A stretch of DNA of 64,000 bases from a virus: positions 1 to 64,000 of IMG/VR virus record IMGVR_UViG_3300010389_000004; one strand, 5' to 3'. The notes under the pieces were generated by a model. That model ran no database searches. It was given only the letters and a program-made list of their open reading frames with translations, and was not told the DNA's origin. Numbering within the stretch: the stretch's first letter is position 1; the number at the start of each line of letters is the position of its first letter. This document shows, one piece after another, positions 1-64,000 of the stretch. The position numbers were made by a program, and so were the translations under genes.

Positions 1-135
1 CTATGCACAGTCTACCACGGCAATCGGTGTCTCAGATTTTGCAGACTTCTGCACAGCGGCTCGGCGGTGAGCCACCCAGACCACTGGTTAGCCATACAGT
101 GTACGGATCCTCAGTCTTCTATGCTGCGCATAGAG

Positions 136-196
136 CAAACTGCGGCCACTTTTGTCTTTTCTGAGGGATATCAAACTGCGGCCACTTTTGCCTTTT
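136..196 (+). repeat. Pair of 25-bp direct repeats (caaactgcggccacttttgYctttt), 36-bp period
   Basis: Copies at 136-160 and 172-196, 24/25 identical, 11-bp spacer, at the primase stop. Confidence 0.85.
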
Positions 197-1205
197 ATAA
201 ACCCAACCAATCTGGCTCTTCCATCGAGCGAATTACCTCTGCTCGATACTCAACAGACCAGTCATTCCAGTCACCTTGTCGATCGCCAACAGCCAGGTAC
301 GCTTCGACACCAATACTGCGCAGATCCAGAACGATCTTCTGCGCCTCAGAGCGTGCGTCGCTGTCCAACCCCACGAACACACGACGATCAGTCCTGGAAG
401 CCAACAGAGCACGCTGGGTTTCAGACACCGACTTCCCGAAAGCAGCTACCGCATTGAAGCCCGCATCACGCACAGCCCACGCATTGAAAATACCCTCGAC
501 CAAAACAAGGTCTCGCTCTGCCCACGCCTCATCCCAGCCATACAGGAATTGCGTCTTCTTCAATTTCAAACTGTCATTAGGGGGGTTCAGGTATTTCAAA
601 TGAGAAGGATGCAACTTCGCATGATCCCACGCTTGAAAGAACACGAACGCTCCGTTGAAGAACACCGGCAGGCAGGTGCGGCCTTCGTATCGACCCTCAA
701 CGAATACCCCCGCACGCTCTTTCAGAATGCGCTCCATTGAAAACCCACGAGCTGACATAGCCAGAAGGCTTTGGTAGATCTGGTTATCGTAGAAGGGTAT
801 CCCTGTGTAACCACCGTCCGCGCAATGCCAGCGAATACCAGGCACCTGCAAGTCTTCCGCCCTGGTGCGCACTGGAGCGAGGTCTTCCTCCTCAGCGTCC
901 TCCTCGCTCACTGCTTCCAGGAATGCCATGAAGGAGTCGAAGTCCGCAGGAGAGACCTTCTTGCGGCCGCCCAGGGCCTTATACGCTGCCTCTCGATCGC
1001 AGCCCGTGATCGAGCACACCAGCGTTACAACAGACCCTTTCTCCTGACAGCGGTAACAAATAAATTGGGCTTTGGTGCTATTCACCCAAAGCCCTTTCTC
1101 TTTCCCACAGAAGGGACAAGTACAGATTAGCTCTTCGCCTGCTTCCTGGGTGAACTCCAGATTGTCAACCACCCAGGACTCAATATTCTCAGTATCCAAC
1201 AGCAT
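195..1205 (-). CDS. DNA primase (Zn finger + TOPRIM, DnaG-like)
   Basis: CPFC...CYRC zinc finger, KYLN, LYGWD, VLVEGIFN, GLDSD, GDWND motifs; start overlaps the helicase stop. Confidence 0.9.
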   Translation of the reverse strand: MLLDTENIESWVVDNLEFTQEAGEELICTCPFCGKEKGLWVNSTKAQFICYRCQEKGSVVTLVCSITGCDREAAYKALGGRKKVSPADFDSFMAFLEAVSEEDAEEEDLAPVRTRAEDLQVPGIRWHCADGGYTGIPFYDNQIYQSLLAMSARGFSMERILKERAGVFVEGRYEGRTCLPVFFNGAFVFFQAWDHAKLHPSHLKYLNPPNDSLKLKKTQFLYGWDEAWAERDLVLVEGIFNAWAVRDAGFNAVAAFGKSVSETQRALLASRTDRRVFVGLDSDARSEAQKIVLDLRSIGVEAYLAVGDRQGDWNDWSVEYRAEVIRSMEEPDWLGL

Positions 1206-2593
1206 CAGGAATACGCCCCCAAGAGTGAGTTCATGGATTGCTGAGCATCAGGCTCTTGGCGCACAGACGTCATAGCAGAGTCGGCTTCTTCCTCGGTCAA
1301 CTGCGCGACTTCGAAGTTGATTCGGAATGGAAGCTGCTGGAGCTTTTCACCTGTGCGGTGCTTCACCCAGTACATCCGCATTATGCGGTTGTGGTATTCT
1401 TCCTTCGTCTGGCAAAGAGCGATCATCACGTCAGCGATGTTTGCCTTTTCAATACAGTCAGACACGTCCTCAAGATTGACGATCTCGCTACCTTGCGATT
1501 TACGCCCGGCCTGGGTTGCGGTAATTAGCGCGAAGTCCATCGACACTGCAAGACCACGAATCTTCTGGAAGATGTCCTTCAGGCGCGAGTAATCATCCTG
1601 GCCAGGGCCATCCATCAGATCGCCGTAGTCCAAAACCACCGCCTCAACCGGAGCACCCCAACGCTGCTCAATGGATTTCAGGTATGCCCTGAGCATTGAG
1701 ACTGTCAGACCTCGCGTCGGGAATTGACGTACTGCCAGTGCTCCAACACCAGCCTGCACAAACTCTGCCCACTGACGGAGGACACCTGCGTTCTCTCGAT
1801 ACGCATAAGGGGGAATACCTGTCAGCGAGCTAATCAATTTGCAGGCGATCAGATTGGCTGATTGCTCCAAGCTGATATACACAACGCGCCTCTGATTTCT
1901 CACCAGGTCAGCAGCGAGTCCTGACATCACCGTGGTCTTGCCTGTGTTGGTCGGCGCCATGAATATCGTCATCTCACGCTTGCCAAAACCACCCGCCATG
2001 ATGCGATCGAACTTCGGGCGACCCGTCGGAAGAACCACACGGTGTTCGGGGTTCATCAGGTATTCCAGGGTACGGTCAATATCCGCCCCGAAGTCGAACG
2101 TCTCGGTGTCGGAGAGTGAAACGATATCCGATACCCGCAAGAACGAATTAGCAGCCGCAGACAGGTCTACCTCCTGGCCCGCCTTTACCTTCCCGGCAAT
2201 CTCCTTGAGAAGGATCTTCACGCGCTGCGTCCGCACCCACTGAAAGAGTTTGTCCTGGACGAACTGGCCATCGAGCGGAGGGGTAAATAGTAGCTGCTGA
2301 TTCTGGTACATCCACGACCGATACTGCGTCGCCAGATCCTCTGACTTCAGACGGCTCGCGTGCTCCTCAACGTAGTACTGGAAAATAGCAGGGCTAATCG
2401 GTGAGGCGTACTCCTGCAAAGCCTTGTAGCTGAATGACACACAGTCACTCAGGTACTTGCCGCCTAACACCTCTGAATCAAACACCTCAACGCCGGCCAC
2501 CTCGGAGACCTGTTGAGCTACGCGCATGTCGGAGTAAATCAACCGGACTACCGTTGTGGCGAAATCCGGTGGGAAGGTCTCGACGTTCATCAA
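1205..2593 (-). CDS. DnaB-like (SF4) replicative helicase
   Basis: Walker A APTNTGKT, YISLEQ, VLDYGDLM, TATQAGR, KHR motifs. Confidence 0.92.
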   Translation of the reverse strand: MMNVETFPPDFATTVVRLIYSDMRVAQQVSEVAGVEVFDSEVLGGKYLSDCVSFSYKALQEYASPISPAIFQYYVEEHASRLKSEDLATQYRSWMYQNQQLLFTPPLDGQFVQDKLFQWVRTQRVKILLKEIAGKVKAGQEVDLSAAANSFLRVSDIVSLSDTETFDFGADIDRTLEYLMNPEHRVVLPTGRPKFDRIMAGGFGKREMTIFMAPTNTGKTTVMSGLAADLVRNQRRVVYISLEQSANLIACKLISSLTGIPPYAYRENAGVLRQWAEFVQAGVGALAVRQFPTRGLTVSMLRAYLKSIEQRWGAPVEAVVLDYGDLMDGPGQDDYSRLKDIFQKIRGLAVSMDFALITATQAGRKSQGSEIVNLEDVSDCIEKANIADVMIALCQTKEEYHNRIMRMYWVKHRTGEKLQQLPFRINFEVAQLTEEEADSAMTSVRQEPDAQQSMNSLLGAYS

Positions 2594-3180
2594 ACTCTCC
2601 GCCGCAACTCACAGAGCCAGGTGTAGTACGCGGCGTCCTCCCCACACATGCGGAAGACTTCCGCCGCGTGCGGGGGGACACTGACCAAGCCAGAATCTGA
2701 GAGGAATCGAAAATCCGCGTCTGTCACCAGGAACTCCCCTGACAACAACGCGGAACAATGCTGAATAGCGTCTCTACGGTTTTGGAATACCGCCCCCATC
2801 TGGGTAACGGTGTCTTCATCGGCGGACATCCCCATGAGGATGTAATCGGCCTGCGATTCGTTGAGTACGGACCCTTGGGCTTTCTTCGCTTCACGTCGTT
2901 TGTACACATCCCAAGCGTGCGCTGAGTTCAGCCACGCAGGACCGCGATTCGACGGCTTCAGAGGAACGGTGATATCCAGGAAGCGCTCGACCGACACACC
3001 CAACGACCGACACTTGGATACGAGAGAGACGAAGGTGTTGTAGTGTTTGCTGTGGCGCGGTCCTGACTTCGGGTGCCACATGAACACGCGCTTGCCTGCA
3101 ACGTCAGATAGTCTGCCCGCGTAGTGTCTGAGCGCCTGCTCAGCCTCTTCTTGCAGAAGCATTACTGCCATGCCTGCCAT
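2590..3180 (-). CDS. Hypothetical protein, first gene of helicase-primase operon
   Basis: ATGA overlap with helicase; start moved to ATG 3180 (GAGGTG SD, downstream of the terminator hairpin). Confidence 0.7.
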   Translation of the reverse strand: MAGMAVMLLQEEAEQALRHYAGRLSDVAGKRVFMWHPKSGPRHSKHYNTFVSLVSKCRSLGVSVERFLDITVPLKPSNRGPAWLNSAHAWDVYKRREAKKAQGSVLNESQADYILMGMSADEDTVTQMGAVFQNRRDAIQHCSALLSGEFLVTDADFRFLSDSGLVSVPPHAAEVFRMCGEDAAYYTWLCELRRRV

Positions 3181-3192
3181 CGAGCACCTCGC

Positions 3193-3235
3193 AAAAAAGT
3201 TCGGCTCCCTCACCCGTCACAGGAGGGAGCCGAAC
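3193..3235 (-). terminator. Intrinsic terminator/attenuator ahead of the replication operon
   Basis: Perfect 13-bp stem gttcggctccctc/gagggagccgaac followed by U6 on the minus strand. Confidence 0.85.
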
Positions 3236-3385
3236 CAAGCCGTCCACCTGGACGACCACCAGCAAGGGCACCAAACAAGACCACGGGTGTGACGGGTATG
3301 GTCTCGCTCGCAAGATGGTGAGGACGGCTGATGGAGCAACCGTCCTCGTATGACGTTGGAGCCGTGAGGTTTCTCCGTTGCCATG
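3193..3385 (-). ncRNA. Structured leader RNA or sRNA (about 190 nt, 4 hairpins)
   Basis: Hairpins 3320-3347, 3272-3310 (4 G-U pairs only on minus), about 3239-3256, then terminator; promoter upstream. Confidence 0.6.
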
Positions 3386-3391
3386 AGTACC

Positions 3392-3450
3392 ACCCTAAGA
3401 CGAAAAGTTTAGGTGTCAAGACTTGACACAGAAAATTCTTGCGGTACTTT
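3392..3450. promoter_or_regulatory. Back-to-back sigma70-like promoters sharing a TGTCAAG-A-CTTGACA palindrome
   Basis: Plus: TTGACA 3423-3428, 16 nt, TACTTT. Minus: TTGACA 3419-3414, 16 nt, TAGGGT. Confidence 0.6.
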
Positions 3451-3506
3451 TGTCCCCCTTGCTCACTTCCGGGGATACTCACCTATCCGAGCAGTTGACA
3501 GGATTG

Positions 3507-3576
3507 CACCGCAGCCACAGGTACGATCGGAGGGACCGGAATCTCTCCTTGAGTCCAGTGGCTGCGGTGTGTTTTT
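3507..3576 (+). promoter_or_regulatory. Long leader hairpin plus U-tract just before the RBS of the HTH gene
   Basis: 12-bp stem caccgcagccac/gtggctgcggtg, inner stem ggaggga/tctctcc, then tgttttt. Confidence 0.55.
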
Positions 3577-3586
3577 GAGGGAAGCT

Positions 3587-4042
3587 ATGCAGAACCACCA
3601 GCCACCACAACCCGTCGGCACCCCGATCTCCGCGAGGGAGATCCACTCGGGGTGCTACATACCCCCCGAGGTGTTGAACGACCCGAAGCTCTCGCCGGCC
3701 GCGAAGCTCGTCTACGGTCGTCTGCGTTGGCACGCCCGAGACAAATCCTCCTGCTGGCCGGCAGTCGCTACTTTGAGTGAAGCGCTAGGCATGAACTCCT
3801 CAACGATTCATCGAGCGCTCAAGACTCTCAAAGACCAAGGCTATATCATGATCTCCGGCGCCAAGTTTCGAAACTCGACTTATACCTTCCTTTTACATAG
3901 GCGGTTCTTGAAAGCACCGTCCGATATGCAAGGTGCTCAGCACGGAGGGTATTCAGCGCAAATAACACAGCCCGTCTATTTCAACACCACTGTGAATTTG
4001 CCCCCGAATACTCAAAACCAGACTTTTGAGGGAGACCTGTGA
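3587..4042 (+). CDS. Winged-HTH protein (HTH_36-like), probable replication initiator
   Basis: IPPEVLNDPKLSPAAKLVYGRL...CWPAVATLSEALGMNSSTIHRALKTLKDQGYI; GAGG SD before ATG 3587. Confidence 0.8.
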   Translation: MQNHQPPQPVGTPISAREIHSGCYIPPEVLNDPKLSPAAKLVYGRLRWHARDKSSCWPAVATLSEALGMNSSTIHRALKTLKDQGYIMISGAKFRNSTYTFLLHRRFLKAPSDMQGAQHGGYSAQITQPVYFNTTVNLPPNTQNQTFEGDL

Positions 4043-4053
4043 GGCAGCCTCAC

Positions 4054-4165
4054 GGTGTGCAAATTGCAAGGGTGTCTTGCAAATTGCAACGGTGCCTTGC
4101 AAAAAGCGTCACTAAAAGAGAAGTAAAAGAGTAGGAAAAGGAAGAAACTTCCTTCGGAAGTTATT
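4054..4165 (+). repeat. Iteron-like 20-bp tandem repeats plus A-rich tract (putative origin)
   Basis: tgcaaattgcaagggtgtct (4058-4077), tgcaaattgcaacggtgcct (4078-4097), partial third copy, then an A/G-rich run. Confidence 0.6.
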
Positions 4166-4191
4166 GCGCGGGGCGCAACTGGAGTTTCAAA

Positions 4192-5607
4192 ATGATAGTT
4201 CGAATTCATGAAGGAAGACTGTTTTCCCGGATTGAGCTTCAAGCCCAAACCGAGGAAGAGTATTCAAACCCCATGCTTGCGGATGTAGCCGTAGCCGGAA
4301 TAAAGGAAGCGCTGACGGTATATAATAAGGACGGCGACCCATTCACCTCATTCTACCCGGAAGGGGTTCATGGCATCGCTCCACCGATGTCATTCCTGAA
4401 GGGACACACCGAGCGCCTCTGCACCTACCTCGCTGGCAGAGGTATCGGAGTGGAGTTCTACCCGGCCGACTTGATTGAGCAACGCCAGTCACCCCCGGAC
4501 TTCACCCCGCCCGTCGGGGAACTCATCAAGCTCCAGCCGTGGGCAGTGGAGAACATCGTCAAGCATCAGTACGGGATCATGAGCCTCTGTACGCGCTTCG
4601 GGAAGTCCTACGTGTACGCCGGCATGTACGTTGCACTCGGTAGGCCGCGCACGATGATGATCGCCAAGACGGTCACGATTGCTGAGCAGGTATCGCGTGA
4701 ATTGGCGAAGTGGTTGGGCGAGCCTGTCGGTGTCGTGTCGCACACGATCGGGAAAACAGCCTGGCACAACTTCAACGTCGGGATTGCGAAATCATTCTAC
4801 CCTCGAAATTCGAGTGAAATCCGTCCTGAGTATCGCCCCTTACTTGGTGGGCTTGAAATGCTCATCGTCGACGAGTGCCACTCGTTCGGATCGCAGATCC
4901 AAAGTCTGTACCACCACATGCCCGAATTGATTTGGTCTTGGGGAGGATCAGCAACTCCGTTCACCAAGGAGGTCGAGCAGCAGTTCTTGCTTGAGGGCTA
5001 CGCTGGCCCCGTGCGTATTGAGGCAAAGGCGAAGCTGTTGTCCGACTACGGGTATGTCGCCAAGCTCAACGTGTTCTGGTACCGGTTCAAGCACAGCACC
5101 CCCGAACCGAATGCCAAGTACCACGACCTCATCACCAAGCACATCGTTTTCGACGAACGCCGAAACCAACTCATCGCCAGCATCGCCTACGGTGAAATGG
5201 ACGCAGGTGGACAAGGTATTATCTTCGTCGATCGCGTCGAGCACGGCAAAGAGCTTTGCTCTCTCATCCCTGGGTCGGTGTTTGTTTCATCGACCACCAT
5301 GAACCGCAGTACGTCGAACGACACTCTGCGGCAATTCAACAACCGAGAGATTCCCGTCGTTATCACCACCAAGAAGTGGCGAGAAGGAGTTACGTTTCGA
5401 GCAGACTATGGCATCAACGCCGAAGGCGCCAACGCCGATCACGTCACCATCCAAAAGGTGGGGCGACCGTTGATGCCCAAAGAAGATCTTTCCGCCGTCC
5501 GGTGGTATGAGATTTGGGATCACGGGTTACAACCCTTTGAACGATGGTCCCAAACACGATACGCCTGTCTGCGCGATGAAGAATGGCCTCAGTCCTTTGT
5601 GGAGTAA
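4192..5607 (+). CDS. SF2 DEAD/DEAH helicase (UvsW-like)
   Basis: TRFGKS, IVDECH, GSATP, IIFVDRVEHG, QKVGR motifs. Confidence 0.88.
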   Translation: MIVRIHEGRLFSRIELQAQTEEEYSNPMLADVAVAGIKEALTVYNKDGDPFTSFYPEGVHGIAPPMSFLKGHTERLCTYLAGRGIGVEFYPADLIEQRQSPPDFTPPVGELIKLQPWAVENIVKHQYGIMSLCTRFGKSYVYAGMYVALGRPRTMMIAKTVTIAEQVSRELAKWLGEPVGVVSHTIGKTAWHNFNVGIAKSFYPRNSSEIRPEYRPLLGGLEMLIVDECHSFGSQIQSLYHHMPELIWSWGGSATPFTKEVEQQFLLEGYAGPVRIEAKAKLLSDYGYVAKLNVFWYRFKHSTPEPNAKYHDLITKHIVFDERRNQLIASIAYGEMDAGGQGIIFVDRVEHGKELCSLIPGSVFVSSTTMNRSTSNDTLRQFNNREIPVVITTKKWREGVTFRADYGINAEGANADHVTIQKVGRPLMPKEDLSAVRWYEIWDHGLQPFERWSQTRYACLRDEEWPQSFVE

Positions 5608-5614
5608 AACCAAC

Positions 5615-6970
5615 ATGGCAAAAAAGAAAAGCAGTGGTCCCGCCACTCTACGCGCCCTGAAACAGAGCTTCGTTGACCAAGGTGTTCGTCAACAAACTCA
5701 GGTCTCGTATATCCCGTTTCGGTCTGACTACCTGAACCTCTTGACGGGAGGTGGTATCCCCACCAACGGGTTCACCGAGATCTTCGGTGATCCTGGGATG
5801 TTCAAGTCCACCTTGGCGGCAGAGCTGTCAATCACCACGCTCCGCGACCTCGGTGGGGTACTGGTCATTCACGACACTGAGAACAAACTCAAGGACGATC
5901 GGTTTTCGTCTCTCGGTTTCCAATTGCCGAATGCTGAGGAGTCAGACCACTACTGGCGCTTCATTGGCAATTGGCCGAAGTACCGCCTTACGATCGAGGG
6001 TTATTTCCAGGATATGTCGCAGATCGTGTCATTGTCTCGCATGGAGGATCTGGCTCTCGCCAAGGAACGCCTACTTGACGGCACAATGCCGGATCGAGAA
6101 GTGTTCCTGTACCGAGCTTTCTGCGGGGCAAGTATCAAATCACCCGATGACGTGACGGACGCTCACCGCAAAGCGATCGAGAAGAACCTTGTCGAACCCG
6201 GACAGCTTCTTTCGCAGCACCGCCGGCTCATCTTGTCAATGATTGACTCAGCGTCTGCGTTGCCGGCAGAAGCGGAAGTTCCTGACGCGATAACGGGGAA
6301 GGTAGAGAAAGCGAACGTCGCTTTGAGGGCTGGGGTGTGGTCAGAGCAACTGCGTCGTTGGGGGTGGCTTGACGATCGAGTTGCTTGCCTACATATCGCG
6401 CAGAAAAGACTAGACCTGAAATTCAAAGGCCCGTCGTTCCAAAAAGCGGCCAGCACCACCGCGCAGAACTTTTACTACACCTTGCGCATCTCCCTGCGCA
6501 AAGCAGCGCAAGGGGCGCTGTACCGTCTCCCCGATGGCACGCTGTTGGAGCACGCAAAGGCGGAGACTGACGACAAGCACCACCAGGTGGGTAGCGTGAT
6601 CGTCGCAAAAACCGAGAAGTCGGCATTCGGTATTGGGACGAGTATTCCTTTGGTGATGTTGAACTTCTCAGGCACGGACGTCATCTGGTCAGCTTGGAAA
6701 ACGCTGCTTGCTCTGGGTCTCTTGAAACACACGAGCGGGGGATGGTACGCGTTCACGCACGACATCTTCATCCGCGAGCTTGGAGACCGAAAGGTCAACT
6801 TCCAGTCGTTCTTCGATCTGTACCGCGACCCTGACGAGGTGCAGCGTCTCGCTCGGGCCAGCATTGCCTACGTCCAATGGTTGCACACCGGCATCGTGCC
6901 AGAGACCGAGCCAACCAAGCCGAAAACTGTCAAGAAGAAGACCACCAAGAAGAAGGCTAAGAAGAAATGA
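5615..6970 (+). CDS. RecA/UvsX-like recombinase with insertions
   Basis: GGGIP, EIFGDPGMFKST, HDTEN, MIDSASAL; GGAG SD before ATG 5615; Lys-rich tail. Confidence 0.82.
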   Translation: MAKKKSSGPATLRALKQSFVDQGVRQQTQVSYIPFRSDYLNLLTGGGIPTNGFTEIFGDPGMFKSTLAAELSITTLRDLGGVLVIHDTENKLKDDRFSSLGFQLPNAEESDHYWRFIGNWPKYRLTIEGYFQDMSQIVSLSRMEDLALAKERLLDGTMPDREVFLYRAFCGASIKSPDDVTDAHRKAIEKNLVEPGQLLSQHRRLILSMIDSASALPAEAEVPDAITGKVEKANVALRAGVWSEQLRRWGWLDDRVACLHIAQKRLDLKFKGPSFQKAASTTAQNFYYTLRISLRKAAQGALYRLPDGTLLEHAKAETDDKHHQVGSVIVAKTEKSAFGIGTSIPLVMLNFSGTDVIWSAWKTLLALGLLKHTSGGWYAFTHDIFIRELGDRKVNFQSFFDLYRDPDEVQRLARASIAYVQWLHTGIVPETEPTKPKTVKKKTTKKKAKKK

Positions 6971-7485
6971 TTTCGCAGGAAGCCCTGATGGGCTGGCTGC
7001 ACGAGGAACTGCGAACGTACCCGTGCTCCTACCCATCGCTTGAAATCATCCTGTCGTTGAAATACCCGCGCCTGGGTGAGTGTTTGCATAAGCTCCCCGG
7101 CGCCGGCGCCGAGGTGTATTTCACCGACCCCGCTTGGTCGAATTACCTGGTCTCTTACGAGATTCAAACACAAGGAGCGAGAGCTGCGCAATACCACCAC
7201 GAATTCGTTACCAGCACTCTGAAGCAGATCGAACAGACACGAAGGCCTTCATCAACCCAGGAGATTCTGTTCGTGTACCTGAGCTGCTGGCGATGGGCGG
7301 CGGGAATGAACACAACCCCCTACCCTTGGTCTCAGTGGTGTGAGAGCTGGTATCAGCTATTCGAGATTCTGGTGAGAACGGACAAAGACTTCATGTCCTC
7401 CACCAGCAAGATTCACCCGAACGATTTCTGGTGGTATTTGGAACGCGTCTTTGACGGCACGCTCCTTCAGTACCTCCCAAGCTAG
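6967..7485 (+). CDS. Hypothetical protein
   Basis: ATGA-coupled to the recA-like gene, fills the operon gap. Confidence 0.7.
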   Translation: MISQEALMGWLHEELRTYPCSYPSLEIILSLKYPRLGECLHKLPGAGAEVYFTDPAWSNYLVSYEIQTQGARAAQYHHEFVTSTLKQIEQTRRPSSTQEILFVYLSCWRWAAGMNTTPYPWSQWCESWYQLFEILVRTDKDFMSSTSKIHPNDFWWYLERVFDGTLLQYLPS

Positions 7486-7492
7486 GAGCAAC

Positions 7493-8482
7493 ATGGCTAA
7501 CCTGATTATCGACATGCACAACCTGATGCATAGGGCCGCACACGCGTACTCGTCGCTGTGGAGCTATAACACCCGAACAGGGGAAAAGGAGTTCACGGGA
7601 CTCTACCACGGCATCTTCATGATGATGTCCTCCTATGTGAAGCTGTTCTCACCGGACTACATTTTCATCTGCTCTGACTTCAAGCAGCGTGACAACTCGT
7701 GGAGGCACCAACTGTATCCCGAGTACAAGGCCGCCCGGAAGAAGGACCGTAAGCCTGAAGACCAACGTAGGTACGACGCGATCAACAACCAGGCGGACAC
7801 CTTGCGCTGGATCTTCCAGCATATGCGCGTGGCGTTTCTTGAAGCCCCCGGGTACGAAGCTGACGACATTATCGCCACTCTCGTTACCCGCGAGCTTGCG
7901 GGGCAGGACAACACCATTGTCTCGACAGATAAGGACCTGTGGCAACTCACGCCGTATGCGCGAGTCTACTACCCAGGGCAGAAGAAGGTCATTGATCTGA
8001 ACCCTGTAATGTTCTCGGCTGAAGTAGCTGAGTACATCAATGCCAAGAACAAGCCTGGGGACAGAGTGCTCTATTTGAATACCCCAGAGTCGTGGGTTAT
8101 CTACCGAGCGCTGCTGGGGGACTCGTCGGACAATATCCCAAGCATCGCCGGCATGGGGCCGAAGCGCGTGAAGGAGTTCATGCTTGCGATCGACTACCGC
8201 TCGGTAGCTGAAGGCATCGAGCATGTGAAAGCCACCAACCCCAAGATGGCCGGCACGAAATGGTTCCAGGAGTTGTGCAGCGAAGAGGGACAAAGCACAT
8301 ACCACCGGAACCTGGAACTCATGCGTCTCCCGAACCCTCGGTTCACGAAGCGGCTGCCTCAGCTACGGGATACGAACTACACCCCCTACGCCAAACAGCT
8401 CTTGACCGAGTGGGCTTTGCGCTGCTTCAGCCCTGAAATGAAGCAGCTTTCTGAGTGCCTGTTTTTGCAGAGGTTTGCCTGA
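7493..8482 (+). CDS. 5'-3' exonuclease / flap endonuclease (T4 RNase H / PolI N-terminal-like)
   Basis: IIDMHN, YPEYKAAR, YEADDIIATL, STDKDLWQL, GDSSDNIPSIAGMGPKR. Confidence 0.93.
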   Translation: MANLIIDMHNLMHRAAHAYSSLWSYNTRTGEKEFTGLYHGIFMMMSSYVKLFSPDYIFICSDFKQRDNSWRHQLYPEYKAARKKDRKPEDQRRYDAINNQADTLRWIFQHMRVAFLEAPGYEADDIIATLVTRELAGQDNTIVSTDKDLWQLTPYARVYYPGQKKVIDLNPVMFSAEVAEYINAKNKPGDRVLYLNTPESWVIYRALLGDSSDNIPSIAGMGPKRVKEFMLAIDYRSVAEGIEHVKATNPKMAGTKWFQELCSEEGQSTYHRNLELMRLPNPRFTKRLPQLRDTNYTPYAKQLLTEWALRCFSPEMKQLSECLFLQRFA

Positions 8483-9528
8483 TGTATTCAACTCACGTCG
8501 AGGTCCCCGTCGCCATCATCGGCGGAGACCACCACATCCATGCCTGGAGTCAATCGAACTACCCCACCGAGTCGGGAGCGGGGTCTAGGATTGACAGGTC
8601 GCTCGCGTCACTCCAGGAAGCGGTCAACCTTGCCCGGCAATACAAAACCAACCGCGTGATTCTCAATGGCGACCTCTTCCACACCAAGAACTCGATCCAC
8701 CCGATCGTGTTGGAAGAGACGATGCGTCTGCTTGAGCAAAACTCGGATATCTGGTTTATCCTGAATACGGGAAACCACGAGCGCCCCAACAAGCACTCAA
8801 ACCGAAGCACGTTGTCAGCTCTCGATCGCCTTGACAACTGCACGGTAATCAAGAAGCCGGTGGTTTTCGACATCGGGCTCGATGCTGCCTTCCTGCCGTA
8901 CTACAGCGATTACGCGAGCATCACCGAGCGGGTGGAAGATCTCTATGCGTGTCAGTACGCAGCAAGCTCCTCGCAAGGGTCGGTGCTGATTGCTCACTAC
9001 CCGCTGTTCGGCGCCGACATCGGCAGCATCCGCCTGGACTCAGGCCCCAAGATCGAACAGTTCCGACCGGAGCTATTCGACCTCCTGCTGTTCAGCGATA
9101 TCCACCAGCGTCAGCAGGTAGCCGGCACGGACAATGCCATCCACTTGGGAGCGACGCACGCGAACGTCTTCAGCGAGGAGAAGTACACCTGCGGGTGGTG
9201 GTTGTTGGGAGTCGACACCCGCAAAGACGTGCCGGCGATATCGGCGCTACCGACGAAAATCCCAGGGTTGCGCACCGTGTGGAGCGAGGAAGAGAAGAAG
9301 AAATACGAGTCCGAAGGGTACGTTGTAAAGCTCGCGCTTAGCGAAATCGTGAAGCAGACGCAGAGGCAGTCGGATATCGCTGCCGGCGACGTTCCGAAGA
9401 TCTCGTACACAGGCAGCCTGACAAACCTCATCTCTGAGTACGTCAGGTATAACGACGATATCCCCGACTCCATGAAACCTGGGGTTATGGCGAAGGTGAC
9501 GGAGTGTTTCCGAGGAGGACAAGCATGA
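8482..9528 (+). CDS. SbcD/Mre11-like metallophosphoesterase nuclease
   Basis: GDHH, NGDLFH, GNHE, IAH, SDIH motifs; adjacent to an SMC-like ATPase. Confidence 0.87.
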   Translation: MYSTHVEVPVAIIGGDHHIHAWSQSNYPTESGAGSRIDRSLASLQEAVNLARQYKTNRVILNGDLFHTKNSIHPIVLEETMRLLEQNSDIWFILNTGNHERPNKHSNRSTLSALDRLDNCTVIKKPVVFDIGLDAAFLPYYSDYASITERVEDLYACQYAASSSQGSVLIAHYPLFGADIGSIRLDSGPKIEQFRPELFDLLLFSDIHQRQQVAGTDNAIHLGATHANVFSEEKYTCGWWLLGVDTRKDVPAISALPTKIPGLRTVWSEEEKKKYESEGYVVKLALSEIVKQTQRQSDIAAGDVPKISYTGSLTNLISEYVRYNDDIPDSMKPGVMAKVTECFRGGQA

Positions 9529-11375
9529 GGATATACGCCTCAAACTTCAGAGGGTACGAGGAAGCCTACGCGGAGTTCGCAGGGAACCGATGCATCGTGG
9601 TGCTCGGCGAAAACCGTGATGCAGACTACGCTGCCTCAAACGCTTCGGGCAAAACCACACTCGCCCTTCATCTGGTCTCATGGGCGCTATACGGGAAATA
9701 CCCGGGACAGCGCTCTGCTGACTCGGTGATCCGTGAGGGTGAGAAGTCCTGCTCGGTGGACTGTGAGTTTCACAGTCGCGCAACAGGGCAGCACTTCAAG
9801 GTTGTTCGCAGCCGCGGGCCAAACGTCCTGACCTTCTACGTTGACGGGAGCCAGGTATCAGGGGATATCACCTCAGTCCAAAGAGCTATTGAGGAGTCCA
9901 TTGGAGTTCCTTACGACGTGTTCCACAGGGTATGTGTCTACACGGGCGACGGCTCTGCTTTCGCCAGGTTGACGGACGCTGCGCAAAAGGAAACTCTGCG
10001 GACACTGTTCCCCGTTGATTTCACCGAAGCGCTCTCAGCGGCGAAGATTCAACACCGGTTTTCGGAAGACGCGGTACTGCAAGCCCGTACCCGCGTGCAG
10101 TACATAACGGCTGAGTGCGACAAGCTGAAGGAAGATATTCAGGTTCAGCAGGCGGCTCAGGGCACTGAAGAGGCTACAAACGACTTGCTGGAGCAATGGA
10201 CGGCAGCAAGGAACGAATACCACAACCAACTCCAAGCGTTTGCCTCTACCCGCGAGGAATGGTCGAAGTATTTCAATCAGTACCAGCGGTACTTGGACTT
10301 CGAGAACAAACAGCTTGAGCAACTGGATCTTCAAATATCTCAGCGAATGCGTGACATCACCGCGATGAATGACACCACGAATCGCCTGACGCAACTACAG
10401 CAACAGCTTCACGCGCAAATCACACAAGCAAACGAATACCGGTGCCCTACCTGCAACCAAGGTCTGCCGGAAGCCACCAAGACCGAGGTCATTAACAAGT
10501 TGCGGGGTGAGTTTGAATCGGCCGCACAAAGCATTCAGCAGACGGCCGCGGCGCTTCAGGCGACGACCGCAGACCTGGAGTCACTGCGAGAAGCTCACAC
10601 GCAAGGCACACAGAGCGTTTCATTCCACAACGCGCAGTGGAAGGCAGCACGGGACGAGCACGCCCGCGTTGAACAACACGCTCGCGCATTGCAGCAAAGC
10701 TACGACCAAGCTCAGAACATGCTCGACCAGATCATGCACCAGCGCCCTGGGTCAAGCACGTTAGAGGTGCTGGTCAGCAATCTGGAAGCAAAGTCCCGCA
10801 GCTTGGCAGAGGAAACCCAGGTTTTACGAAACGAGGAAGCCAACGTGTTGGAGTGGGCTGCGGCAGTGAAGGCGTTAGGCCTCAAAGGGATCCAACACTA
10901 TGCGTTTGCCTCTCTGTGTAAACCCATCTCGGATGTTGCAAACGCCGTCCTTCAGAAGTTCTCAGAGAACCAACTCAAGGTCGAGCTGCTGAGTGAGGCT
11001 GAAGCGTCAAACGGCAAGTCATCAAAGGCAGGGCTACACGTCGCCGCCAGCAGCACCACAGGCGGTCACTGGTATTCAGAGCTTTCCCGGAGCGAGAAGG
11101 CACGGGTAGACATCGCTATCTTCCTGTCGTTGTTCGTGCTCTTCCTACCCAGAGCGAACATTGCGCCGGTACTCATCCTGGATGAGGTTGCGGACGCTAT
11201 GGATGAGATCGGCAAAGAAGATACCATTGCGGTATTGCAGGAGTTCTGTGAGACCTACGGGGTAACAGCGCTTATTACTACCAATGACGCAAGCATCACC
11301 ACCGCTGTGAGCGACTGGTACCTCTGCGTGAAGAAAGACGGAGTGTCAAGTGCCGAACGAATCCACGAGTCTTGA
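9525..11375 (+). CDS. SbcC/Rad50-like ATPase
   Basis: NASGKTT Walker A, long coiled coil with CPTC zinc hook, LILDE Walker B. Confidence 0.9.
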   Translation: MRIYASNFRGYEEAYAEFAGNRCIVVLGENRDADYAASNASGKTTLALHLVSWALYGKYPGQRSADSVIREGEKSCSVDCEFHSRATGQHFKVVRSRGPNVLTFYVDGSQVSGDITSVQRAIEESIGVPYDVFHRVCVYTGDGSAFARLTDAAQKETLRTLFPVDFTEALSAAKIQHRFSEDAVLQARTRVQYITAECDKLKEDIQVQQAAQGTEEATNDLLEQWTAARNEYHNQLQAFASTREEWSKYFNQYQRYLDFENKQLEQLDLQISQRMRDITAMNDTTNRLTQLQQQLHAQITQANEYRCPTCNQGLPEATKTEVINKLRGEFESAAQSIQQTAAALQATTADLESLREAHTQGTQSVSFHNAQWKAARDEHARVEQHARALQQSYDQAQNMLDQIMHQRPGSSTLEVLVSNLEAKSRSLAEETQVLRNEEANVLEWAAAVKALGLKGIQHYAFASLCKPISDVANAVLQKFSENQLKVELLSEAEASNGKSSKAGLHVAASSTTGGHWYSELSRSEKARVDIAIFLSLFVLFLPRANIAPVLILDEVADAMDEIGKEDTIAVLQEFCETYGVTALITTNDASITTAVSDWYLCVKKDGVSSAERIHES

Positions 11376-11802
11376 AATACACAATGACACCACCTTCTTC
11401 CTCACATACTTCCTGCTCTCAGGGCACTCCGGGAAAGTTGAGGCGGTAAATCGAAACCCGCTGAGGGTTTTCCAAGAGCCGTCGCTTTGGGTGACTGTGG
11501 AAGACCGTCTGCACCTGCGTAGAGATCAGATCGCCTATGCTTTCTGCCACAACGACGCGGAGCTGCCCCCTCAGATCGCGCTGCTGGCGCAAGAGGGCGT
11601 ACCTTACTTCCAAGGCAAAGGATACCGGTACCACTTCAACCTCAACACAGGTAAGCGGGTCTCTCTGCCGTCGTTCTTCAAGCTTGCGCCTCAGCACCTG
11701 AATTTCGACTGGCTTGCCTTGGAATATGGCTACATCAACATGTCGATCGTGGAAAGCGTAATGTGCGTCGACGAAGAGTTTGATCCAGGAGATCAGTGGT
11801 AA
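11350..11802 (+). CDS. Hypothetical protein
   Basis: Fills operon gap; start codon uncertain. Confidence 0.6.
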   Translation: MPNESTSLEIHNDTTFFLTYFLLSGHSGKVEAVNRNPLRVFQEPSLWVTVEDRLHLRRDQIAYAFCHNDAELPPQIALLAQEGVPYFQGKGYRYHFNLNTGKRVSLPSFFKLAPQHLNFDWLALEYGYINMSIVESVMCVDEEFDPGDQW

Positions 11803-12581
11803 TGCCAACCCCTATCGTAAACATCAAAGGCATCGTCGGAATTGACAGCGGGTTTGCCACCCAGGGTGTGTGCTGTATCGGCTTCAGCCGCGGCCCCACC
11901 ATTCTTCACGTCGCCTCAACGGTAGCCACCGCCAAGAAGGGCGTGGATGACGTCATCCCTCGGATGAAAGCTCAGATTGCCGTAGCCAAGCAGCAAGTCG
12001 AGATGCTCCAGAGTCTCCCTGGCGACGGGGTGGTTCTGGTAGGCCGCGAGACGTGGGCAGCAGCCGGCGGAGTGAAGAACGCGAAGACGGGCTACCTTCG
12101 TGGGTGGTACGACGGCTTGCTTGTTGACTGCTTGGAACGAATCGGCGCGTTCCCTGTTGACGTCACACCAACCAACACGTCAATGCTCTCCAACCCTGGG
12201 GGTATGGTGCTGCGTGGCAAGAAGTCCTCCCCGCCGGCGGAAGTGGCCGCCTTCCTGGAGAGCAGCTACAAGCAATTCATCCACAACCTGTCCGCGCACA
12301 TGTTGAGTGACCCTGGCGGCCCCTATGGGAATGTCCTGAACCTCACGCAAGAGGGGTGGGTTCCGTCAAAGTCAAAAAGCCACCTGAGCCACGGGGTGGA
12401 CGCAACGGTGATCGCCATCGCTCTTCTTGCCAGCACCATCGCCCCAGCTATGATGAGACTACGCGGTCCAAGACAGGTGCAGGTAGTCGAGTCGTTGTAT
12501 GCCCAAATCATCAACAAATTCAATGCTGGACAACCAGCGAGCTTCCTACCTTGCGACCAGGCTTCAGGACGTGACGCTTGA
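11802..12581 (+). CDS. RuvC-like Holliday junction resolvase
   Basis: IVGIDSG (catalytic D), GRE, HGVDATVIA motifs in a recombination operon. Confidence 0.65.
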   Translation: MPTPIVNIKGIVGIDSGFATQGVCCIGFSRGPTILHVASTVATAKKGVDDVIPRMKAQIAVAKQQVEMLQSLPGDGVVLVGRETWAAAGGVKNAKTGYLRGWYDGLLVDCLERIGAFPVDVTPTNTSMLSNPGGMVLRGKKSSPPAEVAAFLESSYKQFIHNLSAHMLSDPGGPYGNVLNLTQEGWVPSKSKSHLSHGVDATVIAIALLASTIAPAMMRLRGPRQVQVVESLYAQIINKFNAGQPASFLPCDQASGRDA

Positions 12582-13299
12582 TCAACCTGAAGAGAACGCT
12601 CTCCAACAGGAGTTCTGGGAACTCCTAACCCCTAAGTTCATGCCGGCGACGATTCGGCACTTCTCCGGGAACCTCCGCGATGACCAGGTGGAAGACCTGG
12701 TTTCCGACATCTTCCATAAGCTGTGTTCCCGCATCTACGACTTCTCCCCCAGTAAGGGGACGTTCTTCAATTGGGCTGTCACCGCCATTCGAAATCACTG
12801 CATCGACGTCGCACGAAAGCGCGGGGCAGTGTCTGAGTCCGCGGGAGGGTTCACGTTAGAGCGGATCCCCAGCATGACCACCGACCCCGACTCAGAAGAC
12901 TCAGCGTCCGCGTCCACGTTGTTCCTGACCCGAGTCATCCGCCGACTGCCTTTCGAGCTGCACTCATGGCAAGTCATGGAGATCATCTCGATCGCCCACA
13001 GACACAAACTCCGCACCACCGATGTCTGCGTGAAGAAGATTACCGCGGCGCTCAAGTCTTGGGGAATCGACATCACGGACTTCGGTGTCCCAAAGTCCGT
13101 GTGCGAGGGGATATTCATGGTATTCAGGATTCAGCTTATGGCTGACCAGCCTGAGTTCTTCGGCCAGGTCATGCAGAAGCTTGCGGGGTGGGGAGGGTTT
13201 GACCAAACCCGAGCCTTGGTCGATGAGTTTGGGGCAGAGCTTGTCTGCCGGCTGGTGTTGGCGGCCGGCGGTGAAAAGATTTCCCTGCCTAAACCCTAA
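12523..13299 (+). CDS. Sigma70/ECF-like factor (region 2) with atypical C-terminus
   Basis: VEDLVSDIFHKL...FSPSKGTFFNWAVTAIRNHCIDVARK; start uncertain (12499, 12523 or later). Confidence 0.75.
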   Translation: MLDNQRASYLATRLQDVTLDQPEENALQQEFWELLTPKFMPATIRHFSGNLRDDQVEDLVSDIFHKLCSRIYDFSPSKGTFFNWAVTAIRNHCIDVARKRGAVSESAGGFTLERIPSMTTDPDSEDSASASTLFLTRVIRRLPFELHSWQVMEIISIAHRHKLRTTDVCVKKITAALKSWGIDITDFGVPKSVCEGIFMVFRIQLMADQPEFFGQVMQKLAGWGGFDQTRALVDEFGAELVCRLVLAAGGEKISLPKP

Positions 13300-13304
13300 G
13301 TCTA

Positions 13305-14609
13305 CTAAAACAGAGGCATGAACGCGTTGGAGATCTCTCCCCACGCGTTGAACTGACAGCACGGCACCAGTTCGTGCAGGTTGGCTGTCACGCACTCATA
13401 CTGCAAAACACCCACAGGGCGTGAGAGTGCGTAGTTCTCCGTGCCGTCAGCCGTCCACGACGGCGTACCCAACCCGCCTGAGTCAAACTGAAGCATCTCA
13501 GTTGTCAGGGTAGGGCTATCGGCTGACTCAAACGTAACCCCAAGCGTAGGGTCGGCTACCCCTTCCGCCATGAGATCCAGCGAGTAGATAGCTCGGGCTC
13601 CTGAAGGCCACCCGATCGTGTCGACGTCCGCCCGCTGGAATAGCTTCGGCGATGGGATCTCAGCGTACACATCTGGAGGGTTGGACGAACTCATCATGTC
13701 TTTTGAAGAAGACACCATCAGGGAGCGCTGAGCGTGCTGCCAGGCATGGCAGTAATACCGCTCAGCCACAGCCGCCGTGTAAGGCAGCAAAGAAGGCGCC
13801 GGCGAATCGGCTCGACGGCGTGGGTTCGCACTGGCGTAGAGTGAGTGAATCTTCAGAGCAAAAGAATTCGCGCTCTCCAGCAGCACACCAATCTCGAAGT
13901 AGGTTGCATTCTCCGAGGGCACTACAGTAAGCACCTCAGTTACCTCGGTTCCGTTTGCGAACGTCGTAACTGATTGCTCCTCGACTCGCGTCTCGCCAGA
14001 CACCGTGTCGTTCCACGCAGCGTACAGCCGACCCCAGCCGCTCTCGATCGTGGTGTACCGGATCGAGATCGTGATGGTCTTTCCTGCCCACATCTCTGGC
14101 GGCGCGTGGAAGGAAACGGGCTGGAAGATTACAGGCAGCTCTTCGTTCGGCAGGTCCACCGTGCGAGTACCGCTGGAGAATGCGAAAGAAGCAGAGTAGT
14201 CGCCAGAATCTTGAGTGCCCGGAGTACCGGCGGCGGCCAGCAGATCCTTCTGGATGAACCACCCGACGAATTGCGTGGGAACGTATTCCGTCCCGCCAGA
14301 CCCGACGACGCCTGTCAACCCACCTGTCCCCAGGTTTTGGAAACCACTGGTTGCCACCAAGCCCGACGCAAGCGGGAAGCTCTGCGCTTTCGAGAGCAGA
14401 TTCAGCCAACGCGTAATTCGGAAGTCACCATTCACCTCAAGCGTGGGCGGGTGGTTGAGGTCTTGCACGTTGGTGGCAGAAGAAAACTCGGAATAGATAG
14501 CCTGCATCGCCGAGGTGATCTTCGTGAAATTCCCGTTGATGTCGTTGACGTAGTTCCCCGCGTCAATGGGGTTTGCAAGCGCATTTGCGCCGACTAGTGG
14601 CGTTGGCAT
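13305..14609 (-). CDS. Tail-tip/receptor-binding-like structural protein
   Basis: Last gene of tail operon; beta-rich segment (WAGKTITISIRY) resembling a carbohydrate-binding module. Confidence 0.55.
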   Translation of the reverse strand: MPTPLVGANALANPIDAGNYVNDINGNFTKITSAMQAIYSEFSSATNVQDLNHPPTLEVNGDFRITRWLNLLSKAQSFPLASGLVATSGFQNLGTGGLTGVVGSGGTEYVPTQFVGWFIQKDLLAAAGTPGTQDSGDYSASFAFSSGTRTVDLPNEELPVIFQPVSFHAPPEMWAGKTITISIRYTTIESGWGRLYAAWNDTVSGETRVEEQSVTTFANGTEVTEVLTVVPSENATYFEIGVLLESANSFALKIHSLYASANPRRRADSPAPSLLPYTAAVAERYYCHAWQHAQRSLMVSSSKDMMSSSNPPDVYAEIPSPKLFQRADVDTIGWPSGARAIYSLDLMAEGVADPTLGVTFESADSPTLTTEMLQFDSGGLGTPSWTADGTENYALSRPVGVLQYECVTANLHELVPCCQFNAWGEISNAFMPLF

Positions 14610-14618
14610 CGGTTTCTC

Positions 14619-15365
14619 CTACACACAGACAACAGTCAGTTCTCTCAAGCCCCAGCTCGATGTGCCGACGCCCCACCCTGTCGGTGAAGCTCCCCATCTC
14701 CAGCGAGGATCAGTCCAAGGCACCAGTTGGTCTTCTTGACGGCAGCGGAGCGTTCCGGTTGACCCACCCCGGGGCGCGTCAGGAAGGTACAAGTACCCCG
14801 GCCAGTAGTCGCTCCCGTGGGCGTAAACGAGAGGATCTACCATGATCAGGTCAGAGGCCGACAAAGCAGGCTGACCGATGGTCGCACGGTACGCGTTCAA
14901 TCCTGTCTGGACGGCAGAGGTCAGCGAGTCAAAACGAACGATCTCCACCCCAAACACATAGGATAGGTCAACCCCTCCGACGTCGTGCATGGGGTAGTAA
15001 TCGACAGGGTACGGAACGGAGTCGGGGGTGATTGAGGCTCTACCGACCACCGTGTATTTACCGAGCGCGTCACGCCGAAGCTGTACGGGGATCTTCTCAG
15101 CATCTGCGATGAGCTGCTGCGCTTGGTTAGTCACCAAGACGTCTCGCACTACCTTGCGGGTATCGTCCTGCAAACGCACGTTCACCACAAACGTAGCCAC
15201 GGTCGGCTGACCCGGAAGAGCGTCTTCAGGCATCGTTTTGATGCGCGGGGTTTCCGTGGTTGTGCCGAGTACGATGTCCTGCTTCGCGTCGATCGCGTTC
15301 TTGGCGATCCGCTCGATCTGCTTACGCTGGTGCTGCTGACGCTGCGCTGGAGACTGTGTGTTCAT
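14619..15365 (-). CDS. Putative tail-tip protein
   Basis: ATGA-coupled to the hub-like gene; position in tail operon. Confidence 0.55.
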   Translation of the reverse strand: MNTQSPAQRQQHQRKQIERIAKNAIDAKQDIVLGTTTETPRIKTMPEDALPGQPTVATFVVNVRLQDDTRKVVRDVLVTNQAQQLIADAEKIPVQLRRDALGKYTVVGRASITPDSVPYPVDYYPMHDVGGVDLSYVFGVEIVRFDSLTSAVQTGLNAYRATIGQPALSASDLIMVDPLVYAHGSDYWPGYLYLPDAPRGGSTGTLRCRQEDQLVPWTDPRWRWGASPTGWGVGTSSWGLRELTVVCV

Positions 15366-17149
15366 GCTGGCACTCTGTAAACAGTGAGCGTCATAGACGC
15401 TTCGTTTTCTCGGAACAACTCACGCGAGATGCTCTTGACCTTGTATTTGAACCCTGTGTCCGAATCCTGAATGATATCGCCCGGCTCAAGCAGAATATCC
15501 CTGCGCAGCTTTATAGTGCGCTCAGCTTGTTCCGCCAGACGGATCACGAGCTCATTTCGAGCAAACGTCCGGCAACCGGGGTTCGTGATCTCAGGGTGCG
15601 TCGGCGTAATGGCCGGCACGATCGAGTCTTCTAAGCTCGACAGGATGGTGTTCTTGATTTCCTCCGTGCGGCGTTCCCACTCCCTGAAAGGTCCAGTACC
15701 TGGAACCAGGGAGTTGAAATTGGAGATCACTGCGTCAGCGCGGAGTTCCTTGTAGACCGTCTCGTAGGGAACTCCGTGGATCTCAAAAGAGAAATTCCCG
15801 ATCTGTTGGAGCACCCAAAGCGCTGAGATGAGGATGGCAGAGGAGGCAAGATCCTTTGAGGCGTTCCCAGGGTTTGCTGTAGCTTGACCTCCAGGCGTAC
15901 CCGTCTCCAAGTAGGTCTTATAGAGAGCCGCGGTGTAGACGGCGCCGCCATACGCAGAGAAGAACCCCAAGAGAAGGGCAACCGACAGGAACACATCGTT
16001 TTCAATGCTCGCGTGGTACTTGGTCTCAGACACGGCTTCAAAGAACGGGTCGCTGATGAGTCCCTGAATGAAACCGTCCACCGTGAAGTTCTCGAAGGTG
16101 GGAGACTGTACTGTCACTCCGTTGCCGTCTACTACCGTACCGACCTTGACTCGGTAAGACTCGTTACCGTCCCCACCCCAGGTCTCACGGAAATCCATCC
16201 TGCTATCGAAGAAGCCGAACGTCCCCTGGTACGTCGAGAGCTTCTGCTTGGGTTTTGGAATCTCCGACAGGTTCTTATCCAGCCCCAAAACTGTGACGGC
16301 GTTGATGGTGTCGTAAGCCCCGCTGTTCTGCGAGATACTCACCACCTCAATCCCGGATACCTCGCGGGAGACAGGACTATCAATTCGTCGAGAGATGAAT
16401 TTCAGCTTGCCCTCGCCGTTGAACCACGGAGACAGGTGCAGTACCTGCCCAAGCATCCCAATGGCTTCCAAAGGAGAAGTCTGCACGACTTGAAGCTGCT
16501 TCTCGATACGGTAGGGCTCGACACCGATTAGCACCTCGTCGCCTTCAAGCCCCATCCCCCAGGCGGTGTCGGTGGCGATCTCTCTGGCGATCGAGCCGAC
16601 GTCATCGTACCCATCTCGAAACGCGTAAACGCTATCGGGGTTATTAGCGCTATTCGGGAGCCATACCCCCTCGGTGGTGATCTCCCAGTCCACATACTGT
16701 TGGTCACGCGAGGTGAACGTCACCTGGGTTGTGCGCTCATTGCCGCGCTCTGTTTTCCCAGGAATTACCCCGGCCGCTCCGGGGATGATCTCTTCGGATG
16801 CTGTGGGGGTTTGGACGCTCCACCCTGTGAAGGTGCAGACCCATTGGTCTTCGGGCACCTTTGTGTCGCCCTCATAGATTTTGATGATGCAGTTATAGAA
16901 CAGCGCAGGGTGCAACCCATTGAGGACCAACGCAATACTCAACGAGGAGCTGTCCGACTGCATGTCCAGGTTCAAAGAGGCTGACCGCACGCGCGAGGTG
17001 ATGTCGAGCGGCGTCTGCATTGCAGTGCCTCTCACGATGTCGCTGTCCGTGTCACTTAGCCGGCTGTAGATCACCGCACGAAAATCAGGGCAGTGGTCAG
17101 ATGCCCTGATTCGTTGATCGAGTGCGGTTGCCAGGTATGAGGTCAGCAT
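15362..17149 (-). CDS. Putative tail hub / baseplate (Tal/gp27-like) protein
   Basis: DITSRVRSASL, WFNGEGKLKF, INAVTVLG, LEPGDII patterns; one hydrophobic segment. Confidence 0.6.
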   Translation of the reverse strand: MLTSYLATALDQRIRASDHCPDFRAVIYSRLSDTDSDIVRGTAMQTPLDITSRVRSASLNLDMQSDSSSLSIALVLNGLHPALFYNCIIKIYEGDTKVPEDQWVCTFTGWSVQTPTASEEIIPGAAGVIPGKTERGNERTTQVTFTSRDQQYVDWEITTEGVWLPNSANNPDSVYAFRDGYDDVGSIAREIATDTAWGMGLEGDEVLIGVEPYRIEKQLQVVQTSPLEAIGMLGQVLHLSPWFNGEGKLKFISRRIDSPVSREVSGIEVVSISQNSGAYDTINAVTVLGLDKNLSEIPKPKQKLSTYQGTFGFFDSRMDFRETWGGDGNESYRVKVGTVVDGNGVTVQSPTFENFTVDGFIQGLISDPFFEAVSETKYHASIENDVFLSVALLLGFFSAYGGAVYTAALYKTYLETGTPGGQATANPGNASKDLASSAILISALWVLQQIGNFSFEIHGVPYETVYKELRADAVISNFNSLVPGTGPFREWERRTEEIKNTILSSLEDSIVPAITPTHPEITNPGCRTFARNELVIRLAEQAERTIKLRRDILLEPGDIIQDSDTGFKYKVKSISRELFRENEASMTLTVYRVPA

Positions 17150-20100
17150 TACAGTGTTCCCAGCGGAGTCAGCTTGATCGGACTAGAGTACGAGGATCCT
17201 ACACGATACCCCACGGTCGTGGTCTGCCCATTGTAGTGCATGGCACTCACAATCAACAGATCCCCCGCAACAAGCCCGCGAGCGGACAACCCCAGGCTGT
17301 ATGGAGTCCCCAACACGAGCTGCCCACTGAGCGTAGTCTGAAGTTGGGTAGCGCAGTTGGTGAACATCACCTTCTGAGTATTGAACACCATCAAACTACC
17401 GTCGTCCTCAAAGTCAACCTCACCGGTGTTGAAGTTGACCTTCATTCGAGGCATTGAGAAGTTGTAGGCGTCTGAGCGCACCCCGAACGTGGACGGCCCG
17501 CCACGGTTGGAGATAGCGAGCGTCGAGTTGGCTTGCCCTTGTTCTCGGTAGTCGTAGAACGTGTTGAACACGCGCACTTGAGAAGCGCCCGACACTCCCG
17601 TGAAGTGCAGATCAACATAAGACAGCTTCGCGGAGGACATGATCCGTGAGCCCTTACCCAATGAGCCGAGACGGTAGACCACACCCTCCTGAGCATCGTG
17701 GATAGTCGTTGATCCGATGTCGCCCACGATGTGAACCGTCTTCACCCCGCCAACGGTATCGACCTCATCCAAACCGTCGACCGGAAACATGATCGTGTTG
17801 CCGTTCAACACCGCTTGGATGTCATCAGACCCCACCAACTGATCTCGCGTCGCTGCGGTAGGAACTCGCACGGATACCAGCTCGTCCGATGCGTTGCGCC
17901 ACTGGACAAGGCAGTACGCGGACAAACGTGACACGACCGAGGACACATCGTAGGTATCCACCGTCGCTGCCGACTGTGTGCCCAAACCAAGAGCAGGGCC
18001 ACTGTCTCCGATCACTTCGAATTGCGTGGAAGCTGTCCAGGTTCCGGGAGTGGTGATTTCGAGTGTGTCGAAATCCGTGAATTGGAACGTCGGCATTTCC
18101 TCGACCGCATCCAGGTCAGGGCGCTTCCAGAATTCAGGAAGACCGTCGACGTTCAATTTGAAATTACACCGAACGGTGTAAGCGGGATTCACCCCGTCGT
18201 CCACAGTCCCTTCAAGCTCGAAGGCCGAGTCTGAGGAGGACAACATGCTCCGAACGTCTAGCACAGGCAGTGTGCGGCCTGCTAGGGGCATCTGGAGAGC
18301 CTGCATATCCCCGAACATGTCAGATGCGGCCGCCCAGTTCGCCTGAGCAACCCCGGATTCATCGTAGAGGGTGATATCCGAAAGAGACGCCGGCGGCGTG
18401 GTCATACCTGACGGGTCGTAGAAATCTGCCAGGTTCACGAAATACCAGAAGGGCCATCCGACGAGATACCCTTGAATCAGGTACGTCGGTGAAGTCGCTA
18501 CGTCCGGCACCAACTGCTGGCCGCCTTTGGCATAGAGCGACGTCGCTCTATCCCACAGAGGTATCTGCCGAATGATGACGTTCGCGTCAGTAACGCCAGC
18601 CAGGACGACGTACTGATCGTCAGCGCCGTATTTGTGGAACAGGCGCTTGGTTGTCAGATCAACGACGCTCTCGATATTGATTGTCCCGCCCACCACAGCC
18701 AACGCAGGCTCGATCTCCAGCATTCCTTTCTTGCCGGCAACGATCAGGCTCTCGAATTTCTCACCCGTTGAGTAGAGGCTATTACTGAACGTGAGCGTCG
18801 CCGTGCCACCCGTTGAGAAAGGCATATAGGCATAATTGTTGCTGGTCGTGTTTTGCTTACAGGTCAGCAGACGATCAAGGCGCGAGTGGTAACACAGACC
18901 CCCAAGAGCTGAACCCATGCCGTGAGAGCCGAGAGATACCGCGTCGGGAGTAACCAGGTCAATTCGACGCAGGTCTCCTACCGTGTTCTGCACACCGTAC
19001 ACCTCGTTGGTATTCGGGTTGTACGCAAGATCTCGAATCGGAGCGCCGAGGTTGCCGAGGTTCGTAGCAGACCCGCCGTCGAGGTCAATCTCGTACAGGT
19101 CATTAGCACTTGAAACAGTGTAGAACCTGGCGTTGGCTGCGTGATAGCACAGACCACGCAAGCTCAAAAAAGAGGGAGAGTACAACAGCGTGCAAACGCC
19201 TGTGAGCTTATTTACCTCCCAAAACTCAGAGCCGCTGGCGCCACCCGTCACCATCACCAGACGCTCGTTCACACTGTCGTAGGTAAGCCCGTATGAGTAC
19301 AAGGTGGTATCCGTCATGGCGGCAATAAAGGTAGCTGCGCCAGTGAGAGGATCCATCGTGAACAGTTCATGGCCGCCTACGACAAGCTCCACGCCGTACA
19401 CCACGTCTGCCGAGGAATCGTAGGCCATCCCCGAAAACCACAGGTCATCAGACCCGTCATTGATAACCGCAACTCCCGTCGCCGGCACCAGGTCGACATC
19501 CGGGTTGGGTTGGGTGATGTTCGCCACCGCGATCGCCAGGTCACTGCCGGCGTACTGGTTGAAGGCGGCGTAGTCCTTCGAGCGCACCTTGGCGAAGACG
19601 TAGGTGTTGGTATTGCTATCCCACCGGTAGGAATAGGTCTGCCGGCGAGTTACCTCGACGCCCCCGCCCGACATGAAGTCCACCACGAACACGCCTGTCC
19701 TCTTACGCGAGAGAACGTCGAGCAACCAGCTCGTGGCGGTAGGGTTGAAGTCCACAGCGGACACTGCCGGCAACTGCGCCCCGTCTCCTCCGCGCAAACG
19801 GATTTCAGAAGCTGGCGGGTCGTTATCCCACTGAAACGAATTCGGGGCGGAGTAGACGATGTTGGGAATATCCGCGTCGTCGTAGGTCGGCAGATCAAGA
19901 GGAACTGCCAGAGGGGTATTCACGCGAAATGCGAAAACGTAGTCCTTGTAGTTCGGGTCATTGGCGACAGAACGAAGGCGCACGCGGATCTTGTAGAAGT
20001 AGTTCTCATCGGGGCGCGTCAACGTAAGCGAGCCCGTGCTGGAAATAGGCTGCTGATTCACAGCCTGCACCCTCGGTGTGCTCACACCTTCAGCAGCACC

Positions 20101-20298
20101 GTCCTCCCACATCGAGATTATCTGAGCGCCACCAAAGCTGCGGATGCCGGCGTCGTTTCTCCAGAACGGGAGAATGGACACGGGGATGTTCACCGCCGCG
20201 GACAGACCATCAACCACAATTACGCGGACGTTCTGAGGGTCGGTGAGATCCACAAACCCCTCAGGGTTGTTTACGCCTTCGCCAGGGTTCGTAGACAT
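17149..20298 (-). CDS. Large tail-associated protein with internal beta-propeller
   Basis: Start at ATG 20298 (TAATG overlap); blade repeats GMAYDS, GLTYDS, GLCYHA, DLAYNP, GLCYHS. Confidence 0.7.
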   Translation of the reverse strand: MSTNPGEGVNNPEGFVDLTDPQNVRVIVVDGLSAAVNIPVSILPFWRNDAGIRSFGGAQIISMWEDGAAEGVSTPRVQAVNQQPISSTGSLTLTRPDENYFYKIRVRLRSVANDPNYKDYVFAFRVNTPLAVPLDLPTYDDADIPNIVYSAPNSFQWDNDPPASEIRLRGGDGAQLPAVSAVDFNPTATSWLLDVLSRKRTGVFVVDFMSGGGVEVTRRQTYSYRWDSNTNTYVFAKVRSKDYAAFNQYAGSDLAIAVANITQPNPDVDLVPATGVAVINDGSDDLWFSGMAYDSSADVVYGVELVVGGHELFTMDPLTGAATFIAAMTDTTLYSYGLTYDSVNERLVMVTGGASGSEFWEVNKLTGVCTLLYSPSFLSLRGLCYHAANARFYTVSSANDLYEIDLDGGSATNLGNLGAPIRDLAYNPNTNEVYGVQNTVGDLRRIDLVTPDAVSLGSHGMGSALGGLCYHSRLDRLLTCKQNTTSNNYAYMPFSTGGTATLTFSNSLYSTGEKFESLIVAGKKGMLEIEPALAVVGGTINIESVVDLTTKRLFHKYGADDQYVVLAGVTDANVIIRQIPLWDRATSLYAKGGQQLVPDVATSPTYLIQGYLVGWPFWYFVNLADFYDPSGMTTPPASLSDITLYDESGVAQANWAAASDMFGDMQALQMPLAGRTLPVLDVRSMLSSSDSAFELEGTVDDGVNPAYTVRCNFKLNVDGLPEFWKRPDLDAVEEMPTFQFTDFDTLEITTPGTWTASTQFEVIGDSGPALGLGTQSAATVDTYDVSSVVSRLSAYCLVQWRNASDELVSVRVPTAATRDQLVGSDDIQAVLNGNTIMFPVDGLDEVDTVGGVKTVHIVGDIGSTTIHDAQEGVVYRLGSLGKGSRIMSSAKLSYVDLHFTGVSGASQVRVFNTFYDYREQGQANSTLAISNRGGPSTFGVRSDAYNFSMPRMKVNFNTGEVDFEDDGSLMVFNTQKVMFTNCATQLQTTLSGQLVLGTPYSLGLSARGLVAGDLLIVSAMHYNGQTTTVGYRVGSSYSSPIKLTPLGTL

Positions 20299-21740
20299 TA
20301 CAACACCACCTCTACCTTGTAGACATTCGACAACCGTGCGGAGTATGGCAGATGAATACCAAAAGGAGCACCCCCGACCAGAGTGTCGATCGTGCCTGCT
20401 GGGGCACACACCACCTGGACAGCCCAGATATCGGAAGCGCTTAGAAGTCCGCTAGGCTTCAAAAAGAAACTCACCTCGGTCGCGGAGACAGGCGCGGTAA
20501 AGACAAACCCCGACGTCGGCGCGGTTCGCCAGATTGACCCGTCCCACATCTCTGCTTTCGCGGGCGAGGTATCGTTCACCGCAGTGAGCAGGTGGGTAAA
20601 TACCGACGGCGATGTCTTGTAATGGATCTGAGCGCCTTGGTTTGTCGTGGGGGTATCCCACAGCGCTTCCTCGCCGGCGATGACGATGTATTCGAAATCC
20701 CCTCCACGCAAACCCTGGGGGATAGACACTGTGAACTCAACCGAAGTAGGCGACCCTGCGCCGAGCGATACCTGGTCGGTATCTGCCGTCAAAAGACACT
20801 CGCCCTCAAAGATAGCAATACCCTGATTAGCTCCAGATACTACGGTCGGGAGGTCGTAAGGGTCAGCAGTGGCGTACAAGGTGTCGAGCTGTCCTTTGGT
20901 CTCGCCCGGAGCTGCGCCCACCGTGATATCGGCTATCTGCACTTGCTGTTCCAAGTGCCACTTGTAATCGCCCCCGTCAGCTACAGCTACCCACGTCCCC
21001 AGTCCTGCTATCAACACCTCGTCTTCTGACAACGCGGCGGGGATAGCAGGGTATGGGGCGGGCGTGAAAGGATCTGAAACAGCGGGCTCTTCCAGAACAG
21101 GGTCGGGGTCTCCAGTCTCGTGGTTGTAGAAACCGTACCCTTCAGCATTGCCGGGTAGAAATTCCTGGTGGACGTCGTGCTCACACCCTTCCAGCCCCTC
21201 CGCTTCAAGCACGGAACTCACCTGCATGTCAGGGTCAAGAAGCTGCGGGCTTGGGAACCCGTCGATACAGCAGGTGAATGGGTGGACGCTGCTCATGAAC
21301 CGGTCTTGCGGGTAAATGACTGCCCCTGACAAGCCTTCAGCAACCCAGAAGTAGTAACTGCTGGTGTGAGACTTCCCGCGGTTACGCGCAATGATGTCAA
21401 TTCGAAAGCACTGGGGTGTGTAGTAGTTCGGGATAACTGTCGGGAAGCCAAGGTTGGGGCCGCCGAGAGCACCTTTGATAAACCACTGGTATCCAGAACC
21501 TCGCTCGAAGTTGAGGGGTTTGGTTTCAGCGTCTTGGTCGTCCAACACTCGCGTGATGTACCCGTCTACTGAGTTGGTATGGCTGTTCCCCACCACTACG
21601 AGAGTTACCCCCAAGCCCAGGAGCATAGGGTTATGCGGAGACATACCCGCTGCTGCATCACCGAGCGTGAGAAAACGTCGATCGTTGAACCCTTTGCGAA
21701 CGACCAGGTGCTCTGCGCGAAGTGTGGTAGGACTACTCAC
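20298..21740 (-). CDS. Putative tail structural protein
   Basis: GTG start at 21740 with GAGGAGG-rich SD, overlapping the upstream stop. Confidence 0.65.
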   Translation of the reverse strand: MSSPTTLRAEHLVVRKGFNDRRFLTLGDAAAGMSPHNPMLLGLGVTLVVVGNSHTNSVDGYITRVLDDQDAETKPLNFERGSGYQWFIKGALGGPNLGFPTVIPNYYTPQCFRIDIIARNRGKSHTSSYYFWVAEGLSGAVIYPQDRFMSSVHPFTCCIDGFPSPQLLDPDMQVSSVLEAEGLEGCEHDVHQEFLPGNAEGYGFYNHETGDPDPVLEEPAVSDPFTPAPYPAIPAALSEDEVLIAGLGTWVAVADGGDYKWHLEQQVQIADITVGAAPGETKGQLDTLYATADPYDLPTVVSGANQGIAIFEGECLLTADTDQVSLGAGSPTSVEFTVSIPQGLRGGDFEYIVIAGEEALWDTPTTNQGAQIHYKTSPSVFTHLLTAVNDTSPAKAEMWDGSIWRTAPTSGFVFTAPVSATEVSFFLKPSGLLSASDIWAVQVVCAPAGTIDTLVGGAPFGIHLPYSARLSNVYKVEVVL

Positions 21741-22578
21741 CCTCTTCCTCCTCTTCTTCCGGCAATTCCGGCAATTCCGGCGGAGTCTCTGGGGCGTCGC
21801 CGTCAACGCAGGGGTTTGTCTCCCCATCCCACGGGTTGAATCCTGGGAGAAGGCTCCAGGGGTTTGAGAAGGCGTAGTCCAAGCTCGTGGAGAAATCACG
21901 GAAGAACATCAGACCGCCGTGGAAGTTATCAGACCACTGGAGGTAAGCGGCAATATCGCCAAGGGCGGCAAGAGCATTGGTGGGATCCAAGGCCATCATG
22001 ATGAAGGCTTCTGACGTCTCAGGGTCATAGCCCAAGACGTTGATATGCCGCCAGATGCGCACACGGTTTCGCTGGAACTGGCGGAACATGGTGTAGTCGT
22101 CCGTGTTCTCAGTAGGCGAGCCGAGCACAACGGTACTCTCTTCTCTCACACGGACGATGACGTCCTGGTTGGAGGTGCGACGAATATTTCGAGTAGTCAC
22201 CTTGATGCGGAACTCGACGCCGGCGAGATAATCGCTATCTGATACCCCGCTGAACCCGAGAGTGTCTTCATCTCCGATAACCGCCTGTGCGACGTACCTA
22301 CGCGAGCCGACAGACTCAAACCAGTCCGTGATGTCCTTTGACTGCCCCGTAGCGGGGTAGCTCAGGGTGACGGAGAACGTCCTGGCGTGCGCATTGAGAT
22401 CCAGAAAGATCGTGATTCCCAAACCACGGTAGAGTGAATTCTTGCTGGCAACCAAATCCCCATGCCCGCCATCGTTCATGGTGAGGAACTGCTGCTGTCC
22501 ACGACCAAAAGCCCTTGGCGGGCGCTCAGCCCACCAAGGCGGTGTGAAGTTCACGAGATTGGCGGAGTGTGGTTGCAT
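21733..22578 (-). CDS. Putative tail structural protein with acidic/Pro tail
   Basis: Tightly packed in the tail operon. Confidence 0.65.
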   Translation of the reverse strand: MQPHSANLVNFTPPWWAERPPRAFGRGQQQFLTMNDGGHGDLVASKNSLYRGLGITIFLDLNAHARTFSVTLSYPATGQSKDITDWFESVGSRRYVAQAVIGDEDTLGFSGVSDSDYLAGVEFRIKVTTRNIRRTSNQDVIVRVREESTVVLGSPTENTDDYTMFRQFQRNRVRIWRHINVLGYDPETSEAFIMMALDPTNALAALGDIAAYLQWSDNFHGGLMFFRDFSTSLDYAFSNPWSLLPGFNPWDGETNPCVDGDAPETPPELPELPEEEEEEGE

Positions 22579-22579
22579 C

Positions 22580-23263
22580 CTACTCGTTTACGTTGAACAG
22601 ACCAGATTCAGTTGGAAGCTCAGACCCACCTACGGCGAACAAGCTCGCTTGTGGGGGATCCTCTACGCGCACCTTCAGATGAATTTCAAATTGGTTCACA
22701 GCCCAATGGCTGTGCGCCATCTGTTGTCGGCGGGTGTCCTTATCCCCCACGCGAGCTAACGCCTGCAACCCACGCTTGTACTCCGGCTTCCAGACATCGC
22801 CGCCCACAGTGATCTTGATGATGTCTACGGCGTAGGCTTTCTGCGTGCGGTCAAACGGACGCCAGATCAGGTATTCTCCATTATCCCAGTCAGGGTCATT
22901 CAACCACATGCGTTCAATATCCAGGATGAACTCCCACTCCGCCGCCAGCCCACCTTCTGGACGGAAGCTCTCGATGATCACCGTGTCATCAAGAACGCGA
23001 TCGAACTTATGCACGAAGTTCGATCGCTGAGTCTTCATCTGAGCGATATCCCTACCAGCGTGAACGTCACTCATGAAGAAGTCGGTCTCTTCAGGGAGGT
23101 ACGGGTAGACCACCAGCCTCTGAGAAGGGTTCGCCAAACCTGAGTGGTAGAGCAGTCGAGACCCAGAAACCGCAGGGCAAAACGGGTCGTAGTATCCCCC
23201 CATGTAAGGCGGGACACCATACGGCCCGAAGCGGTCAAAGAGGTTCCCAAAGGTCTTCGGCAT
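22580..23263 (-). CDS. Putative distal tail (Dit-like) protein
   Basis: Size, position downstream of the tape measure, alpha/beta pattern; function is inference. Confidence 0.45.
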   Translation of the reverse strand: MPKTFGNLFDRFGPYGVPPYMGGYYDPFCPAVSGSRLLYHSGLANPSQRLVVYPYLPEETDFFMSDVHAGRDIAQMKTQRSNFVHKFDRVLDDTVIIESFRPEGGLAAEWEFILDIERMWLNDPDWDNGEYLIWRPFDRTQKAYAVDIIKITVGGDVWKPEYKRGLQALARVGDKDTRRQQMAHSHWAVNQFEIHLKVRVEDPPQASLFAVGGSELPTESGLFNVNE

Positions 23264-23266
23264 CTC

Positions 23267-24601
23267 TTACTCCGGGTGCATCGTGGACTGGATCGGGTTG
23301 CCGCTGTTGTCGATCGTGGTCGAGAGGTCAAACGCTTCCACGCGGTTGGTGGTGTTGGTGACGTCAGCCTCTGCGGTCGAAAGGTTTCGCTGGTCTTTCG
23401 GGAAAGTGTTGATGGCATAGGAGGAAGGCTGTCCTGTCGCCAAGTCTTCCAACACCATCCGCAGGTTGTGGCCCGAGAGCGCCAGCGCTCGATCGAGCAT
23501 GTCCAAGTCAACCCCTTGAGAAGTGGTATCGAAAATGTCGATGTCCGCCTTCTCCTTGTAGACCAGTGAGAACGCCGTCGTGCGGCCGTCACTCACACGG
23601 CGCAAACCGATGATGTAGAACTCGTCCTCATTTGGCAGCACCGTACCGTCAATGAGGAAAGTTGGGACACCTCCTTGGTCAATGAAATTCGGGTTCCCGT
23701 CGATCTCATAGGTGGCGTCGTAAGTGATATCCCATTCCAGGTCTGAATCTGGGAAAGCATGGTAGTAGAGCGTGGACGAGGAGATCGCGTACATGCGATC
23801 GGCCGTCGGATTCACCGCAGCACTCTGGTAGGTGTTCGACACCGAAGCCAAAACGGTCGCGCCACCAGTGTTCGGGTTGATCTCATAGAGTTGCTGAGTA
23901 ACGGTGTTGTCGCCCACCCCGAAGAGCTTTCGGCGGGTTGGGTCGAAGGCAAGGCCGCGGACGTCGAATGACCCGCCGAAAGCACCGACAAGCGAAGCTA
24001 CCCCTGTCGCTAGATCAACGACGTACAGGTTGCTTCCCGTCGACCCGTACACCGTCCCTGTCAACGGGTCTCGCGTGAGAGACTCCATACCACTGACGCC
24101 CAACGCCCCCACCACTGTGCCGGCTACAGGCCCCGCGCCGGCGAGTACGGAGACAGGGTAGTAGATCAGATTGTTGGTGGCGCTATCGACGCAGTACAGG
24201 CGGTTAGAGGTAGGTTCGAAAACCAATGCCGCGACGGTGTTGGAAGTTCCCACCGAGTTCACCGTAGCACCCGAAGCTTCATTGATCTCGTACAACGTCG
24301 GCCCCGCCGAGTTGCACCCGAAGATTCGAGAGCCTGTGTCATCCCAGTCGATATCGGTATTTGCTGAGCAAGACCCAATACTGGTAGCGGAGGAACTAGG
24401 TAAGACGATGGTCGCCTGCTGGTCAGCAGAGAAAGAGAAGTAGGCGCCGTTGGCTGTGGCAGAAGGGTCAAGTCGAGCAACCCCCACTTGGTAAGTCGCC
24501 GTCGGTACGAACTCCGCAACCGCACGACCCGGAAAGATTCGGATCGCGCTGAGATCCCTCACAGGGACCACCTGCATATCAGGCAAGTTGTTGTGCGGCA
24601 T
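23267..24601 (-). CDS. Virion protein with beta-propeller insertion
   Basis: Blades DIDWDD, ALVFEP, SLTRDP, GLAFDP, SAAVNP; C-terminal LSGHN domain. Confidence 0.7.
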   Translation of the reverse strand: MPHNNLPDMQVVPVRDLSAIRIFPGRAVAEFVPTATYQVGVARLDPSATANGAYFSFSADQQATIVLPSSSATSIGSCSANTDIDWDDTGSRIFGCNSAGPTLYEINEASGATVNSVGTSNTVAALVFEPTSNRLYCVDSATNNLIYYPVSVLAGAGPVAGTVVGALGVSGMESLTRDPLTGTVYGSTGSNLYVVDLATGVASLVGAFGGSFDVRGLAFDPTRRKLFGVGDNTVTQQLYEINPNTGGATVLASVSNTYQSAAVNPTADRMYAISSSTLYYHAFPDSDLEWDITYDATYEIDGNPNFIDQGGVPTFLIDGTVLPNEDEFYIIGLRRVSDGRTTAFSLVYKEKADIDIFDTTSQGVDLDMLDRALALSGHNLRMVLEDLATGQPSSYAINTFPKDQRNLSTAEADVTNTTNRVEAFDLSTTIDNSGNPIQSTMHPE

Positions 24602-24610
24602 TGGGTTCTC

Positions 24611-25183
24611 CTACTGTTCCGCTGCGGACACTTCACCCGACACACGTTGGGTAGCATCCAAGAATTTCTTCTGGCGGTACCGAGCGATTACCGAAGACCC
24701 GCTGTTGTCAGGATCTCCGTCGTACACCTCGATCAAGACTTCAGTGGGAACACCAAACTCTTGGCTGACGATCGTGACCTTCTGGTTGTGCCCTTGCAGA
24801 CCAGCAATGCGAGTGATCGCGTCGTTGATCGCGGCGATGTTGGTGGGGCCGACTGTCCCGAAGGTCGCGTCGAACACTACGAAGTACCACTCAGAACGGA
24901 GTTGCGCGGCCGCATTCCAGATCCGCACACGGTAGAGCTTCCCCGTCGCGTAGGAGCTGTCCAACTCGACCTTGATCGCATTACCCTCAGTACCGGAATC
25001 GACTGAGGAGTCGGAGTCCACGATCGCTGAGTCAGTGACGTTGTAGATCTCCCAAGACCAGGTGGTAGTCCCGCCTGCTCCCTCAGTGGGGTCTGGGAAG
25101 AAAACCAAAACGGCTTTCCCCAGTTGGTAGGTGTTCGGTTTGGCAACCTCCAGGGCGCCGCCGTACCCTCGTGCGTGCAACAT
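24611..25183 (-). CDS. Virion protein, probable short paralog of 23267-24601
   Basis: PNTYQLG vs PTATYQVG; RIAGLQGHN vs RALALSGHN. Confidence 0.65.
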   Translation of the reverse strand: MLHARGYGGALEVAKPNTYQLGKAVLVFFPDPTEGAGGTTTWSWEIYNVTDSAIVDSDSSVDSGTEGNAIKVELDSSYATGKLYRVRIWNAAAQLRSEWYFVVFDATFGTVGPTNIAAINDAITRIAGLQGHNQKVTIVSQEFGVPTEVLIEVYDGDPDNSGSSVIARYRQKKFLDATQRVSGEVSAAEQ

Positions 25184-25191
25184 GTAGTCTC

Positions 25192-28100
25192 CTATGGACG
25201 TGCGGTAGCTGGGGCTACTCCCAGACCAGACCCCGTGTGTCGGCGCAGGATATCTATGATTATATCAGCCCGCTCCACAATAGGACGATTCGCCTGGTGG
25301 AGGGTTTCAGCCACTTCCTTGATAGCTACGGTAGTGGACCCTGAAATCACACCTCGAATTTCTTCGGTGGATTCGATCGCAGAGTCAACCGACTCGTGGA
25401 CAGCACTGGCTGATGATTGCAGACGGCTGAGGAGGAATGATCCCAACGCCATGATCCCCACAGACAGCGTACTCATCGTCTCACCAAACGCACTGGTCAG
25501 CGAGTCCTTCAAACGAGTCTGCAAGCTAGCTGTGAACTCCTGCGTGAGCTGGTTACTGACATCGGTGAAGATCTTCTTGCCAATGCCGGCGGCGTAATGC
25601 ATCCACGCATTGAATCGAACACCGGCGGCATGAGCTTCTTTTCGAGCTTCGTGCATCCCTTCTACCAACGAGCCGTCGATCATTCCCGACAATGTGTCTT
25701 GTAGCGCCGAGCCCACAGACTTGACGATGTAGGAGTCAACCACAGGGGCAACATTGATCTTGTTCCCCATCTCCTGGATGCGTTTCTCCAACGCTGCACG
25801 AATGCGGTCAAACTCCTCGGGTGACATATTGTCGAAATTCAAGTCGCCCACAGGGACTTCGAAGCCTGCTTTGTTTGCCGCGTCAACAAACAGCGCTCGG
25901 GCGTCGATACTCTCCCCCGCTTTTGCTGCTTCAGCGGCTTGATCTTGTACCTCAGCCATGAGGTTGGAGAGCATTTGGGATTGCTCATACACAAACTCCT
26001 TGCTCTCGCGGGAGTCGAACTTGAACATCGCCAGATCCTTGGGACCAAGACCCAACGACTCGCGCTGTTGCTCGAAAATCCCCTTGCGTTTGAACTTCTC
26101 AACCTCACGCTGGGTCTTTGCCTCAGCCGCTTTGATTGCAGCTTCCCGGCGAGCGTGCATGATCGCCCGCTCTCGGAGCTTTTCGATGTTCGTGTACGAC
26201 TCAACCTCTGCGTCAAGCATCCCTGCTTGCTTCGCCATGAGGGTGATGACTTCCTTGTAGTACGATGTGCCACGGTACTGGTCGAGCTTCTCCAACGCCC
26301 CGCCCAGCGCAGCCTGCAAAACGGACGCCGGTGTGCCGACCTCATTTGCACTGATGCCGATAGCAGTGAGCACGTCGGCGCCGACCTCCTTTCGGGCGGC
26401 AAAGTGCTTCTTGGTATTCTCCAGGACGCGCTCGTACACGCGGATGGATTTATCCGTCAACACATCGGTGAGTTCAAGACCAACTCCTCTTTCACCCAAC
26501 ACATTGACAAAGATACTGTTCATTAGCTTCGTGACACGGTTCAGCTGCGCAGTACGGGATTTCGCAGAGGCCATGTCATCCTCTACCAAGGCCGTCTGTG
26601 CCATCTCTTGCCATCGCTGGCGCTCCGCAGCAAGCATCTCAAGCATCGTTATGATTACTGTCGATGTTCCTGCGTCCCGCACGACCCCAATACGATCTTT
26701 GGTTCTGGACGCCTCTTCAGGGTCTTTGAAGAGTTTCTGCAAAAGATCTTCTCGCTCAGAACGAGTGCTTCGCTCTACTGCTGAAATACGGTCATACTCG
26801 TCAACAATCCCTGCGAGCACCGAACGAGCCTCTTTACCTTTCATTGAGATGTTGAATATGCGCAGAGCCAACGACTGAGAGTTTTTGGCCTGTTCCTTAG
26901 CTCGTCGATTAGCGTCTTCCAAGGAGTCGCTGAATGCTGAAGTCTCGTCTGACGCACGTTTGATGAGATCCCCGTACTCCGACCAAATTTCTTTAGCGTT
27001 CGCACCAAGATCGTCTAGGAGGCTCGACACTTCTGGAGCTTCGTCTCTCATAATGGTCAGCGACTGATCCCAAGAATCTTCAATGTCCCGTGCCAGTTGC
27101 TGGTTACTCTCTGCGAAACGTTCCGCTAAGGCTTGCATCTCGCGGCGCTCGCCGAGGTCTGCATCATCAAAGTACCCTGTGCCGGCGGCGGCCAGGAACA
27201 TAGCCTTAATCATTTCGGATAGATCCGACGTGACCAGATCCAGCTTGGCTTTTTCCTCTTCAATCTTTTTGGTCAAGATATCCGAGCGTCTGAACAACTG
27301 GTTGGCGTCAAAGCTGGTTACTTTTAGCATCCCCTCAATGTACTCATCCCGAGAGGCTTTCTCCTCCAACTGCCTCTCAGCCTTAGCTAAGTCGATCTTG
27401 GCGAACGTGTCATCAAGCGTAGGTGCTACACCGTATTTCTCTTGCATCAAGGCCGACAGCTCAACATCTTCTTGGAGCTGTTTGATCTTTTCTCGCAGAG
27501 TCTTGTCAGTCCTATCCCAGTCTGCCCCAAACTCACCTCGAAGCTCATCGTACTCCGCCAGTGGACCGGACTTCAGATCGGACAACTCTTGCTCAAGTTG
27601 GGCTATACTAGCGCGAACCGCTTCAGCTTTGGCCTCTAGCTCTCCAGATGCAGATGCATCGAGTACGTATTTCAGGTTCTCATCTAGATTAGCTTGCAAC
27701 GCTTGAACCTTAGCTCGCGCCTCCTCAAACGAACGCTTCTCCAACCTAACGATGTTTTCGATAGGCAACTTGGAATCAGAACGCAGCTCATCGGAGAAAT
27801 CACGGCTCTTTTGCAGAACGCCTTCAGAGAATAGTTGGACAACCTCTTGCTTGAATTTGTCGGGGTCTATATTCGCGTCCCGGAGCTTGCTCAACAGATC
27901 TTCGTCAGTTACGCCTTCAGAAGACATGTACTTAGCAGCTCTCGATTTAAGTATGCGTTCGCGAGCTTCACGCATGTTCCGGTCTTCAACCTCTGACTGG
28001 ACTTCATAGAGCGCCTCTAGATCTTTCTGCGCTTCCTTACGGCGAATCTCAAAGTAGTGCGAATAGCTGCGACCCTCTGAGGTTGGGTTCATCTTCTCCT

Positions 28101-31100
28101 TAATCCAATCAAACCCAGCAGCAACGTACTGCCTGATTATAGCGGATATGTGCAACGCCTTTGTCTTCAGCCAGCTAACCACCTTTATGCGGGCGTTGGT
28201 TAGTGCGATCTCGACCTTTGCGTTAAACAACACAACCGCCATGTCAAACCCAAGCTTCACGCTTGTCCACACCCAGCGCCCAAACGCCATAGCTGAGTTC
28301 TTTACAAAAGACCAAACCCCATTGATCAGCGTTCGCAGATCTTTGAAGAAATTATTTCGACCTTCCGCAGCGTCGAAGTACCGGTCACGGATGAACTTGA
28401 CCACCATCTGCGCAGAGGTAGCCACGATCCTCGTAACCAACCGAACGCCGGCAACCAAACGAGTGAGAAGGTTCGGCACCTGTGTTTGGATGTCGTCGAG
28501 CCACCCCTCGGAAGCTTCCATGACTTCTTCAACCACCACCAAACGGATACGCTCAAACGCCTGCTTGATTTGAATGATGGTCTTCTGGATACGCTGTGCA
28601 CGCAGCACGGTCTCGTCAGTAACGAACGGAACCTTAGAGGCTTCGATCATGGCCTCTTTGATATTCACCGTGTCGTCCATCAACACGCCGCGGAGTGACC
28701 CGAACTGCGCACCAATAGTTTGCAGCAAGCGCTCCTGGTATTGCAGTGAGATGTTGCCGGATCGCACCGCTGACACGATCGACATAAAGATGTCAACGGG
28801 GTTCATGGTGTGAATCTGTTGGAGGTCAATGCCTATGCTGGCAAAGATCTCGCTCATCTCTCCAATACCGCCCTCTTGCTGGAGTTGGGTAATTGAGGAC
28901 TTCATCGAGATGAACGCCTGTTGGACTTCCATCCCGTTCGCACCCAACATCTCCATCGTGCGGGTGAGCCTATCGTAGTCCTTCACAGAGATGCCGGAGA
29001 TGTTTGCGTCCCTGCGCAAGTCCCTGATCTTGGCGGTCGCTTGGTCCAAAAAGTTGAACGCGCTTTGCAGAGCACGTTGGCCTTCAGAGATGACGGTACC
29101 AAACAACTCCCCGATCACTTTACCCAACACACCGATGACTTTGACAGGGAGGCCGATGAGTACCTTGGTGATGAGTCCCAAAACGCTAAGAAGCTTGTCC
29201 AGACCCGCGAACAAAAGCCTTACCGGCTCCGCCACCGCGCCGATAATCCTGCCAAAGAACCCAAACGCACTCACCGCTTTGAGAATCCCTTGTGACAGCG
29301 CGTTTGTGGCTGCCAGAAGCCCTTTGACCAGGTAAATCGGCGAAGCGCCCGCAGTGCCCAACACGGAGCCAGCGACGTTCATGGCTTTGGAAAACGCTGC
29401 GCCGCCTTGACGGAACATCGCAGAGAGACCTTCAGCAACTCCTGAAGCTCCCCCACCAAGCATCTGCTTGATGCCTTGGTAGAGTACGCCCGTACCCTTC
29501 TTCATCTGTTCAACCATGACAGGGAAGAAGGTGGACGACTTGATAAGAGCCTCACGGAGAGGACCCATTTTCGGCAGCGAGCTGGGGAAGAAGTTATTAA
29601 AGATGTATTGCAGGACACCAGCGAGATCCCGCATGGTTTTCGCCGTACTCTTCTCCATCTCCTGAATCATGGTCGGAAGCAAAGTTTGACCGGCGTGTTT
29701 GGCTTTCTTGAGGAGATCCTTGTCGTTGAATACCTTGCCGGCAATGTTCTTCAGCATGTCGTCGGTTATGCCCGCCCAAGCCCCCGTGGTTTGAGTACCG
29801 AGGCTGAAAGCGCCGAACTGGTTTGCAATCCTCCCCGGGTTGAACGGAAGACCGGCTTCGGCCATGATCTCGCTGAGAGGTTTTTGGCTACCCCCTCTCT
29901 TAGTGACCATCGCGTTCTGCGCGATGAAGTCTTTCATCCCCTCACTGGTTCTTATGCCCTGCTCAATCCCCTTCCGCACAGCCTGTACGATCGCGCTGAG
30001 CATCTTCGTCTGGTCCGGCAACGCTTTGAACTTTTCGAGGTGTTCCTTACTCGTCAAACCAGCAAGCTCCCCCACGCTGCGAGGGAAACCCCTCATACCC
30101 ATAGAGGCAAACGCTGTAATAAGCCCTGCGGGGCTTTTCTCACCGATCTGCTTGAGGCGTTCGACGGTCTCCTTCTCATTGACGCGAGCCTCATTACCAC
30201 TCATGCGGATAAACAACTTATCCAGCCCAGCGGCCATCTCCATAACGGCTTGAACGAGACTCTTGATGTCTGCGTCGTCAGCGTTGGCGTCCGTCAATAG
30301 CTCCTTCAAAACCTGGAGAACGTCCGAACTGCCGGAGAAGCCTTGGTGTGTTGAGTAAATCTTCTCCAAAGCCCTGTGTTTGGCGGTGTCAGAGCTAACA
30401 TCCGCTTTGAGAGTGCCCTCCGCGAAGTCTTCGTCTTTGGTGATCTTGCCGAGTCGTGCAATCTGCTTGAGGGTGGTGAACGAATTGCCTACCGCCAACC
30501 TACCGTCAGTGCTTTGCTTCGCCTTCTCTGCTTTCGCTGCTTCTTCGGCCTTCTTCACGGAGCCGGAGAAATCGTCAAGCTCCAGCTTGGCGTAGGTTAC
30601 GGACTCACCCATCTTGCGGAGGTGTTGCGCCAAGAAGTCCATCTTGGTATTCACACCCTCTTGCACGTCACGGTTGGCGACGAGTGTTTCGGTAGATAAC
30701 CCGAGCTTGGCGGTAAACTTCTCCAGAGCCGCTACAGTTTTCTGTGCGTCCTCAGCGCTCATCCCGAGCATCTGCTCCAGCAGGTTTTTGGCAGACTCGC
30801 CACCAGCCTTTGCGTTACGAGCCAGCGCCGTGAGTTCTGCTTTCTTGGCTTCAGCCTCAGCGAGCTTCTTGGCAGTCTCGCTATCCGCGAACGCCAAGTC
30901 AGCTTCGCCGGGCATAGCCTTTTGGAGCGCTACGATGAGCGCGTCGATGCGGCTGTCGAAGTTCTGGTTGCTGAGGTTCTGCCCCATGTTGCGGAGCCTG
31001 TCGGAGTGCTCCGTCGGAGACATCTTGGTTCTGTTCTCCTTGATGTCCCTGTAATCATTGAACGCCGCGTAGATCTCTTTATTCAGAGCCTTCGCGTTCT

Positions 31101-34100
31101 CCGAGACCTTCTTCAGTTCTTCGCGGGCAGAGTCACTGAGTCCGTTGTCTACGTCGTCAGCCGCTTTGTCCAAAACCTTGACGAAAGCCATAGCCTTGTC
31201 GGACATGTCGGTGATTACGCGCATGTAATCACCAAGCTCAGCAACCACCTTCGTGGCTTGCTCAAAGTGGTGATCACTGAACTCATTCAAGGTCTTCTCA
31301 GCGTCTGCCAGTGCCCTCTCGTACTTTGAAGCGTTTTGCAGCGAAGCATCCAACTGGTTGTTGGCCAACCACTCTCGCTCCGCACGGGCGATCTCCACCT
31401 TCTTACGTCGATCGAACAGCGCCTTGTCCGCTTCGGCCTGGGTCTTCTCTTGCGCGAGCTGGGCGGCGAGCTGGTCAGACATCTTCTCTTCGGCGTCCAA
31501 GCGGGCGTTGTAGGCATCAGCCGCCCGCTTACTTGCTTCCGGTGCAGCCTTCTGTTGGAAGGCTTTACGTTCTTTTCGCGTGATAGACTCGGGCTTGCCT
31601 TTCTTACGAAGCTTCTTCTCCTCTTCCAGTGCTTGGGTGAGTTCCCCCTCCACTTTTTTGAGTTCCCCAGAGCCAGAGGTCTGCTTTTGCAAAGCCTCTT
31701 CATACTCGTTGTACACGGCGCCCAAGTGTACCTGCGCGGCCTCCAACGCCCTCAACCGTTGGGTGAAGGTCTGGTACTTCTCACGATGGTTGCTGAGAAC
31801 AGCAAACTGCTTGGCGTATTCCCCCGCAAGCTTCTCTGCCCACTCCTTCAACGGGGCAATCTGGGTCTCTTTGACACTGACCTCTTGCCCTTCCTCGCCG
31901 TAGGGGTTGTACTTATTGAAAGCGCCTTTCGTGGTAACACCGCTGAGCTTCGAGTACCGAGTCGGGTCGATTGACTTGAGCAATGAGATGAATTCAGAAA
32001 CCACACTCTTTCGAGTACCAGCACCTTCCTCACCGGTAAACTCTGAGATGGCCTCTGCCGCAGTCTTCAACAGTGAGGCGGACTCTTTCAATCGGAGGTA
32101 GGCTTCTTCACTGGCACCCACATAGTTATCGCCGTCTTGAACATCCATCAGCAACTGGTTCATGCTTTGGATCTCTTTGGAGGTCCTCATCTCCAATCTG
32201 CGGATCGCGTTTTGCTTACCCTCCAGGTCGCCCTTACCTTTGTCAGAAGCTTCGAATTTATTTAGATCTTTGCCGAGCACACGGTAAAACTTCCGAACGA
32301 TCTCCACCTGCTCGTTGGCGAGGGTGACTTGCTCCGCTTCGAGCATCTTGCGACGACGGCGGATTTCACGGATTTCCTGCTGCTTGTTCTTGACGTCCTG
32401 CCTTCTCGCGTCGTCATCCTTCTTAGCCTTCTCAGCACGACTGGCCTTCTCTGCCTCAACCTGCTCTTTGGTCATCTGCTTGAGAATTCGACGCTCATCC
32501 CTCTTCTTCTCCTTGGAGAGATTCTTAGCGGACTCCGCCAGTTTCTCATGGTGCTCCTTCAGGGCACGCTCTGCGGTCTCCAACTCGTGCTTCTTCAGCT
32601 CCTCTTCTTTCTTGTACTTCTGGCGGAGAAGGGCTCGCTCTTCCTGGAATTTCTTGATGCGACGCGCTTTATCAACCTCCGCTTCCGAAGGCCCGCCACC
32701 CGCACCCCCCGTGAGGAACTTTTGAATAGCTGAGACCGCTCGGGTAACACCACCAAAACCAGAGCGCAGTTTTTGAACTTGCTCATCAAGCTTCTCAAAC
32801 GCCCCACCTAACGGAGTGAGCGTACTGTCCTGCATCTTCTTGATAACCGCCGTGTATTTGTCCACACGAGCAGAGGCGAGCTTCAGAGCAACATTCAGCT
32901 TGTCCAGCGCGTCATTGCCGGCTTTTGAAGCTTCGAGCTGTTCCTTCTCCGCCTTTTCACGCTCTTCGGCGTTCTTGCCTTGGGCTTTCCCAAAACCTCC
33001 GGGAGAAAGGAACCGGAACCCTTTTCGGACCTTATCCAGAATGAAATCGGATACAGCTTTGGCACCGCCCGCCGCTTTCTCGCCGGTACTGTCGATGCTC
33101 TCTCCGTCATACCCTTTGAGGGATTTTCCTTTTTCCTTCGACCAACGACCCAAGCGGCCGGGGAGCAATGCACCACCTACCTGCGCGAGCCCCTTCGCCA
33201 GACCCTTGGTGCTCTCACGGACACTACCAAAAATCTTGCCCACCTTATTGGCGAGCCCTTGCCCGAGCTTGCCCAGAATCATCAGGGAAGTCTCAGTGAC
33301 TGCCGAGAGGGGTGCGAGAGCGCCGCGGTAGAAGAACTTCACCATCCCGCCCAACGTTTGGAAATACCCACGCACGGCGGTCTTCATCAGGTTGATGGAC
33401 GCTTTTGCACTGAAGGGTGAAACCAGGATTGCTCCAACGGTGTTCATCACCGATCGGATAGGCCCAACCACAAACCCTTGCATAGCATCGTCGAGGAGCA
33501 TTCCGAATTCTCGGAAAGAGGTGAGTACGTTTTTGAACTTATCAACGAACTCAGAACCGGCGAGCTTCGCTACCCCGTCCATGAACTTGGCAGTGTATTT
33601 TCGGATGCGTCGTGCTGCGCCGAGGTAGACGTTCTCAAACAGACTGGCAAACACATCCACCATGTCGGTGAGTTTGGCGTTTGCTTGGCGCTTGAGCCTT
33701 GTCGCCAACCAAGCGAAGAAGGCAACCTCTTTCTTCAAAGCCTTCCACCGCATCTGCATCTGTTCGTAGATGCCGGCAGCCAAACCAGTTGCGAGGTTCC
33801 TTGCACCTTTGATGACAAACGGTGCGGCGACGACACCAGCAATACCGATCGCCGAAGCCCCGCCCGTCCCAAAGATAGACGCCAGCAGCCCGCCATTAGC
33901 AAACGAGTTGCCGGCTGCCAACCCACCGGAGAACGCGGCCGCGATCGCAGACACCGCTCCCGTAATCCCACTGGTGATGGTTCCGTCGATAATGGAACGG
34001 AAGATCATGACGATGGGTGAGTTGTATATGACGGCACCCATCATGTCGAACCCAGACACCACAAACCCAGGCATTGTGGTCAAGAAGAAGGTCTTGATAG

Positions 34101-35682
34101 CACCCACCGCGGCAGCCGGTGCTTGTCCCGAAAACAACAGCGCTCCAAGAACACCGCCCGTGATAGGTGCGGCGGGGCCGATAACCATCGACATGGTTTT
34201 GTAGATGGTCTCAGCGATCGAGCCCATCGACTTCTTGAACTCTCCTGATGACTCCTGCAACCGCTTAGCCGGCTGCGTCGTCAGGGACATGATGGACTTC
34301 ATGCGGGCGTTGACTGTGCGCTTCTCTTCCTCGTAGCGCTCCCGCGTCGTTTTCACATTCTCTTCTTCAGTTTCACGCTGCTCTCTCAGCACAGCCGCCA
34401 TTTTGGTGCCGCTGCTGATATTCTTCTGCGTGCCGCGGTCAACCAGCTTGAGGTTGCTAGCCATCTCAACCAGGCCAGCCACGAGCGATTTGAGTATGCC
34501 CTCCAGTTTGACACCCAGGGCGAAGATACCCTGCACCGACTTGTCGAGGTTCTCCAACGAGGTCATGGCGGATTTCAGGCGAGCGCCCATACCCGCCGAG
34601 CCGCGAATCATCTTGGCGATCTCTTTGCCTCTTGTAGCGAGGGCTTCGAGAATCGGCCACATCTGACGCAGAGACTGGAGGAAGAGCATCGTAGCCGCAC
34701 GGCCGTCGCCAGCTTGCGCACGGATACGCACGATCGACCTGCGGAGCACGGTGAACAGCGCCTGAATCCCGATGAGACCAGTCGAGATAAACGACAACAT
34801 CGGGAACACGAGGCTCCCCAACCCTGTGATAGAGCCGGTCAGTAAGCCTACCCCCGAAACCACCGTCGAGAGGATTGACGCAGCGTAGTAGAGCTTGGAG
34901 ATCACAACGTCAGACGTCAAGTTGATCTGCACAAGACCTTTGTTGATGGCCATTACCAGATCTCGAATCTGGCTGACCAGACCTCCGATATTACGCTTGA
35001 ACACAAGCCCGATAATCCCACCAAGGGAGAAGCGCATAGCCCCGAAGATACCGGAGGCTAGTGTGAGCCCCCCGAGCATTGATGTCAGCCCGTTGGAGAG
35101 CTTGTTCATCATCTCTACGGTGCCGCTCACCTTGTCGGTGATCCCGACGATGTTCTTCCACAAGGCTAAGGTGCCGCCTAGCAGACCCCCGCCGAGGGCT
35201 TTCATAATACCCCCTATGGAGTATTGAATTTCCTCGGTGTGTTCGGAGATATGCCGCACCGTCTCCTGGATGATAAACCCGAGCCCGAGGATCTTACCCA
35301 AGGACGCCGGAGTAAATCGGTCGAGGAAGTCCCCGACCTTCCCGAAGACACGTTCCATACGGCTTTCGGTCTGCGCTGCGCCATTCTCAAGGTCACGAGC
35401 CAACCCTTGCTGGAACTGCTTGCGGACGTTCCCCATCCGCGCATCCAAACTGTCAAAGATGGTTTCAATTACGAAACCTGCTTTTTTGAATTGGGTGGTG
35501 ATCTCAGAGATATTGGCGGTCATTGACCGAATCGAGCGGTCAAGGCCGTCATCAAGCTCTACTTTGATGACGGCCTTTTTTGAGGCGAAGGCGGTGAGTT
35601 GTTTGCTGAGGGAGTCGAGCTTTTCGAACACGTTGCCCATGTTCGTCACAAAGTCGATCTGAACCTGTCCAACTGAACTCAT
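25192..35682 (-). CDS. Tail tape measure protein (about 3,496 aa)
   Basis: Follows the frameshifted chaperones; helical with Ala/Gly-rich hydrophobic segments; PSSLPKMGPL motif; AGGAG SD before ATG 35682. Confidence 0.9.
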   Translation of the reverse strand: MSSVGQVQIDFVTNMGNVFEKLDSLSKQLTAFASKKAVIKVELDDGLDRSIRSMTANISEITTQFKKAGFVIETIFDSLDARMGNVRKQFQQGLARDLENGAAQTESRMERVFGKVGDFLDRFTPASLGKILGLGFIIQETVRHISEHTEEIQYSIGGIMKALGGGLLGGTLALWKNIVGITDKVSGTVEMMNKLSNGLTSMLGGLTLASGIFGAMRFSLGGIIGLVFKRNIGGLVSQIRDLVMAINKGLVQINLTSDVVISKLYYAASILSTVVSGVGLLTGSITGLGSLVFPMLSFISTGLIGIQALFTVLRRSIVRIRAQAGDGRAATMLFLQSLRQMWPILEALATRGKEIAKMIRGSAGMGARLKSAMTSLENLDKSVQGIFALGVKLEGILKSLVAGLVEMASNLKLVDRGTQKNISSGTKMAAVLREQRETEEENVKTTRERYEEEKRTVNARMKSIMSLTTQPAKRLQESSGEFKKSMGSIAETIYKTMSMVIGPAAPITGGVLGALLFSGQAPAAAVGAIKTFFLTTMPGFVVSGFDMMGAVIYNSPIVMIFRSIIDGTITSGITGAVSAIAAAFSGGLAAGNSFANGGLLASIFGTGGASAIGIAGVVAAPFVIKGARNLATGLAAGIYEQMQMRWKALKKEVAFFAWLATRLKRQANAKLTDMVDVFASLFENVYLGAARRIRKYTAKFMDGVAKLAGSEFVDKFKNVLTSFREFGMLLDDAMQGFVVGPIRSVMNTVGAILVSPFSAKASINLMKTAVRGYFQTLGGMVKFFYRGALAPLSAVTETSLMILGKLGQGLANKVGKIFGSVRESTKGLAKGLAQVGGALLPGRLGRWSKEKGKSLKGYDGESIDSTGEKAAGGAKAVSDFILDKVRKGFRFLSPGGFGKAQGKNAEEREKAEKEQLEASKAGNDALDKLNVALKLASARVDKYTAVIKKMQDSTLTPLGGAFEKLDEQVQKLRSGFGGVTRAVSAIQKFLTGGAGGGPSEAEVDKARRIKKFQEERALLRQKYKKEEELKKHELETAERALKEHHEKLAESAKNLSKEKKRDERRILKQMTKEQVEAEKASRAEKAKKDDDARRQDVKNKQQEIREIRRRRKMLEAEQVTLANEQVEIVRKFYRVLGKDLNKFEASDKGKGDLEGKQNAIRRLEMRTSKEIQSMNQLLMDVQDGDNYVGASEEAYLRLKESASLLKTAAEAISEFTGEEGAGTRKSVVSEFISLLKSIDPTRYSKLSGVTTKGAFNKYNPYGEEGQEVSVKETQIAPLKEWAEKLAGEYAKQFAVLSNHREKYQTFTQRLRALEAAQVHLGAVYNEYEEALQKQTSGSGELKKVEGELTQALEEEKKLRKKGKPESITRKERKAFQQKAAPEASKRAADAYNARLDAEEKMSDQLAAQLAQEKTQAEADKALFDRRKKVEIARAEREWLANNQLDASLQNASKYERALADAEKTLNEFSDHHFEQATKVVAELGDYMRVITDMSDKAMAFVKVLDKAADDVDNGLSDSAREELKKVSENAKALNKEIYAAFNDYRDIKENRTKMSPTEHSDRLRNMGQNLSNQNFDSRIDALIVALQKAMPGEADLAFADSETAKKLAEAEAKKAELTALARNAKAGGESAKNLLEQMLGMSAEDAQKTVAALEKFTAKLGLSTETLVANRDVQEGVNTKMDFLAQHLRKMGESVTYAKLELDDFSGSVKKAEEAAKAEKAKQSTDGRLAVGNSFTTLKQIARLGKITKDEDFAEGTLKADVSSDTAKHRALEKIYSTHQGFSGSSDVLQVLKELLTDANADDADIKSLVQAVMEMAAGLDKLFIRMSGNEARVNEKETVERLKQIGEKSPAGLITAFASMGMRGFPRSVGELAGLTSKEHLEKFKALPDQTKMLSAIVQAVRKGIEQGIRTSEGMKDFIAQNAMVTKRGGSQKPLSEIMAEAGLPFNPGRIANQFGAFSLGTQTTGAWAGITDDMLKNIAGKVFNDKDLLKKAKHAGQTLLPTMIQEMEKSTAKTMRDLAGVLQYIFNNFFPSSLPKMGPLREALIKSSTFFPVMVEQMKKGTGVLYQGIKQMLGGGASGVAEGLSAMFRQGGAAFSKAMNVAGSVLGTAGASPIYLVKGLLAATNALSQGILKAVSAFGFFGRIIGAVAEPVRLLFAGLDKLLSVLGLITKVLIGLPVKVIGVLGKVIGELFGTVISEGQRALQSAFNFLDQATAKIRDLRRDANISGISVKDYDRLTRTMEMLGANGMEVQQAFISMKSSITQLQQEGGIGEMSEIFASIGIDLQQIHTMNPVDIFMSIVSAVRSGNISLQYQERLLQTIGAQFGSLRGVLMDDTVNIKEAMIEASKVPFVTDETVLRAQRIQKTIIQIKQAFERIRLVVVEEVMEASEGWLDDIQTQVPNLLTRLVAGVRLVTRIVATSAQMVVKFIRDRYFDAAEGRNNFFKDLRTLINGVWSFVKNSAMAFGRWVWTSVKLGFDMAVVLFNAKVEIALTNARIKVVSWLKTKALHISAIIRQYVAAGFDWIKEKMNPTSEGRSYSHYFEIRRKEAQKDLEALYEVQSEVEDRNMREARERILKSRAAKYMSSEGVTDEDLLSKLRDANIDPDKFKQEVVQLFSEGVLQKSRDFSDELRSDSKLPIENIVRLEKRSFEEARAKVQALQANLDENLKYVLDASASGELEAKAEAVRASIAQLEQELSDLKSGPLAEYDELRGEFGADWDRTDKTLREKIKQLQEDVELSALMQEKYGVAPTLDDTFAKIDLAKAERQLEEKASRDEYIEGMLKVTSFDANQLFRRSDILTKKIEEEKAKLDLVTSDLSEMIKAMFLAAAGTGYFDDADLGERREMQALAERFAESNQQLARDIEDSWDQSLTIMRDEAPEVSSLLDDLGANAKEIWSEYGDLIKRASDETSAFSDSLEDANRRAKEQAKNSQSLALRIFNISMKGKEARSVLAGIVDEYDRISAVERSTRSEREDLLQKLFKDPEEASRTKDRIGVVRDAGTSTVIITMLEMLAAERQRWQEMAQTALVEDDMASAKSRTAQLNRVTKLMNSIFVNVLGERGVGLELTDVLTDKSIRVYERVLENTKKHFAARKEVGADVLTAIGISANEVGTPASVLQAALGGALEKLDQYRGTSYYKEVITLMAKQAGMLDAEVESYTNIEKLRERAIMHARREAAIKAAEAKTQREVEKFKRKGIFEQQRESLGLGPKDLAMFKFDSRESKEFVYEQSQMLSNLMAEVQDQAAEAAKAGESIDARALFVDAANKAGFEVPVGDLNFDNMSPEEFDRIRAALEKRIQEMGNKINVAPVVDSYIVKSVGSALQDTLSGMIDGSLVEGMHEARKEAHAAGVRFNAWMHYAAGIGKKIFTDVSNQLTQEFTASLQTRLKDSLTSAFGETMSTLSVGIMALGSFLLSRLQSSASAVHESVDSAIESTEEIRGVISGSTTVAIKEVAETLHQANRPIVERADIIIDILRRHTGSGLGVAPATARP

Positions 35683-35696
35683 GCTGTTGACTCCTG

Positions 35697-36377
35697 TCAG
35701 GAGGACACCAGGCCCTCCCAATTCTTCTCAATTCGCGCAATCTCCTGCTCAGATAGCTCGGTTGCGCTACGTTCCGCTTCTTCCCAGGTCTTCCCGCTGA
35801 CATCCCCGACAGACCAGGGCGAGTCAATCTTCCGACCCGTGAACTTCGCCATCGCTGCATCCAATTTACGCGCCATCTGCAACACCTTGACCTGCTTAGC
35901 CCGCAGCTTGTCTTCCTCAGCCTGCTGCTTGCGCTCAACGGGACTGGGGTTTTTGCTGGAGAAGAGAAATTCCAGCTCCCGGTCCATGTCGCTGATGCTG
36001 TTGTCCAACGATTCGTTGAACTCCTTGGCGTGTTTGGCGGCCTCTTTGCTTAGAAGTCCTGCCAACGACAAAGAGAGAGCGCCTTGTAGTCGACGTCCCT
36101 CTTCCAGTTTGGATTTTATGCAGAGCATGATGTGAGCTTTGAACTGCCCGAGGGTCATGCTCTCCCGCATTTCTGCTAGTCCGAAACCGTTTCGGACTAG
36201 CAGGTTCTCTCCCGTCAGAACGCTTAGCTCTGATCCGAATCCGTCTTCTTCTTCGCCTTCTTCGGAACTTCCTTGCCCTTCTCCGCGTCCATCGGCTCGT
36301 TCGTCGGCAGCGCCTCCTCGTCCGTCGTCTCCTCGCTCTTCTTCTTCTTCGGAAGCGCCTGAGCGAAAAGTTTTCCC
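35697..36377 (-). CDS. Tail assembly chaperone, -1 frameshift extension (gpGT-like)
   Basis: The -1 frame is open from the slip site through ...ENLLVRNGFGLAEMRESMTLGQF to the stop at 35697. Confidence 0.82.
   Translation of the reverse strand, partial: GKTFRSGASEEEEERGDDGRGGAADERADGRGEGQGSSEEGEEEDGFGSELSVLTGENLLVRNGFGLAEMRESMTLGQFKAHIMLCIKSKLEEGRRLQGALSLSLAGLLSKEAAKHAKEFNESLDNSISDMDRELEFLFSSKNPSPVERKQQAEEDKLRAKQVKVLQMARKLDAAMAKFTGRKIDSPWSVGDVSGKTWEEAERSATELSEQEIARIEKNWEGLVSS
36173..36203. other. Perfect 14-bp hairpin directly upstream of ATG 36170
   Basis: ctgctagtccgaaa-ccg-tttcggactagcag. Confidence 0.85.
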
Positions 36378-36847
36378 AGGCTGCCAGACCCCTTGAAGTT
36401 GACTTCGTAGACAGCCTTGGCGAGTCCCACAACGTCGTCGATCAAGAGATCGGAACTGTCCGAAGTAAACGCCTTCTCATCGAGCACAACGTACTCGCCA
36501 GCGTCAGTCACCGTGGCCAGAACCAGCGCTCGCGTGAACGCAGATTCTTCCTCGCTGATGAGATCCAGAACGACTTCCGCGAGGTTGATCGGGTCAAGAC
36601 CCTCAGACCCCTCGCTGAACTGCTGGAGGACGCCCTGCTCCTTCAGGCGCCCAAGGATCTTCTTGAGATCCTTCGCCACGTTCATGGCAGTACGATAAGT
36701 GTACTCCTGCACCATGACCGAGCGATCGCCGGAAAGTTTGACGACCTGGTTGTTTGCTCCTGCAATCTTGCGCATGAATTTGCTCCCTACGACCTTCAGA
36801 TAAAAGTGCGCCCTGCTCAGGGCCACCAGAAGTGAAACCCAAACCAT
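36224..36847 (-). CDS. Tail assembly chaperone (gpG-like)
   Basis: Between tail tube and tape measure; start 36847 (GAGGAG SD) or 36775 (GGGAG SD). Confidence 0.82.
   Translation of the reverse strand: MVWVSLLVALSRAHFYLKVVGSKFMRKIAGANNQVVKLSGDRSVMVQEYTYRTAMNVAKDLKKILGRLKEQGVLQQFSEGSEGLDPINLAEVVLDLISEEESAFTRALVLATVTDAGEYVVLDEKAFTSDSSDLLIDDVVGLAKAVYEVNFKGSGSLGKLFAQALPKKKKSEETTDEEALPTNEPMDAEKGKEVPKKAKKKTDSDQS
36371..36377 (-). promoter_or_regulatory. Programmed -1 frameshift heptamer G GGA AAA
   Basis: X XXY YYZ phase at L-G-K codons; same type as lambda G/T GGGAAAG. Confidence 0.85.
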
Positions 36848-36878
36848 AGAGTTCTCCTCACAGGGCTGCGCTTATACT

Positions 36879-36911
36879 AGAAAAGGCTCCCCAATCTGGG
36901 GAGCCTTTTCT
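36879..36911 (-). terminator. Terminator after the major tail gene
   Basis: agaaaaggctcccca-atc-tggggagccttttct inverted repeat. Confidence 0.75.
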
Positions 36912-36935
36912 CATTACCGACTTCTAGTCCAAAGA

Positions 36936-38150
36936 CTAGATGCAGGCGCCTTGCGGATCCACAAAGGTACCGAAGTGACGCTTGAGCAGGTGGAACGTGC
37001 CCCGTCGACCAAGGCCGTCGGTGAGGATCTTGAAGGTCATCGCGGCCTTCGCAAACGAGGTAGGATCAGCGGTCAGAGCACCGTTGATACCCGCGGAGGT
37101 GCGGTAGAACTGGTACGCGCACTGCGGGCCAGAAACACTGAGGATCTGGATTTGCAGAGCACCCTCGATCGTCGAACCGTCTTGCAGCGAGTACGAGCAG
37201 GCTTCCCGCTCGAAGCTGTAGTCAATTCGCACCGTCGAACCACTCGGGATCGCACCACCGGCGACGCGAGTGATGGTGGTTTGGGTAGTAGCCACCGCAC
37301 CACTAAAGGTGTGAGAGGCACTCGCTGCCATGTCAGCAATCAGCTCAGTGCCGGTAACAGCCAGCGGTGCAGGATTGACACCATCGCGGGTGCGGTAGGA
37401 GATGTCCAGATCAGCACCGGTCGATTCCGCGAAGAACGGGGAGTTCAGCTCGTTGATCGCAGCGGCGATCGACGCGGCAAGGTTCGTGGCGTTCGTGGCA
37501 GTGGCGCCGTCGTCGAACTCCGTACCGCAGGTCAACGTGTAGATCGTACCGTTCGGGTGAGTCAAGACAAGCGTCTGACCCGCCGTACAGGTAGCGCCCG
37601 CCACAGTGATTTGGGTGACGGCCGAACTCGTGCCCTCGTTCGCAGCAGTGACCGTGTAGTCCGTGGTGAGGTTGTATTCCACGTCACCCGTTTCGTTTGT
37701 GACGCGGAGGACAGTTGCGCCACGATAGATGATCACACCGTCGAAGATACCCTCACGGGCTTGACTCGCAAAGTTCGTCGCCGTGGTGCCGGTGAGCGTG
37801 ACGGTTGCGCCCTCATAGAGGACAACCATGTTGCTGTTACCAGCGGTACGGTTGGTGATGGTTTGCGAGCGGAACAGAAGCTCCAGGTTACGACGAACGA
37901 TCTCAGTGAGACCAAGGCCGATTTCACCATTCAGCTTCGTCACCACACGGTGGACGGCGGACTGAATACCCTCGCGGGCAGAGTCCTTCTCCAAGTAGTC
38001 TTCACTGAGGTCGATCGAGAGGTCTTCGATATCACCCAGCTCAAACGGGTTCGTAGCGCCGTCGGGCGTGAACCAAGCGGAAATCCGCGAAGGCAACATG
38101 TAGTTGGTCTTCGAGTGCGGAGAATTCACAGTTTTGGATTGTGCAGGCAT
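36936..38150 (-). CDS. Major tail (tube) protein with inserted Thr-rich Ig-like domains
   Basis: FELGDIEDLSIDL N-terminus, position, downstream terminator. Confidence 0.8.
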   Translation of the reverse strand: MPAQSKTVNSPHSKTNYMLPSRISAWFTPDGATNPFELGDIEDLSIDLSEDYLEKDSAREGIQSAVHRVVTKLNGEIGLGLTEIVRRNLELLFRSQTITNRTAGNSNMVVLYEGATVTLTGTTATNFASQAREGIFDGVIIYRGATVLRVTNETGDVEYNLTTDYTVTAANEGTSSAVTQITVAGATCTAGQTLVLTHPNGTIYTLTCGTEFDDGATATNATNLAASIAAAINELNSPFFAESTGADLDISYRTRDGVNPAPLAVTGTELIADMAASASHTFSGAVATTQTTITRVAGGAIPSGSTVRIDYSFEREACSYSLQDGSTIEGALQIQILSVSGPQCAYQFYRTSAGINGALTADPTSFAKAAMTFKILTDGLGRRGTFHLLKRHFGTFVDPQGACI

Positions 38151-47276: not shown

Positions 47277-48368
47277 TTAGTCCGTAGCGATTTTCTGAGA
47301 GAGCCTACGCACGACGGCATCCTTGGCGTCTTCGAAAGTCTCCGACTGCTTTTCGGGGATTTTCGGAGCTTCACGCGGCACACTGCCTCGTGTTGACCCC
47401 GTGTTTGTAGAGGGCGGCGGGACTTGAGAGCGAGCTTGCTCGATCGCCTTCTGGCGCTCTTCTTCCAGCCGCTTGTTGGTGGTCTCTTTGAACATTGAGG
47501 GGATTTTGGCTTTCATCTTTTCCAGCGCGTTCTTGTACGCGAGGCTGGAATTACCCTCGGAGGACACCTCGTTGTTCACCTGCTGAAAAGCAATCTGAAC
47601 CATGTCCTCGTGAATGCCCATCTCTTCAGCGATGTTTCGGAAGGTCGCCCAATTCGCGGTGTATTGAGCTTGCTTCTTCTCTTTGAGGATCTGTTCCTTC
47701 TCAGCCTGAAGACGTTTCGCTGACTCCTGCGCCGCTGCCAGCTTCTGCGCGAGAGTGGCTGCCTCTTCCTGAGCTAGCGCAGTCTTACGGGCGACACGTT
47801 CTGCGATCGCAGCGTGCAACCCCGCGGTATCAAAGGAGCCATCCTCCTTCTTGAACTTCTCGAAGAGCTGGTTGAATTCCTCAGTCGTAAGGTCAGCTTG
47901 CGGGGCGTCGGACTGAAGCTGTTTCGCCGGCGGATCCTCTTGCTTCTCCGGTTCGTCCTGTTTCTCCGGCGGGGTGTCTTCCTGTTTCGGAGTCTCCTGC
48001 TCCTCGGGCTCATCCCAAGGGTCTCGGGGTGCATCAGGCGGAAGATCCTCGGTAGTGACCTTGGGTTTTGACGACTCAGTGCGGGATTTCACCCGCTCCA
48101 TGATCTGTGCCATGCGTGAGTTATCGTCGTCGGACAGCTTACGCAGGTAAGTATCGCTCTGACGGCTCTTGTCCTGCTCTTGCTGAAGTTGAGCTTCATA
48201 CTCAGCGATCGCGCCTTTGAGATCAAAAGAGCGAGCAGCGATCGTGCCCTCAATCTGACCACGCTCTTTCGCTTCTTCGAGCTTCTGTTCGTGGTCGATC
48301 TTGTCATCAGCTCTTTTGCCGGCAGCCTCAACAGCGCCTGCAAATTCCGAGGACCCATTGGTGTTCAT
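47277..48368 (-). CDS. Capsid scaffolding protein
   Basis: Charged coiled coil with acidic Pro/Glu region, directly upstream of the capsid gene. Confidence 0.75.
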   Translation of the reverse strand: MNTNGSSEFAGAVEAAGKRADDKIDHEQKLEEAKERGQIEGTIAARSFDLKGAIAEYEAQLQQEQDKSRQSDTYLRKLSDDDNSRMAQIMERVKSRTESSKPKVTTEDLPPDAPRDPWDEPEEQETPKQEDTPPEKQDEPEKQEDPPAKQLQSDAPQADLTTEEFNQLFEKFKKEDGSFDTAGLHAAIAERVARKTALAQEEAATLAQKLAAAQESAKRLQAEKEQILKEKKQAQYTANWATFRNIAEEMGIHEDMVQIAFQQVNNEVSSEGNSSLAYKNALEKMKAKIPSMFKETTNKRLEEERQKAIEQARSQVPPPSTNTGSTRGSVPREAPKIPEKQSETFEDAKDAVVRRLSQKIATD

Positions 48369-48377
48369 CTGCGTCTC

Positions 48378-49262
48378 CTACAACGACGTAATGTGAGGGT
48401 TTGGGCGTTTTCTCTTCCGAACCCCGTCACGGCCTATGAAACCCTGGACATCTTCCAAGGTGAGAATCTTCCCGAACTTACCATCGTAAGTGTCGGTGTT
48501 TTGCTGGAAGCTCCTGTCAATCCCGTGCCTACAGTTCGGGTGAAACAGATTTGGACTCAGCCAGCGCTGCGCAAACATGAATGCGTCCGGGGTCATTACC
48601 CTGCCTTGACACAAGATGCACGTTTGGGCGGACTCCGGTACTGTACCTGGGTTTGTGATTTTGACCAAGCTCTTTGACCGCGGTACGTTCTTCGCGTATT
48701 CGTCAAAGCGCTTCAGCTCGACGTCAGCCTCTCTCACGAAGTTGGCTGGTAGGGTGCGCGAGAGCATCTTCATCGCGGACACCAAGCGCAGACGGTAGAG
48801 GCGAGAGTAGTCAGACTGCGTGCGCAGGACAGCCGCCAGCATTCCCTCAGAAGGCTTGGGCTTTACCTGCTTGTTCCCCAACAACCAATCCCCGATCCTC
48901 TGCATGATCGAGCGGCCTTGTCGATTATGGACGGCTTGATCGTCGATCGAGTTGATTGCAGTGCCGAAGTAGCCGCGCAGAGACTGATCCCATCGGTTCT
49001 TGAATCTGACAGCCAAGGCATCCATCAGAATGCCGGCTTGTTCATTACCGGTGCGGTTGGTTTTCTCCAGGTACCACTGCCCGAGCCTTGTGATTTCCTC
49101 ATGCCCGAGCTTGGTGAACTTCTCCTGGAAATCCCTGAGCTTCTTGGAGGACAGCTTGCGCACGTCCTTTTCAACCTGCTGCTGGTACGAACTCAACTCT
49201 CGCACCGCTGAGGCGAAGGAAGCGTTAGTGAAGAATTGGTTCGTGGGAGGTTTCATGGACAA
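48378..49262 (-). CDS. Head morphogenesis / minor capsid protein (MuF/SPP1 gp7-like)
   Basis: TCILCQG...LFHPNCRH motif. Confidence 0.75.
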   Translation of the reverse strand: MSMKPPTNQFFTNASFASAVRELSSYQQQVEKDVRKLSSKKLRDFQEKFTKLGHEEITRLGQWYLEKTNRTGNEQAGILMDALAVRFKNRWDQSLRGYFGTAINSIDDQAVHNRQGRSIMQRIGDWLLGNKQVKPKPSEGMLAAVLRTQSDYSRLYRLRLVSAMKMLSRTLPANFVREADVELKRFDEYAKNVPRSKSLVKITNPGTVPESAQTCILCQGRVMTPDAFMFAQRWLSPNLFHPNCRHGIDRSFQQNTDTYDGKFGKILTLEDVQGFIGRDGVRKRKRPNPHITSL

Positions 49263-49288
49263 CCATCCTACTCACGCACACGCGCCAT

Positions 49289-49326
49289 AAAAAACGAAAT
49301 ACCCTGCGCAGGAGCAGGGTATTTCG
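49289..49326 (-). terminator. Intrinsic terminator
   Basis: cgaaataccctgc/gcagggtatttcg stem plus U6. Confidence 0.8.
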
Positions 49327-49378
49327 CCGTCGTCGTAGGAAAGAGAGTCACCTTCCTCATGCTACATACGGGTGAGAC

Positions 49379-49945
49379 CTAGACTTCCGTCCCGTCAGCA
49401 TCGTCGCCCTCGGGGTCGGAGGGATCCTCGTCTTCAGGGTCGCCGTCATCACCGTCATCGTCGTCTTCGGGATCAGCAGCAGGTTGGGCAGGCGGCGTGT
49501 AGGCGATGGTAGCGGCAGGCGCTTCGAGCGCGGGCGCCACCGGCTGTTCTTCTTCCTCGGATTCGACCAGCAGAGGCAACGCGATCTTGAAGCCCTCCTT
49601 GACGGCAAACTCCAGCAGGCGCTCGCCTTGTTGCAGGATCAAATCCCAGGTGTCGATAGCCGTCTTCACACCCTCGTACTTGATGATGGTTTCGGCAGCA
49701 CGAGCTTGGGCGACCAGGCGGCCGTGAATACGGCGGGCGCCGTGGACGTTGCCGGTGGAGAGAGCTTTGGCGATGCTCTCGCCCTGCTCCTTGAACGTCG
49801 ACACGAACGGAATCTTGATGTCATTCGACATCGCCGATTCAATTTGGTCGAGCACGTCATTGAGGGCGACTTCGGCTTCAGCGACCACCTTGTCAGCCAG
49901 TGCGTTCACCGCCCCACTCAGGCGGTCTTTGGGGTTACTATCCAT
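49379..49945 (-). CDS. Hypothetical helical protein with very acidic tail
   Basis: AGGAAAGG SD before ATG 49945; flanked by terminators. Confidence 0.7.
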   Translation of the reverse strand: MDSNPKDRLSGAVNALADKVVAEAEVALNDVLDQIESAMSNDIKIPFVSTFKEQGESIAKALSTGNVHGARRIHGRLVAQARAAETIIKYEGVKTAIDTWDLILQQGERLLEFAVKEGFKIALPLLVESEEEEQPVAPALEAPAATIAYTPPAQPAADPEDDDDGDDGDPEDEDPSDPEGDDADGTEV

Positions 49946-49980
49946 TGATCGGACCTTTCCTGTAGTGGGCAAGCCACCAC

Positions 49981-50022
49981 AAACAAAAGAAAACTGGTTG
50001 GAGAGTATTCTCCAACCAGTTT
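49981..50022 (-). terminator. Intrinsic terminator
   Basis: aaactggttggaga/tctccaaccagttt stem plus U-rich tail. Confidence 0.75.
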
Positions 50023-50046
50023 ACGCGCAACGCAAGGGTTTCAGCC

Positions 50047-50379
50047 CTACTCGGCGTTAGCGGCTTTCGCGCTTTCCTGCAATCGCAGGAGCAGTTCGCG
50101 GTGAGCGTCGCGTGTGGACTCGATCGACTTGCGCTCAAGATCCCAATCAGTGACCCAAGCGCCCTCTCCCTGAGAGGCTTGTTCCAGCCAACTGTCCAAG
50201 AGCTTCATGTCTTTAGCAACGACGTTATACGAGGCCACAGCCTCATCCGCCAATTCCTGGTCGATCGGAGTGCTCTCCGCACACATGCAGCCCGTCATCG
50301 ACAGTACCGCGATCATCAAGACCGCACAGAGCAGGGTAGCCAGACTGAAGACAGCCTTGCTACGGGTTTGGATTGCCAT
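50047..50379 (-). CDS. Predicted lipoprotein (possible spanin component)
   Basis: Signal peptide ending MTG-C, helical body; overlaps the holin 3' end. Confidence 0.55.
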   Translation of the reverse strand: MAIQTRSKAVFSLATLLCAVLMIAVLSMTGCMCAESTPIDQELADEAVASYNVVAKDMKLLDSWLEQASQGEGAWVTDWDLERKSIESTRDAHRELLLRLQESAKAANAE

Positions 50380-51157
50380 CGTTCTCTCCTTTTGATGCAT
50401 CATCCGCGAAAATACGCAGAAACCGGGTTCTAGCTGATTCTGGCGTGTCTACCGGAGCCGTCGGCTTCTTACGACGTGCATACTCCGCTTCCAGTTGCGC
50501 GATGAACTCTTTGAGTTCTGCCTTTCCGTATCCCTCAAGGTTTTGGGTAAGCATCGGCTTAGCCTTGTCCTTGGAAATCGTTAGGGTGTTGCCGGAAACG
50601 CGTTTGTCTTTGCTCGTGCGCTTCTGGAATTCATCCACCAAGCCTACCATCAGCCGATCAATCTTTGAGGACGCTACCTGATCATTCAGCGAACGTCCCG
50701 CGAAAACTCGGTAAATCGTAGGGACCAAAGGAAGGCTCACACCCAGCGCGTTCATGTTTTCAATCAAGCGCATGAACTCAGTGATTGCGACGTAGGCGTA
50801 AAACACCTTCGGGAGAACACGCAGTAAATCGGACGCGTAAGTGGCTTGATGCGCCGCAACCAACACCGTGATGTAGGCAACCACTCTACCCAGCGCCGCG
50901 AACGGAACCCGGCTAGTGAATAGCCCCTCCTTCAGCGAAACCAGGATCTCCACCGCAATGGAAAGCCCCAGCACAATCAAAAGACTGTACAGGGGCAGAG
51001 GGTCGTCCACTACTACCTGGTCGAGCACGACGATGGGGGATACCACCAAGAGCTTTGAAACGACCCCGAGACCCAAAGCCCCGAACCCGCTCACCGCCCC
51101 GCGATATAGCCCTGTGTCATACACACTGCCTAGCATCCCTACGCACCCTCTTTCCAC
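50360..51157 (-). CDS. Holin (Phage_holin_4_1-like) with long C-terminal tail
   Basis: 3-4 TM segments; TEFMRLIENMNALGVSLP signature; start uncertain (51136 possible). Confidence 0.72.
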   Translation of the reverse strand: MERGCVGMLGSVYDTGLYRGAVSGFGALGLGVVSKLLVVSPIVVLDQVVVDDPLPLYSLLIVLGLSIAVEILVSLKEGLFTSRVPFAALGRVVAYITVLVAAHQATYASDLLRVLPKVFYAYVAITEFMRLIENMNALGVSLPLVPTIYRVFAGRSLNDQVASSKIDRLMVGLVDEFQKRTSKDKRVSGNTLTISKDKAKPMLTQNLEGYGKAELKEFIAQLEAEYARRKKPTAPVDTPESARTRFLRIFADDASKGENDGNPNP

Positions 51158-51192
51158 CTTGGACCAACGCTCGTGTCAGTAGCTGCTAGCTC

Positions 51193-53511
51193 TTAGTCAT
51201 AGCTCCAGTTGTCATTCCAGACCATGTTGAACGTAGCACCGATGAGGTTCAACCACGGGCCGTATTCAAAAGCCGCAGCGTCGTAATCCTCACCACCCAG
51301 CGTCGCAGAGGAGATCGCAATCGTGTTACTCGAAACCTCTTCGTAATTCGAAGGGTCGGTAATCGTGATGGTCCCCAACGTGACATCCGAATTGGGAGTC
51401 AACGAGCGCATCGTGCTGTCCTGGATATCCACCGTGATAACGCCAAGTGCGGAAATCGTGACGTCATCGTCAGTGTCACCTTGCAGCAAGCCGGCGGTGT
51501 AGCCGAGGGTCGCATTCGACAACAGACCAAAGCCGGAAATGGTCATGTCGAGGTCGTCAATGTCGGGCGACAGGATTGCCACGTCAAACGTAGCGTCACG
51601 CAGCGTGAGCGACCCTGAGAAGTCAGTCGGAGTGCCGACGATGTTCTCGCCCTGAATAGTGGCCCCGCTCAATTCCAGGTCTGCATCATCCACAGCGCCG
51701 ATGCCGTCTACGGTGTCGATCGTGATGGTGGCGACGGTAGTTGCGACGTTGCCTACGAAAGCTTTGAGCGACGTGTCCTCAATGTCGATTTCCAGATCGC
51801 CAGAATTCCACGTCAGCGTGCGCGTGGTTTCTCCAGCCATCGTGCCGGCGACAAGGGTCAGGGTCGAGCCTGCTTCCAGAGCGTCAAGCCCGCCAATCGT
51901 GAGGTGGAAATCATCGAGCGTGATTGACGGGTAGTTGTACTCGTAATTCGCGTCAATGAAGTTCGCAGCGACGGCGCCGCTGGTGTCTTCCAACGTGGTA
52001 GCGCTCCACGCAATAGAGCCATCGCCAGAGCCGGCGAAGTCTTCAAGCGTGTCAAGCTCAATCGTGCAGAGCACCGTGGGGGTATCCGCAGCGATGGTGC
52101 GATCGGCGCTGTCTTGGATGGTGACATCCAAATCCAGCGAGTTCCACGCAGCACTCTCTGAGGAGTCACCTTGCAGCAAGCCAGCCACGAAATCGACCGT
52201 CGCGGAGGTTGCCAAGGTACCAAGACCACCCAGAGTGAAATCCAAACGGTCAATATCAGTCGTGCCACCGATGCTATTCGCAACCACGTCGATGTACTTG
52301 CTATCCGAAGAATTCACACGGAGGTAGATATTCAAACCCGACGCCGGCGGAGTGCTGCCGTCAGTGATGTCCGTGAAGATGATCGTGCTGTCAGCCAGGT
52401 AAGGCTGGCACTTGATTTCCAGGTTGCGGCCGCGGGTTGCGGCAGAGCCGTCAGCGCCCACAGGCTCAACCCAGATATCCAAAGCCGAGGCCACGCCACC
52501 CAAGTTGTCCAACGTCCAATCATGGAAACGAAGGCCCTCAATGAAGTTCGCGTGGATCTCCAAATCCTTGTCGTTTGCAGCAGGCTCAAGCCACAGGTGG
52601 AAGCCTTCACCAGACACTGCTTCAGAGAGCGTCCAGTTTGCGATATCGAGATCAGGCATCCAACCATGCCCCACCAGCCAACCGGCAGTGGTGGTCAGCT
52701 CGGGGCGAATCTTGTGAGTCACCAACGTCCACACACGGTTGAGCTGATTCCAAGCAAGCTCACCGCCGCCTTCGATCACACCGCCATACAGCTTGTTGAG
52801 CGTGCCATTGTAGAGAACAGAGAGGCCTTCGCTCTCAGCCAACCATGAGCGCAGCTCAATGTTTTGAAGCCACGTCGAATCACCACGGTAAGCCACGAGG
52901 TTGGCCGCCGTGATTCGGTGTTCTGAGGCAGAGGGGTCATTGGTGCCACGCCAGTTGGCTGACTGGTACATGCGCACGACAGCCACAGCCAGACGAGCAT
53001 CAAACTCGCTGTTGTAGAGCACCGCGTCAATCGTCGACGGCAGGCCCAGGGTCGCCAGGTAGGACTTGATCGTTGAAGCGCTCTCACCGTATTGCACGAT
53101 CTGGTTTTGAAGCTCAACCCAGAAGAGCAACGCCCACTTCGCGTTGTCCGTGTAGGCGCCTTCAAGCAATGAGTCAATGTCGATCGTGGCAGCATCCGCA
53201 GCGATGGTCGCGTGCGGGAAGTCCTCGGTGTCGAGATCGCTGATCGCTTTGATCAAGCCGTAGCGACCCAAAATCGGGAACAGCTCTTTCTGCCCCGGAG
53301 TCAGGGATTGAAACCCTGCGTAGGTCGTAGCGCCTGGACCCAGCTTGGTCTCCATCAGAGTATTGATGGTAGACCGTGCGGTCGTCGCGTTTGAAGTCAA
53401 CTCGGCGCCTTGCTGATACACAGCAAGGAACTCCAGGTAGCGACGTTGTTGAGAACCAGCAAGGCCAGTCAACAGTCGCGTAGAATTGAGGCCAGTGTCA
53501 GGCGTAGCCAT
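51193..53511 (-). CDS. Acidic virion protein with three ~105-aa beta-sandwich repeats
   Basis: Recurring D-x(3)-T(L/I)(G/S)G...AG(LLQ/TMA)G(D/E)...I(Q/E)D pattern. Confidence 0.7.
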   Translation of the reverse strand: MATPDTGLNSTRLLTGLAGSQQRRYLEFLAVYQQGAELTSNATTARSTINTLMETKLGPGATTYAGFQSLTPGQKELFPILGRYGLIKAISDLDTEDFPHATIAADAATIDIDSLLEGAYTDNAKWALLFWVELQNQIVQYGESASTIKSYLATLGLPSTIDAVLYNSEFDARLAVAVVRMYQSANWRGTNDPSASEHRITAANLVAYRGDSTWLQNIELRSWLAESEGLSVLYNGTLNKLYGGVIEGGGELAWNQLNRVWTLVTHKIRPELTTTAGWLVGHGWMPDLDIANWTLSEAVSGEGFHLWLEPAANDKDLEIHANFIEGLRFHDWTLDNLGGVASALDIWVEPVGADGSAATRGRNLEIKCQPYLADSTIIFTDITDGSTPPASGLNIYLRVNSSDSKYIDVVANSIGGTTDIDRLDFTLGGLGTLATSATVDFVAGLLQGDSSESAAWNSLDLDVTIQDSADRTIAADTPTVLCTIELDTLEDFAGSGDGSIAWSATTLEDTSGAVAANFIDANYEYNYPSITLDDFHLTIGGLDALEAGSTLTLVAGTMAGETTRTLTWNSGDLEIDIEDTSLKAFVGNVATTVATITIDTVDGIGAVDDADLELSGATIQGENIVGTPTDFSGSLTLRDATFDVAILSPDIDDLDMTISGFGLLSNATLGYTAGLLQGDTDDDVTISALGVITVDIQDSTMRSLTPNSDVTLGTITITDPSNYEEVSSNTIAISSATLGGEDYDAAAFEYGPWLNLIGATFNMVWNDNWSYD

Positions 53512-53513
53512 GC

Positions 53514-55511
53514 CTATTCTCCTGTAAATTCATTCGGAACCGCGACTTCGGGGTTTCCGTCCGTTGGTTGAATTCCTTGAAGGCCGTTTCCGTCCAGGTC
53601 ATTCTGGGGTACGACTTCGGAACTATCTACGTCTGAAAATTCCATCCCAAAGCCCATGCCGCTCTCAGATACCCCGCGAGCTTCGTCTTGCTCGATTCGG
53701 ATGATCTCCTGTTCGGCTTCTTTCTCGCTGAGGTTATCGACCTCGGTGAGCACACGGTGGAGGGACATAGACGCTTTGCCGTTCAAGCGGTCGATAGCCA
53801 ACTGCGTGTCTTGAGGCAGCGCGGGGCGCATGTCGATCGACACGTCGCCAAGGCTGAATACCTCCTGCGCAAACAGGTCGGACTCGCTAATCCGGGCCAG
53901 CATTTCAGGTGTGGCAAGCATGTTGTATTTCGACGGATCCATCTGCTGAGAGGGATCGTCGAGGTACACACCTTCGGGCGCGAGGTTTGCCACCTTGGTG
54001 CCTTGGAAGTATTTCGCAAAGGATTCCAAGGAGACACCAAGCCCGCGGCGTTCGTTTTGGCTCTTCAGTGCGGCCAGACGGCTCTGCACCTCTTCGGGGA
54101 GCTGGTCTTCATTCAGCAGATTTTGTAGGCGAGACTGGAATGCCGACAGATACTCATCCCGAACATTGTGCTCGCCGTAATAGTCCAAAGCGGAAAGCAC
54201 GTTGAACACGATCCGCTGCATCGCACGAACCATAATCGGGCGCTTGGCATTCGCTTTGTTGATTGCAGGAGTCATGCGCATCTTGTACGCGACGCCGGAC
54301 TGCACCTGACCTGCCTCTGCTGAATCTAACAGGAAGCTCGGCAAACCTGACAGCACCGAGAAGAGGTTGAGTAGTTGCTTGAAGTTCTCGCGGCTGCTCT
54401 GCGTGTCAGCGCTAGGTTGCAGGTACTCGGGTTTCTCGGTGTCCGTTGGTCTACGGAACCATACACCATCACGAGGGGATTCAAAAAACGCCCTGCGGTC
54501 AACAGGGTCAATCATCGCCATTGAATCCGGCAGAAGGAGATTCGGTCCTGCGTACTTGTTGAGCAACCCGCCCTCGCGTGAGGCACGGTCATTCACCAGG
54601 TAGTTGATATCCAGAATGTCATCCCAGTCTGAGCGGAACCTGTTGATCGTTACGCGATTAGCGATGATGGTAATTGCGAAATCAGAAAGCCCCGTCATCA
54701 CAACGCGCTTGAGTGCAGGATCCCAATATTCCAAAGGGACGTTCCCGACGATCTTGTCGTCATCGCCAACAGCCCACAGGTAGTTTTCATACCACCCTTC
54801 GAAATGGCGCTCCTCAATGACGTAATAGCGAATCTCAGCTCCGCAGTATCCTTCAAGCGTTTCGGTCTCGGGGATTTCCTCACGAGCGATCTGCGTCTTT
54901 TTGGCAATGCAATACCACTCGTCCGCTGACCCATCCACGAAGTACACAAACAGGTCTTTGGGCAATACCTGCATGAGATCCAGACGACCGCGTTGAGGGT
55001 CGATGCTGACTTGGACACCCAAGTACCCAAAGACCGATGCCATAACCCGCCACTCACGCACGCGAGCGCCAAGCTGCATTCGATCATTCAGGAGTTTGTC
55101 GAGAGGCTCGATACCGGTGTCAACGGTGCAACCTCCGCCCACGATGAGGTCGGCGTTGACCTCACTCACCAGGTGGATGAGGTTGTAGGCGTGGTAAACC
55201 ACCTGGTCATCGTACTTCTGAGATTGGTTCTTATACCACTCAGACTGAAAAGCACCGACGCCCTCCAAGAAGATCTTCTCGTACTTGGCGAGCTTCTGCT
55301 GGCGCCGACGGTCTTCTTCGGTGCGCCAGTACTTCGTAACCTTACCGTCAGGGCCACGAACCACCGTCAGCGGGGACTTCCCCCGACCCGCTGCCGCCTG
55401 TTCCTCAGACGACACGAACACGCCTCGATCGTCCAACTGCGAAATCACGTCGTCCGTCAGGTTGGACTTGCTGATCGCAGTGCGAAGCGTTTGGTAGAGG
55501 GAATTGGGCAT
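53514..55511 (-). CDS. Portal protein (SPP1 gp6-like)
   Basis: YNLIHLVSEVNAD, SDWDDI, SGLPSFLL, SGVAYK, AEQEIIRIEQD motifs. Confidence 0.85.
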   Translation of the reverse strand: MPNSLYQTLRTAISKSNLTDDVISQLDDRGVFVSSEEQAAAGRGKSPLTVVRGPDGKVTKYWRTEEDRRRQQKLAKYEKIFLEGVGAFQSEWYKNQSQKYDDQVVYHAYNLIHLVSEVNADLIVGGGCTVDTGIEPLDKLLNDRMQLGARVREWRVMASVFGYLGVQVSIDPQRGRLDLMQVLPKDLFVYFVDGSADEWYCIAKKTQIAREEIPETETLEGYCGAEIRYYVIEERHFEGWYENYLWAVGDDDKIVGNVPLEYWDPALKRVVMTGLSDFAITIIANRVTINRFRSDWDDILDINYLVNDRASREGGLLNKYAGPNLLLPDSMAMIDPVDRRAFFESPRDGVWFRRPTDTEKPEYLQPSADTQSSRENFKQLLNLFSVLSGLPSFLLDSAEAGQVQSGVAYKMRMTPAINKANAKRPIMVRAMQRIVFNVLSALDYYGEHNVRDEYLSAFQSRLQNLLNEDQLPEEVQSRLAALKSQNERRGLGVSLESFAKYFQGTKVANLAPEGVYLDDPSQQMDPSKYNMLATPEMLARISESDLFAQEVFSLGDVSIDMRPALPQDTQLAIDRLNGKASMSLHRVLTEVDNLSEKEAEQEIIRIEQDEARGVSESGMGFGMEFSDVDSSEVVPQNDLDGNGLQGIQPTDGNPEVAVPNEFTGE

Positions 55512-55525
55512 CTTGACTCTCTCCG

Positions 55526-55687
55526 CTATGGGGTCGCAATCACGACATGGTATTGCAACAAGTTGCTCAGGTATACCATAGCGGCTACATAGCTACCAGC
55601 TCCCGCAGCAGTCAAGGCGGTGCCCAACTTCGTCTCAAGCTCGGCGTCAGTCTCACCGATTTCGAGGTTGGTCACGGTGTACGTCAT
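55526..55687 (-). CDS. 53-aa protein not in the ORF track (MTYTVTNLEIGETDAELETKL...)
   Basis: GAGGAG SD, ATGA coupling to the upstream small ORF. Confidence 0.7.
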   Translation of the reverse strand: MTYTVTNLEIGETDAELETKLGTALTAAGAGSYVAAMVYLSNLLQYHVVIATP

Positions 55688-55833
55688 ACCCACTCCTCAG
55701 AAATGTAGGGCACAGCTTGCGCGTGCCGGAAGTAAAAGCGCTCTGTCAAGCGCGGGTTGCGGACCATCAGGTCGTTCGTCCAGAGCAGTGTCGTGTAGGC
55801 AGTCTTCGAGACCACATCGGTATACGTTGCCAT
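55684..55833 (-). CDS. 49-aa protein not in the ORF track (MATYTDVVSKTAY...)
   Basis: AGGAGGT SD; stop overlaps the next ATG. Confidence 0.65.
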   Translation of the reverse strand: MATYTDVVSKTAYTTLLWTNDLMVRNPRLTERFYFRHAQAVPYISEEWV

Positions 55834-55903
55834 TGGCACCTCCTGGCTAACAACGTACTCGCTTACTCACCTGTGTCACGCGAAATCTTACTGACACACC
55901 TCA

Positions 55904-56950
55904 TTAGGACAGCGTGGCTGCTGCCGCTTGCAGAGCATCAAAGTAGGCTTGGTACTCAGACCTGTCGTAACCGATGTCAAACGAGAAGAAGGCACAGGTT
56001 CCGCCGTGCCACTCAACCAGTCCAGAAGCGCTAATGTCTCCATAGATCACATAGGTGATGTTGCTGGAGAAAGCGATGTCGGCAGTCGAACTGCCGCCGA
56101 TACGCTCAACCTCATTTCGGTAAACGCGAATTGGAGCATTGCGCGGGGTGATGATGCCGTACCACGAGGCGGTCAATCCAAGAGGCTCATCCCCGAAGTA
56201 GGTGATCCCAGACCAACGGTAGTGATCACCTGCTGATCCTCGCCACAGTCGAATGGCTTGTGTGGCATTATGGTACACACTCACACCGGACACCGCTTGT
56301 CCAGGCGACGACATGTAGGCGAGCGTGCTAATATCGTCAACACCTTCAAGCCAGTCATTGATTGCCTCGTTGGACTCACCCGCGTGACTTCGTAGCTGCC
56401 CAACCCCAACCCCAACACCGAATCGGACCTTCTGGGAATCAAGCATGTACTGCGGGAGTGTTCCGTTGGCGAAACCGGCAAGGTCGAAATTGGAGTCGTT
56501 CACCTTGGTGGCGACGGGCCAGCGAACAATATCGACGTCCTCTTCTTCGTCGATAAATTCGTGGGCAAGATCGAAGGGTGTCCATGCCAAGCAGGTATCC
56601 AACACAAGAGGATTTTTACCTGGAATAGCGACAGCTACTGTCAAGCTCTCGCCAACAGTGATATCGCCGCCAGGTTCCTGAATACCGCTTCCTTGTGTCG
56701 GGGCATACCGAACGTAAACCGTAGCATCAGCAACGTCCTCAAGCTCGTCTACCCACGTCTCCCCATCTAGTGAAATCTGCCATTCAGAATTCGGCACAGA
56801 GACCGTTCCTGCTTCTCCGGTAATGTCGAATGACTTCACCGCTGATGGGTAACGCACCGTAGCCACGAAATCACCAAGGTCATCAGTGGAGACAGAAGGC
56901 CCGCCTCCACCAAGCCAGGCGATATTCAACATGCTGTTTCTGTGAGCCAT
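55904..56950 (-). CDS. Putative fibre/adhesin with lectin (LamG-like) C-terminus
   Basis: Beta-rich; WQISLDGETW N-domain; IRVYRNEVE pattern; function is inference. Confidence 0.55.
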   Translation of the reverse strand: MAHRNSMLNIAWLGGGGPSVSTDDLGDFVATVRYPSAVKSFDITGEAGTVSVPNSEWQISLDGETWVDELEDVADATVYVRYAPTQGSGIQEPGGDITVGESLTVAVAIPGKNPLVLDTCLAWTPFDLAHEFIDEEEDVDIVRWPVATKVNDSNFDLAGFANGTLPQYMLDSQKVRFGVGVGVGQLRSHAGESNEAINDWLEGVDDISTLAYMSSPGQAVSGVSVYHNATQAIRLWRGSAGDHYRWSGITYFGDEPLGLTASWYGIITPRNAPIRVYRNEVERIGGSSTADIAFSSNITYVIYGDISASGLVEWHGGTCAFFSFDIGYDRSEYQAYFDALQAAAATLS

Positions 56951-56959
56951 CAGGTTCCT

Positions 56960-57511
56960 CTACAGTTTCACGATACCGTAGCGAGCGTGGTATGCGATCG
57001 CCCCGTCAATGTACACAGCGTCCACGTCGATCTGCATCATCTCGTTCTGCGTACCGAACGGGGAGGACGCTGGAGCCACCTGCCCGTTGGTGAATTTATA
57101 GGCGGAGTTGACTGCCATGTTCAGGCTGCCGGGAGTAGCGTTGGTGTTTTTGATGTAGATCGTAAAGCCCTGTCTGCCAGTAGCAGAAGGTTCGTTGGTA
57201 GGGGCGTTGATTGTCAGCGTTCCCACAGACCCAAAATCCGCCACCACGATGAAGTTGTTCCCAAGGCTCAGGTCGATATCCACAGAGTCAGTCGCGGAGA
57301 CCGTCCCCAGATTGACTGCGGATTCAACCGTCGCCGCTGGACTGCCGTTGGGGTTTTCAATGATCGTGTAGACCAATTCCCCGGCGCTCTTGTTGTAAGC
57401 AACCCCCTGGATGATTGGGTCGGTGTAGCTGCTGGCCGACAACGCGGCCGCGATCGCAGCTTCAATATCCGACCCGCTGGTCAACACAGGGACTCGTAGA
57501 ATTTCTGCCAT
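56960..57511 (-). CDS. Putative fibre/whisker protein
   Basis: IDLSLGNNF...TLTINAPTN...FTIYIK...YKFTNG pattern seen in phage fibre tip domains; GGAGAGG SD. Confidence 0.6.
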   Translation of the reverse strand: MAEILRVPVLTSGSDIEAAIAAALSASSYTDPIIQGVAYNKSAGELVYTIIENPNGSPAATVESAVNLGTVSATDSVDIDLSLGNNFIVVADFGSVGTLTINAPTNEPSATGRQGFTIYIKNTNATPGSLNMAVNSAYKFTNGQVAPASSPFGTQNEMMQIDVDAVYIDGAIAYHARYGIVKL

Positions 57512-57537
57512 TGTGCCTCTCCTGGAAAACGGCCTAC

Positions 57538-57576
57538 ACAAAAGATACGAGGGAGAACAGAGTCTCCCTCGTATCT
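57538..57576 (-). terminator. Intrinsic terminator
   Basis: agatacgagggaga/tctccctcgtatct stem plus U run. Confidence 0.7.
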
Positions 57577-57598
57577 CAGCAAATGCGGCTCCGCAATT

Positions 57599-57970
57599 CT
57601 ACTTGGGCATGGGCGGGGCACCCGCTTGGGATGCCGGCGACATGTTCGCGTTGTCGGCGCCTGGGGCACCCCCAGCGGCAGGCGGGGCGGTCACGCCAGT
57701 TTCGATCTCTTGCTTGGCTTCGGCGAGGTTCGTCAAACCAACTTCGATCTTGGCAACGGTCTCCTCAGAAACCGCGGGGTCGGCTTCAGCAACCTTGTGG
57801 GCTTCCAGGCCGGCAGCCTGCGCAACCGTCAAAGCCTCAGTTGCCTTCTTCGCAGATTCCGCATCCGTCGCCGGCGGCTTGTCAGCAGCGGGTTGGGCAG
57901 CGGGTTGACCGGGCTGGGGAACGGTCGGAGGGACCTGCTTCCCGGCACCTTGGGTAGGCGCATCGTTCAT
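57599..57970 (-). CDS. Pro/Ala-rich low-complexity protein
   Basis: AGGAG SD before ATG 57970; followed by terminator. Confidence 0.7.
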   Translation of the reverse strand: MNDAPTQGAGKQVPPTVPQPGQPAAQPAADKPPATDAESAKKATEALTVAQAAGLEAHKVAEADPAVSEETVAKIEVGLTNLAEAKQEIETGVTAPPAAGGAPGADNANMSPASQAGAPPMPK

Positions 57971-58036
57971 GTGATTCTCCTGGTTCAAGAATTACGTTGG
58001 GCTTCTCCCAAACATACGGTCGGGAAACGACCTCCA

Positions 58037-60007
58037 TCAGCCCATCCTAGCGTTGATGTACGCTTGGTGGAAGTCGTTATCTGTCTCCTGACGGTTGTGC
58101 TCAACCTTGGCGTAGAGTGCTGGGTTTGAACGCACCATCTCTTCCAAAGCGGCTTGTGCGCCAAGACCTCGTGAGACGTTGAAGGACATTCTCTGTAGAA
58201 CAGCCAAGCCATCCACAATTGAGTCCACACAGTCATCGTGAGCGCCTGAAGGGAAAGCACACAGCTCGTCGATCGCTGCGTCAACCGAGGGGTTACGCTG
58301 CCCTGGCAGCAGATTGAAGGGCGCTGCCCATTCCCCACGTTCGAAAATGGGAGAAACGCCGAGGGCTCGGGTGGTCTTTGAATTGTTCCCGCGCTTCACC
58401 TCATACACCGGAGCGTGAAACCCAAGGCGGATGCTCAACTCATTGAGGGAATCAGCCAAGGCTTTTTGGAATGCCACGGATTCCACGAGAAAACCCAGGT
58501 GATGGAACGCGAATGCTTCCTCAGCGACGCCCTTACCCACCGTACCTGATCCCCAATACGACGCGCCTACTCGATTCGAGTAATAGACGTAGTGCTTGAA
58601 CATCAACATCATGATGCCAGCCATCGTGGTTCTGACGCGATCGACATCAAGCAGGTAGTATTTGCGTGTGCGGATTGAATAGCCCTGGGTGACGATAGCC
58701 GTGAAGTCATTATCGGCTTCTTCTGCACGCTTACCTCGTGAACCAGCAGGGTCCAATGAGGTAATGCAGATCAGGTCATCAGGCAGAACCTCCAGATTGA
58801 GGTTATTCATTTCCAGGTGGCGGAGTACGTTATCAGGTAATTCCTCACCCTTGCGCACCCAATACTTGATCCATGCTCGGTGGACGTATTTCGTTGCGTC
58901 ATCCACAGGCTCCAGCATGAATTCCTTCTGGAAAGCCCGAGACCCCAAGTCTCTCAATTTCCAGGATAGGTACGGGAGGTAGTAGATCGGCTGATTGGTC
59001 GCTTGCCGGTAAGCGAGTTCGGATTCGGTGAGTGGGTTACGCCATTCATCAATTGGGCGTAGAGGATCCATCGCTCCGTACTTTTGCTCCCACAACGGGT
59101 TTATGGGCAAGCCTTGCTCAGTGAATCCCTCACACGCTGGTTGCTTCGTCTTGATCCAGTTCGTTGTCCTGCGCTTGTCTTTCCATAAGCGCATAACCAG
59201 ATCGTCCTCATGCACGGTCGTACCGATGACGATGATATTGCCCACGCCAAGAGAGGGCACGTTGGATAGCGCTCCCCAGAACCAGTCCCATAACGACTCT
59301 CTAACCTTCACTGATTTGACGTGCTTGTCCTCAATGATGTCATCCAAGATGAGTAGGTCAGGACGCACGGATACCAGGTTGTTATAGATCGGCTGACCAT
59401 ACCGGTTCTTGGTGACGTAGCCTGAAGGCAAGTCATCCGGGAAGGACTCGTTGGCACCACGGAGCGCACCACCTGTTGAAGCTGAGAATACGGCTACCTG
59501 GTTGGTGGTTCTCAGGTACTTGTGACGCCAGCCTTGCTTCTTGGCTCCGCCAGTTTCGGTGTCGCCTACCAAGTCTCCGAAAGCCTTTCGGATTACCTCG
59601 TTCTGCTCAAGCTCCATTCGAATCTTGCCAAGGAAGCGCTCAGCGTTTCCTGACGTGCTGGAGATGACGCCGATGTACCGACGCTTGCGGTAGCAGACGC
59701 ACCAGAGCACATACGCAAAAGAGACCACGGTGGATTTGCCGTGATCTCGTGGAACGAGCTTCAGGAGGTGTTTGCCGTTCTTGAGTGTTTGTAGGTCTTG
59801 GATCAACCCCGAGTGAAAGGGTGCGAAGTGCTCTGAGAAGTGACCCGCCAGGAATACCCTACAGAACATCTTGAACGAGCCAGCACACAGCAAGGTCCAC
59901 TCTTTGAGAGTGTACTTGGAGAAGTCAACCTTGACCGGATCGAGGACGGCTGGGGACATACTGCTTTTCTCTACGACGACAACAGAGACCGAATAGAGTG
60001 CCGTCAT
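58037..60007 (-). CDS. terL: Terminase large subunit
   Basis: PRDHGKST Walker A, LLILDDIIED Walker B, VIGT, FQKEFM, SLDPA, DNDFTA, FPSGAHDDCVDS; start may be 59959. Confidence 0.95.
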   Translation of the reverse strand: MTALYSVSVVVVEKSSMSPAVLDPVKVDFSKYTLKEWTLLCAGSFKMFCRVFLAGHFSEHFAPFHSGLIQDLQTLKNGKHLLKLVPRDHGKSTVVSFAYVLWCVCYRKRRYIGVISSTSGNAERFLGKIRMELEQNEVIRKAFGDLVGDTETGGAKKQGWRHKYLRTTNQVAVFSASTGGALRGANESFPDDLPSGYVTKNRYGQPIYNNLVSVRPDLLILDDIIEDKHVKSVKVRESLWDWFWGALSNVPSLGVGNIIVIGTTVHEDDLVMRLWKDKRRTTNWIKTKQPACEGFTEQGLPINPLWEQKYGAMDPLRPIDEWRNPLTESELAYRQATNQPIYYLPYLSWKLRDLGSRAFQKEFMLEPVDDATKYVHRAWIKYWVRKGEELPDNVLRHLEMNNLNLEVLPDDLICITSLDPAGSRGKRAEEADNDFTAIVTQGYSIRTRKYYLLDVDRVRTTMAGIMMLMFKHYVYYSNRVGASYWGSGTVGKGVAEEAFAFHHLGFLVESVAFQKALADSLNELSIRLGFHAPVYEVKRGNNSKTTRALGVSPIFERGEWAAPFNLLPGQRNPSVDAAIDELCAFPSGAHDDCVDSIVDGLAVLQRMSFNVSRGLGAQAALEEMVRSNPALYAKVEHNRQETDNDFHQAYINARMG

Positions 60008-60021
60008 AGTGCGGGTGTGTC

Positions 60022-60516
60022 AAATGAGAAAGCCCGGACCGGGCGAGGAGATCCGGGCTTCTCGATGCAGGCTCGCGCAGGGAAGAGCTGCAAGCCTGCT
60101 TGGTGCAGGAGACACGGGCAACGTCTCCTGTTTGGGTCTCCCCTCCCACCACAGATGGGAGACCCGTCTGCTCGTCTCGGGGCTAGGAGACGAGCAAGGT
60201 GAGGGTGGTAGAGTGTTGGGGGCTACCACCCTTGTGAGACTGCCTGCCTTTCCCCGTGCGGGCAGTCTCGTGTCGGCATTCTCCACAGGGATGCGAAACC
60301 TGCGTGCTCCTGCCGACAAAATAAGGAGCGGGTGAGTGGCTGATGAGGTGCAGATGACCACCCACCCTGAACCCCGTGGTGACTCCTCATGACGGTCTGT
60401 GTGTGCGTTCCACACCATGAGAAGTTGTACCTACACAGTACGAGGGTCTGAGGGTAAGTTACGTTTACTGAGTTCCTCATGCAATAGGAAAAGCCGTCCA
60501 TGGGCAGGACGGCTCT
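60022..60516 (-). ncRNA. Candidate large multi-hairpin non-coding RNA
   Basis: 11 stems of 8-11 bp; G-U pairs mostly favour the minus strand; bounded by two terminator-like hairpins; no credible ORF. Confidence 0.65.
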
Positions 60517-60623
60517 CACTACGGGCTGTAACTACGAGTTGAGTGCAGCGATGACCTGGACAGCGTTGGGTGGAACACTCGGTCTTTCTCGCCCATTATC
60601 GTAGCCAGGCTCCTGAGGGTTGC

Positions 60624-60815
60624 TCAATACTCGAACTCGCCCACCCACTTCCTACGCAACAGCGCCTCACGCGTTGACTGATGCATCAGCTTTACCAGGG
60701 CATCATCTTGTCGCTCGGCTTCCTCATACCACTCCCCTATCGAGTAGAATTCTGGCTGGTCGGAGTCTTCAGGCAGCAGCCAGGCGAACACTGAAGCTGT
60801 TGCGTCGTAGCCCAC
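60624..60815 (-). CDS. Small hypothetical protein
   Basis: GTG start with GGAG SD. Confidence 0.55.
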   Translation of the reverse strand: MGYDATASVFAWLLPEDSDQPEFYSIGEWYEEAERQDDALVKLMHQSTREALLRRKWVGEFEY

Positions 60816-60819
60816 GAAT

Positions 60820-60969
60820 TCATTCTCCCAGGTTATTGACCTTTTCCAGGGCGTTCAGCAGAGAGTCGTATACCGGCGCCCACTTCTCGCGCTCCTCGGC
60901 GCCTTTGTTCATGATTGCGTCTACTGACCCAATCAGCTTGGTGATTTCTCTGGCGATATCATCTGACAT
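60820..60969 (-). CDS. 49-aa protein not in the ORF track (MSDDIAREITKLIG...)
   Basis: GAGG SD, overlaps the upstream stop, fills the gap. Confidence 0.6.
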   Translation of the reverse strand: MSDDIAREITKLIGSVDAIMNKGAEEREKWAPVYDSLLNALEKVNNLGE

Positions 60970-61396
60970 TGAGTGCGTCCTCGATCAACTCAATCAGAGG
61001 GAGGTGGATTTGAATGCCATGCGCTCTGTATTCGACCCCCGAGTGTTTACCCAGTACCTGCGCTGAAGCACACCAGACCTCTTGGGGGTCTGTATCGTTT
61101 GGAGATTTGATAAGGCGACGCACAAACTCCAGCTTGAGAGAAAAGAGCTTACCGATACTCGCTAGCCTCAGCAGCATGTCATAACAGAGTATGGCATAAG
61201 CGACTTCAGGAGGACACGACGCGAAAATCCCTATACCCTCTTCTCCTTTTCCCTCACCACGACGGTCTGCTACCAAGGCTTCGCCGAATCCCCAGAGGAT
61301 CCCCATATTGCCGGCGCCGCCCCCAAACTCGGGCAAATCCCACTCCAGTTTCGTGTACAGGTCGGTGATGTCCGCCAGGGCTTGTTTGAAATCCAC
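60959..61396 (-). CDS. Hypothetical protein
   Basis: Packed minus-strand ORF. Confidence 0.65.
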   Translation of the reverse strand: MDFKQALADITDLYTKLEWDLPEFGGGAGNMGILWGFGEALVADRRGEGKGEEGIGIFASCPPEVAYAILCYDMLLRLASIGKLFSLKLEFVRRLIKSPNDTDPQEVWCASAQVLGKHSGVEYRAHGIQIHLPLIELIEDALNVR

Positions 61397-61398
61397 AG

Positions 61399-61653
61399 CT
61401 ATTCCATTTCATGCAAGAGATCTACTGACCGGAGGAGTTTGGTCTTCAGGAGGTCAGGTAGGTTTTTGTGCTCCGCCGATTCCTGACAACCAGCCTTCTC
61501 CAACGTATCCAACATATCGAGAAACGTGGAGAGCTTTTCTGGGTAAGGTAATACCAACACGCCTGTTTTGCGAGCCTTCCTGACCCGCTCGATCATGTCC
61601 GATAGGGAGATGATATCGCCTGGTCTTCCACCTCTACCTTTGGGCATCGTCAT
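61399..61653 (-). CDS. Hypothetical protein
   Basis: Packed minus-strand ORF. Confidence 0.55.
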   Translation of the reverse strand: MTMPKGRGGRPGDIISLSDMIERVRKARKTGVLVLPYPEKLSTFLDMLDTLEKAGCQESAEHKNLPDLLKTKLLRSVDLLHEME

Positions 61654-62131
61654 TACCCCAAGCTTTTATTTCTGGAGTCCCCTCAGAAACGTCCACTGAG
61701 AGAAAGACGCGATGGTCTTCTCGCATTCGACAGGTGTATTGTCTGATTACGGACATGTACGCTCGGTGGGGGTATTCGCCAGAAATGTTGTAGCTCCCCA
61801 TGTCCTCTACTGCGTTATCGTAGAAATACACTTTGCCCACCAGTGCTTCCCTGTTTGGGAGTTCTTTATTGATGACGATATGCCCGCACTTCAGCGTATG
61901 GACTACTTCAAAAGCCCAATTCATCAGGTCAAACGTGAAGAGTGCGATAGCAGCGTCATCAGAAATACCTTGTGGTTGTCCGTCGTTCCCGACAGTCGCG
62001 TGAAACCTTCCCCAGAAGAAGTAAGCGGGCAAAGAAGACTTGACCGGGCTCGTCTTGCCATAATCAGGCTGCTCACGGTTATGCTCTTCGTAGAAGCTCT
62101 TGATATCTCGTAGTTCTTGTCCGTGGTTCAT
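61634..62131 (-). CDS. Hypothetical protein (possibly distantly related to 60959-61396)
   Basis: ATGA-coupled start at 62131; AAIALFTFDLM resembles VAYAILCYDML. Confidence 0.65.
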   Translation of the reverse strand: MNHGQELRDIKSFYEEHNREQPDYGKTSPVKSSLPAYFFWGRFHATVGNDGQPQGISDDAAIALFTFDLMNWAFEVVHTLKCGHIVINKELPNREALVGKVYFYDNAVEDMGSYNISGEYPHRAYMSVIRQYTCRMREDHRVFLSVDVSEGTPEIKAWGNDDAQR

Positions 62132-62307
62132 AGGTCGTTCAGATCCTCCGCTACTTCCCACAGCTCAGTACCCACGATCCGCGCTTCCCAGGTTCCCACA
62201 CTACCTGCGGGGTATGTCCACTGACGGTCTACGCATTTCACGGACACCTCTACACCCAAGACGTCTGACAGCAGAGCAGCGGCTTCTTCGTCAAAGTAAC
62301 TGGTCAT
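62128..62307 (-). CDS. 59-aa protein not in the ORF track (MTSYFDEEAAALLS...)
   Basis: GAGGAG SD, ATGA overlap with the next gene. Confidence 0.65.
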   Translation of the reverse strand: MTSYFDEEAAALLSDVLGVEVSVKCVDRQWTYPAGSVGTWEARIVGTELWEVAEDLNDL

Positions 62308-62308
62308 A

Positions 62309-62498
62309 CTACAGGGACTCCTCTGGCTGCTGCTCCTCGGGGTTATCCCGGAGGTATTCAGCGTAGGGTCTTAGGTCTTAGGTCCTTCCTCCAGGTGTCT
62401 GGCTTGGTGATGTAGGTTTCCTTGATACCAAGTCTCTTGGCTTCCCTCACCAGATACCTGCACATCTCATCCCACTTCTCTGCTTTCACGTCCATCAT
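62309..62498 (-). pseudogene. Small gene frameshifted by a 7-bp tandem duplication
   Basis: ttaggtc x2 at 62371-62384; removing one copy extends the 46-aa ORF to 60 aa ending 1 nt before the next ATG. Confidence 0.6.
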
Positions 62499-62524
62499 TT
62501 ACTCCTGCTGGTGTTCGTAGGGTG

Positions 62525-62719
62525 TCACACACCGCCGCGTTTGCGTTTCTTACGCCTGGAAATCAGGCGGGCCATTTCTCGACGAATCTCTCGATTAGAG
62601 GTAGTTGATTTGTAGCCATGCGGGGTTGCTACCCTGAGATGCCCACCGCGCCTTTTGCGGATGTTTTCAATGGCTTCTGAGCGTAGTTGCGCGTGGTCAA
62701 TACCGTCACCCTGACTCAT
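62525..62719 (-). CDS. Small basic hypothetical protein
   Basis: Arg/Lys-rich, overlaps the upstream gene. Confidence 0.6.
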   Translation of the reverse strand: MSQGDGIDHAQLRSEAIENIRKRRGGHLRVATPHGYKSTTSNREIRREMARLISRRKKRKRGGV

Positions 62720-63008
62720 TCTCTTTTCCTTCCTTGAGTTTGTGGTACAGGTCTTCGCCTTTTTGCGTTAGCTCCCAATGTTTGGACTCACCAGGTCTCA
62801 TGGCGTTGACGTCCCAAACATACCCTAGCCTGTCCAGAGCATGACAATGCCTCGTGACAAGAGATCGTCGGGCGGAATCAGCACGCACCCCTGCGGGGCG
62901 CCCACCACGAGGCCACATTGCCCTAGCCAGGTCAATCGTGTATTTGCGCCCGTCGCCGATCGCCAATAGCAGCTTTTCTTTGAAGGGCGTGAGCGGAACG
63001 GTGGTCAT
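62706..63008 (-). CDS. Small winged-helix-like DNA-binding protein
   Basis: TIDLARAM...CHALDRLGYV...WELTQKGED. Confidence 0.55.
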   Translation of the reverse strand: MTTVPLTPFKEKLLLAIGDGRKYTIDLARAMWPRGGRPAGVRADSARRSLVTRHCHALDRLGYVWDVNAMRPGESKHWELTQKGEDLYHKLKEGKENESG

Positions 63009-63592
63009 TCGGCTTCCTCGTTTTCAAGATCCGCCTTCGCTTTGGTAATCAAGCGATCCATGTGCTTATCAAGCGTACCGTCGAATACCTTTTGGAAGGC
63101 AGCAACCCCTCTCGCAACTGCGTCAGAATCTTCCCCCGAAAGCTCCTGCACCCACTTCTTCAAGTCCTCGGCGAGAGGCTTGTTCTCCGTTAGACAGGCG
63201 TAGGCCAAAATAGCCGCCCGAGCCGCAGCGTCCTTCTCCGGCTTCAGTACAAAGTAGCTGTCTTCCGCCGGCGTGCCGTCTTGCTTGGTGATGTCGTACT
63301 TCTGGTAGAGGCCGCGAGGTGCTTGGTGAATCTCCAGTCGGTCTGGGTCATCGTCTTCAGCCCACCGCACGAACTCAACCAATAGGCAGTTGCACTGGCA
63401 GTCCTCAAGCTCGGCCGCTTCTCTTTCCAAGCGGTCGCGCAAATGGTTCTCGACGAGCTTCGCGGTGTTGCTCCCACAGTACGACGTCCCGTTACCCCAG
63501 AAAGCCAGCCGTTCTGGATCCGCGGCCATCCCCTCGGAGATGTCCATCTTCATGTTCAAGGACACCTTCACGATTGCTTTTCGGATCTTCAT
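63005..63592 (-). CDS. Phage hypothetical protein (two-domain)
   Basis: C-terminal GLYQKY...YFVLKPEKDAAARAAILAYA pattern common in phage hypotheticals. Confidence 0.7.
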   Translation of the reverse strand: MKIRKAIVKVSLNMKMDISEGMAADPERLAFWGNGTSYCGSNTAKLVENHLRDRLEREAAELEDCQCNCLLVEFVRWAEDDDPDRLEIHQAPRGLYQKYDITKQDGTPAEDSYFVLKPEKDAAARAAILAYACLTENKPLAEDLKKWVQELSGEDSDAVARGVAAFQKVFDGTLDKHMDRLITKAKADLENEEAE

Positions 63593-63846
63593 ACCTCACC
63601 CTTCTCGTCGCCTTCGTCGTCCAGTTCCACGGTGTTACCCAACATAGTCTCCGCAATGAGATCACAGGCGAAGGTAGCAGCCCCCAAACACTCGTAGGGA
63701 GAACCACCCTTCAACACCGAAGAGGCGTACCGCTCGTGCTTACTGAATATCACCGCAAGCACAAAGGAGCTAATGAGCTTACGACGCCCCAGCTCTTGAG
63801 CGATCTGTTCCAAAGTTGCTTCACCCAGGGGCGTATCCATCTCCAT
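63589..63846 (-). CDS. Hypothetical protein
   Basis: SD and ATGA overlap. Confidence 0.65.
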   Translation of the reverse strand: MEMDTPLGEATLEQIAQELGRRKLISSFVLAVIFSKHERYASSVLKGGSPYECLGAATFACDLIAETMLGNTVELDDEGDEKGEV

Positions 63847-63854
63847 GTCAGTCC

Positions 63855-64000
63855 TTACTCTTTATCAAAACCAAAGAACGCCCGAAGCCTGGCCAAACAC
63901 GCCGTCCAAGCAGCCCCGTCGAGCTTATGGATAGCGTCATAGAGGACACGGGTTTCGGGGTGGTCAAAGCTCCGGTGAATTCCGACACCTAGTTGGCTCT
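63855..64000 (-). CDS. Partial CDS running off the window
   Basis: Open frame ...HRSFDHPETRVLYDAIHKL...FDKE-stop. Confidence 0.55.
   Translation of the reverse strand, partial: SQLGVGIHRSFDHPETRVLYDAIHKLDGAAWTACLARLRAFFGFDKE

What the first reader, a model, noticed from the sequence alone, without database searches (positions are those of the whole stretch)
3193..3385. Leader RNA with a terminator loop perfectly complementary to an upstream loop, gating the helicase-primase operon
Seen (minus strand): promoter; hairpin with CUCCAU loop (3320-3347); 13-bp hairpin with four G-U pairs and loop ACCCGUCACACCC (3272-3310); small hairpin; then a 13-bp terminator with U6 a few nt before the first RBS. 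The terminator loop UGUGACGGGU (3212-3221) is the exact 10-nt complement of ACCCGUCACA (3288-3297). Established: loop-loop pseudoknots and attenuation control rep expression in IncI/IncB and pIP501-type plasmids. Inference: an undescribed kissing-loop attenuator or sRNA controlling phage replication.
Basis: partly seen in the sequence, partly recalled or inferred. Interest (0 to 1): 0.82.

Follow-up and report, generated by a model that had tools for sequence, protein, structure and literature searches.

The report
Kissing-loop terminator leader before phage helicase operon
An uncultured aquatic phage puts a roughly 190-base folded, non-coding RNA ending in its strongest transcription stop signal right in front of its helicase-primase genes; the tip of that stop hairpin matches another hairpin tip, and one distant relative keeps the same pairing, so it is probably an uncatalogued RNA gate on replication genes.

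Summary
On the minus strand, a host-type promoter (TTGACA 3419-3414, TAGGGT 3397-3392) is followed by a about 192-nt leader with five hairpins. It ends in a 13-14 bp hairpin plus U6 (3236-3193), two bases before the SD of the first gene (ATG 3180). That hairpin is the strongest canonical terminator in the 94-kb genome. Its loop (3221-3212) is the exact 10-nt complement of the H2 loop (3297-3288).

There is no Rfam match, and the overlapping 55-codon ORF scores as non-coding.

The only syntenic relative carrying the element is L003 (helicase 37% identical). It keeps GUGACGG in its leader terminator loop while 8 of 11 stem pairs have changed on both sides. It also keeps a complement, with one compensatory flanking pair, but that complement lies downstream of the terminator, on a predicted anti-SD.

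So the pairing is real and selected. A purely cis "loop-loop gating of termination" cannot be the shared mechanism. My best reading is a leaky attenuator whose terminator loop is a regulatory pairing site, working like IsrK, P4 CI RNA or the IncI pseudoknot without belonging to those families.

No expression data exist, and only two lineages carry the element. Earlier notes of this scan describe the same architecture in other, unrelated phages; I did not test them.

The parts
3413..3429 (.). Palindrome GTGTCAAG-A-CTTGACAC that gives a TTGACA -35 box on each strand (back-to-back divergent promoters)
   Evidence: Read directly. L003 has an analogous palindrome at 5177-5212 (I1).
3392..3419 (-). 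Leftward promoter: -35 TTGACA 3419-3414, 16-nt spacer, -10 TAGGGT 3397-3392. Inferred start near A3384.
   Evidence: The L003 counterpart is TTGACA-17-TATCTT. The -10 here is too weak for the tool's E. coli-type scan. The start site is inferred, not measured.
3350..3384 (-). H0: hairpin at the very 5' end of the leader
   Evidence: MFE helices 3384-3380/3354-3350, 3376-3373/3361-3358 and 3369-3368/3363-3362.
3320..3347 (-). H1: 11-bp hairpin with loop CUCCAU
   Evidence: (I6). The loop is unpaired with probability 1.0.
3272..3310 (-). H2: 13-bp hairpin with four G-U pairs. Its 13-nt loop (3297-3285) carries ACCCGUCACA (3297-3288), the partner of the terminator loop.
   Evidence: (I5). The loop is 0.73-1.0 unpaired in the readthrough RNA and about 0.5 unpaired at half of its positions (0.48-0.99 overall) in the terminated RNA.
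3238..3257 (-). H3: 8-bp hairpin between H2 and the terminator
3193..3236 (-). T: intrinsic terminator. Stem 3236-3223 / 3211-3198, loop 3222-3212 containing UGUGACGGGU (3221-3212), then U6 at 3198-3193.
   Evidence: (I2). It is the strongest hairpin followed by a run of five or more T in the 94-kb genome, dG -27.5; a looser scan lists one hairpin of lower energy at 72653. The loop core GUGACGG is the only conserved block against the L003 leader.
3178..3192 (-). Translation start of the first gene: SD GAGGUG 3190-3185, ATG 3180-3178. Predicted to pair with CCUUGC 3267-3262 and CCAUC 3318-3314 in the readthrough RNA.
   Evidence: P0004, 196 aa; the SD is about 0 unpaired. This is a prediction only.
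195..3180 (-). Gated operon: 196-aa all-alpha protein (3180-2590), DnaB-like helicase (2593-1205), DnaG-like primase (1205-195)
   Evidence: Pfam and PHROG hits. The same gene order occurs in L003 and L005.

Best explanation
The segment 3384-3193 (minus strand) is a non-coding, promoter-proximal leader RNA of the phage's helicase-primase operon.

Host RNA polymerase starts at a TTGACA/TAGGGT promoter. The nascent RNA folds into five hairpins, and most polymerases stop at the terminator T (3236-3193), two bases before the SD. The operon is therefore expressed only by readthrough.

The apical loop of T displays GUGACGG, which base-pairs with CCGUCAC elsewhere in the same leader. Here the partner is the loop of H2, giving 10 bp. 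In the relative L003 the partner is an 8-nt stretch just upstream of the SD. I take this terminator-loop pairing to be the regulatory contact.

Most likely scheme: the terminated leader is a stable small RNA, with a hairpin at its very 5' end and a terminator plus U-tail at its 3' end. The pairing, in cis or between a terminated leader and a nascent or readthrough transcript, sets how much helicase-primase message is completed and translated.
- In L003 the pairing would pull an anti-SD off the SD and turn translation on.
- In this window it links H2 to T within a fold that also buries the SD and the AUG.

What is shown: the anatomy, the strength of T, non-coding status, selection on the loop and on its complement, and one compensatory pair.

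What is inferred: the start site, actual termination, the direction of the effect (more or less readthrough or translation), and cis versus trans action.
For: 1. Anatomy and fold: (z -4.9).
2. T is the strongest hairpin followed by a run of five or more T in 94 kb (a looser scan, lists one hairpin of lower energy at 72653), and it sits 2 nt before the SD, so no promoter can fit between them.
3. The exact 10-nt complement occurs only at these two sites, and both sites are in the loops of long hairpins. P is about 3-7e-4.
4. In L003 (helicase 37% identical, same gene order):
   - the leader terminator loop contains the same GUGACGG;
   - this is the only run of conserved columns in the leader alignment;
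   - 8 of 11 stem pairs changed on both sides and all still pair;
   - an 8-nt complement is present (I7; P about 5-8e-3);
   - the chance of a shared loop 7-mer is about 1.7e-3.
5. The pair next to the invariant core is G:C here and C:G in L003, a compensatory change (read).
6. In the L003 readthrough fold the partner pairs with the SD, and the loop-partner duplex is -16.2 kcal/mol. In this window the duplex is -17.8.
7. The 55-codon ORF over the leader scores below 99.9% of real coding windows, and L003 has no counterpart.
8. Precedents from the literature:
   - IsrK is a terminated sRNA that acts on its own readthrough mRNA (PMC4825925).
   - P4 CI RNA pairs with seqA and seqC in the leader of the replication operon (as summarised in PMC4825925).
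   - The OxyS terminator loop kisses the fhlA start region (as cited in PMC11979758).
Against: - Only two independent lineages carry the element. The third syntenic lineage (L005/L006) has a structured leader but no such terminator or motif.
- The core 7-mer is conserved rather than covarying, which would also fit recognition by a protein.
- The partner sits upstream here and downstream in L003, so no single cis mechanism fits both.
- A fully formed 10-bp helix inside an 11-nt loop is sterically hard to reconcile with a closed T stem (my inference from known kissing complexes of 6-7 bp).
- There is no RNA evidence for the start, the end or the abundance of the transcript.
- The -10 box is weak by E. 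coli rules, and the host is unknown.
- One unrelated hairpin reached a similar loop-complement score by chance.
Confidence: 0.5

Rival explanations
1. Protein-dependent antitermination unit. A constitutive promoter makes a short terminated RNA, like lambda PR'-6S RNA-tR', and a phage or host protein lets polymerase through. The invariant GUGACGG loop is a protein recognition site, in the manner of boxB.
For: - A strong promoter is followed by a about 190-nt RNA and a strong terminator directly before an operon.
- The loop sequence itself, not just its complementarity, is invariant across very diverged phages.
- The divergent initiator-side operon also has a hairpin plus U-run before its SD in both phages. 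This would suit a common antiterminator.
Against: - A protein site does not explain why the exact complement is present in both leaders (joint chance well below 1e-5).
- It does not explain the compensatory flanking pair.
- No candidate antiterminator was identified (not searched exhaustively).
Confidence: 0.2
2. Stand-alone trans-acting small RNA gene. The promoter-to-terminator unit is mainly an sRNA whose terminator loop (or H2 loop) targets other phage or host transcripts. The internal complement only masks the seed.
For: - sRNA-like anatomy: a 5' hairpin and a terminator with U6.
- Terminator loops can act as pairing or regulatory sites (PMC11979758).
Against: - No other site in the 64-kb window matches the 10-mer exactly. 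The three one-mismatch sites are no more than chance (5 found, 4.4 expected).
- The unit sits 2 nt from the operon's SD with no room for another promoter, so it necessarily gates the operon.
Confidence: 0.08
3. Plain constitutive attenuator or insulating terminator. The loop complementarity and its recurrence in L003 are relics or chance.
For: - One unrelated hairpin in the genome scored similarly in the loop-complement scan.
- There are only two lineages.
Against: The separate chance estimates are:
- 3-7e-4 for the complement in this window;
- 5-8e-3 for the complement in L003;
- 1.7e-3 for the shared loop 7-mer (all).

The rest of the leader and the stems have diverged completely.
Confidence: 0.07
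4. Leader-peptide attenuation. A leaderless 55-codon ORF (ATG 3384, stop TGA 3219-3217 inside the T loop) is translated, and a ribosome reaching the stop melts T and allows readthrough.
For: - The inferred start site coincides with the A of the ATG.
- The stop codon lies in the terminator loop.
Against: - The codon score is -0.167, below 99.9% of real coding windows.
- The peptide is rich in Trp, Cys and Arg and matches no family.
- L003 has no equivalent ORF or leaderless ATG.
Confidence: 0.04
5. DNA-level element. The two 10-mers are half-sites of an operator or roadblock bound by a dimeric DNA-binding protein with looping, or they are terminal inverted repeats of a small insertion.
For: An inverted repeat is present in both phages, and an HTH protein gene lies next door.
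Against: - The arms converge here and diverge in L003.
- Centre-to-centre spacing is 76 bp here and about 68 bp in L003, so the helical phasing differs.
- The sites lie about 90-170 bp downstream of the promoter.
- In both phages one arm sits exactly at the apex of a hairpin whose stems covary. That makes sense only for RNA.
- There are no target-site duplications.
Confidence: 0.03

Closest known systems
IsrK of the Gifsy-1 prophage (PMC4825925)
   Same: One promoter gives a short terminated RNA and, by readthrough of that terminator, a longer mRNA predicted to be translationally closed. The short form can pair with the long form. It is phage-borne.
   Different: - No sequence or Rfam relation.
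- IsrK pairing uses helix strands, not the terminator loop.
- The downstream genes differ: an antiterminator pathway there, helicase-primase here.
- Nothing here is tested experimentally.
P4 CI RNA with its targets seqA and seqC (as summarised in PMC4825925); related P1/P7 c4 RNA (my own knowledge)
   Same: An RNA derived from the leader of the phage's own replication (primase-helicase) operon carries a sequence complementary to sites upstream and/or downstream in the same transcript. The pairing controls premature termination or translation. P4 has both an upstream and a downstream partner; this window and L003 each have one of the two.
   Different: - CI RNA is made by processing, not by intrinsic termination.
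- The P4 sites are not hairpin-loop to hairpin-loop.
- No Rfam C4 or IsrK-type match.
- No lysogeny context is known here.
IncI-alpha / IncB rep mRNA pseudoknot (as reviewed in PMC8053102)
   Same: A hairpin loop pairs with a distant sequence next to the RBS of a replication gene to open it. The L003 leader fits this in silico.
   Different: - In this window the partner is another hairpin loop, not the region next to the RBS.
- No antisense Inc-like RNA promoter and no translated leader peptide.
- The hairpin here is a terminator.
Corrinoid riboswitch L5-L13 kissing loop (PMC10327014)
   Same: A loop-loop contact between an upstream hairpin and a hairpin of the expression platform decides whether a terminator or an RBS hairpin acts.
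   Different: - No cobalamin aptamer (no Rfam hit).
- The kiss there is 4-5 bp and depends on a ligand. Here it is 10 bp, with no conserved aptamer core shared with L003.
Lambda PR'-6S RNA-tR' late unit (my own knowledge)
   Same: A promoter is followed by a short RNA of about 190 nt, ended by a strong terminator that must be overridden to express the operon behind it.
   Different: - That unit depends on Q protein and a DNA site at the promoter.
- No loop-loop complementarity is known there.
- It serves the late genes, whereas this one serves early replication genes.

Membership tests
Any Rfam family (including C4 antisense RNA, IsrK, riboswitches, ribozymes) | Covariance-model match at or near the gathering score | tested here: not met
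   - cmscan at E<=10 on 2800-3900, both strands: only three chance hits elsewhere.
- Whole window at gathering score: 0.
- L003 and L005 at E<=1: nothing in the leaders of interest.
Intrinsic (Rho-independent) terminator | G+C-rich stem directly followed by a U-tract | tested here: met
   13-14 bp perfect stem, dG -27.5, followed immediately by U6. The loop is 11 nt, or 6 nt if two inner pairs form. That is larger than typical, which is why the tool's scan (loops of 3-8) missed it.
Intrinsic (Rho-independent) terminator | Transcripts actually end in the U-tract | not testable with these tools
   No RNA run holds the sequence. The runs that were laid are DNA contigs only.
Antisense-RNA attenuation or copy control (pT181, pIP501, IncI/IncB) | Countertranscript made from a promoter on the opposite strand of the leader | tested here: inconclusive
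   No promoter-like site on either strand of 2500-4300 by the consensus scan. That scan also misses the sense promoter, so its absence is weak evidence.
P4 CI RNA / seqA-seqC type | Leader of the replication operon carries an internal sequence complementary to other sites of the same transcript | tested here: met
   10-nt pair here and 8-nt pair in L003 (I7). The operon encodes helicase and primase.
P4 CI RNA / seqA-seqC type | Small RNA released by processing (RNase P / PNPase), acts in trans in immunity, and is sequence-related to CI/C4 | tested here: not met
   Sequence and structure relation not met. Processing and trans action cannot be tested here. I therefore do not file it as a member; the resemblance is in how it may work.
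IsrK-type dual small/messenger RNA | The readthrough form is translationally closed and is opened by pairing with the short form | tested here: inconclusive
   Predicted only. The SD is about 0 unpaired in the window's readthrough RNA. In L003 the partner doubles as an anti-SD.
IncI-alpha/IncB pseudoknot | The hairpin loop pairs with a sequence adjacent to the RBS | tested here: not met
   In this window the partner is the H2 loop, 95-110 nt upstream of the SD. The feature is met only in L003.
Leader-peptide attenuator | A translated short ORF whose ribosome position controls terminator formation | tested here: not met
   The ORF 3384-3217 scores as non-coding and is not conserved in L003.

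The most novel reading that the evidence does not exclude
The terminated leader is a self-titrating RNA sensor. Each abortive round from the promoter adds one stable leader RNA, and its terminator loop or H2 loop kisses the complementary loop of nascent or readthrough leaders. The phage would thus count its own template and transcript number and set helicase-primase output by RNA alone: plasmid-style copy control built from a sense-strand RNA.

This would be one lineage of a wider, uncatalogued class of kissing-loop terminator leaders that earlier notes of this scan report before replication genes of unrelated phages.

A still more exotic reading is not excluded. The H2 loop is identical over 11 nt to 16S rRNA 1402-1412, and the T loop is antisense to it. 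The statistics say this is probably chance.
Probability: 0.2. Interest if true: 0.85.

Novelty: new variant of a known kind. Interest (0 to 1): 0.6.

Why it matters
In textbook cases, phage replication genes are switched by proteins (repressors and N- or Q-type antiterminators) or, in P4 and P1, by processed antisense-like RNAs.

Here the regulatory contact is the apical loop of an intrinsic terminator that sits directly on the RBS of a helicase-primase operon. That would add an RNA-only way to meter replication-gene dosage.

The element is small enough (about 200 nt) to test completely with disruptive and compensatory loop mutants in vitro.

If the similar architectures noted elsewhere in this scan hold up, it would be a widespread, uncatalogued class of phage RNA element. 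It would also be a compact natural part for synthetic transcription control.

Tried and rejected
**Searches for relatives**
- GenBank phages: no DNA or protein match for the leader, the 196-aa protein or two of its relatives. The SF2 helicase finds only 25%-identical jumbo-phage genes.
- IMG/VR: eight scans with five different queries always returned the same three lineages: the window, L003 and L005/L006.
- JGI metagenomes: only the L003 phage again (the L020 leader is identical).
- GTDB genomes: no prophage relative.
I therefore could not fetch the contigs of P0005 (53% identical to the L003 protein) or of the other 20 representatives of the family. This is the main gap.

**Expression and variation**
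- No RNA holder is listed for the sequence.
- The DNA contigs of two estuary runs are identical over the parts of the leader they cover, so they give no natural variation.

**L005/L006**
- The leader is structured (z -3.4) but has no U-tract terminator on the sense strand and no motif.

**Ideas rejected**
- Origin of replication in the leader: iteron-like repeats and low G+C lie at 4043-4191 instead.
- MITE or terminal inverted repeats, and operator half-sites: the orientation and spacing differ between the phages.
- tRNA or tmRNA: none.
- 16S rRNA mimicry: the H2 loop matches E. coli 16S 1402-1412 over 11 nt. However, 11% of shuffled leaders match 16S that well, and the genome has 87 such 11-mers against 69 expected.
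- Pairing between the T 5' arm and the apex of the rightward leader hairpin (13-mer, 85%; D2): L003 has no counterpart.
- A second "kissing" terminator at genome position 85,332: it lies antisense inside a 627-codon gene and is a chance hit.
- Fold of the 196-aa protein: the model is confident (pLDDT 94) but there is no significant structural match.

Full report
**Setting.** The window is the first 64 kb of a 94-kb IMG/VR virus record, about 55% G+C. It has no close cultured relative. DNA runs that hold it come from aquatic and estuary metagenomes.

The minus strand of 195-3180 encodes three genes:
- a 196-aa protein of unknown family (3180-2590);
- a DnaB-like helicase (2593-1205);
- a DnaG-like primase (1205-195).

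Divergently, the plus strand encodes an HTH_36 replication-initiator-like protein (3587-4042), an SF2 helicase and a UvsX/RecA-like protein. The finding lies in the 406-bp gap between the two operons.

Reading the minus strand and folding it gives this order:
- -35 TTGACA at 3419-3414, a 16-nt spacer and -10 TAGGGT at 3397-3392;
- H0, a hairpin at the inferred 5' end (3384-3350);
- H1 (3347-3320, loop CUCCAU);
- H2 (3310-3272, 13 bp with four G-U pairs, 13-nt loop);
- H3 (3257-3238);
- T, a perfect 13-14 bp stem (3236-3223 / 3211-3198) followed by U6 (3198-3193);
- GC, then SD GAGGUG (3190-3185) and ATG (3180).

The 10-mer ACCCGTCACA occurs exactly twice in 64 kb, once on each strand, at 3212-3221 and 3288-3297. 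That places it in the loops of T and H2. The predicted duplex energy is -17.8 kcal/mol.

The leader is far more structured than shuffled versions (z -4.9). T is the strongest hairpin followed by a run of five or more T in the whole 94-kb genome; a looser scan lists one hairpin of lower energy at 72653. With only 2 nt between the U-tract and the SD, no separate promoter can serve the operon. Any helicase-primase message made from this promoter has to read through T.

**How much is chance?**
- A complement of 10 nt or more to this particular loop elsewhere in the leader arises in 0.03-0.07% of shuffles.
- Any long-range 10-mer pair in the leader arises in 1.65% of shuffles.
- When I scanned about 110 terminator-like hairpins in all the DNA held, one other hairpin scored as well. 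It turned out to lie antisense inside a long gene.

The complementarity on its own is therefore suggestive only.

**Comparative evidence.** Exhaustive use of the collection scans found only two other lineages with the same gene order: L003 (helicase 37% identical, first protein 29%) and L005/L006 (helicase 29%).

L003 has the same design:
- a palindromic pair of TTGACA boxes;
- promoter TTGACA-17-TATCTT;
- a 5'-terminal hairpin;
- a perfect 11-bp hairpin followed by UUUAUAUU (I3).

Aligned to the window's leader, the only run of conserved columns is GTGACGG in the loop of that hairpin. Eight of the 11 stem pairs differ on both sides and all still pair. This is the signature of a hairpin kept for its shape and a loop kept for its sequence.

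L003 also carries the complement GCCGTCAC at 5353-5360 (I7). The chance estimates are 0.5-0.8% for that complement and 0.17% for two such loops sharing a 7-mer.

The pair flanking the invariant core is G:C in the window and C:G in L003. This is one compensatory change, which argues for base-pairing rather than two independent protein sites. L005/L006 lacks the element.

In L003 the partner lies 59 nt downstream of the terminator. It cannot influence the termination decision in cis. In the predicted fold of the L003 readthrough RNA, the partner pairs with the SD (5352-5358 with 5378-5384). Pairing with the terminator loop (-16.2 kcal/mol) would free that SD.

In the window the partner is upstream, in a hairpin loop. 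The SD and AUG are predicted to be buried by other leader segments: 3267-3262 pairs with 3192-3187, and 3318-3314 pairs with 3181-3177.

What the two phages share is therefore a terminator whose loop pairs with another part of the same leader. They do not share a particular kissing-loop attenuator. This resembles three known systems:
- P4, where CI RNA pairs with a site upstream and a site downstream in the leader of the primase-helicase operon;
- IsrK, where the terminated short RNA acts on its own readthrough mRNA (both in PMC4825925);
- OxyS, whose terminator loop kisses a translation start region (cited in PMC11979758).

It also resembles the IncI pseudoknot (PMC8053102) and the corrinoid L5-L13 kiss (PMC10327014). 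None is a family match: Rfam gives nothing.

**Rivals.**
- *Leaderless 55-codon ORF.* It runs from the inferred start site to a TGA inside the T loop. It scores as non-coding and is absent from L003.
- *DNA-level operator or inverted-repeat element.* The orientation and spacing differ between the phages, and one arm always sits at the apex of a covarying hairpin.
- *Origin of replication.* Iteron-like repeats in the AT-rich gap at 4043-4191 fit this role better.
- *Protein-dependent antitermination unit.* This stays a serious rival because the loop sequence is invariant. It leaves the conserved complement unexplained.
- *16S rRNA mimicry.* The 11-nt identity of the H2 loop to 16S rRNA 1402-1412 is within chance.

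**Limits.**
- No transcript data exist.
- The DNA runs show no variation over the parts of the leader their contigs cover.
- The host is unknown.
- The direction of regulation, and whether it acts in cis or in trans, are inferences.

**Relation to the rest of the scan.** Notes from other windows describe leaders before replication genes of unrelated phages in which a 5' hairpin loop pairs with a terminator loop, with covariation claimed. They share no sequence with this window, and I did not test them. They are leads that this may be one lineage of a broader class.

Within this window and L003, the divergent initiator-side leaders follow the same theme: a long hairpin plus U-run before the SD, with the interior of the hairpin complementary to the 5' part of the leader.

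**Verdict.** This is a real, selected and uncatalogued leader RNA with a terminator-loop pairing in front of a phage helicase-primase operon. It is a new variant of known RNA-based gating, and its mechanism is only partly resolved.

Noticed in passing
window 3457-3586 (+); L003 4981-5150 (-): The divergent initiator-side leader also ends in a long hairpin (3504-3572) plus UGUUUUU just before its SD and ATG (3587). Its apical loop CCGGAA (3536-3541) matches UUCCGG (3467-3472) near the 5' end. In L003 the counterpart hairpin (5001-5015 / 5057-5071) has an interior that is complementary to the 5' end of that leader over 10 + 11 nt (5029-5052 with 5121-5149).
   Followed up: partly
window 3413-3429; L003 5177-5212: The two divergent promoters share a palindrome that gives a perfect TTGACA on each strand. 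The boxes are 3 nt apart here (one base, A3421, at the palindrome's centre) and 19 nt apart in L003. This could be a single operator or mutually exclusive polymerase binding.
   Followed up: partly
window 4043-4191: The AT-rich gap after the initiator gene (G+C about 0.47) holds two 20-nt tandem repeats (4058-4097, each with TGCAAATTGCAA) and two 11-nt repeats (4113-4134). It is a candidate replication origin with iterons.
   Followed up: partly
window 2590-3180 (-): The first gene of the operon encodes a 196-aa all-alpha protein. Its family has only 22 representatives among 1.8 billion clusters. The model is confident (pLDDT 94) but has no significant structural relative; T4 gp59 helicase loader reaches only Z 4.9. 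Its stop overlaps the helicase start, so it may be a helicase loader or accessory protein.
   Followed up: partly
window 3286-3296 (-) and 3213-3221 (-): The H2 loop is identical over 11 nt to E. coli 16S rRNA 1402-1412 (top of helix 44, the decoding site), and the T loop is antisense to 1402-1410. An 11-nt match to 16S occurs in 11% of shuffled leaders, so this is probably chance. It would, however, explain why the sequence itself is conserved.
   Followed up: yes
L005 4143-4279 (-): In the third lineage, the intergenic region carries a possible small RNA unit on the strand opposite the helicase operon: TTGAAG-18-CACAAT, a long hairpin, then a clean terminator at 4168-4143 right upstream of the initiator-side promoter. 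It gives a sub-threshold Rfam BjrC68 hit (E 0.19).
   Followed up: partly
window 3222-3234 and 3529-3541: The 5' arm of T and the apex of the rightward leader hairpin share a 13-mer at 85% identity. The two divergent leader RNAs could therefore pair over 11 of 13 positions. L003 has no counterpart, so this is likely chance.
   Followed up: partly
window 3262-3267 / 3187-3192 and 3314-3318 / 3177-3181 (-): In the predicted readthrough RNA, the SD and the start codon of the first gene are paired with two upstream leader segments. The SD has an unpaired probability of about 0.
   Followed up: partly

What the first reader, a model, noticed from the sequence alone, without database searches (positions are those of the whole stretch)
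60022..60516. Dense array of 11 hairpins upstream of terL: candidate novel large phage ncRNA in the usual terS position
Seen: stems at 60030-60060, 60067-60099, 60106-60130, 60134-60165, 60169-60196, 60202-60232, 60236-60269, 60271-60318, 60330-60367, 60386-60421 and 60492-60514. The first nine are only 1-11 nt apart. G-U pairs in five stems favour the minus strand (one favours plus). The two outer hairpins have U tails on minus, bracketing a ~400-nt unit. Four stems share GAGAC/GTCTC. No credible ORF, and no recognisable small terminase in the window. Established: phages encode large structured RNAs (phi29 pRNA, GOLLD, ROOL). Inference: an undescribed structural or regulatory RNA, possibly packaging-related or a pac-region structure.
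Basis: partly seen in the sequence, partly recalled or inferred. Interest (0 to 1): 0.88.

Follow-up and report, generated by a model that had tools for sequence, protein, structure and literature searches.

The report
Hairpin-array RNA leader before phage terminase
A 500-base gene-free stretch just before an uncultured phage's DNA-packaging gene really is a string of about eleven tight stem-loops, bracketed by two transcription stop signals; it looks like an unusually expanded control region at the switch from early to late genes, not one large ornate RNA, and its exact job is unproven.

Summary
Window 60022-60516 folds into 11 closely packed hairpins and is the most structured stretch of the 94-kb virus record. 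No reading frame in it looks coding, and it meets no Rfam gathering threshold.

The hairpins fold independently, like beads on a string, with no multi-helix junctions. The array is absent from every relative I could fetch (terL 38-53% identical).

Two relatives (L003, L082) carry a compact unit at this spot: a near-consensus promoter, a 75-100 nt leader and an intrinsic terminator. That terminator's loop contains GCCC. The same GCCC motif sits in 5 of 12 loops here, against about 1% of hairpins elsewhere.

All genes from 13 to 94 kb lie on the minus strand, so the array marks the boundary between the replication/accessory genes and terL. Both outer hairpins are terminator-like on that strand.

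Best reading (about 0.4): a lineage-specific, expanded, transcribed leader or insulator of the late operon, whose GCCC loops may be bound by a regulator.

Rivals are a trans-acting anti-Shine-Dalgarno RNA, a DNA-level site, or functionless hairpin accretion. I found no expression or covariation data.

The scan has noted hairpin arrays beside terminase genes before, on other DNA.

The parts
60624..60815 (-). orf63, the last credible protein gene upstream of the array (orf49 at 60820-60969 precedes it)
   Evidence: Positive codon-usage score in frame 0 only. GGGAGAA ribosome-binding site 7 nt before the GTG start. No Pfam or PHROGs family.
60598..60627 (-). Weak promoter-like site, TTGAGC-18-TACGAT (8 of 12), directly after the orf63 stop codon
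   Evidence: Relaxed scan. Below the threshold of the standard scan, which found none. It occupies the same position as the TTGACA-18-TAGAAT promoters of L003 and L082.
60489..60517 (-). H1: terminator-like hairpin with an 11-bp stem, loop UGCCCAU and tail UUUUCCUAUU
   Evidence: I1. Its GAGA...UUUUC flanks and its loop resemble the pre-terL hairpin of L082 (loop CUGCCCA).
60425..60488 (-). Less structured spacer; holds a weak hairpin seen only in the MFE structure
   Evidence: No sigma-70-like promoter here at the thresholds used.
60383..60424 (-). H3: hairpin with an internal loop
   Evidence: -15.2 kcal/mol on minus against -10.3 on plus.
60330..60367 (-). H4: 11-bp stem, 16-nt loop CAUCUGCACCUCAUCA
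60271..60318 (-). H5: two-part hairpin (8 bp plus 6 bp)
60236..60269 (-). H6: GAGAC...GUCUC stem with a G-rich loop
   Evidence: I3.
60202..60232 (-). H7: perfect 10-bp stem, loop CCCCCAACACU (GCCC with the closing G)
   Evidence: I5.
60168..60197 (-). H8: 10-11 bp stem containing GUCUC/GAGAC, loop CUAGCCCC
   Evidence: I4.
60134..60165 (-). H9: GGGUCUCCC/GGGAGACCC stem
   Evidence: I2.
60106..60130 (-). H10: CAGGAGAC/GUCUCCUG stem, loop UUGCCCG
60067..60099 (-). H11: loop UCUUCCCU (7 of 9 match to the cuckoo motif CCUCCUCCC)
60027..60063 (-). H12: terminator-like hairpin, loop UCCUCGCCC, tail UUUCUCAUUUGAC
   Evidence: (flagged as terminator-like on minus). The tail resembles those of the pre-terL terminators of L003 and L082. 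One strain variant has an extra A in the loop.
59997..60015 (.). Variable patch: 6 substitutions within 19 nt, shared by contigs from three other sequencing runs
   Evidence: table 3. One of the substitutions destroys the ATG at 60007.
58037..59959 (-). terL, first gene of the conserved structural module. The longest ORF starts at 60007, but the likely start is the ATG at 59959.
   Evidence: Pfam Terminase_6C. PHROGs phrog_38, E 1e-76. The near-identical protein on record is 640 aa. The ATG at 60007 is lost in variant contigs.

Best explanation
The array is a transcribed, minus-sense, non-coding leader or insulator at the junction between the replication/accessory genes and the late (structural) operon that begins with terL. 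It is specific to this phage lineage.

Proposed sequence of events:
1. Transcription arrives from upstream, and perhaps also from a weak promoter-like site at 60627-60598.
2. It first meets terminator H1.
3. RNA polymerase that continues, or that starts after H1, transcribes nine independently folding hairpins.
4. It then meets a second terminator, H12, which ends 19 nt upstream of the ATG at 60007 and 67 nt upstream of the likely terL start at 59959.

The product is therefore one of two things: a terminated, nuclease-resistant RNA of a few hundred nucleotides, or, when termination is overcome, the 5' leader of the late mRNA.

The relatives carry a short version of this element (promoter, 75-100 nt leader, one terminator with a GCCC loop). 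That layout matches lambda's PR'-6S RNA-tR' unit. In this phage the element has been expanded by adding hairpins, several with the same GCCC loop. I infer that these loops are contact points for a factor that decides whether polymerase runs on into terL.

Shown: the structure, the non-coding status, the gene orientation, the terminator-like features, the promoter-leader-terminator layout in L003 and L082 (terminator-like hairpins alone in L002 and L005), and the loop-motif enrichment.
Inferred: transcription itself, termination or antitermination, and the existence of a binding factor.
For: Structure and non-coding status:
- z = -7.8, and the most structured 520-nt window in 94 kb.
- No frame in the array looks coding.

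Genome context:
- Almost all long ORFs between 13 and 94 kb lie on the minus strand. PolA lies upstream of the array, and terL, portal, major tail and the tape-measure candidate lie downstream.
- Synteny with relatives holds downstream of terL and is lost upstream of it, so the array sits at a module junction.

Terminators:
- H1 and H12 have GC-rich stems and U-rich tails on minus only.
- Single hairpins with U tails separate genes elsewhere in this genome.

Relatives:
- L003 and L082 have TTGACA-18-TAGAAT (11 of 12), followed by a terminator hairpin directly upstream of terL.
- L002 and L005 also have a terminator-like hairpin there.

GCCC loop motif:
- Present in 5 of 12 loops here (p about 0.004).
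- Present in the pre-terL terminators of L003 and L082.
- Present in only 9 other of 1177 sense-strand hairpins in 1.56 Mb of related loci, and in 2 other hairpins of four whole genomes.

Strand bias:
- 12 G-U pairs on minus against 3 on plus, even though base composition favours G-U pairing on plus.

Cruciform and dimer-site readings are disfavoured (inference): loops of 7-16 nt and variable arm spacing fit poorly with cruciform extrusion or with sites for a dimeric DNA-binding protein.
Against: - There is no evidence of transcription.
- No sigma-70-like promoter at standard thresholds lies in front of the array or between H12 and terL.
- Nine of the eleven hairpins lack U tails, so they are not intrinsic terminators. 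Relatives manage with one hairpin, so the expansion itself is unexplained.
- No Q-type antiterminator family (PF06530, PF03589) was found in this record or in three relatives, although these records are only 78-87% complete and such proteins are diverse.
- The GCCC motif was noticed partly after seeing L082, so its statistics are not fully independent.
- No covariation test is possible. The only near relatives are more than 99% identical across the array.
Confidence: 0.4

Rival explanations
1. The array is an independent, trans-acting non-coding RNA: a moron-like cassette between two terminators. Its C-rich apical loops would pair with G-rich or Shine-Dalgarno sequences of phage or host mRNAs, or would sponge an RNA-binding protein. 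This is how the multi-hairpin 'cuckoo' sRNAs (alpha-r14, CcsR1-4) of Alphaproteobacteria are thought to work.
For: - The last three hairpins (60025-60137, minus strand) give a full-length but sub-threshold match to Rfam ar14: 32.5 bits, E 3e-4 for the stretch searched and 1e-5 for the genome.
- Loops are 41% C.
- The H12 loop contains UCUCCUC and the top of H8 contains CGUCUCCUA. Both are complementary to the phage's own AGGAGA(A/C) ribosome-binding sites.
- Cuckoo RNAs are rows of 2-4 hairpins of 24-50 nt with variable stems, and occur in clusters of up to 9 copies (PMC4615179).
- Terminators bracket the unit on the minus strand.
Against: - The score is far below the gathering threshold (58.8 bits).
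- No loop carries CCUCCUCCC; the best matches are 7 of 9, in two loops.
- Most UCUCC sequences are buried in stems.
- The relatives' pre-terL units give no ar14 match.
- No DUF1127 gene lies upstream.
- The host is unknown, and no promoter was recognised after H1.
Confidence: 0.2
2. The array has no function of its own. It would be a lineage-specific accretion of palindromes, by template switching, duplication or small mobile hairpins, in a tolerant non-coding junction. Only the two terminators would do any work.
For: - It is absent from all relatives.
- It is known only from near-identical strains.
- Hairpin sequences are mutually unrelated apart from short shared cores (GAGAC, GCCC).
- A multi-substitution patch lies right beside it, as templated mutagenesis would produce.
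Against: - Eleven near-perfect stems packed 1-11 nt apart form the most extreme structure in the genome.
- The loop motif is strand-specific and shared with the relatives' terminators.
- The G-U asymmetry also points to one strand.
- Phage genomes are compact, and 450 nt of dead weight at a key junction is unusual (inference).
Confidence: 0.15
3. The array is a DNA-level element acting in single- or double-stranded DNA: a packaging recognition site (pac or cos), a genome-end region, or a replication origin or iteron field with GAGAC as the protein-binding core.
For: - It lies next to terL, where pac and cos sites often lie (established knowledge).
- The hairpins fold equally well with DNA parameters (z -7.4).
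- GAGAC/GTCTC is 7-fold enriched, with 8 copies in 160 bp.
- A related phage's contig (L004) ends about 150 nt upstream of its terL.
Against: - The shared core is only 5 nt. It lies at different heights and in both orientations within the stems, with arm spacing of 12-29 nt. This is unlike iterons or terS-binding repeats.
- No direct repeats of 9 nt or more occur inside the array.
- There is no AT-rich unwinding region, and cumulative GC skew does not turn near 60 kb.
- The outer hairpins and the relatives' counterparts carry U-tracts on the coding strand, which is an RNA-level signature.
- No contig laid on the region ends inside the array.
Confidence: 0.12
4. One reading: one large, ornate structural RNA of about 400 nt, comparable to pRNA, GOLLD or ROOL, possibly part of the packaging machine in place of a small terminase.
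For: - Its size, its location beside terL, its strong folding signal and its bracketing terminators.
- No terS recognised nearby.
Against: - There are no multi-stem junctions and no long-range helices in the centroid structure.
- No Rfam match to GOLLD, ROOL or pRNA, even at E up to 10.
- It is absent from relatives that share the same terL, portal and head genes. Those relatives would therefore package without it.
Confidence: 0.05

Closest known systems
Lambda late-operon leader: PR' promoter, 6S RNA, tR' terminator, read through by Q-modified RNA polymerase
   Same: In relatives L003 and L082, a near-consensus promoter is followed by a short leader and an intrinsic terminator directly in front of the late genes. 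The window has two terminator-like hairpins in the same place and orientation.
   Different: - The leader here is about 450-600 nt and consists of about 10 stacked hairpins.
- No good promoter and no Q-family protein were found.
- Antitermination is inferred, not shown.
Nut sites (boxA and boxB hairpin) of lambdoid phages, and the put RNA of HK022
   Same: Small RNA hairpins in an operon leader upstream of terminators. Their loops, not their stems, carry the conserved signal and act on the transcribing polymerase.
   Different: - The loop motif here is GCCC, not the GAAAA-type boxB loop.
- There are up to five copies rather than one.
- In the relatives the motif sits in the terminator hairpin itself.
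- No N-like protein was identified, and there is no sequence similarity to put.
Cuckoo RNA family (alpha-r14 = Rfam RF02344, RSs0680/CcsR1-4; PMC4615179, PMC8034643)
   Same: Rows of adjacent 24-50 nt hairpins with variable stems, C-rich loops and a terminal terminator, occurring in clusters. Weak full-length ar14 match to the last three hairpins.
   Different: - The defining CCUCCUCCC loop motif is absent (best 7 of 9).
- The score is 32.5 bits against a threshold of 58.8.
- No DUF1127 gene lies upstream.
- The element is phage-borne and its host is unknown.
REP/BIME clusters of enterobacterial intergenic regions
   Same: Tandem palindromic units in transcribed intergenic DNA that form RNA hairpins and can stabilise or insulate transcripts.
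   Different: REP units within one genome share a consensus sequence and recur at many loci. Here every hairpin differs from the others, and the cluster is unique in the genome.
GOLLD, ROOL and phi29 pRNA (large structured phage-associated RNAs)
   Same: Phage-encoded, non-coding, several hundred nucleotides long.
   Different: Those RNAs have conserved multi-helix architectures and are found across many genomes. This is a string of simple hairpins, matches none of them in Rfam, and has no homologues.

Membership tests
Rfam ar14 (RF02344) / cuckoo RNA family | Covariance-model score at or above the gathering threshold (58.8 bits) | tested here: not met
   32.5 bits for 60025-60137 on the minus strand.
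Rfam ar14 (RF02344) / cuckoo RNA family | Each hairpin loop carries the anti-SD motif CCUCCUCCC (PMC4615179) | tested here: not met
   The best loop matches are 7 of 9 (H11, H12) and 6 of 9 in three others. There is no exact copy.
Rfam ar14 (RF02344) / cuckoo RNA family | 2-4 adjacent hairpins of 24-50 nt with loops of 9-27 nt and no multiloops, sometimes clustered | tested here: met
   Hairpins are 25-48 nt and directly adjacent, with no multiloop in the centroid structure. Loops are 6-16 nt, so some are shorter than the family range.
Intrinsic (Rho-independent) terminator (H1 and H12 only) | GC-rich stem-loop followed by a U-rich tract on the transcribed strand, placed downstream of a gene or unit | tested here: met
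   H1: 11-bp stem, tail UUUUCCUAUU. H12: 12-bp stem, tail UUUCUCAUUU, flagged by the scan. Actual termination was not tested.
Lambda-type late leader (promoter, short terminated RNA, terminator, late genes) | Constitutive promoter closely upstream of a terminator that precedes the late operon | tested here: inconclusive
   Clear in relatives L003 and L082 (11 of 12 promoter plus terminator). In the window there is only an 8 of 12 candidate at 60627-60598.
Lambda-type late leader (promoter, short terminated RNA, terminator, late genes) | A Q-type antiterminator gene in the phage | tested here: not met
   PF06530 and PF03589 are absent from G000-G003 at E up to 0.1. The records are incomplete and Q proteins are diverse, so this is weak negative evidence.
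GOLLD / ROOL / phi29 pRNA and any other Rfam family | Match to the family covariance model | tested here: not met
   No match at gathering thresholds in the whole window. None of these families is listed even at E up to 10 in 59800-61100.
Structured RNA under selection (general) | Compensatory base changes across homologues | not testable with these tools
   No diverged homologue of the array exists in IMG/VR, GTDB genomes or GenBank phages. The strains that do carry it are more than 99% identical across it.
Iteron-type replication origin or terS-binding pac site | Several direct repeats of one sequence of 8 nt or more at regular spacing | tested here: not met
   No direct repeat of 9 nt or more lies within the array. 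The only shared core is the 5-mer GAGAC, in both orientations and at irregular spacing.

The most novel reading that the evidence does not exclude
The GCCC-loop hairpin is the RNA recognition element of an undescribed late-gene switch in this uncultured group of large siphoviruses. A phage or host factor would bind the loop of the nascent pre-terL terminator or leader and decide whether polymerase enters the packaging and structural operon. This phage would have multiplied the element into an array of about ten hairpins, which could also act as a decoy or sponge for that factor once released as a stable RNA.
Probability: 0.15. Interest if true: 0.7.

Novelty: new variant of a known kind. Interest (0 to 1): 0.45.

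Why it matters
How large uncultured phages with all genes on one strand switch from replication genes to packaging and structural genes is mostly unknown.

This locus and its relatives point to a terminator-controlled entry into terL. That entry carries a short conserved loop motif, and in one lineage it has been expanded dramatically into a hairpin array. If the loops are a regulator's target, this would be a new RNA-based late switch and a compact model for how such elements expand.

This scan has flagged structured non-coding stretches beside terminase genes in several unrelated phages. That suggests a more general, undescribed use of the region in front of the packaging genes.

If the array is only an accretion of palindromes, it is a curiosity.

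Tried and rejected
Searches for homologues of the array:
The contigs behind the closest terL proteins (P0001, P0002, P0005-P0007) could therefore not be fetched.
- No hit with an exact pattern in IMG/VR.
- No hit by blastn against GenBank phages.
- No hit with a gapped pattern in GTDB genomes.
- The terL profile found no prophage relative in GTDB genomes, so no host was obtained.
- The protein-atlas search was unreachable twice.

Sequencing runs:
- No RNA holder was listed.
- Contigs from four DNA runs were laid on the region. One 9.6-kb contig is apparently identical across the array and diverges only upstream of 61059.
- A second variant (runs X2 and X4) has an extra A in the H12 loop and two further substitutions (C>T and G>A) somewhere in 60016-60075. 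I could not place these because the table was truncated.

Ideas considered and dropped:
- N4-type hairpin promoters for a virion RNA polymerase. The 3509-aa protein follows the major tail gene in tape-measure position and has no family hit, and N4 promoters have 3-nt loops.
- A long-range helix between H1 and the start of terL. The shared 9-mer is expected by chance, at about 0.8 per region.
- Small plus-strand ORFs behind the AGGAGA sites. The spacing is wrong or the ORFs are tiny.
- A CsrA-type GGA sponge. The GGA motifs lie in stems.
- CRISPR-repeat mimicry, decayed tRNA genes, and RNase III sites (stems too short).
- A remnant of the relatives' upstream gene. tblastn found no trace of it in this genome.
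- DUF1127 upstream, as for CcsR.
- Other weak Rfam hits (snoR9, Hammerhead_II, miRNAs), all far below threshold.
- The literature searches did not find a described equivalent.

Full report
**Context**

The window is the first 64 kb of a 94,081-bp IMG/VR virus record. The record is linear and estimated 78% complete.

From about 13 kb to the end of the record, almost all long ORFs are on the minus strand:
- A family A DNA polymerase lies at 75.8-79.2 kb.
- terL is at 58037-60007 on the minus strand (Pfam Terminase_6C; PHROGs phrog_38, E 1e-76).
- The portal, a major tail protein and a 3509-aa protein in tape-measure position follow downstream.

The finding therefore sits in a co-directional gene stream, at the junction between the replication/accessory genes and the structural module.

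The phage has no close cultured relative. The best terL identity in GenBank phages is 25%. The host is unknown.

Yes.
- RNAfold of 60010-60530 on the minus strand gives -245.3 kcal/mol, with z = -7.8 against dinucleotide shuffles. The plus strand gives z = -5.1, and DNA parameters give z = -7.4.
They persist when the folded stretch is extended to 671 nt.
- Among 360 overlapping 520-nt windows of the whole record, this one has the lowest energy and the largest GC-corrected residual.
- It holds seven Watson-Crick-only stems of at least 8 bp within 600 nt. No 600-nt window exceeds three in three complete related genomes, or four in 1.84 Mb of fetched loci (mostly the surroundings of terL homologues).
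- GAGAC/GTCTC occurs eight times against 1.1 expected, in four adjacent stems.
- The ORFs of 98-132 aa that overlap the array score negative in every frame on the phage's own codon usage, while real genes score positive in frame 0 only.
- orf49 (60820-60969) and orf63 (60624-60815) look coding. The 38-aa ORF at 60532-60648 does not. The non-coding gap therefore runs from about 60623 down to terL.
- The ATG at 60007 is lost in three other environmental strains, and the protein on record is 640 aa. terL therefore probably starts at 59959.

**Which strand, and RNA or DNA?**

- The stems are mostly Watson-Crick, so both strands fold.
- The minus strand has 12 G-U pairs against 3 on plus. Seven of eleven hairpins are more stable on minus, even though shuffled plus-strand sequence folds better.
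- The outermost hairpins, H1 (60489-60517) and H12 (60027-60063), have U-rich tails on minus only. H12 was flagged by the terminator scan.
- Elsewhere in this genome, single hairpins with U tails separate minus-strand genes.
- Loops of 6-16 nt and variable arm spacing argue against cruciforms or dimeric protein sites in duplex DNA (inference).

I read this as favouring a minus-sense RNA. Single-stranded DNA is not excluded.

**Relatives**

Protein and profile searches recovered seven lineages or loci with terL 38-53% identical: L002, L003, L005, L082/L083, L086 and L087.
- Synteny holds downstream of terL (portal and the following genes) and is lost upstream of it.
- None has a hairpin array upstream of terL. 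The three whole related records fetched (G001-G003) have none anywhere else either.
- Each instead has a protein gene of 194-356 aa ending 100-250 nt before terL. The genes of L002, L003 and L082 are homologous to one another and have no counterpart in this genome.

The short gap in the relatives is informative:
- L003 and L082 carry a near-consensus promoter, TTGACA-18-TAGAAT (11 of 12). A 75-100 nt leader and a strong hairpin with a U-rich tail follow, directly in front of terL.
- L002 and L005 also have a terminator-like hairpin there.
- This is the layout of lambda's late leader: PR', 6S RNA, tR' (established knowledge).

So in this phage group the spot upstream of terL is an operon boundary with a terminator, not a terS slot.

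**A shared loop motif**

- On the minus strand the array's loops are 41% C. Five of twelve contain GCCC (H1, H7, H8, H10, H12; p about 0.004 by two shuffling schemes).
- The pre-terL terminators of L003 (loop UUAGCCCGG) and L082 (loop CUGCCCA) also carry GCCC, on completely different stems.
- H1 and the L082 hairpin share the GAGA...UUUUC flanks as well.
- In the 160 loci from the terL profile searches (1.56 Mb), only 13 of 1177 sense-strand hairpins have GCCC in the loop. Four of these are the L003/L085 and L082/L083 terminators.
- In four whole genomes, only two GCCC-loop hairpins lie outside the pre-terL regions.

I partly noticed the motif after seeing L082, so the statistics are not fully independent. 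The association with the pre-terL position in three lineages is still the only conservation signal available. It points to an RNA-level element whose loop matters.

**Known RNA families**

- Nothing reaches a gathering threshold in the window.
- At relaxed thresholds the last three hairpins (60025-60137, minus strand) give a full-length match to ar14 (RF02344). This is a three-hairpin alphaproteobacterial sRNA with CCUCCUCCC anti-SD loops. The score is 32.5 bits against a threshold of 58.8, with E 3e-4 for the stretch searched and 1e-5 for the genome.
- The cuckoo family, to which ar14 belongs, consists of rows of 2-4 hairpins of 24-50 nt with variable stems, and is clustered in Rhodobacteraceae (PMC4615179). 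The architecture is therefore similar.
- The defining loop motif is absent, with best matches of 7 of 9. The relatives' units do not match ar14. No DUF1127 gene lies upstream.
- I treat this as a resemblance in design, not as membership.

**Strain variation**

Contigs from four DNA runs in three studies hold parts of the region.
- A 9.6-kb contig appears identical across terL and the array. It differs at six positions within 59997-60015 and diverges strongly upstream of 61059.
- A second variant has an extra A in the H12 loop and two substitutions that I could not place.
- The array is thus maintained in several populations, but there is not enough divergence to test covariation.

**Most likely mechanism (confidence about 0.4)**

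The array is an expanded, transcribed leader or insulator of the late operon.
- Transcripts from upstream, and perhaps from a weak TTGAGC-18-TACGAT site at 60627-60598, meet H1.
- Polymerase that continues transcribes nine independent hairpins and meets H12 just before terL.
- The result is either a stable terminated RNA or, after antitermination, the 5' leader of the late mRNA.
- The GCCC loops are candidate contacts for the factor that controls this step.

Weaknesses of this reading:
- Transcription has not been shown.
- There is no good promoter.
- No Q-family protein was found.
- The nine hairpins without U tails remain unexplained.

**Rivals**

| Reading | Confidence |
|---|---|
| Trans-acting anti-SD or sponge RNA | 0.2 |
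| Functionless accretion of palindromes | 0.15 |
| DNA-level pac, cos or origin element | 0.12 |

The last is disfavoured by the bead-like architecture, the lack of any family match, and its absence from relatives that share the packaging genes.

**Verdict**

The feature is real and striking, but specific to one lineage. It is best described as a new variant of a known kind of element: a structured leader and terminator region at a phage early/late boundary. Interest is moderate.

Earlier notes of this scan describe hairpin arrays or structured RNA modules beside terminase genes in other genomes. I used them as leads only.

Noticed in passing
window 59997-60015: Six substitutions within 19 nt distinguish this record from contigs of three other runs that are otherwise near-identical here. 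One substitution removes the ATG at 60007, so terL most likely starts at 59959.
   Followed up: partly
window 61059 onwards (upstream of the array): A 9.6-kb contig from another sample appears identical to the window from 58800 to 61058 apart from that patch. It then drops to roughly 80-88% identity inside the 145-aa ORF. This marks a recombination (mosaic) boundary.
   Followed up: no
L003:6657-7727, L082:6818-7837, L002:7029-7751: The gene directly upstream of the promoter-leader-terminator unit in the closest relatives encodes a protein with conserved N- and C-terminal domains joined by a long Pro/Glu-rich linker. It has no family hit and no homologue in this genome. Its position parallels that of lambda Q relative to PR'.
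   Followed up: partly
window 3121-3640 (hairpin 3199-3235; TTGACA promoters at 3392-3419 minus and 3423-3450 plus): This is the second most structured 520-nt window of the genome. It is a divergent non-coding region with two back-to-back promoter-like sites with a perfect TTGACA -35 element, and the equivalent arrangement recurs in relatives G001 and G002. It is probably the early control region.
   Followed up: no
G000:C1:93274-93313 (outside the window): A perfect 18-bp palindrome with a 4-nt loop, the longest in the record, lies near the contig end.
   Followed up: no
L004 (IMG/VR contig of 68,444 bp): The contig ends about 150 nt upstream of its terL, while the near-identical L005 contig continues. 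This could be an assembly break, or a hint of a physical genome end near terL.
   Followed up: no
window 58037-60007: The terL match to phrog_38 starts at profile position 268 of 760, so members of that family often carry about 260 extra N-terminal positions that this protein lacks.
   Followed up: no
window 57599-57988: The 129-aa ORF directly downstream of terL is conserved in L002, L003 and L082 (45-54% identity over about 50 aa) and has no family hit. It is a candidate for a packaging accessory protein.
   Followed up: no

What the first reader, a model, noticed from the sequence alone, without database searches (positions are those of the whole stretch)
60030..60367. C-rich, anti-SD-like loops and possible loop-loop partners in the hairpin array
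Seen on minus: loops UCCUCGCCC, CUCUUCCC, UUGCCCG, CUAGCCCC, CCCCCAACAC, GCACCUCA and linker CUCCUUA. Two loops are G-rich (ACGGGGAAAG, UGUGGUGGGAG); ACGGGGAA can pair with UUGCCCGU at 7 of 8 positions. The 3.3-kb leader also has C-rich loops. Established: S. aureus RNAIII and RsaE use C-rich loops to block ribosome binding sites. Inference: either a multi-target translational silencer or kissing loops for folding or oligomerisation.
Basis: partly seen in the sequence, partly recalled or inferred. Interest (0 to 1): 0.7.

Follow-up and report, generated by a model that had tools for sequence, protein, structure and literature searches.

The report
Orphan ten-hairpin RNA before phage terminase
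An uncultured aquatic phage carries a unique, non-coding string of ten strong hairpins bounded by transcription stop signals just before its DNA-packaging gene; the loops really are C-rich, but the proposed ribosome-site silencing and loop-to-loop kissing get little statistical support.

Summary
The window is part of a 94-kb phage contig. On the minus strand, 60425-60026 holds ten different hairpins. An intrinsic terminator (T0) precedes them. Two of the ten (H1, H9) also look like terminators. The large terminase gene starts 66 nt downstream, at 59959, not 60007.

The fold is far stronger than chance (z -7.8). The 132-codon ORF over it is non-coding by codon statistics. No other cluster of this kind occurs in the genome, in 1.2 Mb of terL-related loci, or in three related phage genomes.

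They are more C-rich (42% vs 23%) and longer than the loops of the phage's 22 other intergenic hairpins. Shuffles of the array's own composition give the same unpaired C content.

Anti-SD motif counts, pairing to phage ribosome sites and loop-loop complementarity are all at chance level. The one independent hint is a sub-threshold Rfam match of H7-H9 to ar14 (the 'cuckoo' anti-SD sRNAs). The '3.3-kb leader' is a chain of small coding genes.

No homologue exists, so the covariation test could not be run. My best reading is an accessory structured RNA that displays its loops and also throttles entry into terL. Earlier notes of this scan report structured RNA arrays before terminase genes in other phages; I did not check them.

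The parts
60481..60526 (-). T0: intrinsic terminator closing the upstream small-gene operon (stop codon at 60624). Loop UGCCCAU, followed by a U-rich tail.
   Evidence: -22.4 kcal/mol on minus, -17.0 on plus
60456..60484 (-). Putative sigma-70-like promoter, TTGCAT-N17-TAACTT, filling the gap between T0 and the first helix. Inferred only; the consensus scan did not call it.
   Evidence: read from the sequence; one search found no promoter at its threshold
60382..60425 (-). H0: outer helix CUUCUCAUGG/UCAUGAGGAG with an inner 5-bp hairpin
60318..60375 (-). H1: 16-pair hairpin with a 16-nt loop containing CACCUC. CUCCUUA spans its closing 3' arm and the UUAUUUU tract (60324-60318) that follows, so it looks like a terminator.
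   Evidence: sequence
60271..60318 (-). H2: 8-bp outer helix, internal loops carrying AGGAG and GGAGAA, and an inner hairpin
60236..60269 (-). H3: 9-bp stem with GAGAC/GUCUC and a G-rich loop (ACGGGGAAAG)
60202..60232 (-). H4: perfect 10-bp stem, loop CCCCCAACACU
60168..60197 (-). H5: 10-11-bp stem, loop CUAGCCCC
60134..60165 (-). H6: 9-bp stem plus 3 inner pairs, G-rich loop (UGUGGUGGGAG)
60106..60130 (-). H7: 9-bp stem (AGGAGAC/GUCUCCU), loop UUGCCCG. First hairpin of the sub-threshold ar14 match.
60067..60099 (-). H8: 12 pairs, loop with CUCUUCCC (7 of 9 to the cuckoo motif CCUCCUCCC)
60016..60063 (-). H9: 14-pair GC-rich hairpin, loop UCCUCGCCC, then UUUCUCAUUUG. Terminator-like end of the unit, at the place where related phages keep a single terminator.
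59960..60015 (-). Variable spacer between H9 and terL. A co-occurring strain differs at six positions in 59997-60015, one of which destroys the ATG at 60007.
58037..59959 (-). terL (large terminase, 640 aa), first gene of the structural module. The start is at 59959, as in P0001.

Best explanation
It is a lineage-specific, non-coding RNA unit of about 425 nt, roughly 60449 to 60021 on the minus strand. It sits in the leader slot of the packaging/structural operon.

Shown:
- It does not code for protein.
- It folds into ten independent, very stable hairpins joined by linkers that are mostly 2-6 nt.
- It runs in the same direction as all flanking genes.
- It starts just after one terminator (T0) and ends in another (H9). 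H1 is a further internal terminator-like hairpin.

Inferred:
- It is transcribed by host RNA polymerase from a weak sigma-70-like promoter in the gap after T0.
- The stems form a nuclease-resistant scaffold. Its job is to display loops of 7-16 nt, mostly C-rich, as binding sites for G-rich RNA (Shine-Dalgarno-like sequences of host messages) or for an RNA-binding protein. That would make it a trans-acting silencer or sponge built like the cuckoo/ar14, sX13 or RNAIII RNAs.
- Because terL lies 66 nt behind H9, H1 and H9 would also throttle how much transcription enters the packaging genes.
For: RNA on the minus strand:
- z -7.8 on minus vs -4.7 on plus.
- Summed hairpin energies are -212.7 on minus vs -188.9 kcal/mol on plus.
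- U-tracts follow T0, H1 and H9 only in the minus orientation.

Non-coding:
- The ORF over the array scores -0.21 per codon, against 0.47 +/- 0.13 for real genes, and has flat GC by codon position.
- It matches no Pfam or PHROG family.
- None of 5.8 billion proteins resembles it.

Accessory and orphan:
- No array occurs in 160 terL-related loci or in three whole related genomes.
- Related phages carry a protein gene plus one terminator in this position.

Loops are special:
- They are more C-rich and longer than the loops of the phage's 22 other intergenic hairpins.

Resemblance to anti-SD sRNAs:
- ar14 matches H7-H9 at 32.5 bits, E 1e-5 in this genome, and is absent from relatives.
- Hairpin size, stem length and most linkers fit the published cuckoo definition (PMC4615179).

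The sequence is real: contigs of other metagenome runs also carry the array, one of them identical over 60046-60388.
Against: - There is no expression data, and no RNA run holds the stretch.
- The promoter is weak (3 of 6 in each hexamer) and was not called by the scan.
- Anti-SD motifs are not enriched over shuffles.
- Loops do not prefer phage ribosome sites.
- Their SD pairing is no stronger than that of control loops of similar length (P 0.14).
- Unpaired C content equals that of shuffles of the same composition.
- The ar14 score is well below the cut-off, and the shared loop motif that defines cuckoo RNAs is absent from most hairpins.
- Two loops are G-rich.
- Several stems are perfect Watson-Crick palindromes that fold equally well on either strand (H3-H5).
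- No homologue exists to show that loops or stems are under selection.
Confidence: 0.35

Rival explanations
1. It is a purely cis-acting leader and insulator of the late/packaging operon. Three stacked terminators (T0, H1, H9) plus stable hairpins keep early transcription out of terL until an antitermination or read-through mechanism acts. They also protect the long untranslated leader from nucleases and Rho. On this reading the loops have no function of their own.
For: - The array lies exactly at the junction between the replication/small-gene region and the structural module, which is all on one strand.
- All four close relatives have a strong terminator directly before terL. In L082 and L003 the terL TTG start abuts the terminator tail, with the SD inside the 3' arm, so terL there must be reached by read-through.
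- The structural module contains many internal terminators.
Against: - Relatives manage with one hairpin. Ten hairpins, and loops that are unusually long and C-rich for this phage, are left unexplained.
- No Q-type antiterminator family was found.
- Seven of the ten hairpins lack U-tracts.
Confidence: 0.3
2. It is a DNA-level signal, such as a packaging (pac/cos) recognition region or a replication/recombination site made of cruciform-prone palindromes at the usual place upstream of the terminase genes.
For: - It sits directly upstream of terL.
- No small terminase was recognised.
- H3-H5 and H7 are perfect palindromes equally stable on both strands.
- GAGAC/GTCTC occurs 8 times against 0.9 expected, in the stems of four neighbouring hairpins.
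Against: - Overall strand asymmetry favours the transcribed strand.
- U-tracts are oriented.
- The palindromes all differ, and the GAGAC copies have variable spacing and orientation, which does not suit one DNA-binding protein.
- Known pac/cos sites are not hairpin arrays (established knowledge).
- The available runs are kept as contigs, so no read ends could be seen.
Confidence: 0.1
3. It is a self-associating scaffold RNA. G-rich loops (H3, H6) kiss C-rich loops within or between molecules to compact the RNA or build multimers, as in phi29 pRNA or ROOL/GOLLD cages.
For: Two G-rich and six or seven C-rich loops can form pairs of 7-8 bp, for example H3-H8 at -16.0 and H6-H9 at -13.6 kcal/mol.
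Against: - Shuffled loops pair as well (P 0.75 and 0.11).
- There is no Rfam match to pRNA, ROOL or GOLLD.
- terL is a normal nuclease-bearing terminase.
Confidence: 0.05
4. It has no present function. It would be a residue of recombination at a module boundary, or palindromes created and perfected by template switching, tolerated in a variable slot.
For: - It is an orphan, absent from all relatives.
- It sits next to a mosaic breakpoint: the other strain diverges sharply from 61059 onward.
- Several stems are perfect, with no wobble pairs.
Against: - Ten hairpins at z -7.8 joined by short linkers, bracketed neatly by terminators, are hard to obtain without selection.
- No difference inside the array was listed in other metagenome runs, while a neighbouring spacer and gene vary (only 40 of 127 differences were listed, so this is likely rather than certain).
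Confidence: 0.1

Closest known systems
Cuckoo RNAs / alpha-r14 (Rfam RF02344; CcsR1-4 of Rhodobacter, NfeR1 of Sinorhizobium; PMC4615179)
   Same: Adjacent hairpins of 24-50 nt with variable stems, short linkers and a terminator at the end. C-rich, anti-SD-like loops. Tandem clusters that can add up to 8-9 hairpins. H7-H9 align to the whole ar14 model.
   Different: The score is 32.5 bits against a cut-off of 58.8. The defining shared loop motif CCUCCUCCC reaches only 7 of 9 in H8 and H9 and is absent elsewhere. Two loops are G-rich. There is no DUF1127 neighbour. It lies in a phage of unknown host, not in an alphaproteobacterial chromosome.
S. aureus RNAIII / RsaE and Xanthomonas sX13 (C-rich loop sRNAs that pair with G-rich ribosome sites; named in PMC4615179)
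   Same: Multi-hairpin RNAs that present C-runs in loops: UCCC in H8, CCCC(C) in H4 and H5.
   Different: No Rfam match to these families. There is no single recurring loop motif. No target preference was seen among phage ribosome sites.
Late-operon leaders of lambdoid phages (pR'-6S RNA-tR', read through with Q; a slot that also holds tRNA and other RNA genes); IsrK of Gifsy-1 (PMC4825925, as named in note e1-6070445)
   Same: A short terminated transcript made just upstream of the late/packaging genes. Downstream genes are reachable only by read-through. The slot is known to accept RNA genes.
   Different: No Q-like protein was found. Ten hairpins are far more structure than those leaders have (from established knowledge). 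The phage is unrelated to lambdoids.
cabRNA of staphylococcal phages (PMC10686824)
   Same: A structured phage RNA of about 400 nt arising at the terminase genes, whose hairpins matter for protein binding.
   Different: cabRNA overlaps the terS-terL coding sequence, has no defined hairpin-string architecture, and is known as a trigger of host CBASS, not as a phage tool.
phi29 prohead RNA (pRNA; PMC5066667)
   Same: A phage non-coding RNA tied to the packaging machinery that uses complementary loops to multimerise. It is the analogue behind the 'kissing loop' idea.
   Different: No Rfam match. The loop complementarity here is at chance level. This phage has a classical large terminase with a nuclease domain.

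Membership tests
Rfam RF02344 ar14 / cuckoo RNA | Covariance-model score at or above the gathering threshold (58.8 bits) | tested here: not met
   32.5 bits on 60137-60025 minus
Rfam RF02344 ar14 / cuckoo RNA | 2-4 (or more) adjacent hairpins of 24-50 nt, helices of at least 6 bp, linkers of at most 10 nt (PMC4615179) | tested here: met
   Hairpins are 25-51 nt with 9-16 pairs. H2-H9 are joined by 1-6 nt linkers; the H0-H1 gap is 6 nt and the H1-H2 gap is about 6 nt.
Rfam RF02344 ar14 / cuckoo RNA | Every hairpin loop carries the motif CCUCCUCCC | tested here: not met
   The best matches are 7 of 9 in H8 and H9. The other loops lack it and two are G-rich. The motif with up to 2 mismatches is at chance frequency in the window.
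Rfam RF02344 ar14 / cuckoo RNA | Alphaproteobacterial genome, commonly downstream of a DUF1127 gene | tested here: not met
   It lies in a phage contig. The upstream small ORFs have no Pfam match. The host could not be identified.
Intrinsic (Rho-independent) terminator (T0, H1, H9) | GC-rich hairpin directly followed by a U-rich tract on the transcribed strand | tested here: met
   H9 was called by the scan. Function was not assayed.
Anti-SD translational silencer (RNAIII / RsaE type) | Accessible loops complementary to ribosome binding sites of targets | tested here: inconclusive
   Four unpaired segments give -6.5 to -10.7 kcal/mol with a consensus SD, against -18.5 for a 16S tail. There is no preference for phage ribosome sites. 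Host ribosome sites are not available.
Kissing-loop / multimeric RNAs (phi29 pRNA, ROOL, GOLLD) | Family covariance-model match, or loop-loop complementarity beyond chance | tested here: not met
   No Rfam match. Shuffled loops pair as well.
Retron msr-msd RNA | A reverse transcriptase encoded in the same genome | tested here: not met
   No RVT_1 match in the 94 kb held, which is an estimated 78% of the genome.
Lambda-type Q-antiterminated late leader | A Q-family antiterminator gene in the genome | tested here: not met
   PF06530, PF03589 and PF06323 are all absent. A divergent or novel factor cannot be excluded.
Protein-coding gene (for example a small terminase) | Coding codon usage, GC periodicity by codon position, homologues | tested here: not met

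The most novel reading that the evidence does not exclude
The hairpin string is a packaging-associated scaffold RNA that stands in for the missing small terminase. It would sit where related phages have a protein gene, and its G-rich and C-rich loops would let copies assemble on the terminase or portal, a pRNA-like solution in a terminase-type phage.
Probability: 0.04. Interest if true: 0.9.

Novelty: new variant of a known kind. Interest (0 to 1): 0.45.

Why it matters
If this RNA is made and acts through its loops, it would be a phage-borne relative, by design rather than descent, of the bacterial anti-Shine-Dalgarno sRNAs. That would be a compact tool for a virus to damp host translation or soak up an RNA-binding protein.

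If it acts only in cis, it shows an unusually elaborate triple-terminator gate on packaging genes in a phage clade that appears to reach terL by read-through.

Either way it adds to a pattern this scan keeps noting: the slot just before terminase genes collects structured, uncatalogued RNA modules.

Its value is limited for now. It is an orphan, its host is unknown and there is no expression data.

Tried and rejected
I therefore could not fetch the DNA around TerL relatives known only as proteins, nor the 9,653-nt contig of the sister strain.
- Read laying listed only 40 of 127 differences. That the array is identical in the sister strain is likely but not proven. One low-depth contig has a 1-nt insertion in the H9 loop.

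Searches for homologues of the array, all blank:
- blastn against phage records (the second was a wasted call)
- blastn and a hairpin-cluster scan of 160 terL-related loci
- DNA search of three related genomes and a hairpin-cluster scan of those whole genomes
- neighbour-gene searches in viral contigs
- protein search with the ORF that overlies the array

Host identification failed:
- TerL, PolA and capsid against cultured phages gave at most 26% identity or nothing.
- Two scans of bacterial genomes found nothing.

Other blanks:
- No RNA holder was listed among public runs.
- Rfam at gathering thresholds: nothing in the 64 kb.
- tRNA/tmRNA: none.
- Reverse transcriptase: none. Q antiterminators: none.
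- The relatives' upstream gene has no homologue in this genome and no family match, so I cannot say whether it is a small terminase.
- Aligning H9 with the relatives' pre-terL terminators gave no convincing homology. I claim only positional equivalence.
- Two literature searches for phage hairpin arrays found nothing relevant.

Readings rejected:
- CRISPR-like, ToxI-like or REP-like repeats: the hairpins share no repeat unit.
- RNase III sites: the stems are too short.
- Rho loading site: too structured, and C exceeds G only slightly.

Full report
**What the window is.** The window is the first 64 kb of a 94,081-bp linear IMG/VR phage contig, estimated 78% complete.
- Almost all genes from 94 kb down to 13 kb are on the minus strand. 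Replication genes come first, then about eleven small coupled ORFs (63.8-60.6 kb), then the structural module.
- The structural module starts with the large terminase: Terminase_6C, E 1.8e-5.
- The real terL start is the ATG at 59959 (640 aa, identical to P0001), not the first in-frame ATG at 60007. A co-occurring strain has lost the ATG at 60007.
- The phage is very far from cultured phages. TerL and PolA reach at most 26% identity and the capsid protein has no match. Its host is unknown.

**Anatomy.** The gap between the last small ORF (stop at 60624) and terL is 664 nt.
- On the minus strand it begins with an intrinsic terminator, T0 (60526-60481).
- About 45 nt follow, which can hold a weak sigma-70-like promoter (TTGCAT-N17-TAACTT, 60484-60456). 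This is my reading; the scan did not call it.
- Ten hairpins, H0-H9 (60425-60026), come next, joined by short linkers: 1-6 nt between H2 and H9, about 6 nt around H1.
- With its extended stem, H1 is followed directly by UUAUUUU. H9 is followed by UUUCUCAUUUG. The unit therefore contains an internal and a terminal terminator-like hairpin.
- terL starts 66 nt after H9.

**Is it more than chance?** Yes.
- The 431-nt stretch folds at -214.6 kcal/mol against -160.7 +/- 6.9 for dinucleotide shuffles, z -7.8. The plus strand gives z -4.7.
- Summed single-hairpin energies are -212.7 on minus and -188.9 kcal/mol on plus. H0, H1, H2, H6, H8, H9 and T0 favour the minus strand. H3-H5 are perfect palindromes that slightly favour the plus strand.
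- Five of the genome's 33 perfect hairpins of at least 9 bp lie within 240 nt here.
- No other 350-400-nt stretch holds four or more hairpins, whether in this genome, in 160 terL-related loci (1.2 Mb) or in three complete related contigs (282 kb).
- It is not an assembly artefact. A 9,653-nt contig from another run spans it, and a second run has a contig identical over 60046-60388.

**Coding or not.**
- The 132-codon ORF that happens to stay open across the array scores -0.21 bits per codon. Real genes in chunks of the same size score 0.47 +/- 0.13 with a minimum of 0.05.
- Its GC content is flat across codon positions.
- It has no Pfam or PHROG match, and no protein among 5.8 billion resembles it.
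That part of the finding is wrong.

**The loops.** All the listed loop sequences are correct. Whether they are 'C-rich' depends on the control.
- Against the loops of the phage's 22 other intergenic hairpins on the same transcribed strand, they are clearly different: C 42% vs 23% (P 0.004), CCC in 6/11 vs 1/22 (P 0.002), median length 8 vs 5 nt.
- Against shuffles of the array's own composition they are not: unpaired C is 35% vs 33 +/- 2%.
- The signal can equally be stated as 'the array RNA has C above G (138 vs 118), whereas this strand of the genome has G above C'.

**Anti-SD reading.**
- CUCC/CCUC occurs 8 times against 5.8 +/- 2.6 expected (P 0.25). The 5-mers occur 5 times against 2.0 (P 0.09).
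- SD-like GGAG/GAGG is enriched just as much: 8 vs 3.5 (P 0.04). Much of it is paired with the CUCC-type runs inside stems.
- Four unpaired segments pair moderately with a consensus SD: the H1 loop, the segment spanning H1's closing arm and U-tract, H8 and H9, at -6.5 to -10.7 kcal/mol. A 16S tail gives -18.5. This does not differ from control loops of similar length (P 0.14).
- No loop binds the 105 predicted phage ribosome sites better than internal control windows. The best targets fall within the shuffled-loop range.
- The one independent hint came from Rfam in E-value mode. H7-H9 align end to end to ar14 (RF02344) at 32.5 bits, E 2e-4 locally and 1e-5 for the genome. The consensus loops of ar14 carry CUCCUCCUCCC-type motifs. 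Weaker matches go to the betaproteobacterial toxic sRNA and to anti-hemB.
- ar14 gives nothing in three related phage genomes.
- The score is far below the 58.8-bit cut-off. The model may largely be rewarding 'three hairpins plus a terminator'.
- The published definition of this 'cuckoo' family is 2-4 adjacent hairpins of 24-50 nt, linkers of at most 10 nt, variable stems, and the same CCUCCUCCC motif in every loop (PMC4615179). The geometry fits here, but the shared motif does not.

**Kissing loops.** The ACGGGGAA/UUGCCCGU pair exists but ranks sixth. The best pairs are H3-H8 (-16.0) and H6-H9 (-13.6 kcal/mol). Shuffling each loop gives pairs as long (P 0.75) and nearly as stable (P 0.11). 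This alternative has no support beyond what a mix of G-rich and C-rich loops yields by itself.

**Comparison with relatives.**
- The closest TerL relatives (38-53% identity) have no array.
- The three closest lineages share a gene of 240-356 aa directly upstream of terL. It has no homologue in this genome and no family match.
- In all four close lineages, one strong terminator stands just before terL.
- In L082 and L003 the terL TTG start follows the terminator tail within a few bases, and the SD lies in the hairpin's 3' arm. There terL can only be reached by reading through that hairpin.
- H9 occupies the same position here. I could not show sequence homology between H9 and those terminators.
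- H0-H8 are therefore a lineage-specific addition in a variable slot.
- A sister strain shows six substitutions packed into 59997-60015 and heavy divergence from 61059 onward. No difference was listed inside the array. Only 40 of 127 differences were shown, so this is probable, not certain.

**How it most likely works.** I put about 0.8 on function at the RNA level on the minus strand. Within that I cannot cleanly separate two readings.
- Trans-acting display RNA (0.35). This explains the most features: an accessory orphan, its own terminator, long C-rich loops unlike the phage's ordinary terminators, and the ar14 resemblance.
- Cis-acting leader or insulator (0.30). This is backed by position, by three stacked terminators, by the conserved pre-terL terminator in relatives, and by a second terminator-ended leader in the same genome (note e1-6070445; I re-folded it). 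It leaves the number of hairpins and the nature of the loops unexplained.
- The two are compatible: a terminated product could act in trans while read-through feeds terL.
- The remaining rivals are a DNA-level packaging or replication signal (0.10), a self-associating scaffold (0.05) and no function (0.10).
- Retron-like and Q-dependent versions were checked. The required reverse transcriptase and Q proteins are absent from the 94 kb held.

**Novelty.** The array has no Rfam family and no homologue anywhere I could search. A multi-hairpin RNA with C-rich loops, and an RNA gene in the leader of late or packaging genes, are both known kinds. I therefore rate it a new variant of a known kind. Earlier notes of this scan describe structured RNA module arrays before terminase genes in other phages (e1-3133955, e1-3754682). 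I did not verify them, but they suggest this slot is a recurrent home for such RNAs.

Noticed in passing
window 60106-60269: The 5-mer GAGAC/GTCTC occurs 8 times in the array against 0.9 expected from the rest of the genome. It is always inside the stems of H3, H5, H6 and H7, often as GGAGAC/GUCUCC. Genome-wide it is not avoided (207 vs 199 expected). This could reflect a shared origin of these hairpins, SD/anti-SD-like stem composition, or a recognition motif.
   Followed up: partly
window 60481-60526 and 3238-3329: The T0 stem (AGCCGUCC/GGACGGCU) recurs as the same two 8-10-mers about 80 nt apart in the structured leader before the helicase operon (9-mer at 3329, 10-mer at 3246). AGGGTGGTA is shared between H4 and that leader's promoter region. 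It may be chance (about 0.5 shared 9-mers expected) or a common recognition element.
   Followed up: partly
L082:4933-4967 and L003:4849-4886: In two related phages the terL start codon is a TTG placed a few bases after a 12-bp terminator hairpin whose 3' arm contains the SD (AGGGAG / AGGGGG). The hairpin would therefore both stop transcription and mask the terL ribosome site.
   Followed up: partly
window 59997-60015 and 61059-61960: A co-occurring strain (9,653-nt contig) differs at six positions within 19 nt of the H9-terL spacer, and by roughly 20% from 61059 onward inside the 145-aa gene. This points to a recombination mosaic boundary beside the array.
   Followed up: no
window 58037-60007: The mechanical ORF for terL starts at 60007, but the start used by gene callers, and kept in the sister strain, is 59959. 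The SD there is weak (GAGAAAAG).
   Followed up: yes
window 25192-35721: A 3,509-aa minus-strand ORF in the structural module has no Pfam match at E 0.001.
   Followed up: no
window 60325-60344: The 3' arm of H1 and the bases that follow read UCACCCGCUCCUUA followed by U's. This resembles the 3' end of 16S rRNA (UCACCUCCUUA) with a 3-nt insert, so an RNA terminated at H1 would end in an anti-SD-like tail.
   Followed up: partly
L002:4029-4751, L003:3657-4727, L082:3818-4837: The gene that replaces the array in the closest relatives has a variable, proline/glutamine-rich middle and a conserved C-terminal block (…VRASQ.Y…NLGN…SH.AYL…). It has no family match; it could be an unrecognised small terminase.
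   Followed up: partly
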